Positions 1 through 64,000 of a stretch of DNA of 64,000 nucleotides are shown here, one piece after another. The position numbers were made by a program, and so were the translations under genes. The stretch comes from Halarcobacter sp. (GTDB lineage Bacteria; Campylobacterota; Campylobacteria; Campylobacterales; Arcobacteraceae), in assembly GCA_048571215.1 (NCBI GenBank), contig CP182352.1, forward strand, positions 1,024,001-1,088,000, written 5' to 3'. A model generated the notes under the pieces. The model was not told the origin of the DNA and made no database searches. It saw nothing but the letters and a program-made list of their open reading frames with translations. Position 1 is the first letter of the stretch. Each line of letters starts with the position of its first letter.

Positions 1-344
1 CCCATTCAATAGATATGGTTAAAAAAGGTACAGCAAAAGTTAGACTTACTGTACTTGGTTTCCATGCAAAAATTGCAAAAACAAAAGTTGAAAAACAAGA
101 AGTTGCAACTGTTGGTAAGTATTATGTTCAAGTTGGAGCCTTTAGAAGATATGAGGGTGCTAAAATAACACAAAGAAAATTTGAAATGATATTAGATAGT
201 AGGTATAATGTGGTTATTAAAGAGGGTATTTATTTAAATAAACCTATAAATAGGGTTTGGGTTGCAGGATTTAGATCTGAAGAGGAAGCAAAAGATTTCA
301 AATCTAAAAATGGATTAAATAGTGCTATGATTATTGCAGAATAG
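1..344 (+). CDS. rlpA: Septal ring lytic transglycosylase RlpA family protein, C-terminal part with SPOR domain (5' end outside window)
   Basis: The frame is open from the window edge (HSIDMVKKGTAKVRLTV, end of the DPBB domain), followed by SPOR-type YYVQVGAF...RVWVAGF. Confidence 0.85.
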   Translation, partial: HSIDMVKKGTAKVRLTVLGFHAKIAKTKVEKQEVATVGKYYVQVGAFRRYEGAKITQRKFEMILDSRYNVVIKEGIYLNKPINRVWVAGFRSEEEAKDFKSKNGLNSAMIIAE

Positions 345-352
345 GAAAATTT

Positions 353-925
353 ATGGCTGAGATTAATAGAAAAACAAAAGAAACAGATATTAAATGTAAA
401 GTTGATATTTATGGAGATGGTACTTCAAGTATAGATACTGGAATTGGTTTTTTTGACCATATGTTAGAAGCTTTATCTAAACATAGTGGAATAGATATAA
501 GTTTAGAATGTAAAGGTGATTTGCATATAGATTTTCATCATAGTGTAGAAGATTGTGGAATTGTATTAGGAAAAGCACTAAAAGAGGAGATTTTCCCAAT
601 ACAAAAAGTTGAAAGATATGGAAATGCAACTGTAGTTATGGATGAAGCAGCTACAACTTGTGCCCTTGATTTATCAAATAGACCTTTTTTGATATATAAA
701 ATAAATGTTAGTGGAAAAGTAGGGGAGTTTGATACTGAATTAGTTGAAGAATTTTTTAATGCTCTTGTTATGAATTCAGGTATCACTTGCCATCTAATTC
801 AAGATAGAGGTAGAAACAAACATCATATTATTGAAGCTAGTTTTAAAGCCTTTGCCGTTGCATTAAGAAGAGCGTTAGTTAAAAATGAGAAGTTAGGAAT
901 ACCAAGTACTAAAGGTGTGTTATGA
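353..925 (+). CDS. hisB: Imidazoleglycerol-phosphate dehydratase
   Basis: RKTKETDI, TGIGFFDHML, DLHIDFHHSVED and NKHHIIEASFKA signature motifs. Confidence 0.97.
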   Translation: MAEINRKTKETDIKCKVDIYGDGTSSIDTGIGFFDHMLEALSKHSGIDISLECKGDLHIDFHHSVEDCGIVLGKALKEEIFPIQKVERYGNATVVMDEAATTCALDLSNRPFLIYKINVSGKVGEFDTELVEEFFNALVMNSGITCHLIQDRGRNKHHIIEASFKAFAVALRRALVKNEKLGIPSTKGVL

Positions 926-1419
926 TCGAATTAATTGTACTTGATGTGGATGGTACCTTAACAAATGGACAAATAACATATACGAATAGTGGAGATGAGA
1001 TAAAATCATTTGATGTGGCAGATGGTTTATCTGTAGCAACATGGACTAAAAAGTTAGGTAAAAAAGCTGCAATTATAACAGGTAGAAACTCTTTAATAGT
1101 AAAAAGAAGAGCAGAAGACTTAAATATAAAGCACCTTTATCAAGGTGTACATAATAAAGATGAAGTTTTAGAATCTATTTTAAAAGAGGAAAATCTTTCT
1201 TGGAATCAAGTTGCAGCTATTGGTGATGATTTAAATGATTACAAGATGCTAAAAAAAGCTGGTTTATCATTTACTCCAGCTAATGGTTCATCTTATATAA
1301 AAGAGATAGTAAATGTTCAGTGTAAAAATTATGGTGGAAGTGGTGCTGTAAGGGAGATGATTGAATATATCATAAAAGAAGATGGAATTGAAGAGGATTA
1401 TTTAAACGCATGGTTATAA
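922..1419 (+). CDS. kdsC: KDO 8-phosphate phosphatase (HAD family)
   Basis: LDVDGTLT HAD motif I, IGDDLND, GGSGAVRE; located before lptC-lptA. Confidence 0.93.
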   Translation: MIELIVLDVDGTLTNGQITYTNSGDEIKSFDVADGLSVATWTKKLGKKAAIITGRNSLIVKRRAEDLNIKHLYQGVHNKDEVLESILKEENLSWNQVAAIGDDLNDYKMLKKAGLSFTPANGSSYIKEIVNVQCKNYGGSGAVREMIEYIIKEDGIEEDYLNAWL

Positions 1420-1934
1420 GAATCTTTTTTTTGGGTATGCTATTCCTAGCTACTTTAAGTTATTTTATACCAGTAAATAATAAAAAAGTAGATGATAATA
1501 TAGATGATATAGCACTTTTAACTTTTGATGATGCTACAATGTATACTCTAACAACTGAAAGTATGAATAGAATAATCTATACAAAAAAAGCTGTTAGATA
1601 TAAAACAAAAGATATGATGTATGATGGAGCTTTAACTTTAAAAAGTAAAGATAAAGCTAATAATCAAATCACAGATGTTTTATATGCAGATTTGATTATA
1701 AAAAGAGGTGATAACTTCAAATTTATAAATAATGTTAAATATAAAAGAGATGATTATATAACTTTATATACTAATGAATTAGTATATAATGCTAAAAATA
1801 AAATAGCAACAAATAGTGTTCCTTTTAATGGAACCTATTACAATAATAGTTTAAGTGGTGAAAAAATTTATCTAAATTTAAATAAATATCATTTAAAAGC
1901 AGATAATACCCATTTTGAAATAAATATTAAATAG
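1410..1934 (+). CDS. lptC: LPS export periplasmic protein LptC-like
   Basis: N-terminal membrane anchor and beta-rich body; kdsC-lptC-lptA synteny. The sequence is divergent, so the call rests mainly on position. Confidence 0.7.
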   Translation: MVIRIFFLGMLFLATLSYFIPVNNKKVDDNIDDIALLTFDDATMYTLTTESMNRIIYTKKAVRYKTKDMMYDGALTLKSKDKANNQITDVLYADLIIKRGDNFKFINNVKYKRDDYITLYTNELVYNAKNKIATNSVPFNGTYYNNSLSGEKIYLNLNKYHLKADNTHFEINIK

Positions 1935-1946
1935 ATGAGGAAATAG

Positions 1947-2435
1947 ATGAAATATATATTAGCTTTAGCTTTTTTTATATCTTTAAGTTTTGCACAACAA
2001 GAAAAACTTGTAATTGATGCAAATAGTTTTGAAGCAGATGATAAAAGAGGTATCTCGGTATTTACTGGTAATGTAAAATTAAAAATGGGTAATGATAGAT
2101 TAAATGCCAACAAGTTAGAGATATATGTGGACACAAAAAGTAAATCAAAATCAAAAACTCCTACAAAATATATTGCAACAGGTGCTGTTGACTTTGAGAT
2201 TCATTCAAAAGGAAAAATATTTATTGGAAATGGAAATAGAGTAATATATAACCCAAGTAAACAAGAATATACAGTTATTGGTAAAGGTTATATAAAAGAA
2301 AAAGTTGAACAAAGAGAAATCTATGCAGATAAAATATTTATAAATCAGTTAACAGGTAGTGCAAGGGTTAGTGGTAGTGAAGATAAACCTGTTAGATTTA
2401 TTTTAAATATTGACAATAGTGGAAAACAACAATGA
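1947..2435 (+). CDS. lptA: LPS transport periplasmic protein LptA
   Basis: Signal peptide; OstA-type IDANSFEAD...FTGNVKL...YIATG and KPVRFIL. Confidence 0.88.
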   Translation: MKYILALAFFISLSFAQQEKLVIDANSFEADDKRGISVFTGNVKLKMGNDRLNANKLEIYVDTKSKSKSKTPTKYIATGAVDFEIHSKGKIFIGNGNRVIYNPSKQEYTVIGKGYIKEKVEQREIYADKIFINQLTGSARVSGSEDKPVRFILNIDNSGKQQ

Positions 2436-3034
2436 AAATAGTTGATGCTAAGTTTTTAACTTCTGCTCAAAGTATAAGTGATTCTCCCAGTCCTGATTGT
2501 GCAGAAGTTGCTTTTTTAGGTAGAAGTAATGTTGGTAAATCTTCATTATTGAATACTTTAACAAATAGAAAAGGTTTAGCAAAATCCTCATCAACTCCAG
2601 GGAAAACCCAATTGATAAACTATTTTGATATAAAATTTAAAACAACAAATGAAGAAACACCATATCTTTTTTCAAGATTTGTTGATTTACCTGGATTTGG
2701 ATATGCTAAAGTTTCTAAAAGTTTAAAAAAAGAGTGGAATAGAAACTTAACTGAGTATTTAGAGCAAAGACCAAACTTACAAATCTTTGTACACTTAATA
2801 GATGCCAGACATCCACAACTAGAGATTGATAAAAATGTAGATATGTTTTTAGATAGTATAAAAAGGGGTGATCAGATTATTTTACATGCTTTTACAAAAA
2901 CTGATAAGTTAAAGCAAAATGATTTGGCAAAATTAAAAAGGGAATATCCAGAAGGGATATTTGTATCTAACCTTAAAAAAAGAGGTTTGGACCAACTTCA
3001 AAATAGAATTACAGGATATTTATTTGGAAATTAA
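2432..3034 (+). CDS. yihA: Ribosome biogenesis GTP-binding protein YihA/YsxC (EngB)
   Basis: GRSNVGKSS, STPGKTQLIN, DLPGFGYAK and TKTDK motifs. Confidence 0.96.
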   Translation: MKIVDAKFLTSAQSISDSPSPDCAEVAFLGRSNVGKSSLLNTLTNRKGLAKSSSTPGKTQLINYFDIKFKTTNEETPYLFSRFVDLPGFGYAKVSKSLKKEWNRNLTEYLEQRPNLQIFVHLIDARHPQLEIDKNVDMFLDSIKRGDQIILHAFTKTDKLKQNDLAKLKREYPEGIFVSNLKKRGLDQLQNRITGYLFGN

Positions 3035-3485
3035 TTTTTTTAAACCAGATGTAAGTCATATTATAGCAATGCAAGCACTAGTAAAAGAAGAGGTTGATAA
3101 TGGAACTATTCTTTTACGAACAGAAGATGAAATGGCTAATACTATTAGATCATATACTGTAGTTGAAGTGGATGGTGAACTAGCAGGATTTACTGCACTT
3201 CATATCCATTCAATTAGGTTATCAGAGGTAAGAAGTTTAGTTGTCTCAAAAAAATTTAGAGGCTTAAACTTAGGTAGAAAATTGGTTGAAGCTTGTATAA
3301 CAGAGGGGAAAAAACTTCAATTACAACAGATTTTGTCTTTAACCTATCAAAGAGAGTTCTTTTTGAAATTAGGTTTTAAAGAGATTGAAAAAGAGAATAT
3401 ACCTGAACATAAAATTTGGGCAGACTGTATTCGATGTAAACATTTCCCTATATGTGATGAAATTGCAATGGTTTATGATTTGTAA
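3024..3485 (+). CDS. GNAT N-acetyltransferase, short ArgA-like
   Basis: EVRSLVV...RGLNLG, FFLKLGF and KIWADCIRCKHFPICDE. Start moved to TTG 3024, which follows AGGA at 3013. Confidence 0.85.
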   Translation: MEINFFKPDVSHIIAMQALVKEEVDNGTILLRTEDEMANTIRSYTVVEVDGELAGFTALHIHSIRLSEVRSLVVSKKFRGLNLGRKLVEACITEGKKLQLQQILSLTYQREFFLKLGFKEIEKENIPEHKIWADCIRCKHFPICDEIAMVYDL

Positions 3486-5640
3486 AAATATAGTATTATA
3501 TTTTTTACTATCAACAATAATACTCACAAACTCTACAGCAGATAATAGTATTGAGCAAAAAAATGAGACCATTACACAAGAATATAAAACAAAAATTGTA
3601 AGTTTAAGCCCTGAAGAGAGAGCCTTTCTAATAAAAACAAAACTTAATTGTGTAATCTCTTCTGATTGGAATCCTTTTAATTTTAAAGAGAATGGAAAAC
3701 TAGTTGGAATCTCTCTTGATTATTGGAATTTAATAAAGAAAAAAACTTTAATTGATTCTGATTGTAAAGAGGTTTCATCTTTCGATAAAGCAGTTAATTT
3801 AATCAAAAATAAAAAAGCTGATGTTACTTTATCAATAGCTGTATCAGAAGATAAAGTAGAATATGGACTTTTTTCTCTCCCTTATGCTTCATATCCAATT
3901 GCTATAGCAACAACAAGTGATAAAAGATATATAAGTGATATAACTATTTTAAATGGAAAAAAAATTGCAGTTGGAAAATCTTATAATACATATACAATCT
4001 TAAAAAACAAATATCCCAAAATCAATTTTTTCCAATATTCAAATAATGTAGAAGCTTTAAAGGCTTTAAGTAAAGGTGATGTTTTTGCAGTTATTGATAT
4101 ATTGCCAGCTTTATCACAAGTTATCTCAGATAGTGGATTTAAAAATATTAAAATCTCTGGTACAACAGAGTTTAACTTTGATATTAGAGTTATGGTAAGA
4201 AGAGACTATGAAGTATTAATGCCAATTATTAACAAAGGAATTTTATCTATTAGTAAAGAAGAGATGAAAAAAATAAAAAATAGATGGTTTTCTGTAAAAG
4301 TTGAAAAGCTTGTACATTTCCAATATTTATGGGAAGTAGTTTCAGTTATAGCATCTTTTCTTTTTATTCTTTTTTATAGACAACTGATATTAAATAAACA
4401 CAATAAAAAGTTGCAATTAGCAAATGAAGAGATTGAAAAAAAGAGTTTTGAACTACAAAAAAAGACGCAAGAGTTAGTAAAACAAAAGATTTTATTTGAA
4501 AAAATTTATTATGAATCTACAGATGGAATTATTCTTGTAAAAGCTGATGATATATCGGTGTTAGATTGTAATAACTCCGCTTATAAACTTTTATCGTATA
4601 CAAGTAAAACAGAGTTTCTTATAGAAGAGTTTTTTAATTTTTTTCCAGAGTATCAACCAAATGGTTTTAAATCTAAGGCAAAATTTATAGAGATGATTCA
4701 AATAGCTGTTAAAACAGGTTCCTATCTTTTTGAATGGGTTCATAAAACAAAAGCTGGTACAAATATATGGATAGAGGTTGTTATTACAGCTATTAATATA
4801 AACCATGAGTCTATTTTACATATTGTTTGGAGAAATATAGATAATAGAAAGAAAATTGAGAATGAATTAAATAATTTAACTCATACCTTAGAAGATAGAG
4901 TTAAAAGTGAGATTAAGAAAAATGAAGAGAAAACCAATCAACTAATGCAACAATCAAGGCTTGCTCAAATGGGGGAGATGATATCTATGATTGCCCACCA
5001 GTGGAGACAACCTCTAACAGCTATCTCTGCAACAGCAAATAATATGTTGATTAGGTTTATGTTAGATGAAAAAATAAAAAAAGAGGTGATAGAAAAGGAG
5101 CTAACACGTATCTCTGAATATTCTCAACATCTATCTTCAACAATTGATGATTTTAGAAACTTCTTCAAAAGTGATAGAAAAAAAGTTAAAATTGCTATTG
5201 ATACAATCATTGAAAACTCTTTATCTATTTTAAGTAATTCTTTAATCTCAAATGATATCAAAATAAAAAGAGATTATAGATGTAATAAGTTGATAAATCT
5301 TAACCCTACAGAGATAAATCAAGTTATATTAAATATAATAAAAAATGCAGAAGATACCATAATAGAAAGAAAAATCCAAGCTGGAAAAATTGAAATAAAA
5401 ACTTTTAACGATGAAGATAATGTTTATATTGAAATTTCAGATAATGCTATGGGAATAGAGGATGATATTATTGAAAAAATCTTTGATCCATATTTTTCAA
5501 CAAAACTTTCAAAAGATGGTACTGGATTGGGATTGTATATGAGTAAGATTATAATAAATGATCACTGCCAAGGTAATTTGTATGTTGAAAATATAGAAAA
5601 TGGAGCTGTTTTTAAAATTATACTACCAATATCTAATTAG
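3475..5640 (+). CDS. Sensor histidine kinase with periplasmic substrate-binding domain and PAS domain
   Basis: DWNPFNF-type SBP domain, TM segment, PAS, H-box MIAHQWRQPL, N-box NIIKNAED, GTGLGL. Probable start ATG 3475. No adjacent response regulator. Confidence 0.9.
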   Translation: MICKNIVLYFLLSTIILTNSTADNSIEQKNETITQEYKTKIVSLSPEERAFLIKTKLNCVISSDWNPFNFKENGKLVGISLDYWNLIKKKTLIDSDCKEVSSFDKAVNLIKNKKADVTLSIAVSEDKVEYGLFSLPYASYPIAIATTSDKRYISDITILNGKKIAVGKSYNTYTILKNKYPKINFFQYSNNVEALKALSKGDVFAVIDILPALSQVISDSGFKNIKISGTTEFNFDIRVMVRRDYEVLMPIINKGILSISKEEMKKIKNRWFSVKVEKLVHFQYLWEVVSVIASFLFILFYRQLILNKHNKKLQLANEEIEKKSFELQKKTQELVKQKILFEKIYYESTDGIILVKADDISVLDCNNSAYKLLSYTSKTEFLIEEFFNFFPEYQPNGFKSKAKFIEMIQIAVKTGSYLFEWVHKTKAGTNIWIEVVITAININHESILHIVWRNIDNRKKIENELNNLTHTLEDRVKSEIKKNEEKTNQLMQQSRLAQMGEMISMIAHQWRQPLTAISATANNMLIRFMLDEKIKKEVIEKELTRISEYSQHLSSTIDDFRNFFKSDRKKVKIAIDTIIENSLSILSNSLISNDIKIKRDYRCNKLINLNPTEINQVILNIIKNAEDTIIERKIQAGKIEIKTFNDEDNVYIEISDNAMGIEDDIIEKIFDPYFSTKLSKDGTGLGLYMSKIIINDHCQGNLYVENIENGAVFKIILPISN

Positions 5641-5654
5641 ATATTGGTTTTTTT
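5625..5654. terminator. Perfect 24-bp palindrome shared by two convergent gene ends; likely bidirectional terminator
   Basis: ACCAATATCTAATTAGATATTGGT (5625-5648) followed by a T run on the + strand. Confidence 0.6.
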
Positions 5655-7306
5655 AACAATTTTTTTATTTGATTTTTTATAATTACTGGCACAAAAAACA
5701 TAGAAACTACATATGATATTAAGGTTCCACCAATTAATGCAACTCCAAGTCCTCCAAATACTGCATCTGTTGCTAGTAAAGAAGAAGCAAATACCATAGT
5801 TAGAACTGTTAAAATAATAGGTTTTGATCTAGTTGCTGTAGCTTTTGCAATAGCCTCATTTATACCCATATTTTTCTCTTCTATTAACTGTTTTGTAAAA
5901 TCAATAATAAGAGTAGAGTTTCTTGAGTTTATTCCAATTAAGCCTATAAATCCTATCAAAGATGTTGCTGTTAGGTAAAAGGTATCTGTAGTAAATATAT
6001 CCATAATTAAGTGAGCAAATATTACTCCAATAATGGAGATAAAACTAGATAATACAATTCCCCCTGAAATAGCAAAACTTTTATAATATATAACCATTAA
6101 AAAGAATATTAGAACCAGTGCAATTATAAAAGCACCACCCAAATCTATAAAGGTGTCAATTGTTACTTTTAACTCTCCATCCCAAACTAGTTTAAATTTT
6201 TCTTTAGTATTTTTATTTATAAACTCTAGATTTAACATATTAGATTTTACTACTTTATAATTCTTGTCAAAGTACTTAAGCATTTGATTTCTTGCATCAA
6301 GAAGAGGGTATATTTGACTATCTTTATTTGTTTCTGCTATCACATTAATCATTGGTGTAAGATTTTTTGAGGTCAATGTTGGTTCTTTAATACTCTCTTG
6401 TACTGTTACAAGTTCATTTAAAGGTACCATTAGTCCAGATTTATTCATAACTTTTAGTGTAGAAAGTTTATTGATAATAGATTTTTTATCATTTGCTTCA
6501 AAAATTCTATTTTTATCTAATCTCAAAAATATTGGTACTTGGTTTTGTGTATCATTTTCATTTACAGCTGCTATTTCCATCCCATTGTATGCCATAAAAA
6601 GGATATTTTTTACTTGCTGTATTGAGAGATTACTTTTTATGATTTTATTGTTATCTAATTTTATCTCAAACTTTTTTTCCTTATCATCTGCAAGGGTATC
6701 CACATCTACTAAACTTTTTTGCTCTTTTAAAATAGCTTCAATTTTTTTTGCAAATTCTCGTCTTGATTCAAAACTATTACCACCATAAATCTCTGCAACT
6801 ATTGAAGCCAAAACAGGAGGACCTGCAGGTAATTCAATAAGTTTAATATTGGCATCATGCATACTACAACTGCTTTGAAGTTGATCTCTTATAGAGCTTA
6901 CAAAGTTATAACTTCTTATATCTCTGTTGTGAGATTTTTTTATGTTTACCATAATCTCAGCTTGAGATTCTTTATCTTTTAATGCACTTTGTTTAACCAA
7001 ACCAGCAAAATCAAGGGGTTGACCTTGAGCTAAGAAAACAGATACATCTTCAACTAACTCTTTTTTTATCAAAATCTTAGAGATACACGATGTTACCTCT
7101 TTTGTTTGTGCAACAGAGGAACCATCTTTTAAATCCACATAAACAGAAAAAGTATCTGAATCTTTACTTGGTAACATCTTCGCTTTCACAATCTCAGTTG
7201 GAAAGCTTATAATTGATAATATAAATAATCCTAAGGTTATCAAATAAACAAAGAGTGATTTAGAAGGATTTTCTAAAATATTGTAAATAAACTTTTCTAA
7301 TTTCAT
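5633..7306 (-). CDS. RND efflux permease, C-terminal half encoded as a separate gene
   Basis: TM + periplasmic domain (PAGPPV) + TM bundle with GLIGINSRNSTLIIDF and TRSKPIILT; own RBS AAGGA. Confidence 0.88.
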   Translation of the reverse strand: MKLEKFIYNILENPSKSLFVYLITLGLFILSIISFPTEIVKAKMLPSKDSDTFSVYVDLKDGSSVAQTKEVTSCISKILIKKELVEDVSVFLAQGQPLDFAGLVKQSALKDKESQAEIMVNIKKSHNRDIRSYNFVSSIRDQLQSSCSMHDANIKLIELPAGPPVLASIVAEIYGGNSFESRREFAKKIEAILKEQKSLVDVDTLADDKEKKFEIKLDNNKIIKSNLSIQQVKNILFMAYNGMEIAAVNENDTQNQVPIFLRLDKNRIFEANDKKSIINKLSTLKVMNKSGLMVPLNELVTVQESIKEPTLTSKNLTPMINVIAETNKDSQIYPLLDARNQMLKYFDKNYKVVKSNMLNLEFINKNTKEKFKLVWDGELKVTIDTFIDLGGAFIIALVLIFFLMVIYYKSFAISGGIVLSSFISIIGVIFAHLIMDIFTTDTFYLTATSLIGFIGLIGINSRNSTLIIDFTKQLIEEKNMGINEAIAKATATRSKPIILTVLTMVFASSLLATDAVFGGLGVALIGGTLISYVVSMFFVPVIIKNQIKKLLKKPISN

Positions 7307-7314
7307 TTTAATCC

Positions 7315-8850
7315 TTATAAAAACTTTTTAACTAAATATGGGGTGAAAACATAAGCAATAATAAGTGAAACCACTAAAGCTATAGGAACAAATACAGGAA
7401 GAGGGTGCATAAATTGACCCATCATACCACCCACAAAAAACATTGGAATAAAGGTCATGATAATTGCAATCGTGGCAATATTTGTAGCATTTCCTATCTC
7501 ATTTGTAGCATTTATTGAGATGGTTTTTAAATCATTTTGGTCTTTATCCTCTTTTTTATGTCTTACAATATTTTCTATTACAATAATAGCAGCATCAACT
7601 AGCATACCTAAACTAACTATTAGTGCAAAAAGGGTGATTCTATTTATGGTTTCATCCATTATAAAGCCTATAAATAGAGTAAGGGATAAGATCATAGGAA
7701 CTAAAAGTGATACTATCATTGCTTCTTTAAAGCCTAATGAAAAAATCAATAAAATAGCAATAATCAAAATAGAGATAAGTAGGTTTTGAACTAAAGAGTT
7801 TACTGCATTGTTTGCTGTATATCCATCATCTCTTGTTATTACATATTTTATACCTTGTTTTGCTAAGTCATCTTTCATTGAATTTATATATTTAAAGATA
7901 TTTTCATTTATGGTTACAGAGTTTGCACCTTTAAGTTTTGATACACTTAAGGTTAATTGTTCTAAGCCTTCTTGATGCTCTTTAGTATAAAGGTAAGCAC
8001 TTTTTTTATTTTGTATATCATAACCTCTAGAGATCTCTGCAACATCTTTTAGATATATTGGAGTACCAAAATTATATGAAATAATAATATTTTCTAAATC
8101 CCTTTTAGACTCTATAGCATTTTTTATACCCAATATGGTTAGACTTGACTTTTTATTATCAGTTTTAATATTTGGCATAGTCAAAGATAAGGCTTTGATT
8201 TGTGAAGCTATTTGTCCTAAAGAGAGGTGATAAGCTGATAATCTATTTGGGTCAATTTGTACATTATATTGTACTTTTTTCTCACCTTTTAAATCGACCA
8301 ATGCCACTTGGTCTATTTTATTTACCTCATAGGCTATTTTACTTATCTTATTATATAGTTCAGTTTGAGAGATTTTATTTCCATCTGCATAAAAGGCTAT
8401 TGTAGCAATAGGAATATCTGTATCTATATCCATAGTTTTTATTATAGGTTGCATAGCACCTTTTGGAAGCATATCCATATTTCTCATAACTTGGTCATAA
8501 AGTTTTAGATTTGATTCCTCTTTATCTTCCCCTATAAAGTACTGAACCTGCACAATACCAACTGAATCTTTTGCAAAAGAGTAGATATGTTCCACCCCTT
8601 TAATCTCTCGTATTTTTTTCTCTAGTGGTTCAATTATTACTTTTTTTATTTGACTAGGTCTAGCACCAGGAAGTGCTACTATAACAGCACCACCACTAAC
8701 TTTTATTTGTGGGTTCTCTTCCCTTGGCATAAACTCCAAAGAGATAGCTCCTAAACAAAGAATAAAAATAGAAAGTATAAAAGTTAGAGGATGATTTATA
8801 AATGTTTTTGCAAGTTTTCCAGCAATATTTAAATCATTATTGTTGTACAT
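7315..8850 (-). CDS. RND efflux permease, N-terminal half
   Basis: PREENPQI, LGMLVDAAIIVIENI (TM4), GGMMGQFMHPLP. Confidence 0.9.
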   Translation of the reverse strand: MYNNNDLNIAGKLAKTFINHPLTFILSIFILCLGAISLEFMPREENPQIKVSGGAVIVALPGARPSQIKKVIIEPLEKKIREIKGVEHIYSFAKDSVGIVQVQYFIGEDKEESNLKLYDQVMRNMDMLPKGAMQPIIKTMDIDTDIPIATIAFYADGNKISQTELYNKISKIAYEVNKIDQVALVDLKGEKKVQYNVQIDPNRLSAYHLSLGQIASQIKALSLTMPNIKTDNKKSSLTILGIKNAIESKRDLENIIISYNFGTPIYLKDVAEISRGYDIQNKKSAYLYTKEHQEGLEQLTLSVSKLKGANSVTINENIFKYINSMKDDLAKQGIKYVITRDDGYTANNAVNSLVQNLLISILIIAILLIFSLGFKEAMIVSLLVPMILSLTLFIGFIMDETINRITLFALIVSLGMLVDAAIIVIENIVRHKKEDKDQNDLKTISINATNEIGNATNIATIAIIMTFIPMFFVGGMMGQFMHPLPVFVPIALVVSLIIAYVFTPYLVKKFL

Positions 8851-9613
8851 TATCTTGATCCACTTTCATAAAAATTTTACTATACATACCAGGATATATT
8901 CTTCTGTTTTTTGTATCAAAACCAATTTTTAAGATAAAGGTATGGGTCATATTTTGTGTATTTGGAAATATAGCTAAAATCTCCCCTTTTGTTTTAAAAT
9001 CAATTGATTCAATATATAAATCAACACTTTGACCTATTTTTATACTATTTAAGAAACTTTCTGCAATCTCTGCTTTTACCTTAAGACTGCTTAAATCAGA
9101 TAAAATCATAGCAGGACTTGAAGGCATTGCCATCTCTCCACTTTTAATACTTTTTTTAAGAATCAGTCCATTGTTTGGAGCTTTTATCTTTAGATATTGG
9201 TATTGTTGTTTTACTTCTTTGAGTTTTGCTTTTGCAATTTTAAGCATATTTTTTACATTTTCAAGTTTCAATTTCAATTGTTCCACATCATATTTTGGAA
9301 CTAAATCTTTTTTATAAAGTCTTTTATATCTATCATAATTTATTTGAAGATTATTTAGATTGTTTTCTAGTATTTGTATATTTAGTTGAGCCTCTTTTTT
9401 ATTGCTATCAATATTTGAAGAATCTATCTCATATAAAAGCTCTCCTTTATTTACAAAATCCCCTTCATTTACATAAACATTTTTTATAAATCCCATATAT
9501 CTACTTGTGATTATTTTCTCATTATCAGATATTATTGTACCGCTTATCTCAAGGGCATTTAAACTATTTGAAAATAGTATTACAAAAAATAGTGTTATTA
9601 TGTTTTTTTTCAT
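8837..9613 (-). CDS. RND efflux periplasmic adaptor (MFP)
   Basis: Lipoyl-like VYVNEGDFVNKGELL, coiled-coil hairpin, IKAPNNG, YPGMY. Confidence 0.92.
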   Translation of the reverse strand: MKKNIITLFFVILFSNSLNALEISGTIISDNEKIITSRYMGFIKNVYVNEGDFVNKGELLYEIDSSNIDSNKKEAQLNIQILENNLNNLQINYDRYKRLYKKDLVPKYDVEQLKLKLENVKNMLKIAKAKLKEVKQQYQYLKIKAPNNGLILKKSIKSGEMAMPSSPAMILSDLSSLKVKAEIAESFLNSIKIGQSVDLYIESIDFKTKGEILAIFPNTQNMTHTFILKIGFDTKNRRIYPGMYSKIFMKVDQDNVQQ

Positions 9614-10969
9614 TTATAAGTTTCCTTTTTCATTTAAACTTTTTCCAATTGCCAAATATAATTTCCCTAAGGCAATTGTTGTTTCATATTTTGCATTTAA
9701 CATAGAAGCTTCAGTTTGTCTATATAAAGTTTCTTGTTTAAGTAAATCTATCATCGATATAAGTCTATTTTTATACATCTGTTTTGATTGATCTAAAACC
9801 TCATTAGATAACTGTAAGGCCTCAATCTTTTCTTTATAGATTTTTTGTTTTGTTTGAAAATTTAGTATAGATTGTTGAAGTTGTAGTTTAATAGCATCTT
9901 CTAGTTGGTTTTGTTTTAAAACTGTTTTATTAAATTCAATTTTACTTTTTTGTACGTCATATTTTCTGCTAGCATCAAAAAGGGTGATTTTTACTCCAAG
10001 TAAAGCCATATAATAGTCTTTATCTTCATTAAAATCTACAACTCCATCATTTACCCCATATTCTAAGTGAGAATATACCTTAGGGTAGTATGATGATTTG
10101 TTTAAATCAATATTTTTTTTCATCCCTTTTTTATACTCTTCCACCATCTTTAAATCATCCCTAGTATTTAAAGCTTGCGTATATAGTTTTTTTAAATCTT
10201 TATCTTGAAACTTAACTATTTTTAAATCTTTTACATCATCGATATTATCATTAGAAGTTAAAAATTTTAGGTAAGCAAGGGCTAAACTAAATCTATTTTC
10301 AGCTTCAGTTAGTTTACTTTGAATATTAAGCTGATGAACTTTTGCTTGCTTTACATCTATTTTAGTTACATAACCCTCTTTATAAAACTCATCTGCTGAG
10401 ATTACAACTTGTTTTATGGTTTTTTTTGCTTTTTTAACAGCTTTAATAAACTCTTTTGCTACAATAGCTCCATTGTAAGCTTTTAAAACTTCAAACTCTA
10501 AAGATTTTTTATCTAAGTTTAGTTGAAAAAGTTCAGCCTTATGTTTAAGTTTTAATATCTCTTCTTGATTTGAGAGTTGAAAACCTGTAAATAAAGGTAT
10601 ATCATAGGTTATTTTAGAGTTGAAGTTGTTTCTATCTTTGGGATAGTTTAAATCACTTGGTTGAGTATTTATTGGTTGACCAAACTGTGAAAATCCAAAG
10701 TCTTTAAATGAAGCTTCCCTTGATGATAACTTTGAATTAAAAACATAACCAGCATGATTTGTTCTACTTAGTTCATTTACGAAGTTAAGTTCTCCATATG
10801 AAAAAGACTTTACTTTTTCTATGTCACTATTTACTGATTTTAAATTTAATTTTTGAAGTTTTATTTTTTTATTATTTTTTAATGTTTCTTCTAAAACTTC
10901 ATCAAAATTAAATGTTTTAGAATATAAGTTAATAAATATTAATAATACTAATAATAAAATCTTATGCAT
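9614..10969 (-). CDS. TolC family outer membrane efflux protein
   Basis: Signal peptide, two OEP repeats (IPLFTGF; SSYYPKV...ITLFD); first gene of the efflux operon. Confidence 0.9.
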   Translation of the reverse strand: MHKILLLVLLIFINLYSKTFNFDEVLEETLKNNKKIKLQKLNLKSVNSDIEKVKSFSYGELNFVNELSRTNHAGYVFNSKLSSREASFKDFGFSQFGQPINTQPSDLNYPKDRNNFNSKITYDIPLFTGFQLSNQEEILKLKHKAELFQLNLDKKSLEFEVLKAYNGAIVAKEFIKAVKKAKKTIKQVVISADEFYKEGYVTKIDVKQAKVHQLNIQSKLTEAENRFSLALAYLKFLTSNDNIDDVKDLKIVKFQDKDLKKLYTQALNTRDDLKMVEEYKKGMKKNIDLNKSSYYPKVYSHLEYGVNDGVVDFNEDKDYYMALLGVKITLFDASRKYDVQKSKIEFNKTVLKQNQLEDAIKLQLQQSILNFQTKQKIYKEKIEALQLSNEVLDQSKQMYKNRLISMIDLLKQETLYRQTEASMLNAKYETTIALGKLYLAIGKSLNEKGNL

Positions 10970-11160
10970 TACCTATCCTATAGCTTTTTTAGTCTGATAT
11001 TATACATAAATTATTATAAATAAAACTTATTTAGTAGTATTAGATTTATTTATTTTAAATTATATTATTCTATTATAGATATCTTATATTAGATTATTAT
11101 TTAACACTCAATATATTAGTTTCCATTAAATATTGATATAATTAGCAAAAAAGGATAAGA

Positions 11161-11508
11161 ATGTATTGTAAAGATTCAAATAGTTTTGAGAAAAATAATA
11201 TACCAAAAACTGTTAATGCCGAGATTTCAGTTTTAACTCCAAAAGAGGATAAAGATTTTATTGTAAGAAAAATAGTATTAAAAAATGGTGGTTCTATGCC
11301 AAACCATACAAATATGATTCAACATCAACAATATGTTTTAAGTGGTAGTGCAAAGGTTGTAGTAGGAAATGAAACCTATAAAGCAAAACAAGGGGATTTT
11401 ATATATATTCCAGCAGGAGTTAGTCATTATTATGAAGCATGTTACGATAGTGACTATGAGTTTTTATGTATGATTACTACAAAAGAGGATGAAATAGCAT
11501 TTATTTAA
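11161..11508 (+). CDS. Cupin domain protein
   Basis: PNHTNMIQHQQYVLSG and GDFIYIPAGVSHYY; extended -10 TGATATAAT at 11134-11142. Confidence 0.9.
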   Translation: MYCKDSNSFEKNNIPKTVNAEISVLTPKEDKDFIVRKIVLKNGGSMPNHTNMIQHQQYVLSGSAKVVVGNETYKAKQGDFIYIPAGVSHYYEACYDSDYEFLCMITTKEDEIAFI

Positions 11509-11602
11509 GATATTAAATTATTAGTTAATTAAATACTTTTATTATAGATTAAGGCTTCTTATTATATATTTTAGTAATAAAATATTACTAAAAGGAATAA
11601 AA

Positions 11603-11722
11603 ATGAGAAATTTACAATATTATGACTCATCATTTAACTCAAAATTTTCATCAAAAGATATCTTTAGATTTTGTGAAATTGAGTTAGGTATTATAGTTTT
11701 ACTTATGATTGTTTTTTTATAG
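11603..11722 (+). CDS. Putative 39-aa membrane-anchored small protein (not in ORF track)
   Basis: RBS AAGGA, then MRNLQYYDSSFNSKFSSKDIFRFCEIELGIIVLLMIVFL*, with a hydrophobic C-terminus. Confidence 0.45.
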   Translation: MRNLQYYDSSFNSKFSSKDIFRFCEIELGIIVLLMIVFL

Positions 11723-11746
11723 AGTTGGAAGGTATTTATAGTGATG

Positions 11747-12481
11747 TCACTTAAAGGACTGGGCTAAGTTTCCAATAATCAATGCCCAACCATCAATCAC
11801 AATAAAAAAGATGATTTTTATGGGTAGGGATATCATTACAGGCGGTAACATCATCATACCCAAAGACATAAGTATGGAAGCCACAATAATATCTATTACA
11901 AGAAAGGGTAGGAAGATTAAAAATCCTATCTCAAATGCTGTTTTAAGCTCACTTACTATAAATGCTGGCATTAGAAGTGTAGTAGGTACATCATCAATAT
12001 TTTTTGGATTTTCCTCTTTTTTTATTCTATAAAATAAAGCTAAATCAGCTTCTCTTGTATTTTTTATCATAAAATCTTTGAAAGGTTTTATCCCTTTTTC
12101 TAAGGCAACTTCATAGTTTATTTGTTCATCCATATAGGGTTTTATTGCATCATTCCAAGATTTTTTAGCATAGGGTTCCATAATAAAGATTGTTAAAACA
12201 AGTGAAATAGATATTATAATTTGATTTGGAGGGGTTTGTTGAAGTCCCATTGCTTGTCTTAATAATGAAAACACAATCATAAGTCTTGTAAAACTTGTAA
12301 CCATCAAAAGTAGGGTAGGTGCAAGGGCAAGAAGTGCTAGAAGGATTGCTATATTTATTGTTTTTACAAATTGTGCAGGTTCATCAAGAGCTGATACTGA
12401 AAGATTTATAATTGGCGGTCCATCTTGTTGTTGAGCAAATAACGAAGTAGCAAAAATTAATAAAACTATAATATATTTCAA
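11747..12481 (-). CDS. fliP: Flagellar export pore protein FliP
   Basis: TSFTRLMIV, QQTPPNQ, PAFIVSELKTAFEIGF, GMMMLPPVMISLPIK. Confidence 0.97.
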   Translation of the reverse strand: MKYIIVLLIFATSLFAQQQDGPPIINLSVSALDEPAQFVKTINIAILLALLALAPTLLLMVTSFTRLMIVFSLLRQAMGLQQTPPNQIIISISLVLTIFIMEPYAKKSWNDAIKPYMDEQINYEVALEKGIKPFKDFMIKNTREADLALFYRIKKEENPKNIDDVPTTLLMPAFIVSELKTAFEIGFLIFLPFLVIDIIVASILMSLGMMMLPPVMISLPIKIIFFIVIDGWALIIGNLAQSFK

Positions 12482-12542
12482 AAAGTATCCTCAGACAAAA
12501 TAAAAGTTGATAATATCTAAACTATCATTAAATATAAAGAAA

Positions 12543-14318
12543 TCAGTTTTTCTTTATATATCCCAAATCTAAAAGTTTATTATAGATTTTTGTAACAATT
12601 TCACCTGCAGCACTACCACCATGTCCCCCATGTTCAACTAAAACTGTAACTACATATTGAGGGTTTTTATATGGTCCATAGGTTGTTAGCCAAGCGTGAG
12701 ATCTATGGTAATATTCCAATTCACTCTCTTTCATTCTTTTCTTTTCAGATTGTGGTATAGAGATAACTTGTGCTGTACCTGTTTTCCCTGCTATTTTGAT
12801 CTTTAGATTTTTTGTATAGTGACTTCCTGTACCTTTTTCATGATTCATAACATCATACATACCTTGTCTAACTATATTCATATCTTTTTGATTAAAATCA
12901 ACATCTAAAGGCTCTTCGTAATTTAAATCTGAAAAGTGGGGTTTTGGAAGTTTTCCTGTAGCTAAAAATGCTGTATATCTAGCAATTTGCATAGGAGTTA
13001 CCAACATCTGTCCTTGTCCTATAGAGGTGATTACAGTTTCCCCAATATACCAAGGCTCATGATATTTATTCTCTTTCCAAGTTTTATTTGGGTTTGTACC
13101 ATAATGCTCATTATTTAAATCTATCCCTGTTTTTTCTCCAATTCCAAATTTACGTAGTGTTTTTGAGATTTTATTTATACCAACAACTAAACTACCTTTA
13201 TAAAAGAAGTCATCACAACTCTCTCTAATAGCTTTTCTAAAACCAACTATTCCATGTCCTTCATGTTTCCAACATCTAAATTTTCTTTTTCCTAAAGTTA
13301 ATGAACCACTATCATAAACTGTATAATTTGGTTTAATTCCATTTTCTAAAAATGATAGGGCAACACCCATTTTTATAATAGAACCAGGTGGATACATACC
13401 GTTAATTAATTTATTTGTAAAGGGATGATTAAAATCGTTAATCATCTTATTCCAATCAGTAACAGAGATACCATCAACAAAAATATTTGCATCAAATTCT
13501 GGGTATGATGCGGCAACAAGAATTTCGCCTGTTTTTGTATCCATTACAATTACTGAACCACTTTTATGATGAAAAATATCTTTTACATATTTTTGTAATT
13601 CTATATCTAAACTTATTCTTAAATCGTTATTTGAAGAGACCTCTTTTTCATCTAATACCTCTAACTCTTTATTTAAAGCATTTACTTTTATATCTTTATA
13701 ACCTAACTCTCCTTGAAGATGGTTATTGTAATATTTTTCTAATCCCATTTTTCCAATAATATCACTATGTTTTGAAAAGGGGTTATTATTTATATCTAAT
13801 CTTGTAGCCTTACCAACATAACCAATTATATGCACAGCATTCTCTTTATATGGATAGATTCTTTTTACTTCTGATTCTATTTTTATAGTATCCAAAGAGT
13901 TAAATAGGGTATATTTTTCAAAGAATACTTCATAAGGAATATAATCAACAATCTTAACAAAATCGTGTTTATAAGGGGAATCAAGCTTTTTATATTTTTT
14001 TAGTAATTCCTCTTTTGTATATTCAGGAAAATGTTTATTTATCAAAGATATAAGGCTTTCTAAAAGGGCTCTTTTTCTAACTGATTGCAAATGGGGTTTT
14101 ATATTAATTGAAAAACCTAATTTATTCATAGCAAGTGGTTTTCCATTTCTATCACTAATTATACCCCTATTTGGTATAGTATAAACTCTTTTTATATAGT
14201 TGTTCTTTGATAACTCTTCATAATAGGTATTTGATTTGATACTTAAAAAATATACCCTTAATAAAAGTGTTAAAAGTATTAAAGATATGATAATAAATAG
14301 GAAGTTTAATCTTTTCAT
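12543..14318 (-). CDS. mrdA: Penicillin-binding protein 2
   Basis: PNRGIISDRNG, SxxK (PGSIIK), SCD and KTGTAQ motifs. Confidence 0.95.
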   Translation of the reverse strand: MKRLNFLFIIISLILLTLLLRVYFLSIKSNTYYEELSKNNYIKRVYTIPNRGIISDRNGKPLAMNKLGFSINIKPHLQSVRKRALLESLISLINKHFPEYTKEELLKKYKKLDSPYKHDFVKIVDYIPYEVFFEKYTLFNSLDTIKIESEVKRIYPYKENAVHIIGYVGKATRLDINNNPFSKHSDIIGKMGLEKYYNNHLQGELGYKDIKVNALNKELEVLDEKEVSSNNDLRISLDIELQKYVKDIFHHKSGSVIVMDTKTGEILVAASYPEFDANIFVDGISVTDWNKMINDFNHPFTNKLINGMYPPGSIIKMGVALSFLENGIKPNYTVYDSGSLTLGKRKFRCWKHEGHGIVGFRKAIRESCDDFFYKGSLVVGINKISKTLRKFGIGEKTGIDLNNEHYGTNPNKTWKENKYHEPWYIGETVITSIGQGQMLVTPMQIARYTAFLATGKLPKPHFSDLNYEEPLDVDFNQKDMNIVRQGMYDVMNHEKGTGSHYTKNLKIKIAGKTGTAQVISIPQSEKKRMKESELEYYHRSHAWLTTYGPYKNPQYVVTVLVEHGGHGGSAAGEIVTKIYNKLLDLGYIKKN

Positions 14319-14755
14319 ATAAATATCCCAAACACAATAAAATCTATTATTAAATTTATAAATAATATATAATTTAATTGGGAAGTGATTTCATTGTTAA
14401 AAGACCATAAAATAAATATTGCTAGATAAAAAACTGACATATAGATATATGGGGTTGCACTTTCAAAAGATAGAACTCTTTTAATGTACGGTTTTACAAA
14501 AAAGTAGAGAAAACCTGCCAATAAAGATAAAGATAAGGGTTTAAAGCCATTATTTAACTCTATAAACAAAAAAGTTAAAATTACAAAAAACAAAGAGTAA
14601 TAATATTTTTGTTTTATACATAAAAAAAACAGTAAAACTAAGATACCCAAAAACATAATTGGAAAAAAATAAATAGATGAAAGTATATTGATTATTATTA
14701 TATAAAGGCAAAGTATAATTACAAAAATTGGACTATCGTGGTTTGTGACTTTCAT
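14315..14755 (-). CDS. Multi-pass membrane protein, possible divergent MreD
   Basis: Highly hydrophobic 146 aa; stop codon overlaps the mrdA start codon. Confidence 0.55.
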   Translation of the reverse strand: MKVTNHDSPIFVIILCLYIIIINILSSIYFFPIMFLGILVLLFFLCIKQKYYYSLFFVILTFLFIELNNGFKPLSLSLLAGFLYFFVKPYIKRVLSFESATPYIYMSVFYLAIFILWSFNNEITSQLNYILFINLIIDFIVFGIFI

Positions 14756-14820
14756 TATTAATAGGTACTTTAAGTTTTTTATGGATTATATTGAAAAACG
14801 ACTTATATAATAATTGTTTC

Positions 14821-15114
14821 TCATTTAATATTGGATTCTTTTCTTTTTCTTTCTAGGGTTGTCAAATCATAAATATATGAGAAGATTTCTGAAACAGCTT
14901 TATACATCCCTGGAGGAATCTCTTTATCTATATCAATTGCACTAAGAAGTTCTATTAAATCCTCATCTTTTTTTATAGGAATATTATTGTCTTGGGCAAT
15001 TTTTATGATATTTCCTGCAATTTCTCCCTTTCCTTTTGCAACAACTTTTGGTGCATTATCTACCTCTAAGTCGTATTTTAAGGCTGCAGCTTTTTTTATT
15101 TGATTTTCTTCCAT
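14821..15114 (-). CDS. Stand-alone FlhB C-terminal-like (EscU/YscU/HrcU family) protein
   Basis: AAALKYD...APKVVAKGKG...IAQDNNIPI...EIPPGMYKAVSEI. Confidence 0.9.
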   Translation of the reverse strand: MEENQIKKAAALKYDLEVDNAPKVVAKGKGEIAGNIIKIAQDNNIPIKKDEDLIELLSAIDIDKEIPPGMYKAVSEIFSYIYDLTTLERKRKESNIK

Positions 15115-15115
15115 T

Positions 15116-17152
15116 TTAAGCCTTTATATTAACCCCAAAACCTAGATCTAAATCATCTTGGTTAAAAACTGCTTGTTGTTTCTCTTGTACACTTATCTCT
15201 TTGTCTTTTTTTAAATCTACTATTTTTATATTTACAGGGATTAAATCTGCATTATTTAATGCAACTCTTAGTTTTGAAAAGTTTTCTCTGATTGCTTGTT
15301 TAAAACTCTCTTTTGATGCATGGATAGTTAAATCTATTTTATTTTTATCATATATAGATAATAAAAGTTGTGTTTGACCAAACTCTTTTAGATTTAGATT
15401 AATTTCACAATAAAACCTATCTTCACTAAGTTTTTTCATTGAGATATCACCTTCTTCTAACATATCCCAAAAAAATGGAATATATACAGAGTTACTATTT
15501 GTACTTAAGCCTAAAAGTTGATAATATTCTAAATGGGTCACCATTTTATCTACATGTTTTAAAAGTTCAGTAGATTTTGGGTCTGCTTTTGAAGATAACT
15601 CCTCTTGCATTTGCAATAAAAGTGTTTTCATATCATTTTGTACATTATTTTGGGCAGTTTGTTTTGCATCAAGCTTATTATTTATATCTAAGGGGAGATT
15701 ATTTAGTATATTTTCAAGTTTTTCTATAGTTTTTACGATATTTTGTTGCAGATTTAGAGTGTTTGGATTGTTTGCTGAGTTTATTATTGATTCTTTTAGA
15801 TTTAAAATCAAGTTATCAATGTTTGAGCTAAAAAGATTTTGAAAATTGTTTAGGTTTGTACCTTGGTTTTGTATTGCTTGTTGTAGATTTTTTAAATCCA
15901 TTGGTAGTTCTATTTTTGAAAATAGATTTTGAATGTTTAAAAGTTTATCTATGATTTGATTAGCAATTTTTGAATCTATATTTTTCATAGTTGCTAATTC
16001 ATTTTTTAGATTTGTTAAACTCTCTTTTAAGTTTTGTGTTAGTTCAAGCTTTTCATTTACCACAGGCTTATTAGATAGGGTTTTAGCCTCTAAATTTGCA
16101 ATATCTTCACTTAGATTTTTTAGATTATTAACAATATTAGAAAGATTGCTATTTCCATTTTCTGCTGTTTTTATCTCACTTAAATTAACAAGTTGATTTA
16201 GTAAAGCTTTGGGCTCAACTTGGTCTGTATTTTTGGAAAATAGATTATTGTTTATAAGTAGATTATCTATTTGTTTTATAAGTGTTTGTGAGTTTTTTAT
16301 ATTTGGATTGTTTAATAACTCATTTTTTAATTGAGTTAAGGTTTCTCTTGTTTGTGTTACAACTTCATTTTTGATATTGCTTAATTTAGCATTTTCATTA
16401 GTTTTTTGTATATTTTGTGTTTGATTGTTAGTATTTTCAAGTTTTGATTCAACTAATTGGGCATCTAAGGTTATAGATTTTAGTTGGTTTGTTAAGTTTG
16501 TTAGATTTGCCACTTGTTTATCTGGTATATTTTTTGATAAATCTTGAAGTAGTTTTACTAAAAATTTCAAATCAGAACTATTTTGTAAATTAGATGTTTG
16601 ATTTGGGTTCTTATTATTTTGAATTATTTTATCAATTAGGGTTTCTATATTTTTTGCTTCAATACTTGGCATATCTTTTATAATAGTTTTTATTTGATTT
16701 AGAACTTGTTCTAAGTTTTTAGGTAATGCACCTTTTGTTTCTAAACTATTTAATACCTTTGCTTCTTGGAACACTCCAGATTTTGTAATCATCTCCTTTA
16801 AGGATTTTTCATCTAGTGTAGAGATATCTTTAAGTAGATTTTCTAAAGCTGGTTTGAATTTTGCTAAGGAAGGGTCATTTTTCACATTATCTAAAAGTGT
16901 TTTTAGGGAGTTTGTAAAATTACCTAAGTCTTTAAATAGATTTGAGTTTTTTAAGATATTTTCAATAGATGCATTACTTTTGTTTCCAGTTTTTAAATCA
17001 CTAAATAGATTTTTTAAAATATCACTAACATTTTTACTACTATTTTTCAGATTATCTAAGGTTTTTGAGTCAGCCTCTTTCAAAACTTCTTTTAAAACCT
17101 TGTTATCATTGGGAAGTAAAATATTTAATATGCTATTATTAGAAACTATCAT
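15116..17152 (-). CDS. Flagellar hook-length control FliK-like protein
   Basis: Long N/Q/K/L-rich region with C-terminal FYCEINLNLKEFG...LRVALNNADL; adjacent to the FlhB-C-like gene. Probable start ATG 17152. Confidence 0.7.
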   Translation of the reverse strand: MIVSNNSILNILLPNDNKVLKEVLKEADSKTLDNLKNSSKNVSDILKNLFSDLKTGNKSNASIENILKNSNLFKDLGNFTNSLKTLLDNVKNDPSLAKFKPALENLLKDISTLDEKSLKEMITKSGVFQEAKVLNSLETKGALPKNLEQVLNQIKTIIKDMPSIEAKNIETLIDKIIQNNKNPNQTSNLQNSSDLKFLVKLLQDLSKNIPDKQVANLTNLTNQLKSITLDAQLVESKLENTNNQTQNIQKTNENAKLSNIKNEVVTQTRETLTQLKNELLNNPNIKNSQTLIKQIDNLLINNNLFSKNTDQVEPKALLNQLVNLSEIKTAENGNSNLSNIVNNLKNLSEDIANLEAKTLSNKPVVNEKLELTQNLKESLTNLKNELATMKNIDSKIANQIIDKLLNIQNLFSKIELPMDLKNLQQAIQNQGTNLNNFQNLFSSNIDNLILNLKESIINSANNPNTLNLQQNIVKTIEKLENILNNLPLDINNKLDAKQTAQNNVQNDMKTLLLQMQEELSSKADPKSTELLKHVDKMVTHLEYYQLLGLSTNSNSVYIPFFWDMLEEGDISMKKLSEDRFYCEINLNLKEFGQTQLLLSIYDKNKIDLTIHASKESFKQAIRENFSKLRVALNNADLIPVNIKIVDLKKDKEISVQEKQQAVFNQDDLDLGFGVNIKA

Positions 17153-17239
17153 AAGTTTAAGTATATCATAAAATATACTCAATCTAATTGACATGAAAAG
17201 TAATTTTTTGTACAATTTTGTCTTTAAATAAGGTTTTAA

Positions 17240-17614
17240 ATGAGTTATAAAGTAGTAGTACCTATCGATGGATGTGAAGAGGAAACAGAGTTTACCTTTA
17301 CAAAATTAGATGATTTTTTTTCTTTAATACAAGGAATTGATACTGGTGTAAAGTTAAGATTGATGAGCTTTGGGGCTTTAAAATCACTTGCATATGAGTT
17401 TCCAGATGATTTTAAAGAGAAACTAGAAATTGAATCTTTAGATGATATCTCCATGTACTATATTTTTGTTTTACAATCGCATGTTTCAGACTCATCTTTA
17501 GATGTCTCATCTCCAATAATCATAAATAATAAGTCAAAGAAAATGGGTCAAATCCACGTAAATCTTTCAGAATTAGGCATAGATATACTAAACGACAAAC
17601 TACCAAAAAATTAA
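17240..17614 (+). CDS. fliW: Flagellar assembly factor FliW-like (divergent)
   Basis: PIDGCEE...LDDFFSLI...SPIIINNKSKKMGQI pattern; size fits. Confidence 0.72.
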   Translation: MSYKVVVPIDGCEEETEFTFTKLDDFFSLIQGIDTGVKLRLMSFGALKSLAYEFPDDFKEKLEIESLDDISMYYIFVLQSHVSDSSLDVSSPIIINNKSKKMGQIHVNLSELGIDILNDKLPKN

Positions 17615-17624
17615 GGAAGTAAAA

Positions 17625-17972
17625 TTGAATAATATTATAATCTGGCATAATCCTAGATGTTCAAAATCTAGAAATGCTTTGAATTATCTAGAAGAAAAAG
17701 GTATAAAACCACAAATCATAAAATATTTAGATGAAACACCAAGCTTTGAAGAGTTAAAGGAGATTTTAAAACTTTTAAATATGGATGCAAAAGAGCTTAT
17801 GCGAAAAGGTGAATCAATCTATAAAGAGTTAAATCTTAAAGAAGTAGATGACGAAGATAGTTTAGTAAAAGCTATGGTGGAGAATCCAAAATTAATAGAA
17901 AGACCAATTATCATAAATGGTAACAAAGCTGTTGTTGCAAGACCACTAGAAAATATTGATACAATCTTATAA
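17625..17972 (+). CDS. arsC: Arsenate reductase (glutaredoxin-type, ArsC family)
   Basis: HNPRCSKSR and NPKLIERPI...ARP. Confidence 0.9.
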   Translation: MNNIIIWHNPRCSKSRNALNYLEEKGIKPQIIKYLDETPSFEELKEILKLLNMDAKELMRKGESIYKELNLKEVDDEDSLVKAMVENPKLIERPIIINGNKAVVARPLENIDTIL

Positions 17973-18325
17973 TGCATGATAAACAATTAAGAATAAGATA
18001 TATTAGAGTTCTTGAAAAGTTTTTCACAAGAACCTTATCTTTACTAAAATTAGAAAATTTTGATAAACAACTTTTTATAGAAAGAACTCTTAAAAACTAC
18101 GAAGATTTAAAAAGAGTTAAGGCAATAGAGCTTAATTCTCAATATCTAACAGGTTTAATAAACTTTATAAATAAAACTTTAGATTACACACAAAACTCTT
18201 CGGATAGTTTTGAAGATGAGCGAAATACCTTATTAAAAGATGCAAATCTCTTACAAAAAGAGAAAAATCAAAGTGCTTACAAAAAAGAGAAACACAAAAA
18301 AGCTAAATTTGATGATGGCTATTAA
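17972..18325 (+). CDS. Hypothetical helical protein
   Basis: 117-aa ORF with 1-bp stop/start overlaps on both sides. Confidence 0.75.
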   Translation: MHDKQLRIRYIRVLEKFFTRTLSLLKLENFDKQLFIERTLKNYEDLKRVKAIELNSQYLTGLINFINKTLDYTQNSSDSFEDERNTLLKDANLLQKEKNQSAYKKEKHKKAKFDDGY

Positions 18326-20628
18326 TGCAAAAAAAACAAAACAATCAAGAAGAAAAACTATTTAATCTATCTGGAGTTATTAAAAAAGTTCTTTATACAA
18401 ATGAAGAAACTAAATATACAATTGCAGTTTTAGAAAACAATCAAAAAATATGTGGAACATACTTTGATACTGACATAGAGAAAATTGTTGGTGAAGAGAT
18501 TATCTTAACAGGTAATTGGATTACCCATAAAAAATATGGAGTACAGTTTGAGTTTCAAACTCTAGAACTAAAAGAAGCAGAACTATTTTTCTTTTTAACA
18601 AAGATTGTAAAAGGTGTTGGGAAAAAGTTTGCCCATGAATTACTTGAAAAATATGATGAAGATGAATTGGTTGAGATACTCAATGAAAACCCAAATGAAC
18701 TTTTAAATTTCAAAGGAATAAAAGAGAAAAAACTGCAAAAAATAGTTAGTTCTTGGCAAAAGTTCAAACACTTAAGGGAGTTAGGAAGTTTTTTATCAAA
18801 ATTTGGTGTAACTTCAAACCTTATTAATAAAATCTATTCAAATTTTAGTGAGGTTGATAATCTAATTGAAAAGATAAAAACAAACCCTTATATGTTAATC
18901 AATATAAAAGGTATAGGTTTTAAAAGGGCAGATGAGATTGCTAAGTCTTTAGGCATTGACCCAAAATCGGAGTTTAGAATCAATGCTTGTATAGATTATA
19001 CTTTAAGGGAGTTTTGTGATAACAATGGAAACTCTTCAATTGATAAATCCCATTTATATAAACTTTTAGATGAGGCATTAAATTTTTCAAATGAAGATAT
19101 TTTATATGAAACTTGCGTAACTAAAATGTTAGCTCAAGAGGATATTTTTCAAACCTCTCAATATAGACTTTCTCCTGCTATGCTGTATTTTGCAGAAAGA
19201 AGAGTATTGGAGTTCTTTCAAAGAAGGGAAAATGAACTTAATCCTAAAATCATATCTTCATTTGATAGCTATGTTGAAAAAAAAGAGCAAACCCTTGGGT
19301 TTAAACTAAATGATGAGCAAAAAAAAGCGGTAGAGCTTATAAATGGTGGACATAAAACACTTTTTTTGATTGGATATGCAGGAACTGGTAAATCCACATC
19401 AAGTAGGGCGATATTGGAGCTTCTTGAAGAGATAGTTGCTTTTGATGATATTATAACCATAGCCCTAAGTGGAATAGCAAGTCAAAGGATTTCTGATACT
19501 ACTGGATATAATAGCTCTACAATTCAATCATTATTTGTAAAACATGAGGATAAAGAGTTCTTCCCCCATAAGGTGATACTTTTAGATGAAGCTTCAATGG
19601 TAAACTCTGTAATGTTTTATAATCTAACAAAAAAGATAAATGATGACACTGTTTTTATTGTTGTAGGTGATGATGGACAACTTCCTGCAATTGGGGCTGG
19701 AAATATCTTAGCAGATGCAATAAAACACAACTTGGCTCCTATTTGTAAATTAGAAAAAATCTATAGACAAAGTAGCGATCAAGCAATCGCAGTGATTGCA
19801 AATGATATTAGACAAGGTGTTGTTCCTGAGTATAATGGAGAATATAAAGATTTCAAATTTATTGATGTATCTCAAAATAATTATTATGCAGTAAAAAACT
19901 CCTCTTCTAAAAGTGAGTTTTCTAATTTAAGAACACAAATAAGTGAAAATATACTTAACACAATTTTAAATATCTCTTCCCATTATATACAAGATTATTA
20001 CGATTTTATAAAAGATAAAAAGATATCAAAGGCTTTAACTTTATTTCAAGTGATAACTCCTATGAAAGCTGGAATTTTAGGTGTTGAAAACCTAAATATG
20101 CAACTTCAAATACTTTTTAACCATGTCAAAGCAAAATCACATAAAACAAAACTTTATGAGTATAAAGTAAGTGATAAAGTTATACATATAAAAAATGAAA
20201 ATATGAAAGCACAAACAATGAAGATGTATAAAACAGCTTCAAGTGAATATATTGAAAAACGGGTTTTTAATGGACAACTTGGGCTAATAATAAAACTTGA
20301 TTTTGAAGAGAATCAATGTATAGTTTTATATCCAACTGATGATATGGTTGTGTTTTATGATTTTGATGATTTAAGTTCACTTCTTAGTCTTGCATATTGT
20401 TTAACCATACATAAAACCCAAGGTATGGAGTATGAAAATGCACTTATACCTATGAGTTTTTCCCATTATATCATGCATAATACAAAGCTTTTATATACAG
20501 CAATCACAAGAGCAAAAAGTATGTGTTTTATTGTGGGAGAGGAAGAAGCTTTTAAAAGTGCTTGTAAAAGAATTGAGACAACTAGAAGAGAATCTGTAAT
20601 AAATGATTTATTATCTAAAACAAATTAG
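18325..20628 (+). CDS. recD2: ATP-dependent RecD2-like DNA helicase
   Basis: N-terminal HKKYGVQF and HhH repeats; GYAGTGKS, DEASMV, GDDGQLPAIGAG, TIHKTQGMEY, LYTAITRA. Confidence 0.92.
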   Translation: MQKKQNNQEEKLFNLSGVIKKVLYTNEETKYTIAVLENNQKICGTYFDTDIEKIVGEEIILTGNWITHKKYGVQFEFQTLELKEAELFFFLTKIVKGVGKKFAHELLEKYDEDELVEILNENPNELLNFKGIKEKKLQKIVSSWQKFKHLRELGSFLSKFGVTSNLINKIYSNFSEVDNLIEKIKTNPYMLINIKGIGFKRADEIAKSLGIDPKSEFRINACIDYTLREFCDNNGNSSIDKSHLYKLLDEALNFSNEDILYETCVTKMLAQEDIFQTSQYRLSPAMLYFAERRVLEFFQRRENELNPKIISSFDSYVEKKEQTLGFKLNDEQKKAVELINGGHKTLFLIGYAGTGKSTSSRAILELLEEIVAFDDIITIALSGIASQRISDTTGYNSSTIQSLFVKHEDKEFFPHKVILLDEASMVNSVMFYNLTKKINDDTVFIVVGDDGQLPAIGAGNILADAIKHNLAPICKLEKIYRQSSDQAIAVIANDIRQGVVPEYNGEYKDFKFIDVSQNNYYAVKNSSSKSEFSNLRTQISENILNTILNISSHYIQDYYDFIKDKKISKALTLFQVITPMKAGILGVENLNMQLQILFNHVKAKSHKTKLYEYKVSDKVIHIKNENMKAQTMKMYKTASSEYIEKRVFNGQLGLIIKLDFEENQCIVLYPTDDMVVFYDFDDLSSLLSLAYCLTIHKTQGMEYENALIPMSFSHYIMHNTKLLYTAITRAKSMCFIVGEEEAFKSACKRIETTRRESVINDLLSKTN

Positions 20629-20695
20629 TTAACTTTTACCTATTTAAAAGTAACTTTTAAGTAATATATCTAAAATTTTAAAAAGGTAATATTTA

Positions 20696-22156
20696 ATGAT
20701 AACTTGGATGCAAAGACACAAAAAATGGCTTGTAATAACTATTTGGGTAAGTACTATCGCGTTTGTCGGAGCAGGATTTGTTGGCTGGGGGTCTTATGAT
20801 TATGGTTCAAAAAGTGGTGCAGTAGCTGTTGTTGGAGATAGAAAGATATCTGTTGAAGAGTATCAAAGAGAGTATTCATCTTTATATGATCAATACGCAA
20901 AAATGTTTGGTGCACAGTTTAACAAAGAGTTAGCAGATAAGTTAAATCTTAAAAAAGCGGCATACGACCTTGCAATACAAAAAAATCTTATCTTATCTTA
21001 TGGTGATGAGTTAGGTTTAGATGTTACAGATGAAGAGATTGCAAAACAATTAGTAAAATATGAAGCTTTTAAAAAAGATGGCAAATTTGATAAAGATACA
21101 TATATAAAAGTATTAAGACAGAATAGAACAACTCCTAAAGAGTTTGAAGCTTCTCTAAGAAGAGATCTTTTATTACAAAAAATTGAATCAATATTTAAAA
21201 TCGAAGTAAGTAAAAATGAGCTTAAAAACTTAAATAAATTGCTATTTTCAGAAGATGAATTATCTATAAAAATTTTAGATGCAAATAGTTTTTCTGTAGA
21301 TATAAAAGATAAAGATTTAAAAAACTATTGGGAAACAAATAAAGATAATTATAAATCAAAACCATCAATTCAGCTAGATATAGATGAATTAGCTATCTCT
21401 AATAATACATATACTCAAGAAGAGATTGCAGAATATTACAAAAACTTTAGAACAGATTTCAAAAAAGATGATGGTAAGATAAAATCTTTAGATGAAGCAA
21501 AAGAAGATATTATAAGAGTTTTAAATGCAAAAGATAGTAAAAAAATGGCACTTAAAAAGTATCTAAAACTTAAAAAAGGTGAAGAAAAATTTTCAAGCTC
21601 TAAAAAATATCTTGAAGAGAATTTACCATACTCTGTGGAAAACAATAAAGAGATTTTATCTCAAGTTCCAGGAGATGTTCTAAAACCATTTTTAGAAGGT
21701 GATAAATATATCATTGTAAAAATTTTAAATAAAACTTTACCAAAAACTTTATCATTTGAAGATGCAAAGGCTATGGTTTTAAAAGATTATGAGAAAGTTG
21801 CAAAGTCTCTAAAAGTTGAGCAAGAGGCTACTAATATGTTAAAAGATTTTAAAGGACAAGATATAGGTTATGTGTCAAGAAACTCGTTTAACAAGATTCC
21901 AGGGCTTAACAAAGATGAAGCCTTGTCATTTTTAAATAAACTTTTTGCAAAAACAGAAAAAAAAGGTAAAATAACAATTGGAGATAAAGTAGTTTTATAT
22001 AAAATTGATAATGCAAAACTAGCTTCATATGACCCAAAGAAAGATGAAGCTGTAAAAACTACAATGAATAATCTATTAAATCAAGAACTTATGAATAATT
22101 TTATAAAAAGTTTAGAAAAAAGATATGAAGTTCAATCTACAGAATTTAAGGAGTAA
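20696..22156 (+). CDS. PpiD/SurA-N family periplasmic chaperone / peptidylprolyl isomerase
   Basis: MITWMQRHKK, TM anchor and SurA N-terminal domain; position upstream of ftsA-ftsZ. Confidence 0.85.
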   Translation: MITWMQRHKKWLVITIWVSTIAFVGAGFVGWGSYDYGSKSGAVAVVGDRKISVEEYQREYSSLYDQYAKMFGAQFNKELADKLNLKKAAYDLAIQKNLILSYGDELGLDVTDEEIAKQLVKYEAFKKDGKFDKDTYIKVLRQNRTTPKEFEASLRRDLLLQKIESIFKIEVSKNELKNLNKLLFSEDELSIKILDANSFSVDIKDKDLKNYWETNKDNYKSKPSIQLDIDELAISNNTYTQEEIAEYYKNFRTDFKKDDGKIKSLDEAKEDIIRVLNAKDSKKMALKKYLKLKKGEEKFSSSKKYLEENLPYSVENNKEILSQVPGDVLKPFLEGDKYIIVKILNKTLPKTLSFEDAKAMVLKDYEKVAKSLKVEQEATNMLKDFKGQDIGYVSRNSFNKIPGLNKDEALSFLNKLFAKTEKKGKITIGDKVVLYKIDNAKLASYDPKKDEAVKTTMNNLLNQELMNNFIKSLEKRYEVQSTEFKE

Positions 22157-22159
22157 TAC

Positions 22160-23554
22160 TTGAATAAAACTCTCTTAGCTATTGATATTGGTTCGTCAAG
22201 TATAACAGCAGTTATTGCAAGGAATAATTTAGAATATAAAATCAATATTTTAGGAACGGGTACATCAAAAAGTAAAGGGATTAATAAAGGTGTGATTTCA
22301 AATATTGAAGTTGCATCAAAATGTATAAGGGAAGCAGTTTCAATTGCAAAGAAAAATACAACTGAAGCAATAGATTCAACTGTTGTATCTATCTCTGGAG
22401 CTTATACAAAAGGTGTTAGAAGTGCTGGTAGTGTAAATATACCAAACGGACTTATCACAGAAAGTGAGATAAATCAAGTTCTTCAAATGGCACTTTATAA
22501 TGCGACTATTATCCCAGAATATGAAGTTATACATGTAATTCCATTATCATTTAAGATAGATGACTCTGCTGATGTTGAAAATCCATTAAATATGAATGGT
22601 TCTAGACTTGAAGCTTCTGTTTTTATAGTTACTGCTAAAAAAACAGCTCTTACAAATATCAAGTCTGCTTTTAAAATGGCAAATTTAGGTGTAAACAACT
22701 TTGTTTTAGATGCTTATGCTTCTGCAATTTCAATATTAGACGAGCAACAAAGAAATTTTGGTGCAACTGTTATAAATATAGGTGATACTACAACTGAATA
22801 TGCATGTTATAAAGGAAACTCTCTTATTTATAATGGTTTTGTTCCTGTGGGATCCCATCATATTACAAATGACTTATCTGTTATGTTACATACCCCTCCA
22901 ATTGCAGCAGAAAAAATAAAAACAGAGTATGGGGATTTACTTAAATCCTCTGAAGAATTAGTAAATAAAAAAGTTAGAACTCCAAGAATAGGTGATGAAA
23001 AGAACTCTTCTGAAGTATCATTAGAACATATCCAAACAATTATTCATGCAAGAATTGAAGAGACTTTGATTTTAGTTAGAAATAGTCTCAAAAAAAGTGG
23101 TATTCATGAAAATTTAGGTGCAGGGATTGTTATTACTGGTGGTACGGCTAAATTAGTAGGGATAAAAGAGTTAGCAACTTTAATTTTTGATAATCTACCT
23201 GTTAAAATCTCTACACCAATAAATATTAAAAATGGTTATATGAGTTTTGAAGATGAGAAGATGGCAACAATTGTTGGTTTACTTCTTTATTCATTAGAAA
23301 CAAATAGAAATTTTGAATTAGATTCAAATAAAAATCTAATTATGAAAATAAAAATGGAAGAGAATAATGTTGCAAATGAAGAGTTTATCTCTAATGAGCA
23401 GGTAAAGCCTAAAAATATTCAAAAAGAACAAAAACAAAGATCTCAAGAAGAGTTTAAGGGTAATACAAATACTACAATTTTACCTACTATATCAAAAGAT
23501 AAAAAAGGTAAAGGAGTATCAAGAATCTGGAATATGATCACGGAGTGGTTTTGA
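22160..23554 (+). CDS. ftsA: Cell division protein FtsA
   Basis: AIDIGSS, GSHHITNDL, IIHARIEE, GIVITGG; C-terminal amphipathic helix. Confidence 0.96.
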   Translation: MNKTLLAIDIGSSSITAVIARNNLEYKINILGTGTSKSKGINKGVISNIEVASKCIREAVSIAKKNTTEAIDSTVVSISGAYTKGVRSAGSVNIPNGLITESEINQVLQMALYNATIIPEYEVIHVIPLSFKIDDSADVENPLNMNGSRLEASVFIVTAKKTALTNIKSAFKMANLGVNNFVLDAYASAISILDEQQRNFGATVINIGDTTTEYACYKGNSLIYNGFVPVGSHHITNDLSVMLHTPPIAAEKIKTEYGDLLKSSEELVNKKVRTPRIGDEKNSSEVSLEHIQTIIHARIEETLILVRNSLKKSGIHENLGAGIVITGGTAKLVGIKELATLIFDNLPVKISTPINIKNGYMSFEDEKMATIVGLLLYSLETNRNFELDSNKNLIMKIKMEENNVANEEFISNEQVKPKNIQKEQKQRSQEEFKGNTNTTILPTISKDKKGKGVSRIWNMITEWF

Positions 23555-24693
23555 TGAATGATAATTTATTTAAGGTGGATGATATAAAAGTGGAAATGCC
23601 AAATCAAACGTTGTCAGATAATGTAGCTAAAATTGCAGTAATTGGAGTTGGAGGTGGTGGTTGTAATATGGTCAATCATATGATAAATGAGGGAACTCAT
23701 AAGATTGACTTAATATCAGCAAATACTGATATGCAAGTATTACACATCTCAAAAGCTCCTAAAAAAATCCAACTGGGAATCAAGCTTACAAAAGGTTTAG
23801 GTGCTGGAATGAAGCCAGAAATTGGTAGAGATTCAGCAGTTGAAAGTTATGAAGATATTAAAAATTCACTAAAGGGTGCAGATATTGTATTTATTGCAGC
23901 TGGTCTTGGTGGAGGTACAGGGACTGGAGCTGCTGCAATTATTGCTAAAGCAGCAAAAGAGATAGGTGCTCTTACTGTATCAGTTGTGACTAAACCTTTT
24001 TCTTGGGAAGGTAAAAAAAGAGCAGGGCTTGCAAATCTTGGTTTAGAAGAGATTAAAAAAGTTAGTGACTCTATTATTGTAATCCCAAATGATAGATTAT
24101 TAGAGATAATTGATGAAAATGTAGGTATGAAAGATGCCTTTAAAATCATAGATAATATTCTTTATCAAGCTGTAAATGGTATGAGTGAAGTTATCCTAAA
24201 TCCAGGAAACTCTGATATCAATACTGACTTTGCTGATGTTAAAACTATTATGCAACACAAAGGTATGGCATTGATGGGTATTGGTAAAGCAAAAGGTGAG
24301 AATGCTGCCCAAAGAGCTTTAGAAAATGCTATTGATTCACCACTTTTAGATAAGGTATCACTAGGTGGAGCAAAAGGTATTTTAATCCACTTTAATATCC
24401 ATCCACAAGTATCATTATTTGCAATCAATGATGTTATGTCTAGAATTCATGAAACAATTGATTCAAATGCTGAGATTATTTTTGGTACCACTTCTGATAA
24501 TACTTTAGAAACAGATGAAGTTAAGATAACTATTGTAGCAACTGGTTTTGAGTCTAAAAATATCTCTTCTGAAGTTGAAACAAAAGAAAATGATGAGGAA
24601 AATTCTCAAAAAGTATCAATGGATGATGAAAACTATTTAGATATTCCACCACTTATGAGAGATTATAAAGTACAATATCAAATCGAACAATAA
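23554..24693 (+). CDS. ftsZ: Cell division protein FtsZ
   Basis: GVGGGGCN, GLGGGTGTG, INTDFADV and C-terminal LDIPPLMR. Start ATG 23554. Confidence 0.98.
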   Translation: MNDNLFKVDDIKVEMPNQTLSDNVAKIAVIGVGGGGCNMVNHMINEGTHKIDLISANTDMQVLHISKAPKKIQLGIKLTKGLGAGMKPEIGRDSAVESYEDIKNSLKGADIVFIAAGLGGGTGTGAAAIIAKAAKEIGALTVSVVTKPFSWEGKKRAGLANLGLEEIKKVSDSIIVIPNDRLLEIIDENVGMKDAFKIIDNILYQAVNGMSEVILNPGNSDINTDFADVKTIMQHKGMALMGIGKAKGENAAQRALENAIDSPLLDKVSLGGAKGILIHFNIHPQVSLFAINDVMSRIHETIDSNAEIIFGTTSDNTLETDEVKITIVATGFESKNISSEVETKENDEENSQKVSMDDENYLDIPPLMRDYKVQYQIEQ

Positions 24694-24718
24694 AATCTAA
24701 CATTATGTTAGATTTTAT
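24690..24718. terminator. Bidirectional terminator-like palindrome between ftsZ and hspR
   Basis: ATAAAATCTAACAT-T-ATGTTAGATTTTAT between convergent stop codons. Confidence 0.7.
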
Positions 24719-24721
24719 AAA

Positions 24722-25102
24722 TTATTCTTCAAAAATAACTATATCGTAAGAACTTTTTTTAATAACCAAAGCTTTTGAGTTTGGAACAAGTCCAAATTTA
24801 TTTACATCTTTTAATTTAGATTTATAAGATTTTATCTCATCTTCTAAATTGCTAATCTTATCATTTAACTGTAAAATCAAATCAACACCTGCTAGATTGA
24901 TGCCTAACTCTCTTGTTAAAGTTAATACATATTTGATATGGTCTATATCTTTTTGTGAATAGAGTCTTATCTTTCCATTTGTTCGAGAGGGTTTTATAAG
25001 CCCCTCCCTTTCATATTGTCTTAAAGTCTGTGGATGAATACTAAGTATCTCTGCAACAGCTGAAATAAGGTAAACAGGTTCATTGTATGCATTTGAATCC
25101 AT
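24722..25102 (-). CDS. hspR: Heat-shock repressor HspR (MerR family)
   Basis: EPVYLISAVAEILSIHPQTLRQYEREGL; downstream of cbpA. Confidence 0.94.
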   Translation of the reverse strand: MDSNAYNEPVYLISAVAEILSIHPQTLRQYEREGLIKPSRTNGKIRLYSQKDIDHIKYVLTLTRELGINLAGVDLILQLNDKISNLEDEIKSYKSKLKDVNKFGLVPNSKALVIKKSSYDIVIFEE

Positions 25103-25112
25103 AAAATCTCCT

Positions 25113-25988
25113 TTAGATTGTATCAGGCAGTTTTTCTTCTAACATAGATTTAAAATCTTCATCTAAATCATCAAGTTTTGGCAATACAATATTTGCTTTC
25201 AAATATAAATCACCTTTTTGCGAAGTAGTTCTATTTAAAGCTCCAAGCTCTTTTACTCTAAATCTTTGATATTGTTTTGTATTTTGAGGAACTTTTAAAG
25301 TTATGGTTTTATAGATTGTTTTTATCTCAACTTTTCCACCAAATAGGGCAGTTTTCAAAGGTATATCAAATATTTTTGTTAGGGTATCTCCCTCCCTTGT
25401 GTACTCGGGACTAGATGCAACATTAATTTTTATAATCAAATCTCCACGTCTTCCTTGATATGCTTTACCTTTCCCTTTCGCTCTAATTTTTTGACCATCT
25501 TTTATACCTTCAGGTATTTTTATATCAAAAGAATCACCATTTAGCGAGATATGTTGTTTACCTCCTAAAATTGATACATCAAATGCTATGGTAATCTGAG
25601 CTTGTGTATCAAGATCTGGTTCATTAAATCCTCCATTAAAGCCATTGAAACCAGAAGAAGATGAAAAACCACTACCTCCAAATCCACCTTGACCAAACAT
25701 TTGTCTTAAAATATCATCTAAGTCTACTCCTGAACCTTGACCTCTTGCAAAATCATGGAAGTTTTGACCACCAAACATTGAATCACCAAACTGATCATAT
25801 TGCTGTTTTTTCTCTGGGTCTGATAAAACCTCATAGGCAGCATTTATCTCTTTAAATTTATCTTCTGCCCCAGCATCTTTATTTACGTCTGGGTGATATT
25901 TTCTTGCTAATTTTCTATAAGCTTTTTTTATCTCGTCAGCGCTAGCTCCTTCGCTAACCTCTAATGTTTCATATAAACTTTTTGCCAT
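25113..25988 (-). CDS. cbpA: DnaJ-family co-chaperone CbpA
   Basis: J-domain HPD, G/F-rich region, no zinc finger; cbpA-hspR operon. Confidence 0.92.
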
Positions 25989-26036
25989 TTTTTATCCTAT
26001 AATATATTCTAATTTCAATAAATATTTTACCATAAA

Positions 26037-26057
26037 CTTGAGTCAATGTCAATCAAG
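26037..26057. promoter_or_regulatory. HAIR operator (HspR site) upstream of cbpA-hspR
   Basis: CTTGAGT-N7-AATCAAG, one mismatch to CTTGAGT-N7-ACTCAAG; flanks ATAAA/TTTAT extend the symmetry. Confidence 0.85.
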
Positions 26058-26100
26058 TTTATAATAATTTTTAGCACATATAAAAATATGTGTAGTTTTA

Positions 26101-26121
26101 ATTGAGTCATTAAGACTAAGA
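26101..26121. promoter_or_regulatory. Second, weaker HAIR-like site
   Basis: ATTGAGT-N7-ACTAAGA. Confidence 0.55.
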
Positions 26122-26172
26122 GAATTAAATCCATTTTAACTACTTTTAATCAATATTTTGCAATTATTCCTT

Positions 26173-26499
26173 ATGTTTAATAAAGATGAATGGACTCAGC
26201 AAGAGTTATACAAAAATATAAAAGAGCTTCAAAAAGAAGATATAAAAGTAGTATTAGTAGATACTATATTAAAACCTATAGATAATATTGAAACAATCAC
26301 TTATAATCCTTATGAGTTAGAAAAAATGCCAAAGGGCTCAGTGTTTGTGTTTTATTGTGATACTGGCAAAACTACAAAAGAGCGATTAAATTATTATAAA
26401 AAGAGATTTCCAAATCATAAATGTGTAAGTTTGAGAGGTGGAAGAGGTTATTGGAGACCAAATTATCAACTTCAAGATGAGATAAAAAATGATCTCTAA
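26173..26499 (+). CDS. Rhodanese-like single-domain protein
   Basis: VFYCDTGK active-site-like loop and SLRGG; probable start ATG 26173. Confidence 0.6.
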   Translation: MFNKDEWTQQELYKNIKELQKEDIKVVLVDTILKPIDNIETITYNPYELEKMPKGSVFVFYCDTGKTTKERLNYYKKRFPNHKCVSLRGGRGYWRPNYQLQDEIKNDL

Positions 26500-27664
26500 A
26501 GAGTATGATTATGTGATAATAGGTGCCGGAATTGCAGGATGTAGTGTTGCACACTTTTTAACAAAATATTCAAACTCAATACTTCTAATAGATAGAAACT
26601 GTGATATAGCACAAGGTGCAAGTGGTGCAGCAGGAGCTTTTTTATCTCCACTTTTAGGAAAACCAAATAAATTTAAAGATTTAGTTACAACTTCTCTTAA
26701 ATTCTCAACAAAACTATATAAAGAATATATCTTTGAACATATAACAAACTGTGGGGTTGTTAGAATTCCTAAAAATAAAGAAGATAGAGTTAAATTTGAA
26801 AATTATAAACCTTATATGGATTTTGAGTTTAAGCAAGAGGGTGAAGGGTATTTTTTTGAGATAGGTTCTCAAGTAAATTCATATGATATATGTAAGTATT
26901 TATCAAAAGATGTAGAAAAAAGCTTAAAGTATGAGGTGAAAAAACTAGAAAAAATAGATAATACTTGGCAAATCAATGGTGAAATCAATGCTAAAAATAT
27001 TATTTTAACTACTGGGGCTGATATTAGCTTGATAAATGAGAAGTATTTTAATATACGAGCAGTTTGGGGAGAAAAGATTGATATAAAATCTTCTACAAAT
27101 ACTAAAGTTAACTACCACAAAGAGTGTTCTTTGTCGCATAGTAGATATGATGAAAAAGAGAATATAAACTATTTATCTATAGGTGCAACTCACAATAGAA
27201 TAGATTGTAATTTCAGCATTTGTAATCATTGTTATAAAAAATTAAAACTAAGCGAGCAAGGTTTTGATACATATAATAAAGAGTTGATAAATAGTGATAC
27301 AAATAAACTTTTAAAATTAGCCAATGATATAAAAAAATTAGATGATGTAGAAGTTATTGATATAAAAATTGGAGCTAGAGCTTCAAGTGTTGATTATTTT
27401 CCAATGGTTGGCAAATTAGTAGACTCACAAAAAACTTTACAAGAGTTTCCTCATCTAGTAAATGGTTCTTTTATAAAAGATAAGATGTTAAGTGAAACTG
27501 ATAATTTATATGTTTTGAATGGAGTAGGGGGTAGAGGTTATGTTTTATCACCTTATTTGGCATATAATCTAGTAGAAAATATAATTAATAAAAAACCACT
27601 GCAAGAAGATATTATAAGTCATAGACTCTTTAAAAGATGGGTTAAAAGAGTTAAAAATACCTAA
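26489..27664 (+). CDS. FAD-dependent oxidoreductase, MnmC oxidase-domain-like
   Basis: IIGAGIAG, AQGASGAAG, RASSVDYFPMVG, GVGGRG; no methyltransferase domain. Confidence 0.8.
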   Translation: MISKEYDYVIIGAGIAGCSVAHFLTKYSNSILLIDRNCDIAQGASGAAGAFLSPLLGKPNKFKDLVTTSLKFSTKLYKEYIFEHITNCGVVRIPKNKEDRVKFENYKPYMDFEFKQEGEGYFFEIGSQVNSYDICKYLSKDVEKSLKYEVKKLEKIDNTWQINGEINAKNIILTTGADISLINEKYFNIRAVWGEKIDIKSSTNTKVNYHKECSLSHSRYDEKENINYLSIGATHNRIDCNFSICNHCYKKLKLSEQGFDTYNKELINSDTNKLLKLANDIKKLDDVEVIDIKIGARASSVDYFPMVGKLVDSQKTLQEFPHLVNGSFIKDKMLSETDNLYVLNGVGGRGYVLSPYLAYNLVENIINKKPLQEDIISHRLFKRWVKRVKNT

Positions 27665-27684
27665 AATTTAAAAATAATATTTAT

Positions 27685-27702
27685 TGAGACAAAATTGAGA
27701 CA
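27685..27702 (+). promoter_or_regulatory. Tandem direct-repeat box TGAGACA-N4-TGAGACA (11-bp period)
   Basis: ATTGAGACAAA x2 at 27683-27704; the same box recurs at 28645-28662. Confidence 0.7.
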
Positions 27703-27746
27703 AAAAAATGATACCATTTCTGTATATCAATTATATGGAGGATGGT

Positions 27747-27905
27747 ATGTTAAATTTAGATTTTATATTAAACGTTATACTTTTTAGTACTATTGGTATG
27801 ATAATCATTGAAGTTGGAATCCTTATTTATAAAAAAATAAAAAGTAAAAAACAAAATAGTTTAAAAAATGAAAAAAGAGATAAAAAAGAGATATTTTTTA
27901 TCTAA
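27747..27905 (+). CDS. Small single-TM protein (52 aa)
   Basis: GGAGG RBS before ATG 27747; hydrophobic N-terminus and lysine-rich tail. Confidence 0.6.
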   Translation: MLNLDFILNVILFSTIGMIIIEVGILIYKKIKSKKQNSLKNEKRDKKEIFFI

Positions 27906-27971
27906 AAGAGACTATTTAGAAACCTTATTAAGATAATATACATCTGAATTTTATTAAAAGGTTTTTTGTTT

Positions 27972-28136
27972 TTGAAGTTTATTTTAAAAGATTATAAATA
28001 TTTATTTAGTGTAATTTTAATATTGTTTTTAATTTATATTAATATTATTCTCGATTGGTTTTGGATAGTAACTTTATTTATTTCAACATCTATATTGATT
28101 TACTTATATATTATAGATATAAAAAAAGAGGAATAA
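27972..28136 (+). CDS. Putative 54-aa two-TM protein (not in ORF track)
   Basis: AAGG then TTG; MKFILKDYKYLFSVILILFLIYINIILDWFWIVTLFISTSILIYLYIIDIKKEE*. Confidence 0.5.
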   Translation: MKFILKDYKYLFSVILILFLIYINIILDWFWIVTLFISTSILIYLYIIDIKKEE

Positions 28137-28150
28137 GCTTTCCCCTTTTT
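28121..28150. terminator. Bidirectional terminator-like hairpin
   Basis: AAAAAAAGAGGAA-TAAGCT-TTCCCCTTTTT between convergent ORFs. Confidence 0.6.
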
Positions 28151-28171
28151 ATTATAAACAGGATTTAGATA

Positions 28172-28597
28172 TTAGAATCCTGCTGAATAACCTCTACTAG
28201 AGTGGCTTTTAATTAATCCATAATAAGTTTTGTCTCTTATTTGTTTAATCATATTTCTTAATGTGAAAATTGATGTATTTTTATCTTTCCATGCTGCTTT
28301 TTTAATAGTCTCAACCTCTACTATTGTATCTCTACTTTTTAATAAAGTATTGAAAATATTCATTTGAGTTTTAGTTAAACCTACATCTACATTTTTTCTA
28401 TCAAATACTTTTTTTAACACTTTATCATAGTAAAAACCTTTACCTAAATCAATTCTACTATCAATTTGTTGATTAAGTATCTCTTTTAAAGTATCTTCAA
28501 TATTTAAATCAAACTCTTTTGATTTACTTTTTAGAAATCTTTCCATGTCTTTTGTTAAGTCAATAGTTACATTGTTACTCATAATCTTGTTCCTCAT
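28172..28597 (-). CDS. OmpR/PhoB-type winged-helix DNA-binding protein without receiver domain
   Basis: LTKTQMNIFNTLLKSRDTIV...AW...TLRNMIKQIRDK...IKSHSSRGY; short N-terminal beta-helix-helix segment. Confidence 0.85.
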   Translation of the reverse strand: MRNKIMSNNVTIDLTKDMERFLKSKSKEFDLNIEDTLKEILNQQIDSRIDLGKGFYYDKVLKKVFDRKNVDVGLTKTQMNIFNTLLKSRDTIVEVETIKKAAWKDKNTSIFTLRNMIKQIRDKTYYGLIKSHSSRGYSAGF

Positions 28598-28644
28598 TTT
28601 TTATTGTGATTATAACATAATCTATTATAAAGAAAACCTTAAAT

Positions 28645-28662
28645 TGAGACAGTTATGAGACA
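28645..28662 (+). promoter_or_regulatory. Second TGAGACA-N4-TGAGACA box, upstream of the winged-helix gene
   Basis: TGAGACA-GTTA-TGAGACA, about 50 bp before the 28597 start. Confidence 0.7.
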
Positions 28663-28706
28663 ATACTTACAAAAATTTAAGAAATAATAAAAATTGAGTT
28701 ATTTTA

Positions 28707-29336
28707 TTATTTTTTATATAATAAAAATCTTTTTAAGAAACTCTCTCTTGTATATACTTTAGCCCCAAGGTCAATCTTATATTGAAGTTGTGGATGCCCT
28801 AAATTCCAGAGGCTATAGCCATTATTTTTCAAAAAATCATTCAATAATACAAGTTGAAGTTTTCCCCAATTGTTGTATTTTTTACTTTTTGTGGTAAACC
28901 CAGTTAATGATGTGTATGTTGTTCCAATTCTATAACCAATTTCACCAGAAACCAAAAAATTATCATTTTTATCATAGATTTCTGCAGAAATTAATTCAAA
29001 ATCTTTTATTGGTTTTGAATAATTCCTTATATTATTCAAAATAGTTGCATATTCGTTATTTATCCAAGAATCTTTATGATAATTTCTAATCTTATTTACC
29101 ACTTTATCAAAATTTTTATTTATATAAAATTTAAAATTATCATCTTTTAAAATTTTTTTTACTTTTCTAGGTATTTTAATCTCATCGAAATCTAAAATAG
29201 CATATTCATATTGTATCTCAGGCAATAAAATAAATCTATCTTCAAAATACATAGAGGTTGTAATAAATCCAGACTTCGCAGCTTCTATATAAAACTCAGG
29301 GGAATAATCATCACTCCAATAGTAATTCTCTTCCAT
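28707..29336 (-). CDS. Leucyl/phenylalanyl-tRNA--protein transferase-like protein
   Basis: INKNFDKVV...SWIN...SAEIY...SGEIGYRIGTTYTSLTGF...HPQLQYKIDLGAKVYTRESFL matches the Aat family pattern. Confidence 0.75.
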   Translation of the reverse strand: MEENYYWSDDYSPEFYIEAAKSGFITTSMYFEDRFILLPEIQYEYAILDFDEIKIPRKVKKILKDDNFKFYINKNFDKVVNKIRNYHKDSWINNEYATILNNIRNYSKPIKDFELISAEIYDKNDNFLVSGEIGYRIGTTYTSLTGFTTKSKKYNNWGKLQLVLLNDFLKNNGYSLWNLGHPQLQYKIDLGAKVYTRESFLKRFLLYKK

Positions 29337-29414
29337 ATTTGGGTAGATATGATTTTTTAAAAGTTCTTTATCTTGTAAGTTTTCTAAGCTTAAATAATAA
29401 ATTATACTAAATCC

Positions 29415-31202
29415 TTATATTAGTTGGTTTTTTATAAACTCCAAATAGTGACCCTCTTCCTCTTCTAACTCTTTATGTGTTCCTCTTTGAACAATTTTAC
29501 CATTATCTAAGACATATATTCTATTTGCATTTTTAACTGTACTCAATCTATGAGCTATTGTAATCACTGTTTTATCTTCTAAGATAGGCATTAAAGAGTT
29601 AAATAGTTTTACTTCTGTATGTACATCTAAAGCAGAAGTTGACTCATCAAATATAACAATTGATGGATTGGCTATGATCATTCTAGCTATTGAGAGTCTT
29701 TGTCTTTGACCACCACTTAATCTAATCCCATGTTTACCCACTATAGTTTCAAGCTTATTATCCATATTTAAAATGGTATCTTTTAATTGAGCTATATCTA
29801 AAGCCTTATAAATATCCTCATCACTTATATTTTCTCTTCCCATTGTGATATTAAATCTCAGGGTGTTATTAAATAGTATTGGCATTTGTAATACTAAAAA
29901 GAGTTCATCCCTAAGGGATTGTTTATTTATCTCATCAACACTTATATTGTTATAAGTAATATCTCCACTATTTTTAGTATAAAAGGTTGCAATAACTTGT
30001 GCTAAAGTTGTTTTACCACTTCCACTTGCTCCAATTAAAGCTATTTTTTCACCTGCATTTATATCTAAATTTATATCATTTAATATATTTTTATCTCCAT
30101 CATAAGAGAAAGATACCTTATGAAGTTTTATATCAACACCATTTTCATTTTTATTTAATATTTTAGAACCATTTTTTTCTATATTTAAAGATAAAATTCT
30201 ATTGAGTCTTTCAATTGCTGCATTTGCCGTTGTATATGCGTATTGCATTGATAATATATCTTGTACTGGAGTCATAATAAACCATATATATCCAAACATT
30301 GCAAACATCATACCAATACTCAAATCACTATAAGCAACCATCACCAAGCCACTAGCTCGTAAGATCTCAAAAGCTACTAAAAAGATAGTAAAGGAGAACC
30401 TTTCATAAGCTACACTTTTATAGCTATAGTTGTTTGATGTTTCTTGTATCTGTTTTGCTTTATTTATTGAGTCATTAAAAAAATAGTTCTCTTTATTGCT
30501 AGCTTTTATTTGTCCAAATAGTTCTAAAGATTCTGAAATATTATCTTGAAAACTTTCTATGGAGTTGTTCTCTATTTTTTTCAAAGTTCCCACTTGCTTA
30601 GAGATTTTTTTTGATAAAACCATAATTATAGGTTGGATAAATAAAATCATCAAACCCAAAACAGGATGAATTGCTATCATTACAATTGATACTGCAATTA
30701 AAGTTAAAACAGAAGATATAAATTTACTTGCACTTGTTATTATAAAGTTATCTAAAGTAGTAACATCAGTTATTAAATTGGCTGATATTGCACCACTTCC
30801 CAAGCTTTCGTACTCATTCATACATACATTTTTAAGGTGATTTATAAGTTTTTCTCTAATCTTAAAGGTTACATATTTTGATATTTTTGTAAAAATTTTT
30901 GTTGTAATTACTCCAAAAATAAAATGAAGAACTCTTAGTATGATTACAGCTAGGGTTACTATTGCAATATAATAAAAAGCATTCCCAGCTCCAAAAAAAT
31001 TATCTATATTATTTATAAAAAAAGCGGGTTTTTTAAGAAGTACTTCATCTACAAGGGCAGGGAGCATTAAAGGGATAGGGATACTTATTAAAATCCCTAT
31101 TATAGTAGCAAACTGACCAAAGATAAGAGTTTTTTTCTCATCTAAGAGTAGTTTGAATATATATCTAAAGTTAATTTTTTCCATAGAATTTTGGAATCTC
31201 AA
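29415..31202 (-). CDS. ABC exporter, fused permease + ATPase
   Basis: TM domain; GASGSGKT, LSGGQRQR, FDESTSALD, IAHRLST. Alternative start ATG 31184. Confidence 0.95.
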   Translation of the reverse strand: MRFQNSMEKINFRYIFKLLLDEKKTLIFGQFATIIGILISIPIPLMLPALVDEVLLKKPAFFINNIDNFFGAGNAFYYIAIVTLAVIILRVLHFIFGVITTKIFTKISKYVTFKIREKLINHLKNVCMNEYESLGSGAISANLITDVTTLDNFIITSASKFISSVLTLIAVSIVMIAIHPVLGLMILFIQPIIMVLSKKISKQVGTLKKIENNSIESFQDNISESLELFGQIKASNKENYFFNDSINKAKQIQETSNNYSYKSVAYERFSFTIFLVAFEILRASGLVMVAYSDLSIGMMFAMFGYIWFIMTPVQDILSMQYAYTTANAAIERLNRILSLNIEKNGSKILNKNENGVDIKLHKVSFSYDGDKNILNDINLDINAGEKIALIGASGSGKTTLAQVIATFYTKNSGDITYNNISVDEINKQSLRDELFLVLQMPILFNNTLRFNITMGRENISDEDIYKALDIAQLKDTILNMDNKLETIVGKHGIRLSGGQRQRLSIARMIIANPSIVIFDESTSALDVHTEVKLFNSLMPILEDKTVITIAHRLSTVKNANRIYVLDNGKIVQRGTHKELEEEEGHYLEFIKNQLI

Positions 31203-31486
31203 TCAGTAAGACTCTCGCAAATATCCACTTTCATTCCCTCATGATATTTACAATTAAGACCACATTTATAAGTACCGCTTGTTTCTAAACCTAACTTAAC
31301 AAGTTCTGCTTTTGAAGCTTCTTGGCACTGTTCTAATTTAGGATAAACACCGATTTTTTTACTTCTTTTTGTATTGTTCTTATCTGGATAGATTAGGGCA
31401 GACCACTCTTTTTTACTATCACCACCCCCTATGCACCCTGTAAGTAATAAGCTTAATAAAACTGAAAGTAAAACAATTTTTTTCAT
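31199..31486 (-). CDS. Hypothetical lipoprotein
   Basis: Lipobox LLLTGC; four further Cys. Confidence 0.8.
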   Translation of the reverse strand: MKKIVLLSVLLSLLLTGCIGGGDSKKEWSALIYPDKNNTKRSKKIGVYPKLEQCQEASKAELVKLGLETSGTYKCGLNCKYHEGMKVDICESLTD

Positions 31487-31624
31487 ATTCTCTCTTTGTA
31501 TTTTTTGATGATTTTAGTATAAACTATATTAAATTTCTTTTTAAAACTCTTTTGAAACCGTTTGTTTTACGATTATTCTACAATTTTTATGGTATTATTA
31601 CAAAAATATTTGAAGAGATTATAT

Positions 31625-31852
31625 ATGAAAAGATTTTTAGTATTATTATTTACAATTACTTTTTTTATTACAAGTTTGCATGCAGAGGATTACTCTGAAA
31701 TGAGTACACAAGAGCTAATAGCCATAATGGGATATGTGAAAAAAGAAAACCAATTTAAATTCCAAAAAGAGCTAAAAAGTAGAGTTCCTACAATGAATGA
31801 AAATGAAAAAAAGAAATATCAAGAAAATTTAAAGAAAAATAAAAACAAATGA
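31625..31852 (+). CDS. DUF1104-like small periplasmic protein
   Basis: Signal peptide then AEDYSEMSTQELIAIMG...ELKSR...M; start ATG 31625. Confidence 0.75.
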   Translation: MKRFLVLLFTITFFITSLHAEDYSEMSTQELIAIMGYVKKENQFKFQKELKSRVPTMNENEKKKYQENLKKNKNK

Positions 31853-32517
31853 AAACAAAACTATTACTTTTAGAGGATGATTTTACTTTAAATGAAACTA
31901 TAGTTGACTATTTTGAGGAGCAAGGTTTTACAGTTGTTCCAGTTTTCGATGGACAGGAGGCTTTAGAAGTTGTTTATGAAAATAGTTTTGATCTATTTTT
32001 ATTTGATGTAAATGTCCCTTCCTTAAATGGTTTTGAACTACTTAAACAAATAAGAGAGTATAACAACAACACCCCAGCAATTTTTATAACTTCACTTAAC
32101 TCTATGGATTCTTTGGAAGAGGGCTTTAAAAGTGGATGTGATGATTATATTAGAAAACCTTTTGAGTTAAAAGAGCTACTTTTAAGGGTTCAAACTATTA
32201 TTAAAAGGGAGTTTTCAAATAAATCAGAAGAGATTAAAATAGATGATAATATTGTTTTTAATACCTCTAATAACGAACTAATAAAAGATAATGAGGTTGT
32301 TCCTTTAAATTTCAAAGAGTTAAAGCTTTTAAAATTTTTTTTACAAAATAAAGACCAACTTCTAATCCACGATAGAATCTACGATTATGTTTGGGAGTAT
32401 GATGAACAATATAGTGATAACTCCCTAAGAACTTATATTAAAAACTTAAGAAAAGTGTTGGGAAAAGATAGAATTGTTAGTCTTAAAAAGCTTGGATATC
32501 GATTTAACACAAAGTGA
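31849..32517 (+). CDS. OmpR-family response regulator (DccR/CrdR-like)
   Basis: LLLEDD, FDVNVP, YIRKPF and winged helix LRTYIKNLRK. Confidence 0.93.
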   Translation: MKTKLLLLEDDFTLNETIVDYFEEQGFTVVPVFDGQEALEVVYENSFDLFLFDVNVPSLNGFELLKQIREYNNNTPAIFITSLNSMDSLEEGFKSGCDDYIRKPFELKELLLRVQTIIKREFSNKSEEIKIDDNIVFNTSNNELIKDNEVVPLNFKELKLLKFFLQNKDQLLIHDRIYDYVWEYDEQYSDNSLRTYIKNLRKVLGKDRIVSLKKLGYRFNTK

Positions 32518-33667
32518 AAAAAGAACCCTCTTAGGTTTTTTGACCCTATACTCTTTTTTAACTATTGTAATTTTATTTTTTATTTCTTATTTATATTTCA
32601 ACTTAGAAAAAAATATCATGCTTCAAGAAAAAAGGGTTTTGCTTCAAGAATACTCAAATGATTTGATTTTTAGACTCAAAGATTTACATATCAATTTTGA
32701 TAAATACAAATTTTATCCTAGGGATGAGAAGTTTAAATCAGCTATTTATGATAGTGATAAAAAAAAGATTTTTTCAACTTTGGATGAACCAAAAGTTCAA
32801 CTAAAAAAAGTGATTTATACTGTTGGTTCAAAAATACATTTTATAAAAGAACCAGAATCATACTATTTAGGTGCGAAATATGTTGTATTAGAGATATCTG
32901 ATGATAAGGTTTGGCTTGAAAAGGTAAAAAAAGAGATATTTATATTTGTTGTTATTGCTTTTATCTTTATGACCTTTTTTGGATACTTCTTATTAAAGCT
33001 GTTTTTAAAGCCTATGAGAGACTCTTTACATCTATTAGATAGATTCATTAAAGATACTACCCATGAGCTAAATACCCCCATCTCTGCTATTTTAACCAAT
33101 GTAGAAATGATAGATATAAATAGTTTGGATGAAAAGTTGGCAAAAAAGATAAAAAGGATAGATATTGGGGCAAAAACCATATCTAATATCTATGAGGATT
33201 TGACCTTTTTAACCCTAAGCAATAAAATCATTTCTCAAAATGAACTTTTAGATTTATCTAAAATAGTAAAACAAAGAGTAGAGTATTTTAAAACCTTAGC
33301 TGATGTAAAAAAACTTAGTTTAAAAAGTTTTATTGATGAAGATGTAACAATGGTTTGTGATCTTAAAAAGATATCAAAACTTATAGATAATCTTTTATCA
33401 AATGCTATAAAGTACAATAAGATTAAAGGTTCTATAACCATTATCCTAAAAGATAATTATTTATCTATAGAAGATACAGGAAAAGGGATATCTAAAAAGC
33501 AAATCTCACAACTATTTCAAAGATATAAAAGGTTTGATAAAAGTGTTGGAGGGTTTGGTATTGGTTTAAATATTGTTTCAATGATTGCAAAAGAGTATGA
33601 ACTTAAAATAGAAGTTAAATCAGAAGAAAATAAGGGAACTAAAATGGAGATACGATGGGAAAATTGA
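32474..33667 (+). CDS. Sensor histidine kinase (DccS/CrdS-like)
   Basis: Two TMs, FIKDTTHELNTP, NLLSNAIKY, GGFGIGL. Alternative start TTG 32492. Confidence 0.93.
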   Translation: MLVLKSLDIDLTQSEKRTLLGFLTLYSFLTIVILFFISYLYFNLEKNIMLQEKRVLLQEYSNDLIFRLKDLHINFDKYKFYPRDEKFKSAIYDSDKKKIFSTLDEPKVQLKKVIYTVGSKIHFIKEPESYYLGAKYVVLEISDDKVWLEKVKKEIFIFVVIAFIFMTFFGYFLLKLFLKPMRDSLHLLDRFIKDTTHELNTPISAILTNVEMIDINSLDEKLAKKIKRIDIGAKTISNIYEDLTFLTLSNKIISQNELLDLSKIVKQRVEYFKTLADVKKLSLKSFIDEDVTMVCDLKKISKLIDNLLSNAIKYNKIKGSITIILKDNYLSIEDTGKGISKKQISQLFQRYKRFDKSVGGFGIGLNIVSMIAKEYELKIEVKSEENKGTKMEIRWEN

Positions 33668-33984
33668 TTTTTTTATTTGTTATATTAACAACTCTTTTAA
33701 ATGCAAGTGTATATGAAACAAACTGCGTATTTTGTCACAAGAAATTGCCAGTTTCTATTGATAAATATTTTTATAGATATCTTTTAAAATATAGTAGTGA
33801 AAAAAGTGTAAAAAGTGCTATGCACGATTATCTTCAAAAACCATCAAAAGAAAAAACAATTATGCCAGAAGCTTTTATAAAAAGATTTGGAATCAAAAAA
33901 GCAACAAAACTCAATGAAAAGCAGCTAAATGAGGCTTTAGATTCATATTGGGAAAAGTACAAAGTATTTGGAAAACTCAAATAA
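33655..33984 (+). CDS. Exported monoheme cytochrome c-like protein
   Basis: Signal peptide, CVFCH, distal IMP. Confidence 0.7.
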   Translation: MGKLIFLFVILTTLLNASVYETNCVFCHKKLPVSIDKYFYRYLLKYSSEKSVKSAMHDYLQKPSKEKTIMPEAFIKRFGIKKATKLNEKQLNEALDSYWEKYKVFGKLK

Positions 33985-34002
33985 ACTTTTTATAGATAAT
34001 TT

Positions 34003-34035
34003 ATCCACAATCAATTCACAATTAGATTTTATACT
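34003..34035 (+). promoter_or_regulatory. DccR-type direct repeat over the -35 region plus -10 of the cytochrome c553 gene
   Basis: ATCCAC-N6-TTCACA (34003-34020) followed by TATACT (34030-34035). Confidence 0.6.
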
Positions 34036-34062
34036 TCTTACATAAAAATTAAGGAGTATTAA

Positions 34063-34365
34063 ATGAAAACTACAAAAATTTTAGCAGGTATATTAATCCT
34101 AGGAGCGGCATCACTTTTTGCAAGCGATGGAGCAAATATTTATAAAGCATGTGCAACATGTCATGGTGCAAACGCTGAGAAACATGCATTAGGAAAATCT
34201 CAAGTTATTCAAGGTTGGGATGTAGCAAAAGTTGAAAAAGCTCTACATGGTTATAAAGATGGATCTTATGGCGGACCTATGAAAGGTGTTATGAAAGGTC
34301 AAGTTGCAAGACTATCTGATGCAGATATAAAAGCAGTTGCAGAACATATTGCCTCATTAAAATAG
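34063..34365 (+). CDS. Cytochrome c553
   Basis: Signal peptide, CATCHG, YGGPMKGVMKGQ. Confidence 0.93.
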   Translation: MKTTKILAGILILGAASLFASDGANIYKACATCHGANAEKHALGKSQVIQGWDVAKVEKALHGYKDGSYGGPMKGVMKGQVARLSDADIKAVAEHIASLK

Positions 34366-34389
34366 GCTAATAAAGTAAAAGGATAGATT

Positions 34390-34944
34390 ATGAAACGATT
34401 ATCTCTAATATTAGTTTTTTTAGTATCATCTTTATTTGCACAAGGGGATAGGTTTTATGATTTTGCAAAGGTGACTTATTCTCAACCTATTTATGATTAT
34501 GTATATGATAGGGGGAATCCCCATAGAGAGTGTAGAGAAGTTAGAAAAAAAGTAAGAGATTATGATGATGGATATTATTCTAATTCTAATTATAACGACT
34601 CTCTGGGCGTAGATACTTTAGTTGGTGTTGCCTCAGGAGCTATTTTAGGTAGCCAAATAGGAAAAGGCAATGGACGAGTAGCTGCACAAATTGTGGGTGG
34701 TTTACTTGGAGCTAAAGTTGCCCATGAGATTAGAAACAATTATAAACCATCTTCAAGATACAATGATAATTATAGGGATGATAGATATGTTACTACTACA
34801 GAGTGTTATAACACTTATGATAAGGTAAAAAGAAAAGTTATCTCTGGATATAAAAACTATTTTGTTTATAATGGAACTGAACACTTTAAAATTACTGACA
34901 GACCAATTAGAAAAGTAAGAATAACTCACACAATAAATTACTAA
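34390..34944 (+). CDS. Glycine-zipper 2TM exported protein
   Basis: GVASGAILGSQIGKGNGRVAAQIVGGLLGA; paired Cys. Confidence 0.88.
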   Translation: MKRLSLILVFLVSSLFAQGDRFYDFAKVTYSQPIYDYVYDRGNPHRECREVRKKVRDYDDGYYSNSNYNDSLGVDTLVGVASGAILGSQIGKGNGRVAAQIVGGLLGAKVAHEIRNNYKPSSRYNDNYRDDRYVTTTECYNTYDKVKRKVISGYKNYFVYNGTEHFKITDRPIRKVRITHTINY

Positions 34945-34971
34945 AAGAGTAAAGAGCTTCTCTTTACTCTT
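34945..34971. terminator. Bidirectional terminator
   Basis: AAGAGTAAAGAG-CTT-CTCTTTACTCTT between convergent genes. Confidence 0.8.
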
Positions 34972-35800
34972 AAGATAGAAGTCTAGTTACAATATTTTGA
35001 TTTATATTATTTGATTGTGCTGCTGCATATGCACCAATTTGTGCTAATACATTTTGTTTACTAAAATTAGAAACCTCTTTTGCATAATCAACATTTGTCA
35101 ATATAGAACTTGATTCTCTTGTTTGTGTATATTGAGTTAAAAGATTTGTTGATGCACTTTCAAGTTGATTTTGTGTTGAACCAAACTCTCCTCTATAATC
35201 ATTTACTGTGTTAATCGCATCATCAACTTTATCCAAAAAACTTCTTGCAGTTGATGAGTCAAAATTTGAAGGGTCTTGATTTAGTAAATCTTGCAATCCA
35301 ACACCTACAGTATTTGATTGTACACTTCCTGATTCAATTATATTTTCTCCGTCAGTTCCCACTTGAAACTGTTGTCCTTGGGTAGCACTTTGATCATCAC
35401 TTCCATTTTGTAATAAAGTTTCACCATTATAGTTCGTACTACTTGCTATATTGTCAAAATTTTTAAGCAAATCTTGTATATCTGTTAATAAAGCTTCTCT
35501 ACCATCTTGAGAAGTAGTATCTGTAGATGCTTGTAAAAGTTTTTCTTTTACCGTATCTAATATACTTGATTGTTCCGCTATAGCTTTATCACCAATTTGA
35601 GTTAAAGCAATAGCACTATTAGTATTATCTATTGATTGAGATAATCCACTAGCTTCTACATTTAAATTTGTGGCAATAGCTAAAGCTGAAGCATTATCAG
35701 CTGCACTTCCAACTTCTAAACCTGTTGCAATCCTATTTAAAGATTGATTTAGATTTAAATAAGGACTCTGGTTAAGTTGTACATTGTTACTTATTTCCAT
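34970..35800 (-). CDS. Short flagellin-family protein
   Basis: RIATGL..SAADNAS, TNYNGETLL, FQVG, RGEFGSTQNQLE, DYAKEVSNF. Start ATG 35800 after AAGGAG. Confidence 0.9.
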   Translation of the reverse strand: MEISNNVQLNQSPYLNLNQSLNRIATGLEVGSAADNASALAIATNLNVEASGLSQSIDNTNSAIALTQIGDKAIAEQSSILDTVKEKLLQASTDTTSQDGREALLTDIQDLLKNFDNIASSTNYNGETLLQNGSDDQSATQGQQFQVGTDGENIIESGSVQSNTVGVGLQDLLNQDPSNFDSSTARSFLDKVDDAINTVNDYRGEFGSTQNQLESASTNLLTQYTQTRESSSILTNVDYAKEVSNFSKQNVLAQIGAYAAAQSNNINQNIVTRLLS

Positions 35801-35885
35801 AGTATACTCCTTATACATTTCTTATACTACATTTTATTACTTATAAGATTAAGGGAATATTAAGCGTGAAAATTAGTTATTTTTA

Positions 35886-37175
35886 CTATTTCTTATTTTT
35901 TGGAGAGTCATTTAACTCAGATGCACTTTTAATAATATCTATACCAAACTTGTTTCTAAGTTTTTGTATTTGATTTGATAGTTCTCTTTTTTTTAAGTCA
36001 TTTTCATATTCAAAAATATTATAGGTAAACTCTTTAGGTTTTGAGAAGTTATATACAGTAAGATTTAGTTGCACCACCCCGTGTGAAGGGTGTGTGTCGT
36101 TTTCCATAAAAAGTTTTTGAGTATTGTATTTAAAGTCAGTTTCATTGAAAATTCTATTTACATTTATAAAGGCTTTAGATTTTGTATTTGATTCATATTT
36201 GATTTTTATAGCATAAGTTAGAGGATTCACTTGGGCTTTTTTTACCAAAAAACATAGGTACCTACTTAAAATTATTACTCTTCTTTTAAGTTCTTCTCTA
36301 TCATAGATTGTATCAAAGGTTCTACCTATACCTATAGACTTTTTATCTTTTTGCAAGGCTATTTGATTGTCGTTTATTCCACAAACTTTATTATATAGTT
36401 CAATTCCTGGCTTCTTCCAAGAATAAAAAAGATTTTTTTTACTCTCTATATCACCCAAAGTTCGTATCCCATACCCTTTTAATCTATTTTGGTAAGCTTT
36501 TCCAATACCTGGAAACTCTCCTACAGGTATATCTTTTATAAACTCTTTTATATCATCTTTGGCTACATATTTTATCCCATTTGGTTTGGCATATTCTGTT
36601 ATAAGTTTTGATAGATATTTTGAGTGAGCTATTCCTATTGATATAGGTAGGTCAAGCTCTTTTTTTATCTTTTGTTTTAATTTTAAAGCGAACTCTTCAA
36701 CTTCGTCATCTTTTAAATATCCCGTTAAATCTCCAAAAAATTCATCTATAGAAAGTTGCTCAACCAAAGGTATCTCATGCTCCAAAAGTTTTAGAAGTTT
36801 ATGGGAAAGTTCATGGTACAAAGGATAATTTGGTGGTACCATTTTTAGATTTGGGCAGAGTCTAAGTGCCTCATTTACACTCATGGCAGTTTTTACCCCA
36901 TAGGCTCTTGCCTCATAAGAGGAGGTTGTTATTATCCCTCTTATTCTTCCATTTTCATCTACAAAATACTCTTTAAAACTTTTCTGTCCCTCATTTGTTA
37001 GAATAGTACTTATAAAAGCACCACTATTTTCACTAATCTCTCTTTTCTCTTTTTGTGAAGAGAAAATATTAAGATTGCTTCTACCTCCAACGGCAGCTGG
37101 AATATTTTCTAAACTTTTATCTAAAGTTCTATGGGCAGATATAAAAAAACAGTCTAAATCTAGGTGTAAAAACAT
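35886..37175 (-). CDS. dinB: DNA polymerase IV (Y family)
   Basis: HLDLDCFF, SYEARAYGV, SIDEFF, KPNG, PGIG. Confidence 0.95.
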   Translation of the reverse strand: MFLHLDLDCFFISAHRTLDKSLENIPAAVGGRSNLNIFSSQKEKREISENSGAFISTILTNEGQKSFKEYFVDENGRIRGIITTSSYEARAYGVKTAMSVNEALRLCPNLKMVPPNYPLYHELSHKLLKLLEHEIPLVEQLSIDEFFGDLTGYLKDDEVEEFALKLKQKIKKELDLPISIGIAHSKYLSKLITEYAKPNGIKYVAKDDIKEFIKDIPVGEFPGIGKAYQNRLKGYGIRTLGDIESKKNLFYSWKKPGIELYNKVCGINDNQIALQKDKKSIGIGRTFDTIYDREELKRRVIILSRYLCFLVKKAQVNPLTYAIKIKYESNTKSKAFINVNRIFNETDFKYNTQKLFMENDTHPSHGVVQLNLTVYNFSKPKEFTYNIFEYENDLKKRELSNQIQKLRNKFGIDIIKSASELNDSPKNKK

Positions 37176-37234
37176 AATGAAAGTTTACCACAATATGTTT
37201 CAAATTGCAATAAAATTTCAATATGTAATAAATA

Positions 37235-38314
37235 TTATATTTGATAGTCTGGCGTGTTATCTTTCCATTCAAAGATAAAACACATAGGAAGCTGATTTTT
37301 TTTGTTTAAGATTATAGCTGTTATGGTTGCAGATATAAAAATAGAGATAATAGCAACAGCTGAAGCTAAAGCAAGGGTTGACATACCTGTTAAACCTTGT
37401 CCAACAGTACAACCAATAGACATAACTCCACCAGTACCCATCAAAGCTCCACCAAACATATTGTATTTTATTCTGTTTTCACTTTTTGCAGCAGTACATC
37501 CAAAGCTATATTTTTTATTTGCTTTTGCCATAAAAAATGCCCCAAAAACAACACCTAATACTAAACTAATAGAAAAACTTAATTGATTTACTTGATAGTA
37601 TGCAAAAAGTTCTATGGTTTTAGCAGTTGGATAGATAAAAGAAACACTCTCTAAGTTTACTATTCTTTCAATACTCTCAGCACCTATAACTCCAGTGATA
37701 TACCAACCTGCTGATATAAGCAAGCCTAAAATTGCCCCATCCCATAAACTTGGAAGTCTTTTTATCTTTTTAACTAAAATCATAAGTAAAACAATAAGTA
37801 AAGCAGCTACAAAATAGATATTCATGGTGATATTTCCAAGTTGTGCAGACCAGTCAAGCAAAGTTTGGTTGTTTATTATTGGATTGAAAATCTCTCTTGT
37901 AAAACCTCTTACTGTAGCAAAAGCAAAAATACCTACAAACAAAAGGGTGATTAAAGAGTTTGTATCCCCTTGTGCAAATTTGACTAATTGTCTATTGCTA
38001 CAACCATCTGCAAACATCATTCCTATACCAAATAGTATCCCACCTAAGGCTATAGAAAAGTAGTTTAGATTGTCTCTATAATAGTTTGAATCACTTAAAT
38101 CAATCTCAAAATATTTTGAAACTATAGCAGTAGAGATAATAGCAACAATCATTGCCATAATAACTGATGAACCTCTCATTGTAGATTTTGTTAACATATA
38201 ATCTTTTATAGAACCACTAAAACAAAACTGCTTTTTTTGTCCAATAGCTCCAAAGGCAAGACCTAAGATAAATCCTAATATATTAACTAACTGAAAAACT
38301 TCTAAATCTGGCAT
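37235..38314 (-). CDS. YeeE/YedE family sulfur-compound transporter
   Basis: QFCFSG, DGCSNR and GCTVGQG cysteine motifs; start ATG 38314 after AGGA. Confidence 0.9.
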   Translation of the reverse strand: MPDLEVFQLVNILGFILGLAFGAIGQKKQFCFSGSIKDYMLTKSTMRGSSVIMAMIVAIISTAIVSKYFEIDLSDSNYYRDNLNYFSIALGGILFGIGMMFADGCSNRQLVKFAQGDTNSLITLLFVGIFAFATVRGFTREIFNPIINNQTLLDWSAQLGNITMNIYFVAALLIVLLMILVKKIKRLPSLWDGAILGLLISAGWYITGVIGAESIERIVNLESVSFIYPTAKTIELFAYYQVNQLSFSISLVLGVVFGAFFMAKANKKYSFGCTAAKSENRIKYNMFGGALMGTGGVMSIGCTVGQGLTGMSTLALASAVAIISIFISATITAIILNKKNQLPMCFIFEWKDNTPDYQI

Positions 38315-38434
38315 TATAAATCCTATATATAATATTCTCTTATGTTCTAAATAATTTTGCATTATAGAGTAATTTTAATAAATCTAATAAAACCTATAGA
38401 ATTTATGGTAATTTTTTAAGAATATTTAAAAGAT

Positions 38435-38464
38435 AAAGGGTCATAAACTTTTTTATGACCCTTT
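38435..38464 (-). terminator. Intrinsic terminator of the dienelactone hydrolase gene
   Basis: AAAGGGTCATAAA-CTTT-TTTATGACCCTTT immediately after the stop codon. Confidence 0.75.
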
Positions 38465-38467
38465 TTA

Positions 38468-39199
38468 TTATTTTAAAGTATTAGCTAAAATCTCAGTAAA
38501 TCTAGCCCAAGATTCTTCATCTGCTTTTTTATGGTATCTATTTGAACCTATGACTGAAAAAGCATGGGGTGCTCCACTATAAACTGTCATCTCATATTGT
38601 GCTTTTACATCTTCTAGTTGAGTTACAAGACTTGCAAAGTCTGATATAGGCACTACTTTGTCAGCTCCTCCATGAAATACAAAAACACTACCTTTTAGTT
38701 TTGAATAATCTTGCCCCTTAGGTGTTGCTAAACCACCGTGAAAAGAGATAAATGATTTTAAGTTTGCTCCAGATCTTGCCATCTCCAAGATAGCTGCTCC
38801 ACCAAAACAGTATCCAATTCCAACTGCATTTGATATATTTGCTCCTTGAGATTTAGCAAGCTCTAAACCTGCATCTAAAAGTGATCTCATCTTTTCTCTA
38901 TCTTGATAAAGTTCACTTGTTAATCTTTTTTTATCTTCTAAAGCAGTTGGTCTAATACCTTTCCCATATAAATCAACTGCAAAACTAGCATAACCTAAAT
39001 CATAAAGCATTTTTGCTCTTTTTATCTCATAATCAGTCAAACCATCCCAATCATGTACTATATAAACTAAAGGTGCATCTTTTGATGGAGTACTATAATA
39101 ACCTTCATACTCCTTGCCATCTACTTTATAGCTTATGAAACCTTCTGAGGCAACTAAAAGTGATATTGATACAAACATAAATAAAACTATTTTTTTCAT
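38468..39199 (-). CDS. Dienelactone hydrolase family protein (exported)
   Basis: HDWDG, GYCFGG, HGGAD, HAFS. Confidence 0.92.
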   Translation of the reverse strand: MKKIVLFMFVSISLLVASEGFISYKVDGKEYEGYYSTPSKDAPLVYIVHDWDGLTDYEIKRAKMLYDLGYASFAVDLYGKGIRPTALEDKKRLTSELYQDREKMRSLLDAGLELAKSQGANISNAVGIGYCFGGAAILEMARSGANLKSFISFHGGLATPKGQDYSKLKGSVFVFHGGADKVVPISDFASLVTQLEDVKAQYEMTVYSGAPHAFSVIGSNRYHKKADEESWARFTEILANTLK

Positions 39200-39315
39200 A
39201 TAAAACTCCTTATTTTAAAATCTAAAAAATTATATTATCTTAAATAAATTTGTAACTTAAGAATTATTTTTAATAATACTTCCTATAATTAAGTTAAATC
39301 AAAAAAAGGTCCAAC

Positions 39316-39774
39316 TTGAAAACAATAATAAATCTTAAAAAAGTCAATGATAAGTTATTTACTTCTGGTCAACCAACGCAAGAACAGTTTGAGTTTATAG
39401 CAAATAACAAATTTGAAGTTGTTATAAATCTAGCTATTGTTTCAAGTGTAGGTAAAATAGAAAAAGAAGATGATATTGTCACAAGTTTGGGTATGAATTA
39501 TTTTCATATCCCAGTTGACTTTGAAACCCCAACAGTAAAAAACCTAAATGATTTTTTAGAAATAGTATATAAGTTTCAAGGGAAAAAAATCTGGGTTCAT
39601 TGTATAAAAAACTACAGGGTATCTGCTTTTATGTATGTATATCACAAATATATCTTGCAAACACCCTTTGAAGAGATTGATCTAGATATCTTCAATGAGT
39701 GGCAACCAAGTGAAGCTTGGCAAGATATTATGAAAACCCCAGCAGAGGATTTAAATCTAGATTTTTTAAATTAG
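39316..39774 (+). CDS. Protein-tyrosine-phosphatase-fold protein (CX5R)
   Basis: TSGQP, VINL, HIPV, VHCIKNYRVS. Confidence 0.85.
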   Translation: MKTIINLKKVNDKLFTSGQPTQEQFEFIANNKFEVVINLAIVSSVGKIEKEDDIVTSLGMNYFHIPVDFETPTVKNLNDFLEIVYKFQGKKIWVHCIKNYRVSAFMYVYHKYILQTPFEEIDLDIFNEWQPSEAWQDIMKTPAEDLNLDFLN

Positions 39775-39842
39775 ATGCTTAGAGTTTTTTGGATAATATA
39801 AGCCCTTTAAAAAAATAAATACTTTTTACAAATGGACTGAAA

Positions 39843-40949
39843 TTGAAAATAGAGACAAAAGTTGCAAAATTTAAAGAGCCACTATATTTAGAGAGTGGGA
39901 GAATTTTAGAATCATATGAACTTATATATGAAACTTATGGGCAACTAAACGAAGATAAATCAAATGTTATAGTGATATGTCATGCACTTGCAGGTAGCCA
40001 CCATGTAGCAGGAAGATATGCCGATGAAGCAAAAGCTGGATGGTGGGATAAGTTTATAGGTGATGGAAAAGCAATAGATACTACAAAATATTTTGTAATT
40101 TGTTCAAATAATATAGGTAGTACTTTTGGTTCAACAAACCCTTTGAGTATTGACCCTTCAACAGGGAAAGAGTATAGATTAAAGTTCCCAGTTCTTACCA
40201 TATCTGATATTGTAAGGGCTCAAATGAAGCTTTATAAAAGTTTAGGTATCACAAATGCAAAAGCTGTTATTGGTGGAAGTATGGGTGGTATGCAAGCACT
40301 TTGTTACTCTATTGAGTATCCAGATTTTGCTGAACATATTTTTGCTATGGCTACAACTGCATACACAAGACCTTGGGCTATTGCTATAAATAAACTTGCA
40401 ATAGAATCAATAAGACATGACAAAGCCTTTAAAGATGGTTTTTATAAAAAAGGTGATTTGGAAGCTAGTGGATTACCAGGTCTTGCAATAGGTAGAATGG
40501 CTGGTTTGATAGCTTATCTAAGTCCTCAACTTTTTGATAGAAAATTTGGAAGAGAGTATTCACGAACAGATGGTTTATATGAACTTTTTGGTAGGTTTGA
40601 AGTGGAAAGGTATTTGGAGTATAACGCCTATAGTTTCCCAAAAATATTTGACCCACTTTGTTATTTGTATATTTGTAAAACCATGAATATTTTTGATGCA
40701 GGAAGAAACGAAGACACCCTTGAACACTCTTTTTCAAAGGTTAAAAGTAAACTTCATCTTATCTCTTTTAGTGATGATATGTTGTTTTTCCCAAATGAGA
40801 TGGAAGAGATAAGGGATATTATGATAAAACTAGGAAAACAAGACCAACTAACATATAAGATGGTAGAAAGCCAATCAGGACACGACTCTTTTTTAGTGGA
40901 AGTGGAAAAATTTGATAACTATGTAGTAGATATATTGGAGAATAAATAA
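39843..40949 (+). CDS. metX: Homoserine O-acetyltransferase
   Basis: CHALAGS, GWW, GGSMGGMQ, GHDSFL. Confidence 0.95.
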   Translation: MKIETKVAKFKEPLYLESGRILESYELIYETYGQLNEDKSNVIVICHALAGSHHVAGRYADEAKAGWWDKFIGDGKAIDTTKYFVICSNNIGSTFGSTNPLSIDPSTGKEYRLKFPVLTISDIVRAQMKLYKSLGITNAKAVIGGSMGGMQALCYSIEYPDFAEHIFAMATTAYTRPWAIAINKLAIESIRHDKAFKDGFYKKGDLEASGLPGLAIGRMAGLIAYLSPQLFDRKFGREYSRTDGLYELFGRFEVERYLEYNAYSFPKIFDPLCYLYICKTMNIFDAGRNEDTLEHSFSKVKSKLHLISFSDDMLFFPNEMEEIRDIMIKLGKQDQLTYKMVESQSGHDSFLVEVEKFDNYVVDILENK

Positions 40950-41164
40950 TGAGTGAAGAGATAGAAAAAATAGAAGAGAAACTAACATTTGAGAATAAAA
41001 TAGCAAAAGCAAAAGAGCTTTTAGAAAAACTAACAAACCCAGAAATAACCCTAAGTGACTCACTTGAAGTATATAAAACTGGGATGAAAGAGTTAGAAGA
41101 AGCTCAAAAAGAGTTAGAAGAAGCAAAACTAATATTTACAAAATTAGAAAAAACAAACTCATAA
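40949..41164 (+). CDS. xseB: Exodeoxyribonuclease VII small subunit
   Basis: TFENKI...LEKL...ITLSDSLEVYKTGM...LEEAKL. Confidence 0.88.
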   Translation: MSEEIEKIEEKLTFENKIAKAKELLEKLTNPEITLSDSLEVYKTGMKELEEAQKELEEAKLIFTKLEKTNS

Positions 41165-41242
41165 AAATATTGCAAATTGTTATATTTTTAAATACTTCTT
41201 TTAAAACTTGCTAAACTTCCTTCTATATTTAGGAGGGAGTTT

Positions 41243-41905
41243 ATGAAATCAATAACACAACTACAAACTATAGACAAACCAAGAGAGCGACTTTTAAAAT
41301 ATGGATTATCAGCACTTAAAAACTATGAACTTATAGCAGTTTTACTTGGAAGTGGAGTCCAAGGCAAAGATGTAATAAAACTCTCCCGTGAGATAGAAAA
41401 ATTTTTTAACTCAAACTTTGAAAACATAGATTTACAAACCCTTCTAAAAATACATGGCTTAGGCAAGGCAAAAGCTAGCCAGATAATAAGCGCTATAGAG
41501 CTAAGTCGCAGATACCTATTAGATACACAAAGTTATAAAATAAACTCTTCTAGTGATGTATATGAAGAGCTAAAACCCTATAAAAACAAACGCCAAGAAT
41601 ACTTTCTGACTCTATATTTAGATGGAGCAAATAATCTACTAGAAACCAAAATCATAACAATAGGAACCCTAAATCAAAGCCTAGTTCACCCAAGAGAAGT
41701 ATTCTCACACGCCATAGAAAAAAGATGCGCTAGTATAATAGTAGCCCATAATCACCCAAGTGGAATACTAAAACCAAGTAGTGAAGATATCAATGTAACA
41801 CAAAGACTGAAAGAGTCAGGGAAAATATTAGGCATAGAACTTTTAGATCATGTGATATTTACAAATGAGGGTTTTATTAGTTTACAAGAAGAGGGTGTGT
41901 TATGA
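41243..41905 (+). CDS. radC: RadC (JAB domain) protein
   Basis: KPRERL, GLGKAKA, VHPREVF, AHNHPSG...PS.ED, LLDHVI. Confidence 0.96.
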   Translation: MKSITQLQTIDKPRERLLKYGLSALKNYELIAVLLGSGVQGKDVIKLSREIEKFFNSNFENIDLQTLLKIHGLGKAKASQIISAIELSRRYLLDTQSYKINSSSDVYEELKPYKNKRQEYFLTLYLDGANNLLETKIITIGTLNQSLVHPREVFSHAIEKRCASIIVAHNHPSGILKPSSEDINVTQRLKESGKILGIELLDHVIFTNEGFISLQEEGVL

Positions 41906-42127
41906 ATTTTGAAGATAAAGATAATAGACTAGATAGTTGGAATAATAAGAAAAAACAAATCAATAACAGAATAAATATAAATCATAAGAAAGACGGTAGC
42001 GTTAAGTTTCGGATACAACCTTGGAGTTTATGGTGGTTTGAAGTTGGAGAGAATATAGGCAGTTATTACAAATGAAGATATAAATGCTATACAAGATTTT
42101 ATAAAAAAATATTTAAGTATTTTTTAG
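41902..42127 (+). pseudogene. PemK/MazF-like toxin gene with internal deletion and frameshift
   Basis: 41902-42075 encodes ...LDSWNNKKKQIN...SLWWFEVGENIGS then a premature stop. A shifted frame (42062-42127) gives VITNEDINAIQDFIKKYLSIF*, a MazF-like C-terminal helix. The central RP-containing core is missing. Confidence 0.75.
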
Positions 42128-42131
42128 ACAT

Positions 42132-42157
42132 AAAAAAAGGAACTTCTAAAAGTTCCT
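42132..42157 (-). terminator. Intrinsic terminator of the predicted small RNA
   Basis: AGGAACTT-N4-AAGTTCCT hairpin (42138-42157) followed on the minus strand by a T run (42137-42132). Confidence 0.8.
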
Positions 42158-42250
42158 CATAGTTACCCCTACTAAAAGGGATCGCTCCTTAAACGGAGTA
42201 ATTTATTTACCTCACCTTATAAAAGGTGAGTCGTCCCGAAGGATATTTGT
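42132..42250 (-). ncRNA. Predicted ~120-nt small RNA with two structural repeats, convergent with the PemK-like gene
   Basis: Consensus promoter upstream, four hairpins (one closed by C-UUCG-G on this strand), intrinsic terminator at the 3' end. Confidence 0.75.
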
Positions 42251-42256
42251 AAAAAT

Positions 42257-42285
42257 ATTATATCTAAGAATTTTTGTTTTGTCAA
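42257..42285 (-). promoter_or_regulatory. Perfect sigma70 consensus promoter on the minus strand
   Basis: TTGACA (42285-42280), 17 nt, TATAAT (42262-42257). Confidence 0.85.
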
Positions 42286-42316
42286 TTTTTGTTTGGGTCT
42301 TGAGGATATAAATATA

Positions 42317-42517
42317 TTTACTTTTTGGTGGCAAAAAGTAAAACAAAAAGCCACCAACGGCTGCGAAGCCAAAGGTTCCCTCACTTATTATTTTTGTCTT
42401 TTCTGCTTGGTAAAACTCATTTATTAAAACTTGCATTTAGCAACTTTTAAACACTCAGACAGTTACCAATCTTGTTTAGAAAAGAAAAAAATAAACGTTC
42501 GGCTTCTGTAGATGTTG
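42317..42517. other. Highly structured ~200-nt non-coding element (pseudoknot-type head + long nested stem)
   Basis: Many nested complementary segments, detailed in findings. Whether it acts as RNA or ssDNA is unknown. Confidence 0.7.
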
Positions 42518-42640
42518 AGTTTGGGATATTGAAAGATTTTTTGATTTGGAAGTTCTCTTTTTCAAATTCTAACAAGAAATAAATATAATATTGCTATAAT
42601 ATCTATCTTACAAAATTAAATAATATATAAATGGAAATGA

Positions 42641-44092
42641 ATGTTTGAACAAACTTTTAAAAATATAGATGATATTTTATGGAAAGACTCTGGTGCTGAT
42701 AGTGAGCTTGATTATATAGGGCAAACCTCTTGGATAATGTTTTTAAGGTATCTTGATGAACTTGAAAATGAAAAAGCAGAAATAGCAGAACTTGAAGGCA
42801 AAGAATATACTTATATTTTAGATGAAGAGTTTCGTTGGAACTCTTGGGCTATGCCAAAAGTTGATGGAAAACTTGACCATCATAAAGCTATGACTGGTGT
42901 GGATTTAGTTCAATTTGTCGATGGTAAACTTTTCCCTTACCTTGCAAAGTTTAAACAAACAGCAGAACATGCACAAACTATCGAGTACAAAATCGGTGAG
43001 ATATTTTCTGAGCTTAAAAATAAAATTCAAAGTGGATACAACTTACGAGAGATATTAGAGTATGCAGATGAACTTCCTTTTCGCTCATCAAAAGACAAAC
43101 ACGAACTAAGCCATCTCTACGAAACCAAAATCAAAAACATGGGAAATGCGGGAAGAAATGGAGGGCAATACTATACTCCAAGACCGCTTATTCGTGCGAT
43201 GATAGATGTAATCGACCCTAAAATTGGTGAAAAAGTTTATGATGGTGCTGTGGGAAGTGCAGGGTTTTTATGTGAAGCGTATGACTACATGTACGAGCGA
43301 ATGAATAAAAATGTGGATAATCTAAAAATCTTACAAGAGCGAACCTTTTACGGAAAAGAGAAAAAAAACTTAGCCTATGTCATAGGTATCATGAATATGA
43401 TTTTACATGGTATAGAAGCACCAAATATTAAACACACCAACACTTTGGGTGAACCTATTCGTGATATACAAGAAAAAGACAGATACCATGTAATTTTGGC
43501 AAATCCACCCTTTGGTGGAAAAGAGCGAAAAGAGGTACAACAAAACTTCGATATAAAAACAGGCGAAACTGCCTTTTTATTTTTGCAACACTTTATCAAG
43601 TCACTTAAAGCCGGCGGTCGAGCAGCAATTGTCATCAAAAATACTATTTTAAGTAATAGCGACAATGCTTCTATAGCTTTAAGAAAACATCTTTTAGAGA
43701 GTTGTAATCTTCATACTATCTTAGATATGCCAGCAGGTACTTTTACAGGAGCTGGTGTAAAAACTGTAGTTTTATTTTTCACAAAAGGGGAAGCAACTAA
43801 AAAAATCTGGTACTACTCTTTAAATCCCGGACGAAATATGGGGAAAACAAATCCTTTAAACGATAAGGATATGTTGGATTTTAAAACTTTACAAAAAAGT
43901 AAAAAAGATAGTCTTAACTCTTGGAGTATAAATATTAACGATATAGATGAAACTACTTGTGATTTAAGTGTAAAAAATCCTCATACTCCAGAGGAAGCAC
44001 CTCTTAGAACGCCAAAACAGATTTTAGAAGAGATGGGAACTTTAGATAAAGAAACAAATAATATTTTAGCTTCTATTAAAGAGATGGTATGA
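42641..44092 (+). CDS. hsdM: Type I R-M N6-adenine methyltransferase subunit
   Basis: GQYYTPR, DGAVGSAGFL, LANPPFGG; extended -10 TGCTATAAT at 42592-42600. Confidence 0.96.
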   Translation: MFEQTFKNIDDILWKDSGADSELDYIGQTSWIMFLRYLDELENEKAEIAELEGKEYTYILDEEFRWNSWAMPKVDGKLDHHKAMTGVDLVQFVDGKLFPYLAKFKQTAEHAQTIEYKIGEIFSELKNKIQSGYNLREILEYADELPFRSSKDKHELSHLYETKIKNMGNAGRNGGQYYTPRPLIRAMIDVIDPKIGEKVYDGAVGSAGFLCEAYDYMYERMNKNVDNLKILQERTFYGKEKKNLAYVIGIMNMILHGIEAPNIKHTNTLGEPIRDIQEKDRYHVILANPPFGGKERKEVQQNFDIKTGETAFLFLQHFIKSLKAGGRAAIVIKNTILSNSDNASIALRKHLLESCNLHTILDMPAGTFTGAGVKTVVLFFTKGEATKKIWYYSLNPGRNMGKTNPLNDKDMLDFKTLQKSKKDSLNSWSININDIDETTCDLSVKNPHTPEEAPLRTPKQILEEMGTLDKETNNILASIKEMV

Positions 44093-45267
44093 AACAAGGT
44101 TGGAAAGAAGAAACTTTAGGTGAAATTGGTAAAGTATCTATGTGTAAACGGATTTTAAAAAAACAAACCAATAATATAAGTGGTGTTCCATTTTACAAAA
44201 TTGGAACATTTGGTAAACAACCAAACGCCTTTATATCTGAAGAAATCTATAATGAATTTAAACAAAAATATTCTTTTCCTAAAAAAGGAGATATTCTTTT
44301 ATCTGCTTCAGGAACTATTGGTAGACGAGTAATTTATGACGGAAAACCAGCTTATTTTCAAGATTCAAATATAGTTTGGATTAACAATAATGAAAAAAAA
44401 GTATTAAACGAATATCTATATAAATTTTATGGATTTTGTAATTGGAACCCTTCAAAAGGTGCTACAATTTCTAGACTTTACAATGATGATTTAAAAAGAA
44501 TTAAAATTCCAATTCCTCCAATAGAAGAACAAAAACAAATCGTAGAAATTTTAGATAAAGCTTTTGAATCAATAGAACAAGCAAAAGTAAATATTGGAAA
44601 AAATATACAAAATTCAAAAGAGCTTTTTCAAAGTAGATTAAATGAAATATTTTCAGGGAAAGGTGATGAATGGGAAGAAAAAAAACTAAAAGATGTATGT
44701 ATTAAAATAACAGATGGTACACATCAAACACCAAAATATTTTGATAGTGGATATATTTTCTTATCTTCAAAAAATGTTACAAGTGGAGTTATAAATTGGG
44801 AAAATATAAAATATATTGATGAAGAACAACACCATCAAATGCAAAAAAGAGTTTCTCCTCAATTAGATGATATTTTATTGGCAAAGAATGGTACAACAGG
44901 AGTTGCTGCAATTGTTGATAGAGCAGTAGAATTTGATATTTATGTTAGTCTTGCCTTATTAAGAGCTTCAGAAGAACTAGAAGCTAAATATTTACTACAC
45001 TTTGTTAATTCTCCAACTGCAAAAACTCAATTTAATCAAAGGTTAAAAGGAGTTGGTGTTCCTAATCTTCACTTAGTAGAAATTAGAGAAATTATAATAA
45101 AATATCCAATAGATAAAAATGAACAAAAAAATATAATTGACTATATTGATACTTTGATTGAAAAGAAAAATAGTTTGTTAAAAAACTATCAACTAAAACT
45201 AAACAATCTAGAAGAACTAAAAAAATCAATCTTGCAAAAAGCATTTAGTGGAGAGCTAGTACCATGA
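44089..45267 (+). CDS. hsdS: Type I R-M specificity subunit (two TRDs)
   Basis: PIPPIEEQKQIV...ELFQSRLNEIFS and EQKNII...ELKKSILQKAFSGEL conserved repeats. Confidence 0.95.
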   Translation: MKQGWKEETLGEIGKVSMCKRILKKQTNNISGVPFYKIGTFGKQPNAFISEEIYNEFKQKYSFPKKGDILLSASGTIGRRVIYDGKPAYFQDSNIVWINNNEKKVLNEYLYKFYGFCNWNPSKGATISRLYNDDLKRIKIPIPPIEEQKQIVEILDKAFESIEQAKVNIGKNIQNSKELFQSRLNEIFSGKGDEWEEKKLKDVCIKITDGTHQTPKYFDSGYIFLSSKNVTSGVINWENIKYIDEEQHHQMQKRVSPQLDDILLAKNGTTGVAAIVDRAVEFDIYVSLALLRASEELEAKYLLHFVNSPTAKTQFNQRLKGVGVPNLHLVEIREIIIKYPIDKNEQKNIIDYIDTLIEKKNSLLKNYQLKLNNLEELKKSILQKAFSGELVP

Positions 45268-47672
45268 ATGAATCACAAACTGAACTTGAGTATATTGAAC
45301 CAGCTTTAAAAAAAGCTGGATGGGGAGTTGTTGAAGATAGTAAAATATATAAACAATTTCCAATCTCTCAAGGTCGGTTATTAGGTAATGGTAGAAGAGC
45401 AAAGCCACTTAAAGCTGATTATGTACTTCGCTATAAAAATAGATATATAGGAGTAATAGAAGCTAAAAAAAGAGACCTACACTATAGCGATGGTGTAACT
45501 CAAGCAAAAGATTATGCCCAGCGCTTAAAGATACGATTTACCTACTCAACAAACGGAAAAGGTATCTATCAAATAGATATGGATGAAAGCATTGAGGGTG
45601 ATGTGGCACATTTTCCTACACCTGATGAGTTATGGAATATGACCTTCCCTAAAGAAGATACTTTACAAGATAAGTTTTATGAGATACCACTAAACGATAA
45701 AGGTGGAACTTGGTATCCAAGATATTATCAAAACAATGCCATAAACAAAACTCTTGAAGCAATAGCTCAAGATAAGAAAAAAATCTTACTCACCCTAGCA
45801 ACTGGTACAGGGAAAACAGATATTGCATTTCAAATAGTATGGAAACTATTTCATGCAAAATGGAATATTCAAAAAGACTTTTCTAGGTCTCCTAGAATTC
45901 TATTTTTAGCAGATAGAAATATATTGGCAAACCAAGCTTTCAATAAATTTAACTTTTTTGATGATGAAGAGACTTTAGTTAGAATCGACCCAAGTGAGAT
46001 ACGAAAAAAGAATAAAGTTCCAACAAACGGAAATGTATTTTTTACTATATTTCAAACTTTTATGAGTGGAGAGAGTGACACTCCAAACTTTGGACAGTAC
46101 CCTAGCGATTTTTTCGATTTTATCATCATAGATGAGTGTCATAGAGGCGGAGCAAATGATGAGAGTAAATGGAGAGCTATCTTAGAGTATTTTAGTCCTG
46201 CTTATCAGCTTGGACTTACCGCAACACCAAAAAGAGATGTTAATGGTGATACTTACAATTACTTTGGAGAGCCAGTTTATCAATACTCTTTAAAAGAGGG
46301 GATAAATGATGGTTTTTTAACCCCTTTTAAAGTGAAAAATATCTCAACTACAGGAGATACTTATATCTTTACCAGTGATGATGAAGTTTTAGAAGGTGAA
46401 ATAGAAGAGGGAAAAGAGTACACACTAGATGAGCAAAATAAAATCATAGAGATTATGGGAATAGAGAAGTATAGAGTAAAACTTTTTATGGATATGATGA
46501 ACCAAAGTCAAAAGACTTTGGTCTTTTGTGAAACGCAACCCCATGCCTCTGCTATAAGAAACCTTATCAATCAAAAAGCAAAGAGCAAAAATATAGATTA
46601 TTGTCATAGGGTCACAGCAGATGAGGGAAGTCGTGGAGAGAAGTTTTTACTTGATTTTCAAGATAATGAAAAAACAATTCCAACAGTTCTTACCACATCA
46701 AGAAAACTAAGCACTGGTGTAGATGCTCCTGAGATAAAAAACATCGTGCTTATGCGTAAAGTAAAATCAATGGTTGAGTTTAAACAAATCATTGGTCGAG
46801 GAACACGACTTTTTGATGGGAAAGACTATTTTACTATTTTTGATTTTTATAAAAATCATACACATTTTCATGACCCTGATTGGGATGGTGAACAAATAGA
46901 CCCAGAAGAACCAACTCCAAAACCTCCAAAAGAGCCTTGTAAACTATGTGGTCAGTTACCTTGTACTTGTCCTAAACCTGAACCAGTACCTTGTCCTATA
47001 TGCGATAATTTACCTTGTATTTGTGATAATCCAAGAACAATGATTCGAGTAAAACTTTCAAATGGAAAAGCACGAGAACTTGACTCTATGGTTCAAACAC
47101 TTTTTTATTCACCAGAGGGAAAACCTATCTCTTCATCTGAGTTTGTGAGTAAACTTTTTGATAAAATACCAGAGTTTTTTGGAAATGAAGAAGAACTAAG
47201 AAGAATTTGGAGTTTACCTGATACAAGAAAAAGATTGATTGAAGAGTTGAGCGAAGCGGGTTATAGTGTAGAACAACTTGAAAACTTAAAAGAAGTAATA
47301 CATGGTGAAGATAGTGACCTTTTTGATGTGTTGTCATATATCGCTTATCATAAAGATTTAGTTCCAAGACTTGAAAGAGCAACAAAAGCTAAGATGAAAA
47401 TTAGTGGATATGATGAAGGAAAACAAGAGTTTTTAAACTTTGTATTGAGTCAGTATGTTGAGAATGGTGTAAATGAACTTGATGATGCCAGATTAAAAGA
47501 TTTATTAATTATAAAATATGATGCTTTAGAGGATGCAAAAAAAAGTATAGGTGATATAAAGAGTATCAGAGAAACTTTTATAGGATTTCAAAAGTATTTA
47601 TATGAAGATATAGTAAATAATACTTATGATAATGACTTATTAGTAGCCCAACCAAAACCAGAGTATAATTAA
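45264..47672 (+). CDS. hsdR: Type I R-M restriction subunit (EcoAI/EcoEI-like)
   Basis: ADYVL...IEAK nuclease motif; ATGTGKT, DECHRG, TATP, TGVD, QIIGRGTR; EcoEI-type C-terminus. Confidence 0.95.
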   Translation: MNESQTELEYIEPALKKAGWGVVEDSKIYKQFPISQGRLLGNGRRAKPLKADYVLRYKNRYIGVIEAKKRDLHYSDGVTQAKDYAQRLKIRFTYSTNGKGIYQIDMDESIEGDVAHFPTPDELWNMTFPKEDTLQDKFYEIPLNDKGGTWYPRYYQNNAINKTLEAIAQDKKKILLTLATGTGKTDIAFQIVWKLFHAKWNIQKDFSRSPRILFLADRNILANQAFNKFNFFDDEETLVRIDPSEIRKKNKVPTNGNVFFTIFQTFMSGESDTPNFGQYPSDFFDFIIIDECHRGGANDESKWRAILEYFSPAYQLGLTATPKRDVNGDTYNYFGEPVYQYSLKEGINDGFLTPFKVKNISTTGDTYIFTSDDEVLEGEIEEGKEYTLDEQNKIIEIMGIEKYRVKLFMDMMNQSQKTLVFCETQPHASAIRNLINQKAKSKNIDYCHRVTADEGSRGEKFLLDFQDNEKTIPTVLTTSRKLSTGVDAPEIKNIVLMRKVKSMVEFKQIIGRGTRLFDGKDYFTIFDFYKNHTHFHDPDWDGEQIDPEEPTPKPPKEPCKLCGQLPCTCPKPEPVPCPICDNLPCICDNPRTMIRVKLSNGKARELDSMVQTLFYSPEGKPISSSEFVSKLFDKIPEFFGNEEELRRIWSLPDTRKRLIEELSEAGYSVEQLENLKEVIHGEDSDLFDVLSYIAYHKDLVPRLERATKAKMKISGYDEGKQEFLNFVLSQYVENGVNELDDARLKDLLIIKYDALEDAKKSIGDIKSIRETFIGFQKYLYEDIVNNTYDNDLLVAQPKPEYN

Positions 47673-47705
47673 AAGTTTTGTTATAATGTATTTTAAGGAA
47701 AAAAT

Positions 47706-47858
47706 ATGACAAAAAGAGTATTAGACAAACAAAATATAAAAAAGACAGTAGATACTACACAGCGTATTGAAGGATATTCTGAAGCTTCAAAAAAAGTAAA
47801 AGCTGAAGCTAAAATTGTAAGAGAAAAATATGATATCAAAGTATCACCTAAAAGATAA
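47706..47858 (+). CDS. Putative FicA/VbhA-type antitoxin, 50 aa (not in ORF track)
   Basis: Extended -10 TGTTATAAT (47679-47687) and RBS AAGGA; MTKRVLDKQNIKKTVDTTQRIEGYSEASKK... contains the (S/T)xxxE(G/N) motif TQRIEG. Confidence 0.75.
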   Translation: MTKRVLDKQNIKKTVDTTQRIEGYSEASKKVKAEAKIVREKYDIKVSPKR

Positions 47859-47904
47859 CTCTTTTTACTATGAGGGTACTGATTTACTTAAAAACAATCT
47901 TTAA
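47830..47904 (+). pseudogene. Truncated Fic toxin (first 24 codons only)
   Basis: MISKYHLKDNSFYYEGTDLLKNNL* matches the SKY...Y.YxGTxVLKNxL start of class I Fic toxins; overlaps the antitoxin 3' end; no HPFxxGNGR follows. Confidence 0.7.
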
Positions 47905-48121
47905 AATACTAATACAAAATACATTTGTGTAAAAAGTATGAATAGTTACACATATTATAATTATATGTGCAAAATATTAGAGAAATTATCCATATCAAAA
48001 ATAGATATAATATATTGACTGATTCCATAGAAAGGTATGTTTAATCTATTGGTATGTATTCTTAGTAAAATATTGATATAATAATTTTTATTGATATTAA
48101 AGTAAAATCTAATGGAGATAG

Positions 48122-49120
48122 ATGAGTAAAAAAAATATAAAGATTGTTCAAAATATTTTAAAAAAGCAAGATAAATATGACATAGCTATAAAACTTGAAA
48201 ATGCTTATTATGAAGATTATCAAATAGATAATTGGAATGGTGGTATTGGTCAGGTTGAGATATTTGTTCATCCTAATTATTTTTTTGAATTTAATAGTTT
48301 AGATGAAGAAACTACAACTATTTTGATAAAAATATTTAATGCTTTACCCCATGAATACTTTGAGATTAACTCCATAAAATTTTCAATAAATACTGATGTA
48401 AATATTGAAAATATAAGTGATACACTATACATATTTGTTGATGAGGCTGGAGATTTTGATTTCTCTTCAAAAGGTTCAAAGCATTATATGTTTACTTTTT
48501 TGGCAAAAAGAAGACCTTTTAATCTACATGAATATATTTCAAACTATAGATACTCATTATTAGAAAGAAATTTAGACCCATTTATTGATAAAAGATTAGA
48601 TATCGAAGCATTTCATGCTTGTGAAGATAATAGTTATGTAAAAAATGAATTATTTAATATCATCTCTACTTTTGATGAAAGTAGTGTAAAAGCTTACTCT
48701 TATGTACTGGATAAACCCAAAGTCTTACCTGATAAAAGAGCTCAAAAAGATAAGTTTTATATTGATAATCTTAGTTTTGCTATTCAAAAGCTCTTGGATG
48801 GATTGCAAATTGATAAAAACTTTGTAATTATTACAGATAGATTGCCAGTACAAAAAAATAAAAACAAACAAGTTGGGGCTTTAAAAAAAGGGATTAAAGA
48901 GTATCTAAAAAATAAAAAACTTGATAAACAAATAAGATATGATATTTTTCATCATTGTAGTGCATCAAGTGCAAATCTTCAAATTGTTGATTATATCTGT
49001 TGGGCAATATTTAGAAAGTTTGAAAGAAATGATGATAGATATTATAAAAGAGTTGAAAAATATTTGATAAAAATTGATGAAATGACTAAGGATAGGAAAA
49101 AAGTTCATTATGATAAATGA
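48122..49120 (+). CDS. DUF3800 family protein (predicted RNase H-like fold) with an extra N-terminal domain
   Basis: YIFVDEAGD, FHA, IITDR and NLQIVDYICWAI (QxxD) motifs; extended -10 TGATATAAT at 48074-48082. Confidence 0.85.
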   Translation: MSKKNIKIVQNILKKQDKYDIAIKLENAYYEDYQIDNWNGGIGQVEIFVHPNYFFEFNSLDEETTTILIKIFNALPHEYFEINSIKFSINTDVNIENISDTLYIFVDEAGDFDFSSKGSKHYMFTFLAKRRPFNLHEYISNYRYSLLERNLDPFIDKRLDIEAFHACEDNSYVKNELFNIISTFDESSVKAYSYVLDKPKVLPDKRAQKDKFYIDNLSFAIQKLLDGLQIDKNFVIITDRLPVQKNKNKQVGALKKGIKEYLKNKKLDKQIRYDIFHHCSASSANLQIVDYICWAIFRKFERNDDRYYKRVEKYLIKIDEMTKDRKKVHYDK

Positions 49121-49178
49121 CCCATTCTACCTATCTTGCGAAGCCTCCCTTGGAGTCTTATCAGTAGATGGGAACTTT
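49097..49178 (-). ncRNA. Predicted DUF3800-associated structured RNA, convergent with the gene
   Basis: Outer stem 49121-49130 / 49164-49172 encloses two small hairpins (GCAA tetraloop on the minus strand); own promoter upstream. Ends approximate. Confidence 0.72.
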
Positions 49179-49183
49179 TCAAA

Positions 49184-49212
49184 ATTATATCAAAAAATTT
49201 CCAAATATGCAA
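49184..49212 (-). promoter_or_regulatory. Sigma70-type promoter for the DUF3800-associated RNA
   Basis: TTGCAT (49212-49207), 17 nt, TATAAT (49189-49184). Confidence 0.7.
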
Positions 49213-49244
49213 GTAATATTACGGACTGATTAATTAAGGAATAA

Positions 49245-49432
49245 ATGTTGAGTACCCAAAGTGAAGTAGTATTAATGGAAGAGAACTTTTGAAAAATGCT
49301 GGAAATATATCTCACCAAATAGCAAAAGAAAAAAGTGAATTAGAGTACAAAAAATATAAACAACAGCAAAAAAATTTGCAAAGGTGTGAGAGTCTTAAAG
49401 AATTAGAAAAGGATATTAAAAAATCAAGGTAA
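49245..49432 (+). pseudogene. RhuM-family gene remnant with large internal deletion
   Basis: RBS AAGGA + MLSTQSEVV joined out of frame to INGRELLKNAGNISHQIAKEKSELEYKKYK...* (49271-49432), a RhuM-type C-terminus. Confidence 0.7.
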
Positions 49433-49549
49433 TATCTACTAATTTTCTCAACTTTATTTTTGACACAAATCAACATTTTTTAACCTAAATCTGCTATTAT
49501 TATACACATAGATATGAAAAATATACAACTAATTTACTAAGGATTATGC

Positions 49550-50230
49550 ATGAGTGAGATTCATGAGTTTTTTAATAGACAGATAAAACTTTGGGGTGAA
49601 CAAACCCAAGATAGTTTACAAGATAAAAAGGTGGCTATTATTGGAAGTGGAGGGCTTGGTTGTACACTTGGTATTGCTCTTGGGGCTTCTGGTATAGGGG
49701 AATTTGCTCTTGTGGATTTTGATGAGGTTGGGGTTCACAATATCCATAGACAAATAGGTTTTAAAGTTGGAGATGATGGTAAACAAAAAGCTGAGGTTTT
49801 AAAGGAGCTTATTGAGTCAAGGTGTCCTTATACTAAGGTTACAGCTTATACAGAATCTTTTGAAGAGTTTGCTTCAAGAGATTTAGAGTTTGATATTTTG
49901 ATTGATGCAACTGACAACCTTCCAACAAGGGCAGCTATAAATGAATACTGCATAAACAAAAAACAACCTTGGATATATGGAAGTGTTGAAGAGTTTCATG
50001 GTCAGGTTTGTTTTTTTGATAAGGCTTCATATGAAGCTGTTTTTCAAATCAATGATAGAAAACCAAACGGTATTGCTTGTCCTATTGTTATGCATATTGG
50101 TTCTTTACAAGCAAATTTAGCCATAAGATATCTAACTGGATTGCCTGTTAAAAAAGATGTTTTATATTATCTTTCTTTTACAGAAGAGGGTGTTTTAGAA
50201 AACAAAAAATTCAATCTTCCAACTTCTTAA
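49550..50230 (+). CDS. ThiF/MoeB/HesA family adenylyltransferase
   Basis: IIGSGGLG, DFDEVGVHNIHRQ, DATDN. Confidence 0.92.
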   Translation: MSEIHEFFNRQIKLWGEQTQDSLQDKKVAIIGSGGLGCTLGIALGASGIGEFALVDFDEVGVHNIHRQIGFKVGDDGKQKAEVLKELIESRCPYTKVTAYTESFEEFASRDLEFDILIDATDNLPTRAAINEYCINKKQPWIYGSVEEFHGQVCFFDKASYEAVFQINDRKPNGIACPIVMHIGSLQANLAIRYLTGLPVKKDVLYYLSFTEEGVLENKKFNLPTS

Positions 50231-50242
50231 GGAATAAATATC

Positions 50243-50842
50243 TTGAAAAAAGAGATACAAGAAGATGCTTTTGCATCTTTAAAAAGCTATATGGATGATT
50301 TTAATCCTATTGATGAAAAAGTATGGACAAAACTTTTAGAGTTAGCAAAAATTCATATTATCAAAAAAAATCAAATCATCTATGCCTTTGATGATATTAT
50401 GACTTCATTTTTTTATATACACAAAGGTTTATTTAGAGCTTACATTTTAGATGACAAAGGTGAACAATACAATAAAAACTTTTTTCAAGAGTATCTTTTC
50501 TTTGGTCCCCTGTCTCCTTCAATGTACAAAGAACCAATAAAATTTCAAATCGAATCAATAGAAGATGGTATCTTAATAGAATTTGATAATAAGAGATATA
50601 GAGAGTTACTTTTAGAAGATGATAGTTTAAAGCTTTTTCATATCAATTATGTGGAAAAACGTTTAGAAATCACAAAAAATATTTTAGAAGAGAACCGTAT
50701 GAAAGATGATGCTGTTACTCGTTATGAAAAATTTACAAAAAACTATCCAGGACTTTCTAAAAGACTCTCTTTATATCATATAGCTTCTTATTTAGGTATT
50801 ACTCCCACACATTTAAGCAGAATACGAAAAAAATCAACATAG
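50243..50842 (+). CDS. Crp/Fnr-family cNMP-binding regulator
   Basis: FYIHKGLFRAY, IESIED and C-terminal IASYLGITPTHLSRIRK. Confidence 0.9.
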   Translation: MKKEIQEDAFASLKSYMDDFNPIDEKVWTKLLELAKIHIIKKNQIIYAFDDIMTSFFYIHKGLFRAYILDDKGEQYNKNFFQEYLFFGPLSPSMYKEPIKFQIESIEDGILIEFDNKRYRELLLEDDSLKLFHINYVEKRLEITKNILEENRMKDDAVTRYEKFTKNYPGLSKRLSLYHIASYLGITPTHLSRIRKKST

Positions 50843-50896
50843 GTATATTAATTATTTTTAAAATACTGTTATACTTCAAATAAAAAAGGAGTATCG

Positions 50897-51628
50897 ATGG
50901 ATTTAAGCCTTGTCTCATGGGTATATTTTTTAATATCAGCACTTATTGTTGGTTTTTCTAAAACCTCTGTTGGAGGTTTAGGTATTATAGTAGTTCTAAC
51001 TATGGCTTTAGCTTTTCCTGCAAAAGAATCAGTGGGAGTTTTATTGCCAATGTTAGTTGCCGCAGATATTATTGCAGTAATTTTTTATAAAAGAGATTGC
51101 AATTGGAAAATTATATTTAAGATTTTCCCTTTAACTGCTTTGGGTGTTGTTTTAGGATATTTTATATTAGATAAAATCTCAAAAGATATTTTTGAAGTTG
51201 TATTAGGTGTGATAATTTTATCAATGTTAGTATTAAGTACAATAATAGAAAAGAAAAATCTTGATTTTTCAGATAGTAAATTATTTGCAGTACCTATTGG
51301 AATATTAGCTGGAATAGCTACAATGTTAGCAAATGCGGCTGGTCCTTTGATGGCGATTTATTTTTTACAGCTTGGCTTACCTAAAAAAGATTTTGTAGGG
51401 ACAAGAAGTTGGTTCTTTTTATTGTTAAATGTTTTTAAACTACCTTTTTCTGCAAATCTAGGTCTTATCTCTTTTCATACCTTATCGTTAAATTTATTGA
51501 GTATTCTTATTATTGTTTTAGGAGCTTTTCTAGGTGTAAAGTTTTTGAAAAAAATAGATATGAATATCTTTTCATGGATTATAAAAATATCTGCGTTTTT
51601 TGTTTCTATCAAATTGATTTTCTTTTAA
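50897..51628 (+). CDS. TauE/SafE sulfite-exporter family membrane protein
   Basis: GFSKTSVGG, LLPMLVAADI, TMLANAAGP, LLNVFKLP. Confidence 0.9.
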   Translation: MDLSLVSWVYFLISALIVGFSKTSVGGLGIIVVLTMALAFPAKESVGVLLPMLVAADIIAVIFYKRDCNWKIIFKIFPLTALGVVLGYFILDKISKDIFEVVLGVIILSMLVLSTIIEKKNLDFSDSKLFAVPIGILAGIATMLANAAGPLMAIYFLQLGLPKKDFVGTRSWFFLLLNVFKLPFSANLGLISFHTLSLNLLSILIIVLGAFLGVKFLKKIDMNIFSWIIKISAFFVSIKLIFF

Positions 51629-51715
51629 AAAACACATAACTCATTTTTAAGCACTTTTTGGATACACTTTCCAAATTTTTAACTACAATAATTAAACTAT
51701 ATGGGGAAACTTTTT

Positions 51716-54700
51716 ATGCCAAAAAGAGAAGATATAAAATCTATTTTACTTATAGGTTCAGGGCCTATTGTTATTGGACAAGCCTGTGAGTTTGACTACT
51801 CAGGTACACAAGCTACAAAAACTTTAAAAGAGTTAGGGTATAGAGTTGTTTTGATTAACTCAAATCCAGCAACTATTATGACAGACCCAGAGTTTGCTGA
51901 TAGAACATACATAGAACCAATCACTGAAGAGGTTGTTGCAAAGATAATTGAAAAAGAGAATATTGATGCTATTTTACCAACTATGGGTGGACAAACAGCA
52001 CTTAATGTTGCAACAACTATGTATGATAAAGGTATGTTAGAGGGTGTTAAGTTTCTTGGTGCAAACCCTGAGGCTATCAAAAAAGGTGAAGATAGACACC
52101 TTTTCAATGAAGCTATGATAAAAATTGGTATGGATTTACCAAAAAGTGCAAATGCATATAGTGTTGATGAAGCTATAAAAGTAGCAAAAGAGATTGGATT
52201 TCCTGTTATTTCAAGAGCTTCTTTTACCCTTGCAGGTGGAGGTTCTGGTGTTGCTTACAATATGGAAGAGTTTAAAGCCTTAGCAGAAGCTGGTATTGAA
52301 GCATCTCCTATCAATGAAATTGAGATTATGGAGTCTATGCTTGGTTGGAAAGAGTACGAAATGGAAGTTATCAGAGACAAAAAAGATAACTGTATTATTG
52401 TATGTTCTATTGAAAACTTAGACCCTATGGGGGTTCATACTGGGGATTCTATCACTATAGCACCTGCTCTTACTTTGACAGATAAAGAGTATCAAAATAT
52501 GAGAAATGCATCTTTTGCAATTCTAAGAGAGATTGGTGTTGATACTGGTGGTTCAAATGTACAGTTCTCAATTTGCCCAAAAACTGGAAGAATGATTGTA
52601 ATTGAGATGAACCCTAGAGTTTCTCGTTCTTCTGCACTTGCTTCTAAAGCAACTGGTTATCCTATCGCAAAAGTTGCAACTCTTCTTGCTGTTGGGTTTA
52701 CACTTGATGAGATTGAGAATGATATTACAGGAACAACTGCCTCTTTTGAGCCAGTTATTGATTATATTGTTACAAAAATACCTCGATTTACTTTTGAAAA
52801 ATTCCCTAAAGCAGACTCTACACTTACAACTTCTATGAAATCTGTAGGTGAAGTTATGTCTATGGGTAGAACATTTAACGAATCTATCCAAAAAGCACTT
52901 TGTTCTTTAGAAACAGGTCTTTGTGGTTTTGATTCTATCTCTACAGATTTAGATTTAATCAAAAAAGAGATTAGAAGACCAAATGATAAAAGACTACTAT
53001 ATCTAATGGATGGGATGAGACAAGGACTTACAAATGATGATATTTTTGATCTTTGTGCAATTGATCCTTGGTATCTAACTAAGTTTAGACAAATTATTGA
53101 TATGGAAAAATCTATTGATGAATCAATTTTAAGTGATGAATCTGCTATGAGAATAGTTAAATCAAATGGATTTAGTGATGCTATGATAGCAAGATTAATC
53201 GGAAAAACAGAAGAAGATGTTTATCAAGCTAGAAAAACTTTAGAAGTTGATTTTGAGTACAATGAAGTTGATACTTGTTCTGCTGAGTTTAAAGCACTTA
53301 CTCCATATCTTTACTCAACTACAAATGTAACAAAAACTCCTCAAATAAATAAAATAACAGATGAGAAAAAAGTTATGATTATTGGTGGGGGACCAAATAG
53401 AATTGGTCAGGGTATTGAGTTTGATTATTGTTGTGTTCATGCTTCATTTGCATTAAATGAGATGGGTGTAAAAACTATTATGTATAACTGCAACCCTGAA
53501 ACAGTATCTACTGATTATGATACTTCAGATATATTATACTTTGAGCCAATCGACTTTGAACATGTAAGAAGTGTAGTAGAAAAAGAGAATCCAGATGGAG
53601 TAATTGTTCACTTTGGTGGACAAACTCCACTAAAACTTGCAAATGCTTTGACAGCTGCAGGAGCAAAAATCATTGGTACAACTGCTGAAGTTATTGATTT
53701 AGCTGAAGATAGAAAAAAATTCTCTACTTTTGTTGATAAAGTAGGTTTATTACAACCTGAAAATGGTACAGCAGTAGAAGTTATTGAAGCTATTGAAATA
53801 GCTGAAAGAATTGGTTATCCAGTGTTAGTTAGACCTTCATTTGTACTTGGTGGTAGAGGTATGAAAATTGTTTATTCTACTGAAGAATTAAAACAATATA
53901 TGGATGAAGCAGTATCTGTTTCAAATGATGCTCCTGTACTTATTGATAAATTTCTTGATAGAGCAATTGAGCTTGATGTTGATTGTATTTGTGATGGAAA
54001 AGAGGTATATATTGGTGGAATCATGCAACATATTGAAGAAGCTGGTGTTCACTCTGGGGATTCTGCTTGTTCACTTCCTCCTGTATCAATTGACCCTGAG
54101 CTTATCAAAGAGCTTGAAACGAAAACAAAAGCTATGGCATTGGGTCTTGGTGTTGTAGGACTTATGAATACTCAATATGCTATTCACAAAGGGCAAATCT
54201 ATTTAATCGAAGTAAATCCAAGAGCATCAAGAACAGTTCCTTTTGTATCTAAAGCAACAGGTATGCCTTTGGCAAAAGTTGCTACAAGAGTTATGTGGGG
54301 TGAAAGTCTAAGAAGTGCACTTGATACATATAATTCTGATTTGATTTGGGAAGATAATGAAGTTCTAAAACCAATTTTGAAAAATCATGTAGCTATCAAA
54401 GAAGCGGTATTTCCATTCAATAAACTTAGTGGTTCAGATATGATATTAACACCTGAGATGAAATCAACTGGTGAAGTTATGGGTATCTCAGATAATTTTG
54501 GTACTTCATATGCAAAATCTCAAAGTGCTGCTAAAAATGACCTTCCAACAGAAGGAAAAGTATTTATCTCATTGTGTGACTTAGATAAAGAGTTTGCACC
54601 AAAAATAGCAAAAGGTTTAGTAGATCAAGGTTTTTCAGTAGTAGCAACAGGTGGAACACACAAAGCTATTACAGATGCTGGAATTGAGTGTGAAAAAGTA

Positions 54701-54958
54701 CTTAAGATTTCTGAAGGAAGACCAAATATTACTGATTCTATTACAAATGGAGAGATAGCTCTTGCACTTAATACAAGTGATGGAAAAGAATCTTCAAAAG
54801 ATGATGGTAAAAATATCAGAAGAGCAGTGTTAAAAGAAAATATCCCTTATGTAACAACAGCTGCTGCTGCTTTAGCTTGTGTTGAGGCTATGAAAGCATT
54901 AAAACAAAAAGATGGAATGGGTGTAAAATCTATCCAAGAATTTTTACATGACAAGTAA
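51716..54958 (+). CDS. carB: Carbamoyl-phosphate synthase large subunit
   Basis: [43 protein letters not shown] domain. Confidence 0.99.
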
Positions 54959-55401
54959 TGGACTCTTCTTTAGTCTATTTAGTACAAACTGATACAACAG
55001 TAGGTTTCTCATCAAGTGATGATGAGAAACTCTGCCTAATAAAAAATAGACCTACCAACCAAAAAACTCTCCAAACTGTAGATAGTTTTAAAACCTTAAA
55101 ATTAAAAACAAGAGTTCCTAAACTTCATAAAAAAAGAGTAAGAAACTCAAAAAAAACAACCTTTATATATCCAAATTCTCAATCTTTTAGAGTAATCTCA
55201 AGGGATGATAAGTATTATAGTTTTATATCTAAGTTTAAAGTGCTTTATTCAAGCTCTGCAAACCTTACTAAAAAGAGTTTTGATTTTGAATTTGCATCAA
55301 AGAGTAGTGATGTTGTTGTTTTTACCAAAGAGGGCTTTAGTGAAAAAACTCCATCATCAATTTATAAGCTATATAAAAATAAACTAAAAAGGATTAGATA
55401 A
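54958..55401 (+). CDS. Short Sua5/YrdC (TsaC-like) protein
   Basis: QTDTTVGF, IKNR, SSSANLT, PSSIY. Confidence 0.82.
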   Translation: MDSSLVYLVQTDTTVGFSSSDDEKLCLIKNRPTNQKTLQTVDSFKTLKLKTRVPKLHKKRVRNSKKTTFIYPNSQSFRVISRDDKYYSFISKFKVLYSSSANLTKKSFDFEFASKSSDVVVFTKEGFSEKTPSSIYKLYKNKLKRIR

Positions 55402-56708
55402 TGTTTATTCAAAGAGAAGAAGAGATTAAAATTCTTGAAGATGAATATAGTAGTGCGAATTCAACAATCCAATTTATTTTTGGTGCAAAAAATAGTGGTA
55501 AAACAACTCTTTTACAAAAATTCTCAAAAGAAAAAGATACACTTTATTTTTCAAATTGTGAAATGTTACCTGCACATTTTTTTACCCAGATGGCAAATAT
55601 TATAAGTAACTATTTCCATGGTATTGATACAGTTGGAAAACCTTTTAATAGTTTTTATGAGCTTTTAGTTTTTTTACAAGAACAAAATATCGAAAAAAAA
55701 TTAGTAATTATATTTGATGATTTTCAAAATATCCTAAAAGTTGATAAAAATGGATTAGATGAGCTTTTAAAGCTTTGGAAAGCAAGTTTGAGAAAAAAGA
55801 ATATTCAACTACTAATATCAAGCTCAAATCTTTTCAGTGATGATAAATATAAAGAGATATGTAATATTTCAGGGGCTAATATAAGGTTAAAATATTTAGA
55901 CTTTTTGGCTATAAAAGAGTTTTTACCAAATATAAACAAGTTGGATCAATTGTATATATATTCACTACTTGGGACAAGTCCCTCGAATCTGAAATATTAT
56001 AATCCAAAAATAGAGTTCACAGAAAACATCTATAATCTATTTTTAACAACAAATGCCTATCTTTTTGAATATGGTATAAGGATATTAAAAACAGAGATAA
56101 GTGATATAGGAACATACTCCTCTATACTTTATGCAATAGCCAAAGGGAACTCAAAAGTAGGGGATATAGCTACATTTTTAGATGTGAAACCAACACATCT
56201 TTCTAGGTATCTTCAAAAGCTAATTGATATGATGATTTTAGATAAGAGTGTACCCCTTGGGGAAGATAAAAAGAATTCGAAATTTGGAAGATATATAATT
56301 CTGGACAATACTCTTAAGTTTTGGTTTTCATATATATTTCCAAACTTTTCTGCACTTCAACAAAACAATGTAAAAGAGGTTAGTAAAATAATCCAAGATG
56401 AGTTTATTAGAAAAACTGTTTTTTCAAGTTATAAAAGCTGTATAAAAGAGTATATAGATAGAAAACAAGAAACAATCTTTGGATATAAACCTATTTTAAC
56501 TGGAGCTTGGTGGGATAATCAAAACAATAGTATAGATTTGATTGCATACAATAAAAAATACATCACTTTTGTTCAGATACTTTGGGAAGAAAAAGATATG
56601 GCTCAAATTGCATATAGTAAGCTTAAAAATGCTTCTGAAAAGTTTGAAACTTCATTAGAAAAAAAATACTTAATTATCACTAAAAATACCTTTTTTAATA
56701 TCAATTAA
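55401..56708 (+). CDS. AAA-type ATP-binding protein with wHTH and DUF234-like C-terminus
   Basis: FIQREEE, GAKNSGKTT, IIFDDFQ, DNTLKFWF, GAWWD...IDLIA. Confidence 0.85.
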   Translation: MFIQREEEIKILEDEYSSANSTIQFIFGAKNSGKTTLLQKFSKEKDTLYFSNCEMLPAHFFTQMANIISNYFHGIDTVGKPFNSFYELLVFLQEQNIEKKLVIIFDDFQNILKVDKNGLDELLKLWKASLRKKNIQLLISSSNLFSDDKYKEICNISGANIRLKYLDFLAIKEFLPNINKLDQLYIYSLLGTSPSNLKYYNPKIEFTENIYNLFLTTNAYLFEYGIRILKTEISDIGTYSSILYAIAKGNSKVGDIATFLDVKPTHLSRYLQKLIDMMILDKSVPLGEDKKNSKFGRYIILDNTLKFWFSYIFPNFSALQQNNVKEVSKIIQDEFIRKTVFSSYKSCIKEYIDRKQETIFGYKPILTGAWWDNQNNSIDLIAYNKKYITFVQILWEEKDMAQIAYSKLKNASEKFETSLEKKYLIITKNTFFNIN

Positions 56709-56716
56709 TTAGGATT

Positions 56717-56800
56717 ATTATGTTACATAACATAATATTATTTAATTATATAAAAACTGTATATAGGTATTTTATAAATAATTATGTTTTTAAACATAAT
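56717..56800. promoter_or_regulatory. Twin palindromic operators ATTATGTT-N4-AACATAAT upstream of the RTX gene
   Basis: Copies at 56717-56736 and 56781-56800. Confidence 0.6.
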
Positions 56801-56888
56801 TATTTTAAATAAACAAATATTTTTTTAATAAATAAATATAAATTCAGCTATAATTTATTTTATAAATGTGGATATTTAAGGATAAATC

Positions 56889-59800
56889 ATGGCAAGTGAT
56901 AATGAATATGTAAAGTACCAGAATAAAAGTGTAAATATTGTTGGAAAACCTTTAAAAGGTGAGAATGTTTCTGTTTATGTAAGACCTGGAGATTTGGTTG
57001 ATTTTAAAATCCCTGGGGTAAACTTGGAAGATTTAGAATATAGTCTTGTTGGAGGTGATATTGTAATAGACCTTCCCGGACAAGGTACTTTTACCTTTGT
57101 ATCTATGGCACTAATGGGATACAACGATACCCCACCTAGATTCTCTAGTAGCTCAGGAAAAGAGTTAACTTTAGGGGATATTCTTTCAGAAGTTGAAAAT
57201 ATCAACGCCTTGCCAATTGATTCTTTAGTTTCAGATGTAGATGTAAATATCCCTGATAATACTGCAAAGAAAACTGAAGAGGGTGATGCTACCCAAAACA
57301 ATCCACAAACTGCTCCACAAGTGATAATTCAACAAGTTGATAATGTAAATGAGAATGAAAATATCTCTGATTTGGAAAAAGTTGATGACTTTGAAATACC
57401 ACCAGAAGAAGCCCCTGAGGTAATAGAAAATGTATTTACAAGTAATGATGATGATAAATCTTCTAAAACACAAAGTTCTGTTACAGAGGGTAGTAAACCA
57501 ACATTTTCTTTTGATATAGATATTCAACACGTGGATTCATCAACTTCACGGGCTAATGAGGGTACAACAAGAGTTTTTACAGTAGAAGGGGGTGGTGGTG
57601 AAAAATATGCAAACTACTATCCAGCTACTGAAGAGAGTATTGATACTTTAGATAGATCTGAAATGTTAGTACAAAGGGATCCTGAGACTCTTGATTATAG
57701 CAATATAGATAATACTTTAGCAGATAGGGTTGTTATAAATGCTGATAATAATACTTATTTTGATGCTACTTCAACATCAAGAACAATAGAACTAGCTCCA
57801 AACAACCTTGAGGGTTATGAAATAGAAACTATTAAAATAAGTGCAGATGATTTTCCTGATGGCTTTGTTGTTGAAAATGCAACACTTAGTAATAATACTT
57901 GGACTTTAGTTAAAGATGATCCAAGTACCCCTGGAATTGAAGGGTTTTCTGTAAATACATTAGGGATAATAAAAATAAACTTTACAGTTAGTAGTCAACA
58001 AAGTGATAATTTTGCTTTTAATGTTGAAGCTACCTCCGTTTTTGATTTAGAAAATATTCCTGAAGAAGATAGAGCAGAGTTTGAAGTACCAGTTGAATCA
58101 GAATTGACATATGATAAATCATATGGAATAAACTTTAGAGATATTGTAGATACTGAGGATTCTGCTGAGTATATGTTTGAAAAATTTGCTGATGCCAATG
58201 GAGATATTGTATCTACAGGTTTTGTTGTAAGTACAAACTTGAATGATAATATTATTTATGGTTCTCAAGAGTTAGTAAATACTATATATGGTGGTCTTAG
58301 CAATGATACTGTAACAGGTGGAGACAATAATGACACTATATATGGAAATACTGGTAATGATACTATTACAGCTGGTTTAGGTGATGATTTTGTAGATGGT
58401 GGAGCTGATAATGATACTTTGGATTATTCGGCAATTGATAATGATAATAATATAGGAATAGCTGCTAATTTATCTACAGGTATTGTAACCGGAGATGGAA
58501 CTGATACCGTATCAAATATAGAAAATGTAATTGGTACACAAGACAATGACACCATAGTTGGTAGTGATGTTGTAAATATTTTAAAAGGTCAAAATGGAGC
58601 GGATATTCTTAGGGGATTAGATGGTAATGATACCTTAGAAGGAGAATTAGGAAATGATACCTTAGAGGGTGGATTGGGAGATGATTTACTTAAAGGTGGT
58701 ATTGGAAAAGATACTGTAAGTTATGAGCATGCTATAAGTTCTACAAATGCGGGTGTAACAGTTAGCTTAGAAAGTGATGAAAATAATCCAGGGTTAGGAA
58801 GTGCCACTGGAATAGATGGTATAGATACTCTTTGGGATTTTGAAAATATAACTGGATCAAATTATAATGATACTCTAAATGGAAATGCAGAAAACAATAC
58901 TATTCTTGCTTTATATGGAGATGATATCTTAGTAGGTAATGCTGGAGATGATTATATAGATGGTGGAGATGGTATTGATACAGTAGATTTTTCAAATGTT
59001 TCTACTGGAACTGGTGAAATTATAAACCTTGAACTTAATGAAGCTACAGGTGGAGATGGTATTGATGATATTTATAATATTGAAAATGTAATTGGTACTA
59101 AATATGTTGATACTATTATAGGGGATTCTTTAGATAACTCTATAGATGGTGGTAGAGGTAATGATACTTTAATAGGTGCTGATGGAAATGACACTTTAGT
59201 AGGTAATACAGGAAATGATTTTTTAAGTGGTGGATTAGGTGATGATTCTATAGATGGTGGAGTTGGAAGTGATACTGTTGATTATAGTGATATTAAAGGT
59301 GGAGTAAGAGTTGACTTATCTGATAATACTGAACAAAACACACAAAAAGCAGGCTTAGATACCTTATCAAGTGTGGAAAATCTAATAGGTACTTCATTTG
59401 ATGATACGATTACAGGAAGTTCTAGTGATAATAGTATAGTAACAAGAGAGGGTGATGATACTATTTATGCTTCAGGTGGTACTGATATATTAAATGGTGG
59501 TAGTGGTGAAGATTTATTAAGTTTTGCTAATAGTGCAAATAGCATTACAGTTGATTTATCAATTACACAGGAACAATCGACAGGTATTGGACAAACTACT
59601 ATTTCAAATATTGAAGATTTAGAGGGAAGTAATAATGTAGATACACTTTTAGGTGATTTTCAAAATAATAAGATTTATGGTTTAGATGGTAATGATTTTA
59701 TAAATGGTAAAGAGGGAGATGATTCACTATTTGGACAAGCTGGTGATGATACTATAGTTGGTGGAAGTGGAAATGATACTATAGATGGGGGAACAAATAC

Positions 59801-62800
59801 AGCCCAAGGTGATAGCATTGATTATACTGATAGTTCAAATGCCGTAAAACTAGCCTTAGCTAATAGTGGAACTGATGCCCTGGCAACAATAGGAACAGAA
59901 CAAGATACAGTAAGAAATATAGAAAATATTTTAGGTTCTAAATACAATGATACTTTAAGTGGAAATGATGATAATAACTTATTAAGTGGAAATGCAGGAG
60001 ATGATATCTTAAGTGGTGGCTTAGGAGATGATATTCTTAATGGTGGAGAAGACAATGACACCTTAAGTGGTGGCTTAGGAAATGATACCTTAAGTGGTGG
60101 CTTAGGAAATGATACCGTTGATTATCGTGATATAACAGTTGGAAATGTAGTAGTAGATTTATCAATTTCAACACAACAAGATACAAAAAATGCAGGCTTA
60201 GATATTTTAAATAGTGTTGAGAACTTTATAGGTACTTCTTTTGGAGATACTGTATGGGGAAGTGCAGATAATAATAAGATTGAAACAAAAGTAGGTGATG
60301 ATACAATCTATTCTTCAAGTGGTACTGATATTATTGATGGTGGAAGTGGTGAAGATTTATTAAGTTTTGAAACAAGCGGTACCGGTGTTATAGCTGATTT
60401 ATCAAATCTTAATGAACAAGCAACTAATCAAGGAAGAATAACAATTGCTAATATTGAAAATCTAGAAGGTAGTAATCAAGTTGATACCTTTAGTGGTGAT
60501 TCAAATATTAATAAAATCTATGGATTAGATGGCAATGATACTATATTTGGTGCCCAAGGTGATGATTCATTATTTGGACAAGGTGGTGATGATAAGATAA
60601 TTGGTGGAAGTGGAAATGATATTATAGATGGGGGAATAAATACATCTCAAGGTGATAGTGTAGATTATAGCACTAGTTCAAATGCAGTATCATTAACCCT
60701 TGCAAATAGTGGAAATGATGCTATAGCAACAATAGGAACTGAGCAAGATACAGTAAGAAATATAGAAAATATTATAGGATCTCAATACAATGATACCTTA
60801 GGTGGAAATGCTGATAATAACTCAATAAGTGGTAACAATGGTGATGATACTTTTATTGCAAGTGATGGAAACGATGAGTTTATTGGTGGATCAGGAAATG
60901 ATACGATTGATTATAGTAATAGAGTTGATAATATTAATGTTACTTTGATTGATAATAGCCCTTCAAATATAGTAAATGGAACTTTTACAGATACAGTTTA
61001 TCAAGTAGAAAATATTACAGGTTCACAAGTAAATGATACAATCACAGGTGACTCTGGGATAAATACCCTAAAAGGTCAAGAGGGTGATGATACAATCTCA
61101 GGTGGAGCTGGAAATGATGTTATAGATGGGGGAACAAATACAGCCCAAGGTGATAGTGTAGATTATAGAAGTAGTTCTAGTGCAGTAAAGTTAACCCTTT
61201 CTGATAGTGGAAATGATGCAAATGCAACTATTGGTTTAGAACAAGATACAGTAAGAAATATAGAGAATATTTTAGGTTCACAAAACAATGATATTTTAGG
61301 TGGAAATTCAGATAATAACTCAATAAGTGGTAATACGGGGAATGATACTTTAAGTGGTGGTTTAGGTGATGACACTCTTGATGGTGGAGAAGGTGATGAT
61401 ACTCTAAGTGGTGGTTTAGGTGATGATTTCTTAAATGGTGGAGTTGGAGTTGATACAGTTGATTATAGTGATATAAATGTAGCTGGGGTAAGTGTTGACT
61501 TATCAAAACAGACACAACAAGACACACAAAATGCCGGACTAGATACCCTATCAAGTGTGGAAAATTTAATAGGTACTTCATTTGATGATACAATTACAGG
61601 AAGTGATGACGATAATAAAATTGAAACAAAAGATGGGAATGATATTATTTATGCTTCAAGTGGTACTGATAGCTTAGATGGAGGTAGTGGACAAGACCTC
61701 TTAAGTTTTGTAAATAGTTCAAATAAAATCACTGTAGATTTATCAAATATTGCAGAACAATCAACAGGTTATGGTGACACAACTATTAGTAGTATTGAAG
61801 ATTTAGAGGGAAGTAATCTAAATGACACCCTTATAGGTAGTACACAAAACAATGAAATCTATGGTTTGGCTGGTAATGATATTATCAATGGAAAAGAGGG
61901 TGATGATTCATTATTTGGACAAGCTGGTGATGATACTATAATTGGTGGAGCTGGTAATGACATTATTGATGGGGGTATAAATACTACTCAAGGTGATAGT
62001 GTAGATTATACAAATAGTGAAAATGCAGTAAATTTAAGCCTTGCAGATGGTGGAAATGATGCTATAGCAAATATTGGTAGTGAACAAGATACAGTAAGAA
62101 ATATAGAAAATATTATAGGATCTCAATACAATGATACCTTAGGTGGAAACTCAGATGATAACTCTATCTTTGGAAATCTTGGAGATGACAATCTTATTGC
62201 AAGTGATGGAAATGATGAGTTTGTAGGTGGATCAGGAAGTGATACGGTTGATTATAGTAATAGAACTGAAAGTATTAGTGTAACTTTAAATGAAAGTGCA
62301 CCTACAGATGTAGTAAATGGAACTTTTACCGATACTGTTTACCAAATAGAAAATGTTACAGGTTCACAAGCTGATGATACAATTGTTGGTGATTCTCAAA
62401 CAAATATCTTAAAAGGTCAAGGGGGAGATGATACCCTATCAGGTGGGAAAGGTAGTGATTATATAGATGGGGGAGAAACTGGTGAAACCAATGGTGATAC
62501 AGTTAATTACTCTTATATAGATAATGTAACAACTGATACCTTTGGGGTAAGTGTAGATTTATCTTTAAATAGAGGTATTGATTTAAATACAGATGATAAA
62601 GATACTATAACAAATATAGAAAATGTAGTAGGTACAAAATTTGCAGATACACTTGTGGGTGATGAATTTGATAATATTCTAAATGGTGCAAATGGTAATG
62701 ATATCCTAAAAGGTGGGGCAGGAGATGACTCATTTATAGGTGGAAATGGTATTGATACAGTTGATTATAGTGATGTTTCAGAAAAGTTAAATATTGATTT

Positions 62801-64000
62801 GAAATCGCTTACTCCAAGAGAGGTTGCAATAGGTCAAGGAGTTGATACCTTTGATTCAATTGAAGGAGTTATTGGTGGTAGTAACGATGATACTTTAGTT
62901 GGTACAAGTGGTACAAATATTATCTCAGGTGGAGCAGGAAATGATACTCTAGTAAGTTTTGGTGGAGATGATACTATAAATGGTGGTGTTGGTTCAGATT
63001 TAATAAGTTTTGGGTTCACTACAAATGATATTACATTAGATCTTTCAAATACCTCATCACAAGTTACAGGTGTAGGTAATTTAATTGTAACAAATGTAGA
63101 AAATATTGATGGTGGATTTGGAGATGACACTTTAATAGGAGATAATAAAGAAATAGGAGATAATAAAGACAATATTTTAAGAGGTGGATTTGGGGCTGAT
63201 ACTTTAATAGGTAATGGTGGAAATAATACTTTAAATGGTGGTAAAGATTCTGATTCTCATAGAGTTTCAATAACAAACAACTCGTTGACTTTTAGTATAG
63301 TTGTAGGTGCACTTACTTTTACAACAGCAGCTGCTGCACAAGACACAATGCTTGATGATATAGTTTCTCAGTTCAATGAAGCAAATAGTGATGGAAGCTT
63401 AGGAACTATAATAAAAAGTGGAAGTGAACTTTTAATACAAACTTCACAAACTGTTAGTGTAACAAATGGTACAGATACTTCTTCAACTTTTATTGATATT
63501 GCTGATTATTCTTCGTTAGCTATAGAATCAATTGATGTAGATTTAACTAAAACCACTCAACAAGTAAATATTTCAGATGGTTCAAAAGATACTTTAATTG
63601 ATATTGAAAAGATTGTTGGTACTAAACAAGATGATAATATTAGTGGTGATGCAAATAACAATATTTTTGAAGGTAATGCAGGAGATGATACACTACTAGG
63701 AAAAGAAGGAGATGACACCTTAAGAGGTGGAGCAGGCGATGATATTATAAATGGTGGAGCTGGTAGTGATATTTTAGATGGTGGTATAGGAGATGATACT
63801 TTTATCTCATCTGTAAATGATGGAATAGACTATATTGATGGTGGAGCTGATAATGATACAGTTGATTATAGTTTAGAAACTTCAACTGTAAGTGTTCAAT
63901 TGGATGGTTTAAATACTTCAACAGTGTATATAAATGGAGTAGCAAATGACCAGTTAGATAATATTGAAAATATTACATCAGGTAGTGCAAATGATACTTT
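56889..64000 (+). CDS. Giant RTX/hemolysin-type Ca-binding repeat protein, probable T1SS-secreted adhesin (3' end outside window)
   Basis: RBS AAGGA and ATG 56889 (MASDNEYVKYQ...); the same frame is used at the window end; dozens of GGxGxDxL nonapeptides and DTVDYS...VDL...IENxxG modules. Confidence 0.92.
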   Translation, partial: MASDNEYVKYQNKSVNIVGKPLKGENVSVYVRPGDLVDFKIPGVNLEDLEYSLVGGDIVIDLPGQGTFTFVSMALMGYNDTPPRFSSSSGKELTLGDILSEVENINALPIDSLVSDVDVNIPDNTAKKTEEGDATQNNPQTAPQVIIQQVDNVNENENISDLEKVDDFEIPPEEAPEVIENVFTSNDDDKSSKTQSSVTEGSKPTFSFDIDIQHVDSSTSRANEGTTRVFTVEGGGGEKYANYYPATEESIDTLDRSEMLVQRDPETLDYSNIDNTLADRVVINADNNTYFDATSTSRTIELAPNNLEGYEIETIKISADDFPDGFVVENATLSNNTWTLVKDDPSTPGIEGFSVNTLGIIKINFTVSSQQSDNFAFNVEATSVFDLENIPEEDRAEFEVPVESELTYDKSYGINFRDIVDTEDSAEYMFEKFADANGDIVSTGFVVSTNLNDNIIYGSQELVNTIYGGLSNDTVTGGDNNDTIYGNTGNDTITAGLGDDFVDGGADNDTLDYSAIDNDNNIGIAANLSTGIVTGDGTDTVSNIENVIGTQDNDTIVGSDVVNILKGQNGADILRGLDGNDTLEGELGNDTLEGGLGDDLLKGGIGKDTVSYEHAISSTNAGVTVSLESDENNPGLGSATGIDGIDTLWDFENITGSNYNDTLNGNAENNTILALYGDDILVGNAGDDYIDGGDGIDTVDFSNVSTGTGEIINLELNEATGGDGIDDIYNIENVIGTKYVDTIIGDSLDNSIDGGRGNDTLIGADGNDTLVGNTGNDFLSGGLGDDSIDGGVGSDTVDYSDIKGGVRVDLSDNTEQNTQKAGLDTLSSVENLIGTSFDDTITGSSSDNSIVTREGDDTIYASGGTDILNGGSGEDLLSFANSANSITVDLSITQEQSTGIGQTTISNIEDLEGSNNVDTLLGDFQNNKIYGLDGNDFINGKEGDDSLFGQAGDDTIVGGSGNDTIDGGTNTAQGDSIDYTDSSNAVKLALANSGTDALATIGTEQDTVRNIENILGSKYNDTLSGNDDNNLLSGNAGDDILSGGLGDDILNGGEDNDTLSGGLGNDTLSGGLGNDTVDYRDITVGNVVVDLSISTQQDTKNAGLDILNSVENFIGTSFGDTVWGSADNNKIETKVGDDTIYSSSGTDIIDGGSGEDLLSFETSGTGVIADLSNLNEQATNQGRITIANIENLEGSNQVDTFSGDSNINKIYGLDGNDTIFGAQGDDSLFGQGGDDKIIGGSGNDIIDGGINTSQGDSVDYSTSSNAVSLTLANSGNDAIATIGTEQDTVRNIENIIGSQYNDTLGGNADNNSISGNNGDDTFIASDGNDEFIGGSGNDTIDYSNRVDNINVTLIDNSPSNIVNGTFTDTVYQVENITGSQVNDTITGDSGINTLKGQEGDDTISGGAGNDVIDGGTNTAQGDSVDYRSSSSAVKLTLSDSGNDANATIGLEQDTVRNIENILGSQNNDILGGNSDNNSISGNTGNDTLSGGLGDDTLDGGEGDDTLSGGLGDDFLNGGVGVDTVDYSDINVAGVSVDLSKQTQQDTQNAGLDTLSSVENLIGTSFDDTITGSDDDNKIETKDGNDIIYASSGTDSLDGGSGQDLLSFVNSSNKITVDLSNIAEQSTGYGDTTISSIEDLEGSNLNDTLIGSTQNNEIYGLAGNDIINGKEGDDSLFGQAGDDTIIGGAGNDIIDGGINTTQGDSVDYTNSENAVNLSLADGGNDAIANIGSEQDTVRNIENIIGSQYNDTLGGNSDDNSIFGNLGDDNLIASDGNDEFVGGSGSDTVDYSNRTESISVTLNESAPTDVVNGTFTDTVYQIENVTGSQADDTIVGDSQTNILKGQGGDDTLSGGKGSDYIDGGETGETNGDTVNYSYIDNVTTDTFGVSVDLSLNRGIDLNTDDKDTITNIENVVGTKFADTLVGDEFDNILNGANGNDILKGGAGDDSFIGGNGIDTVDYSDVSEKLNIDLKSLTPREVAIGQGVDTFDSIEGVIGGSNDDTLVGTSGTNIISGGAGNDTLVSFGGDDTINGGVGSDLISFGFTTNDITLDLSNTSSQVTGVGNLIVTNVENIDGGFGDDTLIGDNKEIGDNKDNILRGGFGADTLIGNGGNNTLNGGKDSDSHRVSITNNSLTFSIVVGALTFTTAAAAQDTMLDDIVSQFNEANSDGSLGTIIKSGSELLIQTSQTVSVTNGTDTSSTFIDIADYSSLAIESIDVDLTKTTQQVNISDGSKDTLIDIEKIVGTKQDDNISGDANNNIFEGNAGDDTLLGKEGDDTLRGGAGDDIINGGAGSDILDGGIGDDTFISSVNDGIDYIDGGADNDTVDYSLETSTVSVQLDGLNTSTVYINGVANDQLDNIENITSGSANDT
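59200..62720 (+). repeat. Intragenic higher-order repeats (843-bp and 498-bp units)
   Basis: CAAGATACAGTAAGAAATATAG at 59901, 60744, 61242 and 62085; GATGGGGG at 59784, 60627, 61125, 61968 and 62466. Outer limits approximate. Confidence 0.85.

What the first reader, a model, noticed from the sequence alone, without database searches (positions are those of the whole stretch)
41902..42285. PemK/MazF-like toxin paired with a convergent two-repeat small RNA: candidate RNA-antitoxin (type III-like) system
Seen: a perfect TTGACA-17-TATAAT promoter on the minus strand would give 5'-ACAAAUA UCC-UUCG-GGA CGA CUCACCUU-UUAU-AAGGUGAG GUAA | AUAAAUUA CUCC-GUUUAA-GGAG CGAU CCCU-UUUAGU-AGGG GUAA | CUAUG, then a terminator hairpin and U run ending just short of the toxin stop. 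The two units keep the same single-stranded linkers (A(C/U)AAAU..A, CGA, GUAA) and two-hairpin shape, while the stem sequences differ completely. The toxin start overlaps the radC stop (ATGA), leaving no room for an upstream protein antitoxin. Established: type III toxin ToxN has a MazF/Kid-like fold and is neutralised by repeat RNAs, but those RNAs are upstream, co-transcribed, near-identical pseudoknot repeats. Inference: a different architecture, with an independently transcribed, downstream, structure-conserved RNA antitoxin. It does not overlap the toxin ORF, so protein binding is more likely than antisense pairing. The toxin allele here is inactivated. I cannot confirm novelty without a search.
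Basis: partly seen in the sequence, partly recalled or inferred. Interest (0 to 1): 0.85.

Follow-up and report, generated by a model that had tools for sequence, protein, structure and literature searches.

The report
Small-RNA antitoxin for MazF-type toxins
A strongly promoted, hairpin-rich small RNA gene lies tail to tail with a MazF/PemK-type toxin gene that is broken here. The same pairing, with no protein antitoxin, recurs in many related bacteria, so this toxin family seems to be held in check by an RNA and not by the usual protein.

Summary
The minus strand carries the only perfect TTGACA-17-TATAAT in the window (expected 0.03), followed by a 120-nt RNA with four hairpins and a terminator. 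It converges on a PF02452 (PemK/MazF) gene that has lost about 302 nt (codons 55-155).

The first 50 nt of the RNA form a conserved, covarying motif. It was found in 60 of 151 genomes of the same family. Of 83 good matches, 73 face a PemK-like gene or its remnant, and none lies on the same strand as one. Searching from the toxin side, 19 of 20 toxin genes without a clear motif match still have a convergent promoter and hairpins at their stop codon. None of 42 intact toxins has a recognisable protein antitoxin.

An RNA antitoxin is therefore well supported (about 0.8). How it works is open: direct binding to the toxin (type III-like, 0.42) or antisense pairing with the toxin mRNA 3' end (type I-like, 0.33).

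The two-unit RNA is a rare sub-class; most loci have one unit that abuts or overlaps the toxin stop codon.

Novelty is uncertain. C. jejuni plasmid pVir carries a homologue with a convergent RNA. The published cjrA/cjpT type I pair lies on pVir, but I could not read that paper.

The parts
41243..41905 (+). radC (RadC-like JAB protein, 220 aa). Its stop overlaps the toxin start (ATGA).
   Evidence: PF04002 E 3.8e-42 and PF20582; ORF table. 20 of 42 distinct intact toxin genes in relatives start 4 nt inside the end of a radC-like gene (radC likeness of those judged by eye from the printed C-termini).
41902..42075 (+). Remnant ORF of 57 aa: the first 54 codons of a 174-175-aa PemK/MazF-family toxin, then 3 out-of-frame codons and a stop.
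   Evidence: 9 longer proteins, 74-91% identical over 91-95% of the query, all PF02452. No Pfam or NCBIfam hit for the fragment itself.
42065..42127 (+). The last 20 codons and the stop of the same toxin gene, in the +1 frame. Codons 55-155 (about 302 nt) are deleted between 42063 and 42065.
   Evidence: Translation ITNEDINAIQDFIKKYLSIF*; 16 of 20 identical to residues 156-175 of P0006. An RNA-library contig of a relative has 290 further letters between the two parts.
42257..42285 (-). Sigma-70-type promoter of the small RNA, TTGACA-17-TATAAT.
   Evidence: 12 of 12; unique in the window, expected 0.03. A promoter of this kind precedes nearly all homologous RNA copies (by eye).
42131..42250 (-). 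Predicted small RNA of about 120 nt: leader, H1, H2, the linker UAAAUUACU, H3, H4 and an intrinsic terminator. Both ends are predicted, not measured.
   Evidence: Alignment of 8 two-unit RNAs: 10 of 28 pairs have compensatory changes.
42199..42252 (-). Unit 1, the conserved motif: AYAAWU leader, H1 (UCC-UUCG-GGA, 42243-42234), ACGAC linker, H2 (42230-42211), GUAAAU tail.
   Evidence: Model R1 scores 73.1 bits here. Covariation in 20 distinct sequences: 92.5% of cells paired against at most 54% when partners are slid; 7 of 12 pairs with two-sided changes; 0 of 500 shuffles reach the observed score.
42167..42198 (-). Unit 2: H3 (42198-42185), CGAU linker, H4 (42180-42167). Found only with the 174-aa toxin class.
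   Evidence: On the plus strand, H3 plus the following AAUUUAUUUA scores as terminator-like.
42137..42158 (-). Terminator hairpin of the small RNA (9 pairs, then a U run). It ends 10 nt from the toxin stop codon.
   Evidence: conserved with compensatory changes in 8 loci.

Best explanation
The locus is the surviving RNA-antitoxin gene of a two-gene toxin-antitoxin module.

The toxin is a PemK/MazF-family endoribonuclease with an extra basic N-terminal helix. It has no promoter of its own in most loci and is translated by coupling to the upstream gene (here radC). The antitoxin is a short, highly structured RNA made from its own consensus promoter on the opposite strand. Its last hairpin sits at the toxin stop codon.

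I favour neutralisation by direct binding of the folded RNA to the toxin protein (type III-like). The conserved single-stranded stretches would occupy the RNA-binding groove, and a short-lived RNA made in excess would keep a pre-made toxin silent.

In this window the toxin has lost codons 55-155, so the RNA gene is an orphan.

Shown: the pairing, the RNA structure, the lack of a protein antitoxin, the MazF fold. Inferred: that the RNA is made, that it is the antitoxin, and how it acts.
For: 1. Obligate pairing.
- 60 of 151 family genomes have the motif.
- Of 83 matches of at least 30 bits, 73 have a convergent toxin-profile match within 800 nt downstream, and 0 have one on the same strand.
- 29 of 30 representative partner ORFs hit PF02452.
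- From the toxin side, 55 of the 76 best toxin matches coincide with a motif match.
- Of 20 of the other 21 that I fetched, 19 show by eye a promoter and two hairpins at the toxin stop, in diverged sequence families.
- The same holds by eye in 16 of 20 loci from seven further families of the order and on C. jejuni pVir.

2. Asymmetric decay. Next to the 83 RNA copies the toxin looks intact in 54, is broken in 16, is absent in 10 and is cut by a contig end in 3. Among the toxin genes I examined, only L129 lacked a visible promoter.

3. No protein antitoxin. There is no conserved small ORF upstream of 42 intact toxins. 49 small ORFs gave only XseB, CDGSH and one YafQ fragment.

4. Selection on the RNA itself.
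- Covariation is strong.
- GU/UG cells number 44 against 6 AC/CA cells, which favours the promoter strand. 31 of the 44 come from one doubtful pair.
- The sequence UCCUUCGGGAC(G/U)AC is nearly invariant across toxins only 34-71% identical.
- UAAAUUACU is invariant in 8 of 8 two-unit RNAs.

5. For protein binding in particular.
- The toxin has a MazF fold (TM about 0.75 to B. subtilis and S. aureus MazF) plus an N-terminal helix.
- W, N and KK of that helix are as conserved as the RP motif.
- The canonical 109-121-aa MazF genes of the same genomes align only from profile position 22 or so onward.
- Translational coupling to radC makes it unlikely that pairing at the 3' end could stop toxin synthesis.
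- In the two-unit class the RNA stops at its own terminator before the toxin ORF.
Against: - No transcript is shown. The only RNA run is a poly(A) metatranscriptome held as contigs. It cannot give a start, an end or a strand.
- No binding or rescue data exist.
- The strict tail-to-tail placement at the stop codon, kept across unrelated RNA sequence families, is what a cis-antisense mechanism or a shared terminator would predict. A protein-binding RNA does not need it.
- In most loci the RNA gene overlaps the last toxin codons.
- The one validated RNA antitoxin reported on pVir (cjrA) is described as antisense, type I. If it is this family, the published reading is the rival one.
- Co-inheritance alone would make RNA type and toxin clade correlate.
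Confidence: 0.42

Rival explanations
1. Same gene pair, but the RNA is a cis-encoded antisense antitoxin (type I-like). The toxin mRNA runs through or ends inside the RNA gene. The abundant small RNA pairs with that 3' end, the duplex is cut (by RNase III, as recalled for txpA/RatA and bsrG/SR4 of B. subtilis), and the mRNA decays. Convergent transcription from the strong promoter may also interfere with completion of the toxin transcript.
For: - The RNA gene always converges on the toxin. Its last hairpin lies -28 to +1 nt from the stop codon in most one-unit loci and 10 nt from it in the window.
- On the toxin strand of the window, H3 plus AAUUUAUUUA scores as terminator-like. That would give about 60 nt of 3' overlap.
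- The invariant UAAAUUACU would then be the complement of that U-rich tail.
- cjrA on pVir is reported as an antisense, type I antitoxin (passages), and pVir holds a homologous toxin with a convergent RNA.
Against: - Pairing at the 3' end cannot block translation of an ORF that is coupled to radC.
- There is no cognate complementarity to the toxin start region: mean duplex energy is -14.29 for 40 cognate pairs against -14.83 for non-cognate pairs.
- The linkers and H1 are conserved in sequence far beyond what complementarity needs.
- The toxin is a 130-175-aa enzyme, not a small membrane peptide.
- Whether cjpT is the PemK gene is unverified.
Confidence: 0.33
2. The RNA is real but is not an antitoxin. 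It could be a shared bidirectional terminator or insulator with an antisense promoter that shields the downstream restriction-modification genes from radC read-through. It could also be a regulator or cofactor that the toxin needs.
For: - The hairpins sit exactly between convergent or tandem genes.
- RNA copies persist where the toxin is gone (26 of 83).
- In three loci an unrelated PD-T4-5-like gene takes the toxin's place.
Against: - The element travels with the toxin into many unrelated contexts, not with radC or the downstream genes.
- Toxins with intact catalytic motifs and no other antitoxin need some neutraliser.
- A terminator needs no consensus promoter.
Confidence: 0.15
3. The conserved hairpins act as DNA: a recombination site that marks the end of exchangeable toxin cassettes at the radC 3' end, like an integron attC site. 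The RNA would be incidental.
For: At radC loci the promoter, leader and H1 are nearly invariant, while H2 and the toxin change together in at least four variants. This looks like cassette exchange with a boundary inside the RNA gene.
Against: - A promoter of near-consensus form is kept in 19 of 20 diverged loci and in other families of the order.
- G-U pairs favour folding of the promoter strand.
- No integrase is seen next to the loci, but only ORF tables were read and no search was made.
Confidence: 0.05
4. Chance: an AT-rich intergenic stretch that happens to hold a promoter-like site and hairpins.
For: The region is AT-rich, and promoter-like sites in it are only slightly above expectation (13 against 9.2).
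Against: - A perfect promoter is expected 0.03 times per window.
- The motif recurs in 60 of 151 genomes with covariation.
Confidence: 0.02

Closest known systems
Type III toxin-antitoxin systems (toxIN, cptIN, tenpIN)
   Same: A protein endoribonuclease toxin with a Kid/MazF-like fold (recalled) is neutralised by a structured RNA made in excess. They often lie in defence contexts. As of 2025 three major families are recognised (passages of PMC12283969).
   Different: - The toxin here is PF02452, not ToxN, CptN or TenpN.
- The RNA gene is downstream, convergent and has its own promoter. It is not an upstream run of repeats separated from the toxin by a terminator.
- Most loci have a single unit, with hairpins and no evident pseudoknot.
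- Binding and processing are untested.
cjrA/cjpT of Campylobacter jejuni plasmid pVir (Shen et al. 2016, Mol Microbiol 101:909; paper not held, known to me from citing passages and recall)
   Same: An RNA antitoxin with a protein toxin in the same bacterial order. pVir carries a homologue of this toxin family (41% identity over 77% of the query, E 6e-12). That gene has a convergent promoter and a three-hairpin RNA ending at its stop. It is the only toxin-antitoxin gene annotated on the plasmid.
   Different: - It is classified as type I, antisense.
- I could not verify that cjpT is the PemK-like gene. My guess is about 55%.
- The pVir RNA belongs to another sequence family than the window's. 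It is homologous to the RNA in L159, not matched by R1.
- Databases still name the protein 'type II PemK/MazF family toxin'.
Type I systems with convergent, 3'-overlapping antitoxin RNAs (txpA/RatA, bsrG/SR4 of Bacillus subtilis; recalled, not read here)
   Same: Tail-to-tail genes, a small structured RNA from a strong promoter, and possible overlap of the two 3' ends including terminator hairpins.
   Different: Those toxins are small hydrophobic peptides. Here the toxin is a 130-175-aa MazF-fold RNase that is translationally coupled to an upstream gene.
Type II MazEF / PemIK
   Same: The toxin family (PF02452) and the fold. The closest solved relatives are S. aureus MazF and B. subtilis MazF/YdcE.
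   Different: There is no MazE/PemI-type gene. The toxin has an extra conserved N-terminal helix with W-N-x-x-K-K.
pemK RNA motif (Rfam RF02913, Weinberg et al. 2017)
   Same: A structured RNA named for its association with pemK genes (the association is recalled; the supplement that describes it could not be read).
   Different: No match in the window at E<=10, nor in 20 related loci at E<=1. It was not found in the window's genome, although the control genomes also gave no match, so that search says little. As recalled, that motif lies upstream in Firmicutes and is treated as cis-regulatory.

Membership tests
Type III TA (toxIN/cptIN/tenpIN) | Toxin belongs to the ToxN, CptN or TenpN protein families | tested here: not met
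   Only PF02452 PemK_toxin is found: 9 of 9 homologues of the window's remnant and 29 of 30 partner ORFs.
Type III TA (toxIN/cptIN/tenpIN) | Antitoxin is a run of tandem direct repeats upstream of the toxin on the same strand, with a terminator between them | tested here: not met
   The RNA gene is convergent and downstream with its own promoter. TRF finds no repeat. Most loci have one unit.
Type III TA (toxIN/cptIN/tenpIN) | The RNA binds the toxin protein and inhibits it; the toxin cuts the precursor into units | not testable with these tools
   The tools offer no RNA-protein prediction. This needs pull-down, EMSA and RNase assays.
Type I TA | Antitoxin RNA is complementary to the toxin mRNA (cis-antisense or trans) | tested here: inconclusive
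   The genes are convergent, and the RNA gene overlaps the last toxin codons in many loci. The transcript ends are unknown. There is no cognate complementarity to the start region.
Type I TA | Toxin is a small, usually hydrophobic peptide (typical, not universal) | tested here: not met
   130-175 aa with a MazF fold: pLDDT 81.6, Foldseek probability 1.00 to MazF structures.
Type II MazEF/PemIK | Toxin of the PemK/MazF family | tested here: met
Type II MazEF/PemIK | Adjacent, co-transcribed protein antitoxin gene | tested here: not met
   Upstream of 42 distinct intact toxins there is no conserved small ORF. 49 ORFs of 40-130 aa within 450 nt gave no antitoxin family. Downstream lies the RNA gene.
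pemK RNA motif (RF02913) | Match to the Rfam covariance model at its gathering score (34.8 bits) | tested here: not met
   No match at E<=10 in the window or at E<=1 in 20 loci. The whole-genome search was negative, but its controls also found nothing.
cjrA/cjpT (C. jejuni pVir) | Toxin homologous to CjpT and RNA homologous to cjrA | not testable with these tools
   The paper is not held and no sequence of cjrA or cjpT was available. pVir does carry a homologous toxin with a convergent RNA.

The most novel reading that the evidence does not exclude
A fourth kind of protein-binding RNA antitoxin. Across Campylobacterales, bona fide MazF/PemK (PF02452) endoribonucleases that carry an extra basic N-terminal helix would be neutralised by direct binding of a dedicated small RNA. 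That RNA is independently transcribed, convergent, and built of hairpins, not of repeats. Many 'orphan type II' MazF toxins in databases would then be halves of RNA-protein pairs, and their alleles would be exchanged as cassettes at the 3' ends of host operons in defence islands.
Probability: 0.35. Interest if true: 0.85.

Novelty: new variant of a known kind. Interest (0 to 1): 0.7.

Why it matters
MazF/PemK toxins are the textbook type II family, and more than half of toxin genes in large families are 'solo' with no explanation (PMC2701414, passages). This case offers one explanation.

- A whole clade, present in 8 families beyond the window's own in the sampled order, is paired with a small RNA instead of a protein. 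The annotation pipelines whose names I saw give these genes only as 'type II PemK/MazF family toxin' and no RNA partner was listed, although the plasmid gene table used holds no RNA genes.
- It gives a simple, testable system for asking whether a MazF-fold RNase can be inhibited by a pseudo-substrate RNA. That would link type II and type III systems in evolution.
- It supplies a covariance model and about 100 loci for that work.
- The modules sit beside restriction-modification and other defence genes, so a role in phage defence can be tested.

Tried and rejected
- Rfam: nothing at the RNA (window at E<=10; 20 loci at E<=1). The RF02913 search of the own genome was negative, but its controls also found nothing.
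- tRNA and tmRNA: none in the window.
- Trans-antisense pairing to the toxin start region: rejected. Cognate pairs are no better than non-cognate ones (-14.29 against -14.83 kcal/mol, 40 pairs).
- Unit 2 as a recognisable copy of unit 1: model R1 does not match it at E<=1.
- RNA-seq: a single run, a poly(A) metatranscriptome held as contigs with a word share of 0.16. One contig of a relative covers radC, an intact toxin and the RNA gene, and stops at 42233, which is 17 nt inside the predicted RNA. Contigs show no start, end or strand, so this is no evidence of transcription.
- PADLOC and NCBIfam: no family for the toxins.
- Earlier findings of this scan: nothing.
- Literature: ten searches found no description of a PF02452 toxin with an RNA antitoxin. 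Shen et al. 2016 is not held. The supplement of Weinberg et al. 2017 cannot be read, and it may describe the pemK motif's gene context. Supplementary File S4 of PMC7826846, which lists cjrA hits, gave no cjrA text.
- The validated pVir sRNA CJpv2 lies elsewhere on the plasmid, not at the PemK gene.
- Complex prediction was not used because it takes no RNA chain.
- A weak R1 match elsewhere in the own genome (25.8 bits, L107) has no promoter and no toxin beside it, and I take it as false.
Full report
**What is in the window**

The minus strand at 42285..42257 reads TTGACA, 17 bases, TATAAT, a 12 of 12 match. It is the only perfect match in the 64 kb. A hundred dinucleotide-preserving shuffles give a mean of 0.03, and 3 of the 100 held one.

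- a 7-nt leader;
- H1, UCC-UUCG-GGA (42243-42234);
- the linker CGA;
- H2, with 8-bp perfect arms (42230-42211);
- GUAAAUAAAUUA;
- H3 (42198-42185);
- CGAU;
- H4 (42180-42167);
- a terminator of 9 pairs and a U run (42158-42137).

The 133-nt stretch folds at -39.5 kcal/mol against -26.35 +/- 3.84 for shuffles (z -3.42; 1 of 200 as good). The MFE structure does not draw H1. The centroid keeps H2, H3, H4 and the terminator. No Rfam family matches the RNA at E<=10. The window holds no tRNA or tmRNA. The sequence is single-copy in its 3.6-Mb genome.

**The toxin gene**

The 57-aa ORF at 41902-42075 starts inside the radC stop, as ATGA (radC is PF04002 at 3.8e-42). It has no family hit of its own. 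Nine longer proteins of 128-175 aa match it at 74-91% identity over 91-95% of its length, and all carry PF02452.

The match covers their first 54 residues. The last 20 residues of the family are encoded at 42065-42127 in the +1 frame, with 16 of 20 identical to residues 156-175 of P0006. So codons 55-155, about 302 nt, are gone and the frame is broken. The lost part holds the invariant R-P and the P-L-T/S stretch of the family alignment. By recall these correspond to the catalytic Arg and Thr of MazF.

A contig of a relative in an RNA library has 290 further letters exactly there.

**The RNA is a conserved, covarying family**

A DNA search of 184 genomes of the same family brought in 29 other loci. 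By eye, 27 of them carry the promoter and the first 50 nt of the RNA. The other two, L028 and L030, match only in the promoter.

Twenty distinct sequences align to this pattern: AYAAWU leader, H1, AC(G/U)AC, H2, G(U/A)AAA. For the structure I named:
- 92.5% of cells pair, against at most 54% when the partners are slid;
- 7 of 12 pairs have changes on both sides;
- 0 of 500 shuffles reach the observed covariation score. That control does not correct for relatedness.

H2 occurs in at least four unrelated sequences (CUCACCUU, CUCUCUUAC, CCGUCUU, CCCACUU). H1 occurs as UCC/GGA or GCC/GGC.

A covariance model, R1, finds the motif in 60 of 151 family genomes and 17 of 22 genera. Across 74 distinct matches there are 44 GU/UG cells against 6 AC/CA cells, which favours folding of the promoter strand. 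However, 31 of the 44 come from one doubtful pair, and that alignment is fitted to the model.

**The RNA is tied to the toxin**

I fetched the DNA around all listed matches and dropped two loci that duplicate others (L039, L046). That left 90 matches, 83 of them at 30 bits or more.

Among those 83:
- 73 have a match to a toxin profile on the opposite strand within 800 nt downstream, and none has one on the same strand. The profile was trained on these loci, so this count is not independent.
- As an independent check, 29 of 30 representative partner ORFs hit PF02452 at E<=1e-3, and 28 of them exceed Pfam's cut-off.
- In the common one-unit form, the toxin stop codon lies -28 to +1 nt from the end of the model match, so the last codons often lie in the 3' arm of H2.
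- The toxin looks intact next to 54 RNA copies, is broken next to 16 (the window among them), is absent next to 10, and is cut by a contig end next to 3. Two pairs of rows share one toxin.

From the toxin side, a profile of 31 toxins found 76 matches of 125 bits or more that I went through by hand. Of these, 55 coincide with an R1 match and 21 do not. I fetched 20 of the 21 and left out G067:C203.
- 11 have a weak R1 match at exactly the expected place.
- By eye, 19 of the 20 have a TTGAC-N17-TATAAT-like promoter and two hairpins ending at the toxin stop. These fall into other sequence families, for example ACAAACCAACCUG..CAGGAAGCCCCUAA..UUAGGGG. L129 has the hairpins but no visible promoter.

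**Beyond the family**

In a sample of the phylum, R1 gave one good match outside the family among 145 genomes. It lies beside a toxin remnant.

The toxin profile found the clade in 29 of 301 genomes. Besides the window's own family these fall in 8 families of the order. I read 20 of the loci it returned from those other families. By eye, 16 show a promoter and hairpins ending at the toxin stop: six are R1-like and the rest are longer forms. Four are unclear (L153, L154, L155, L157).

Two named records with the 174-aa toxin are titled Arcobacteraceae.

On plasmids, the clade was found in Nitratiruptor, Helicobacter and Campylobacter. This includes pVir of C. jejuni 81-176. There the gene at 30630-31034 is followed by a convergent promoter and a three-hairpin RNA ending at the stop. 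That RNA is homologous, with compensatory changes, to the RNA in L159 from another family.

**No protein antitoxin**

Of 42 distinct intact toxins:
- 20 start 4 nt inside the end of a radC-like gene;
- one starts 4 nt inside an HsdM-like gene;
- two overlap a 370-aa gene by 16 nt;
- four follow xseB;
- the rest follow unrelated genes (gene likeness partly by eye).

The 49 ORFs of 40-130 aa within 450 nt upstream gave only XseB (4), one CDGSH protein, one weak chance hit and one YafQ fragment on the other strand. No MazE, PemI, AbrB or RHH family appeared. Downstream there is only the RNA gene. PADLOC and NCBIfam have no family for these toxins.

**The two-unit form**

All 8 loci with the 174-aa toxin class have the long RNA: unit 1, the invariant linker UAAAUUACU, H3, H4 (in two alternative forms) and a terminator. 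These are the window, L110, L003, L031, L043 and three metagenome contigs. Ten of 28 predicted pairs have compensatory changes.

The likeness of unit 2 to unit 1 is one of shape only.

**The toxin fold**

A model of a 135-aa member (pLDDT 81.6) has an N-terminal helix (residues 2-15) followed by a MazF fold. The best matches are B. subtilis YdcE/MazF and S. aureus MazF, with TM of about 0.75 when normalised by the target. A sequence profile finds the same proteins.

W7, N8, K11 and K12 of the helix are invariant or nearly so. The canonical 109-121-aa MazF genes of the same genomes align only from profile position 22 or so onward.

**How it most likely works**

That the RNA is the antitoxin rests on four points:
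- the obligate pairing;
- the absence of any other neutraliser for toxins whose catalytic motifs are intact;
- the consensus promoter;
- the one-sided decay, in which RNA copies outlive toxins but not the reverse.

I put the antitoxin role at about 0.8.

For the mode of action I favour direct binding (0.42). The reasons are:
- the toxin is translationally coupled to the upstream gene, so pairing at the 3' end could not stop its synthesis;
- the leader, H1 and the linkers are conserved in sequence across toxins 34-71% identical;
- the extra basic helix marks exactly the RNA-associated clade;
- the two-unit RNA stops before the toxin ORF.

Antisense action at the 3' end (0.33) remains a live alternative. 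The reasons are:
- the tail-to-tail placement at the stop codon is kept in every RNA sequence family;
- on the toxin strand, H3 plus its U-rich tail scores as a terminator, which would give complementary 3' ends;
- cjrA on pVir is reported as an antisense type I antitoxin (passages).

Pairing with the toxin start region is rejected.

**What is known**

Type III systems are still described as three families with upstream repeats (PMC12283969, passages). Makarova et al. 2009 noted that over half of the toxin genes in large families are solo and suggested small RNAs as one explanation (PMC2701414, passages).

I found no paper that pairs a PF02452 toxin with an RNA antitoxin (ten searches; see Tried and rejected). 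I could not read Shen et al. 2016. If cjpT is the pVir PemK-like gene, which I put at about 55%, then one member is already validated as type I. The new parts would then be the family-wide pairing, the RNA structures and the two-unit variant.

**Limits**

- No transcript is shown.
- Several counts rest on my reading of sequences by eye.
- The genomes are related, so the counts are not independent events.
- 'Intact' is judged from a single uninterrupted profile match.

Noticed in passing
window 41902 (radC stop / toxin start) to 42285; loci L031-L068: The 3' end of radC looks like a hot spot where toxin alleles are exchanged as cassettes. radC's last codons on one side, and the RNA promoter, leader and H1 on the other, are nearly invariant. 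H2 and the toxin between them occur in at least four unrelated variants, and some loci hold only radC plus the RNA gene (L033, L034).
   Followed up: partly
L073, L091, L096 (convergent ORF of 193 aa): In three loci the RNA faces a PD-T4-5-like gene (PADLOC E 5.9e-16) in place of a PemK gene. Its reading frame ends in the last few codons (..KELID*) of the former toxin, so the toxin seems to have been replaced by recombination inside its 3' end.
   Followed up: partly
L026 (1533-1584 RNA unit; 1749-3074 ORF on the other strand): One RNA unit is followed at once by a second consensus-like promoter and another hairpin RNA with a terminator. It converges on a Drt8-like reverse transcriptase (PADLOC E 1.5e-101). 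This may be a defence reverse transcriptase with its own non-coding RNA placed next to an orphan antitoxin.
   Followed up: no
L117 (197-237) and L118, two contig ends of genome G308: UCCUACGGGACGAC, a GC-rich hairpin and GGUAA, a close likeness of the core motif (25.3 bits). It stands in GC-richer DNA with no AT-rich promoter and no toxin match downstream, and is repeated at two contig ends.
   Followed up: no
L109, L110, L042, L068, L113, L145: Two toxin-RNA modules of different variants stand in tandem about 1.1 kb apart. The second often follows xseB or the first module's RNA gene.
   Followed up: no
window 42641-47672 and 48122-49120: Directly beyond the RNA promoter lies a complete type I restriction-modification system: HsdM 42641-44092, HsdS 44089-45267, HsdR-like 45264-47672. 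A DUF3800 protein follows. The module therefore sits at the edge of a defence island.
   Followed up: partly
window 42357-42515: A second short contig (464 nt) of the RNA-library run covers this unannotated stretch between the RNA promoter and hsdM, with 10 differences. A small terminator-like hairpin lies on the minus strand at 42362-42349. I do not know what this stretch is.
   Followed up: no
L152, L153, L154, L155, L134, L135, L137 (toxin matches inside open frames of 325-599 aa): Some toxin homologues lie in much longer open frames that run on into the next gene, or they lack a nearby stop. These may be fusions or read-through of my frame extension. I did not examine them.
   Followed up: no
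L164 / NC_005012.1 30630-31034: On C. jejuni pVir the only annotated toxin-antitoxin gene is this 'type II PemK/MazF family toxin'. It has no antitoxin gene beside it: the nearest upstream gene ends 233 nt away. The type II label is probably wrong for this clade.
   Followed up: partly
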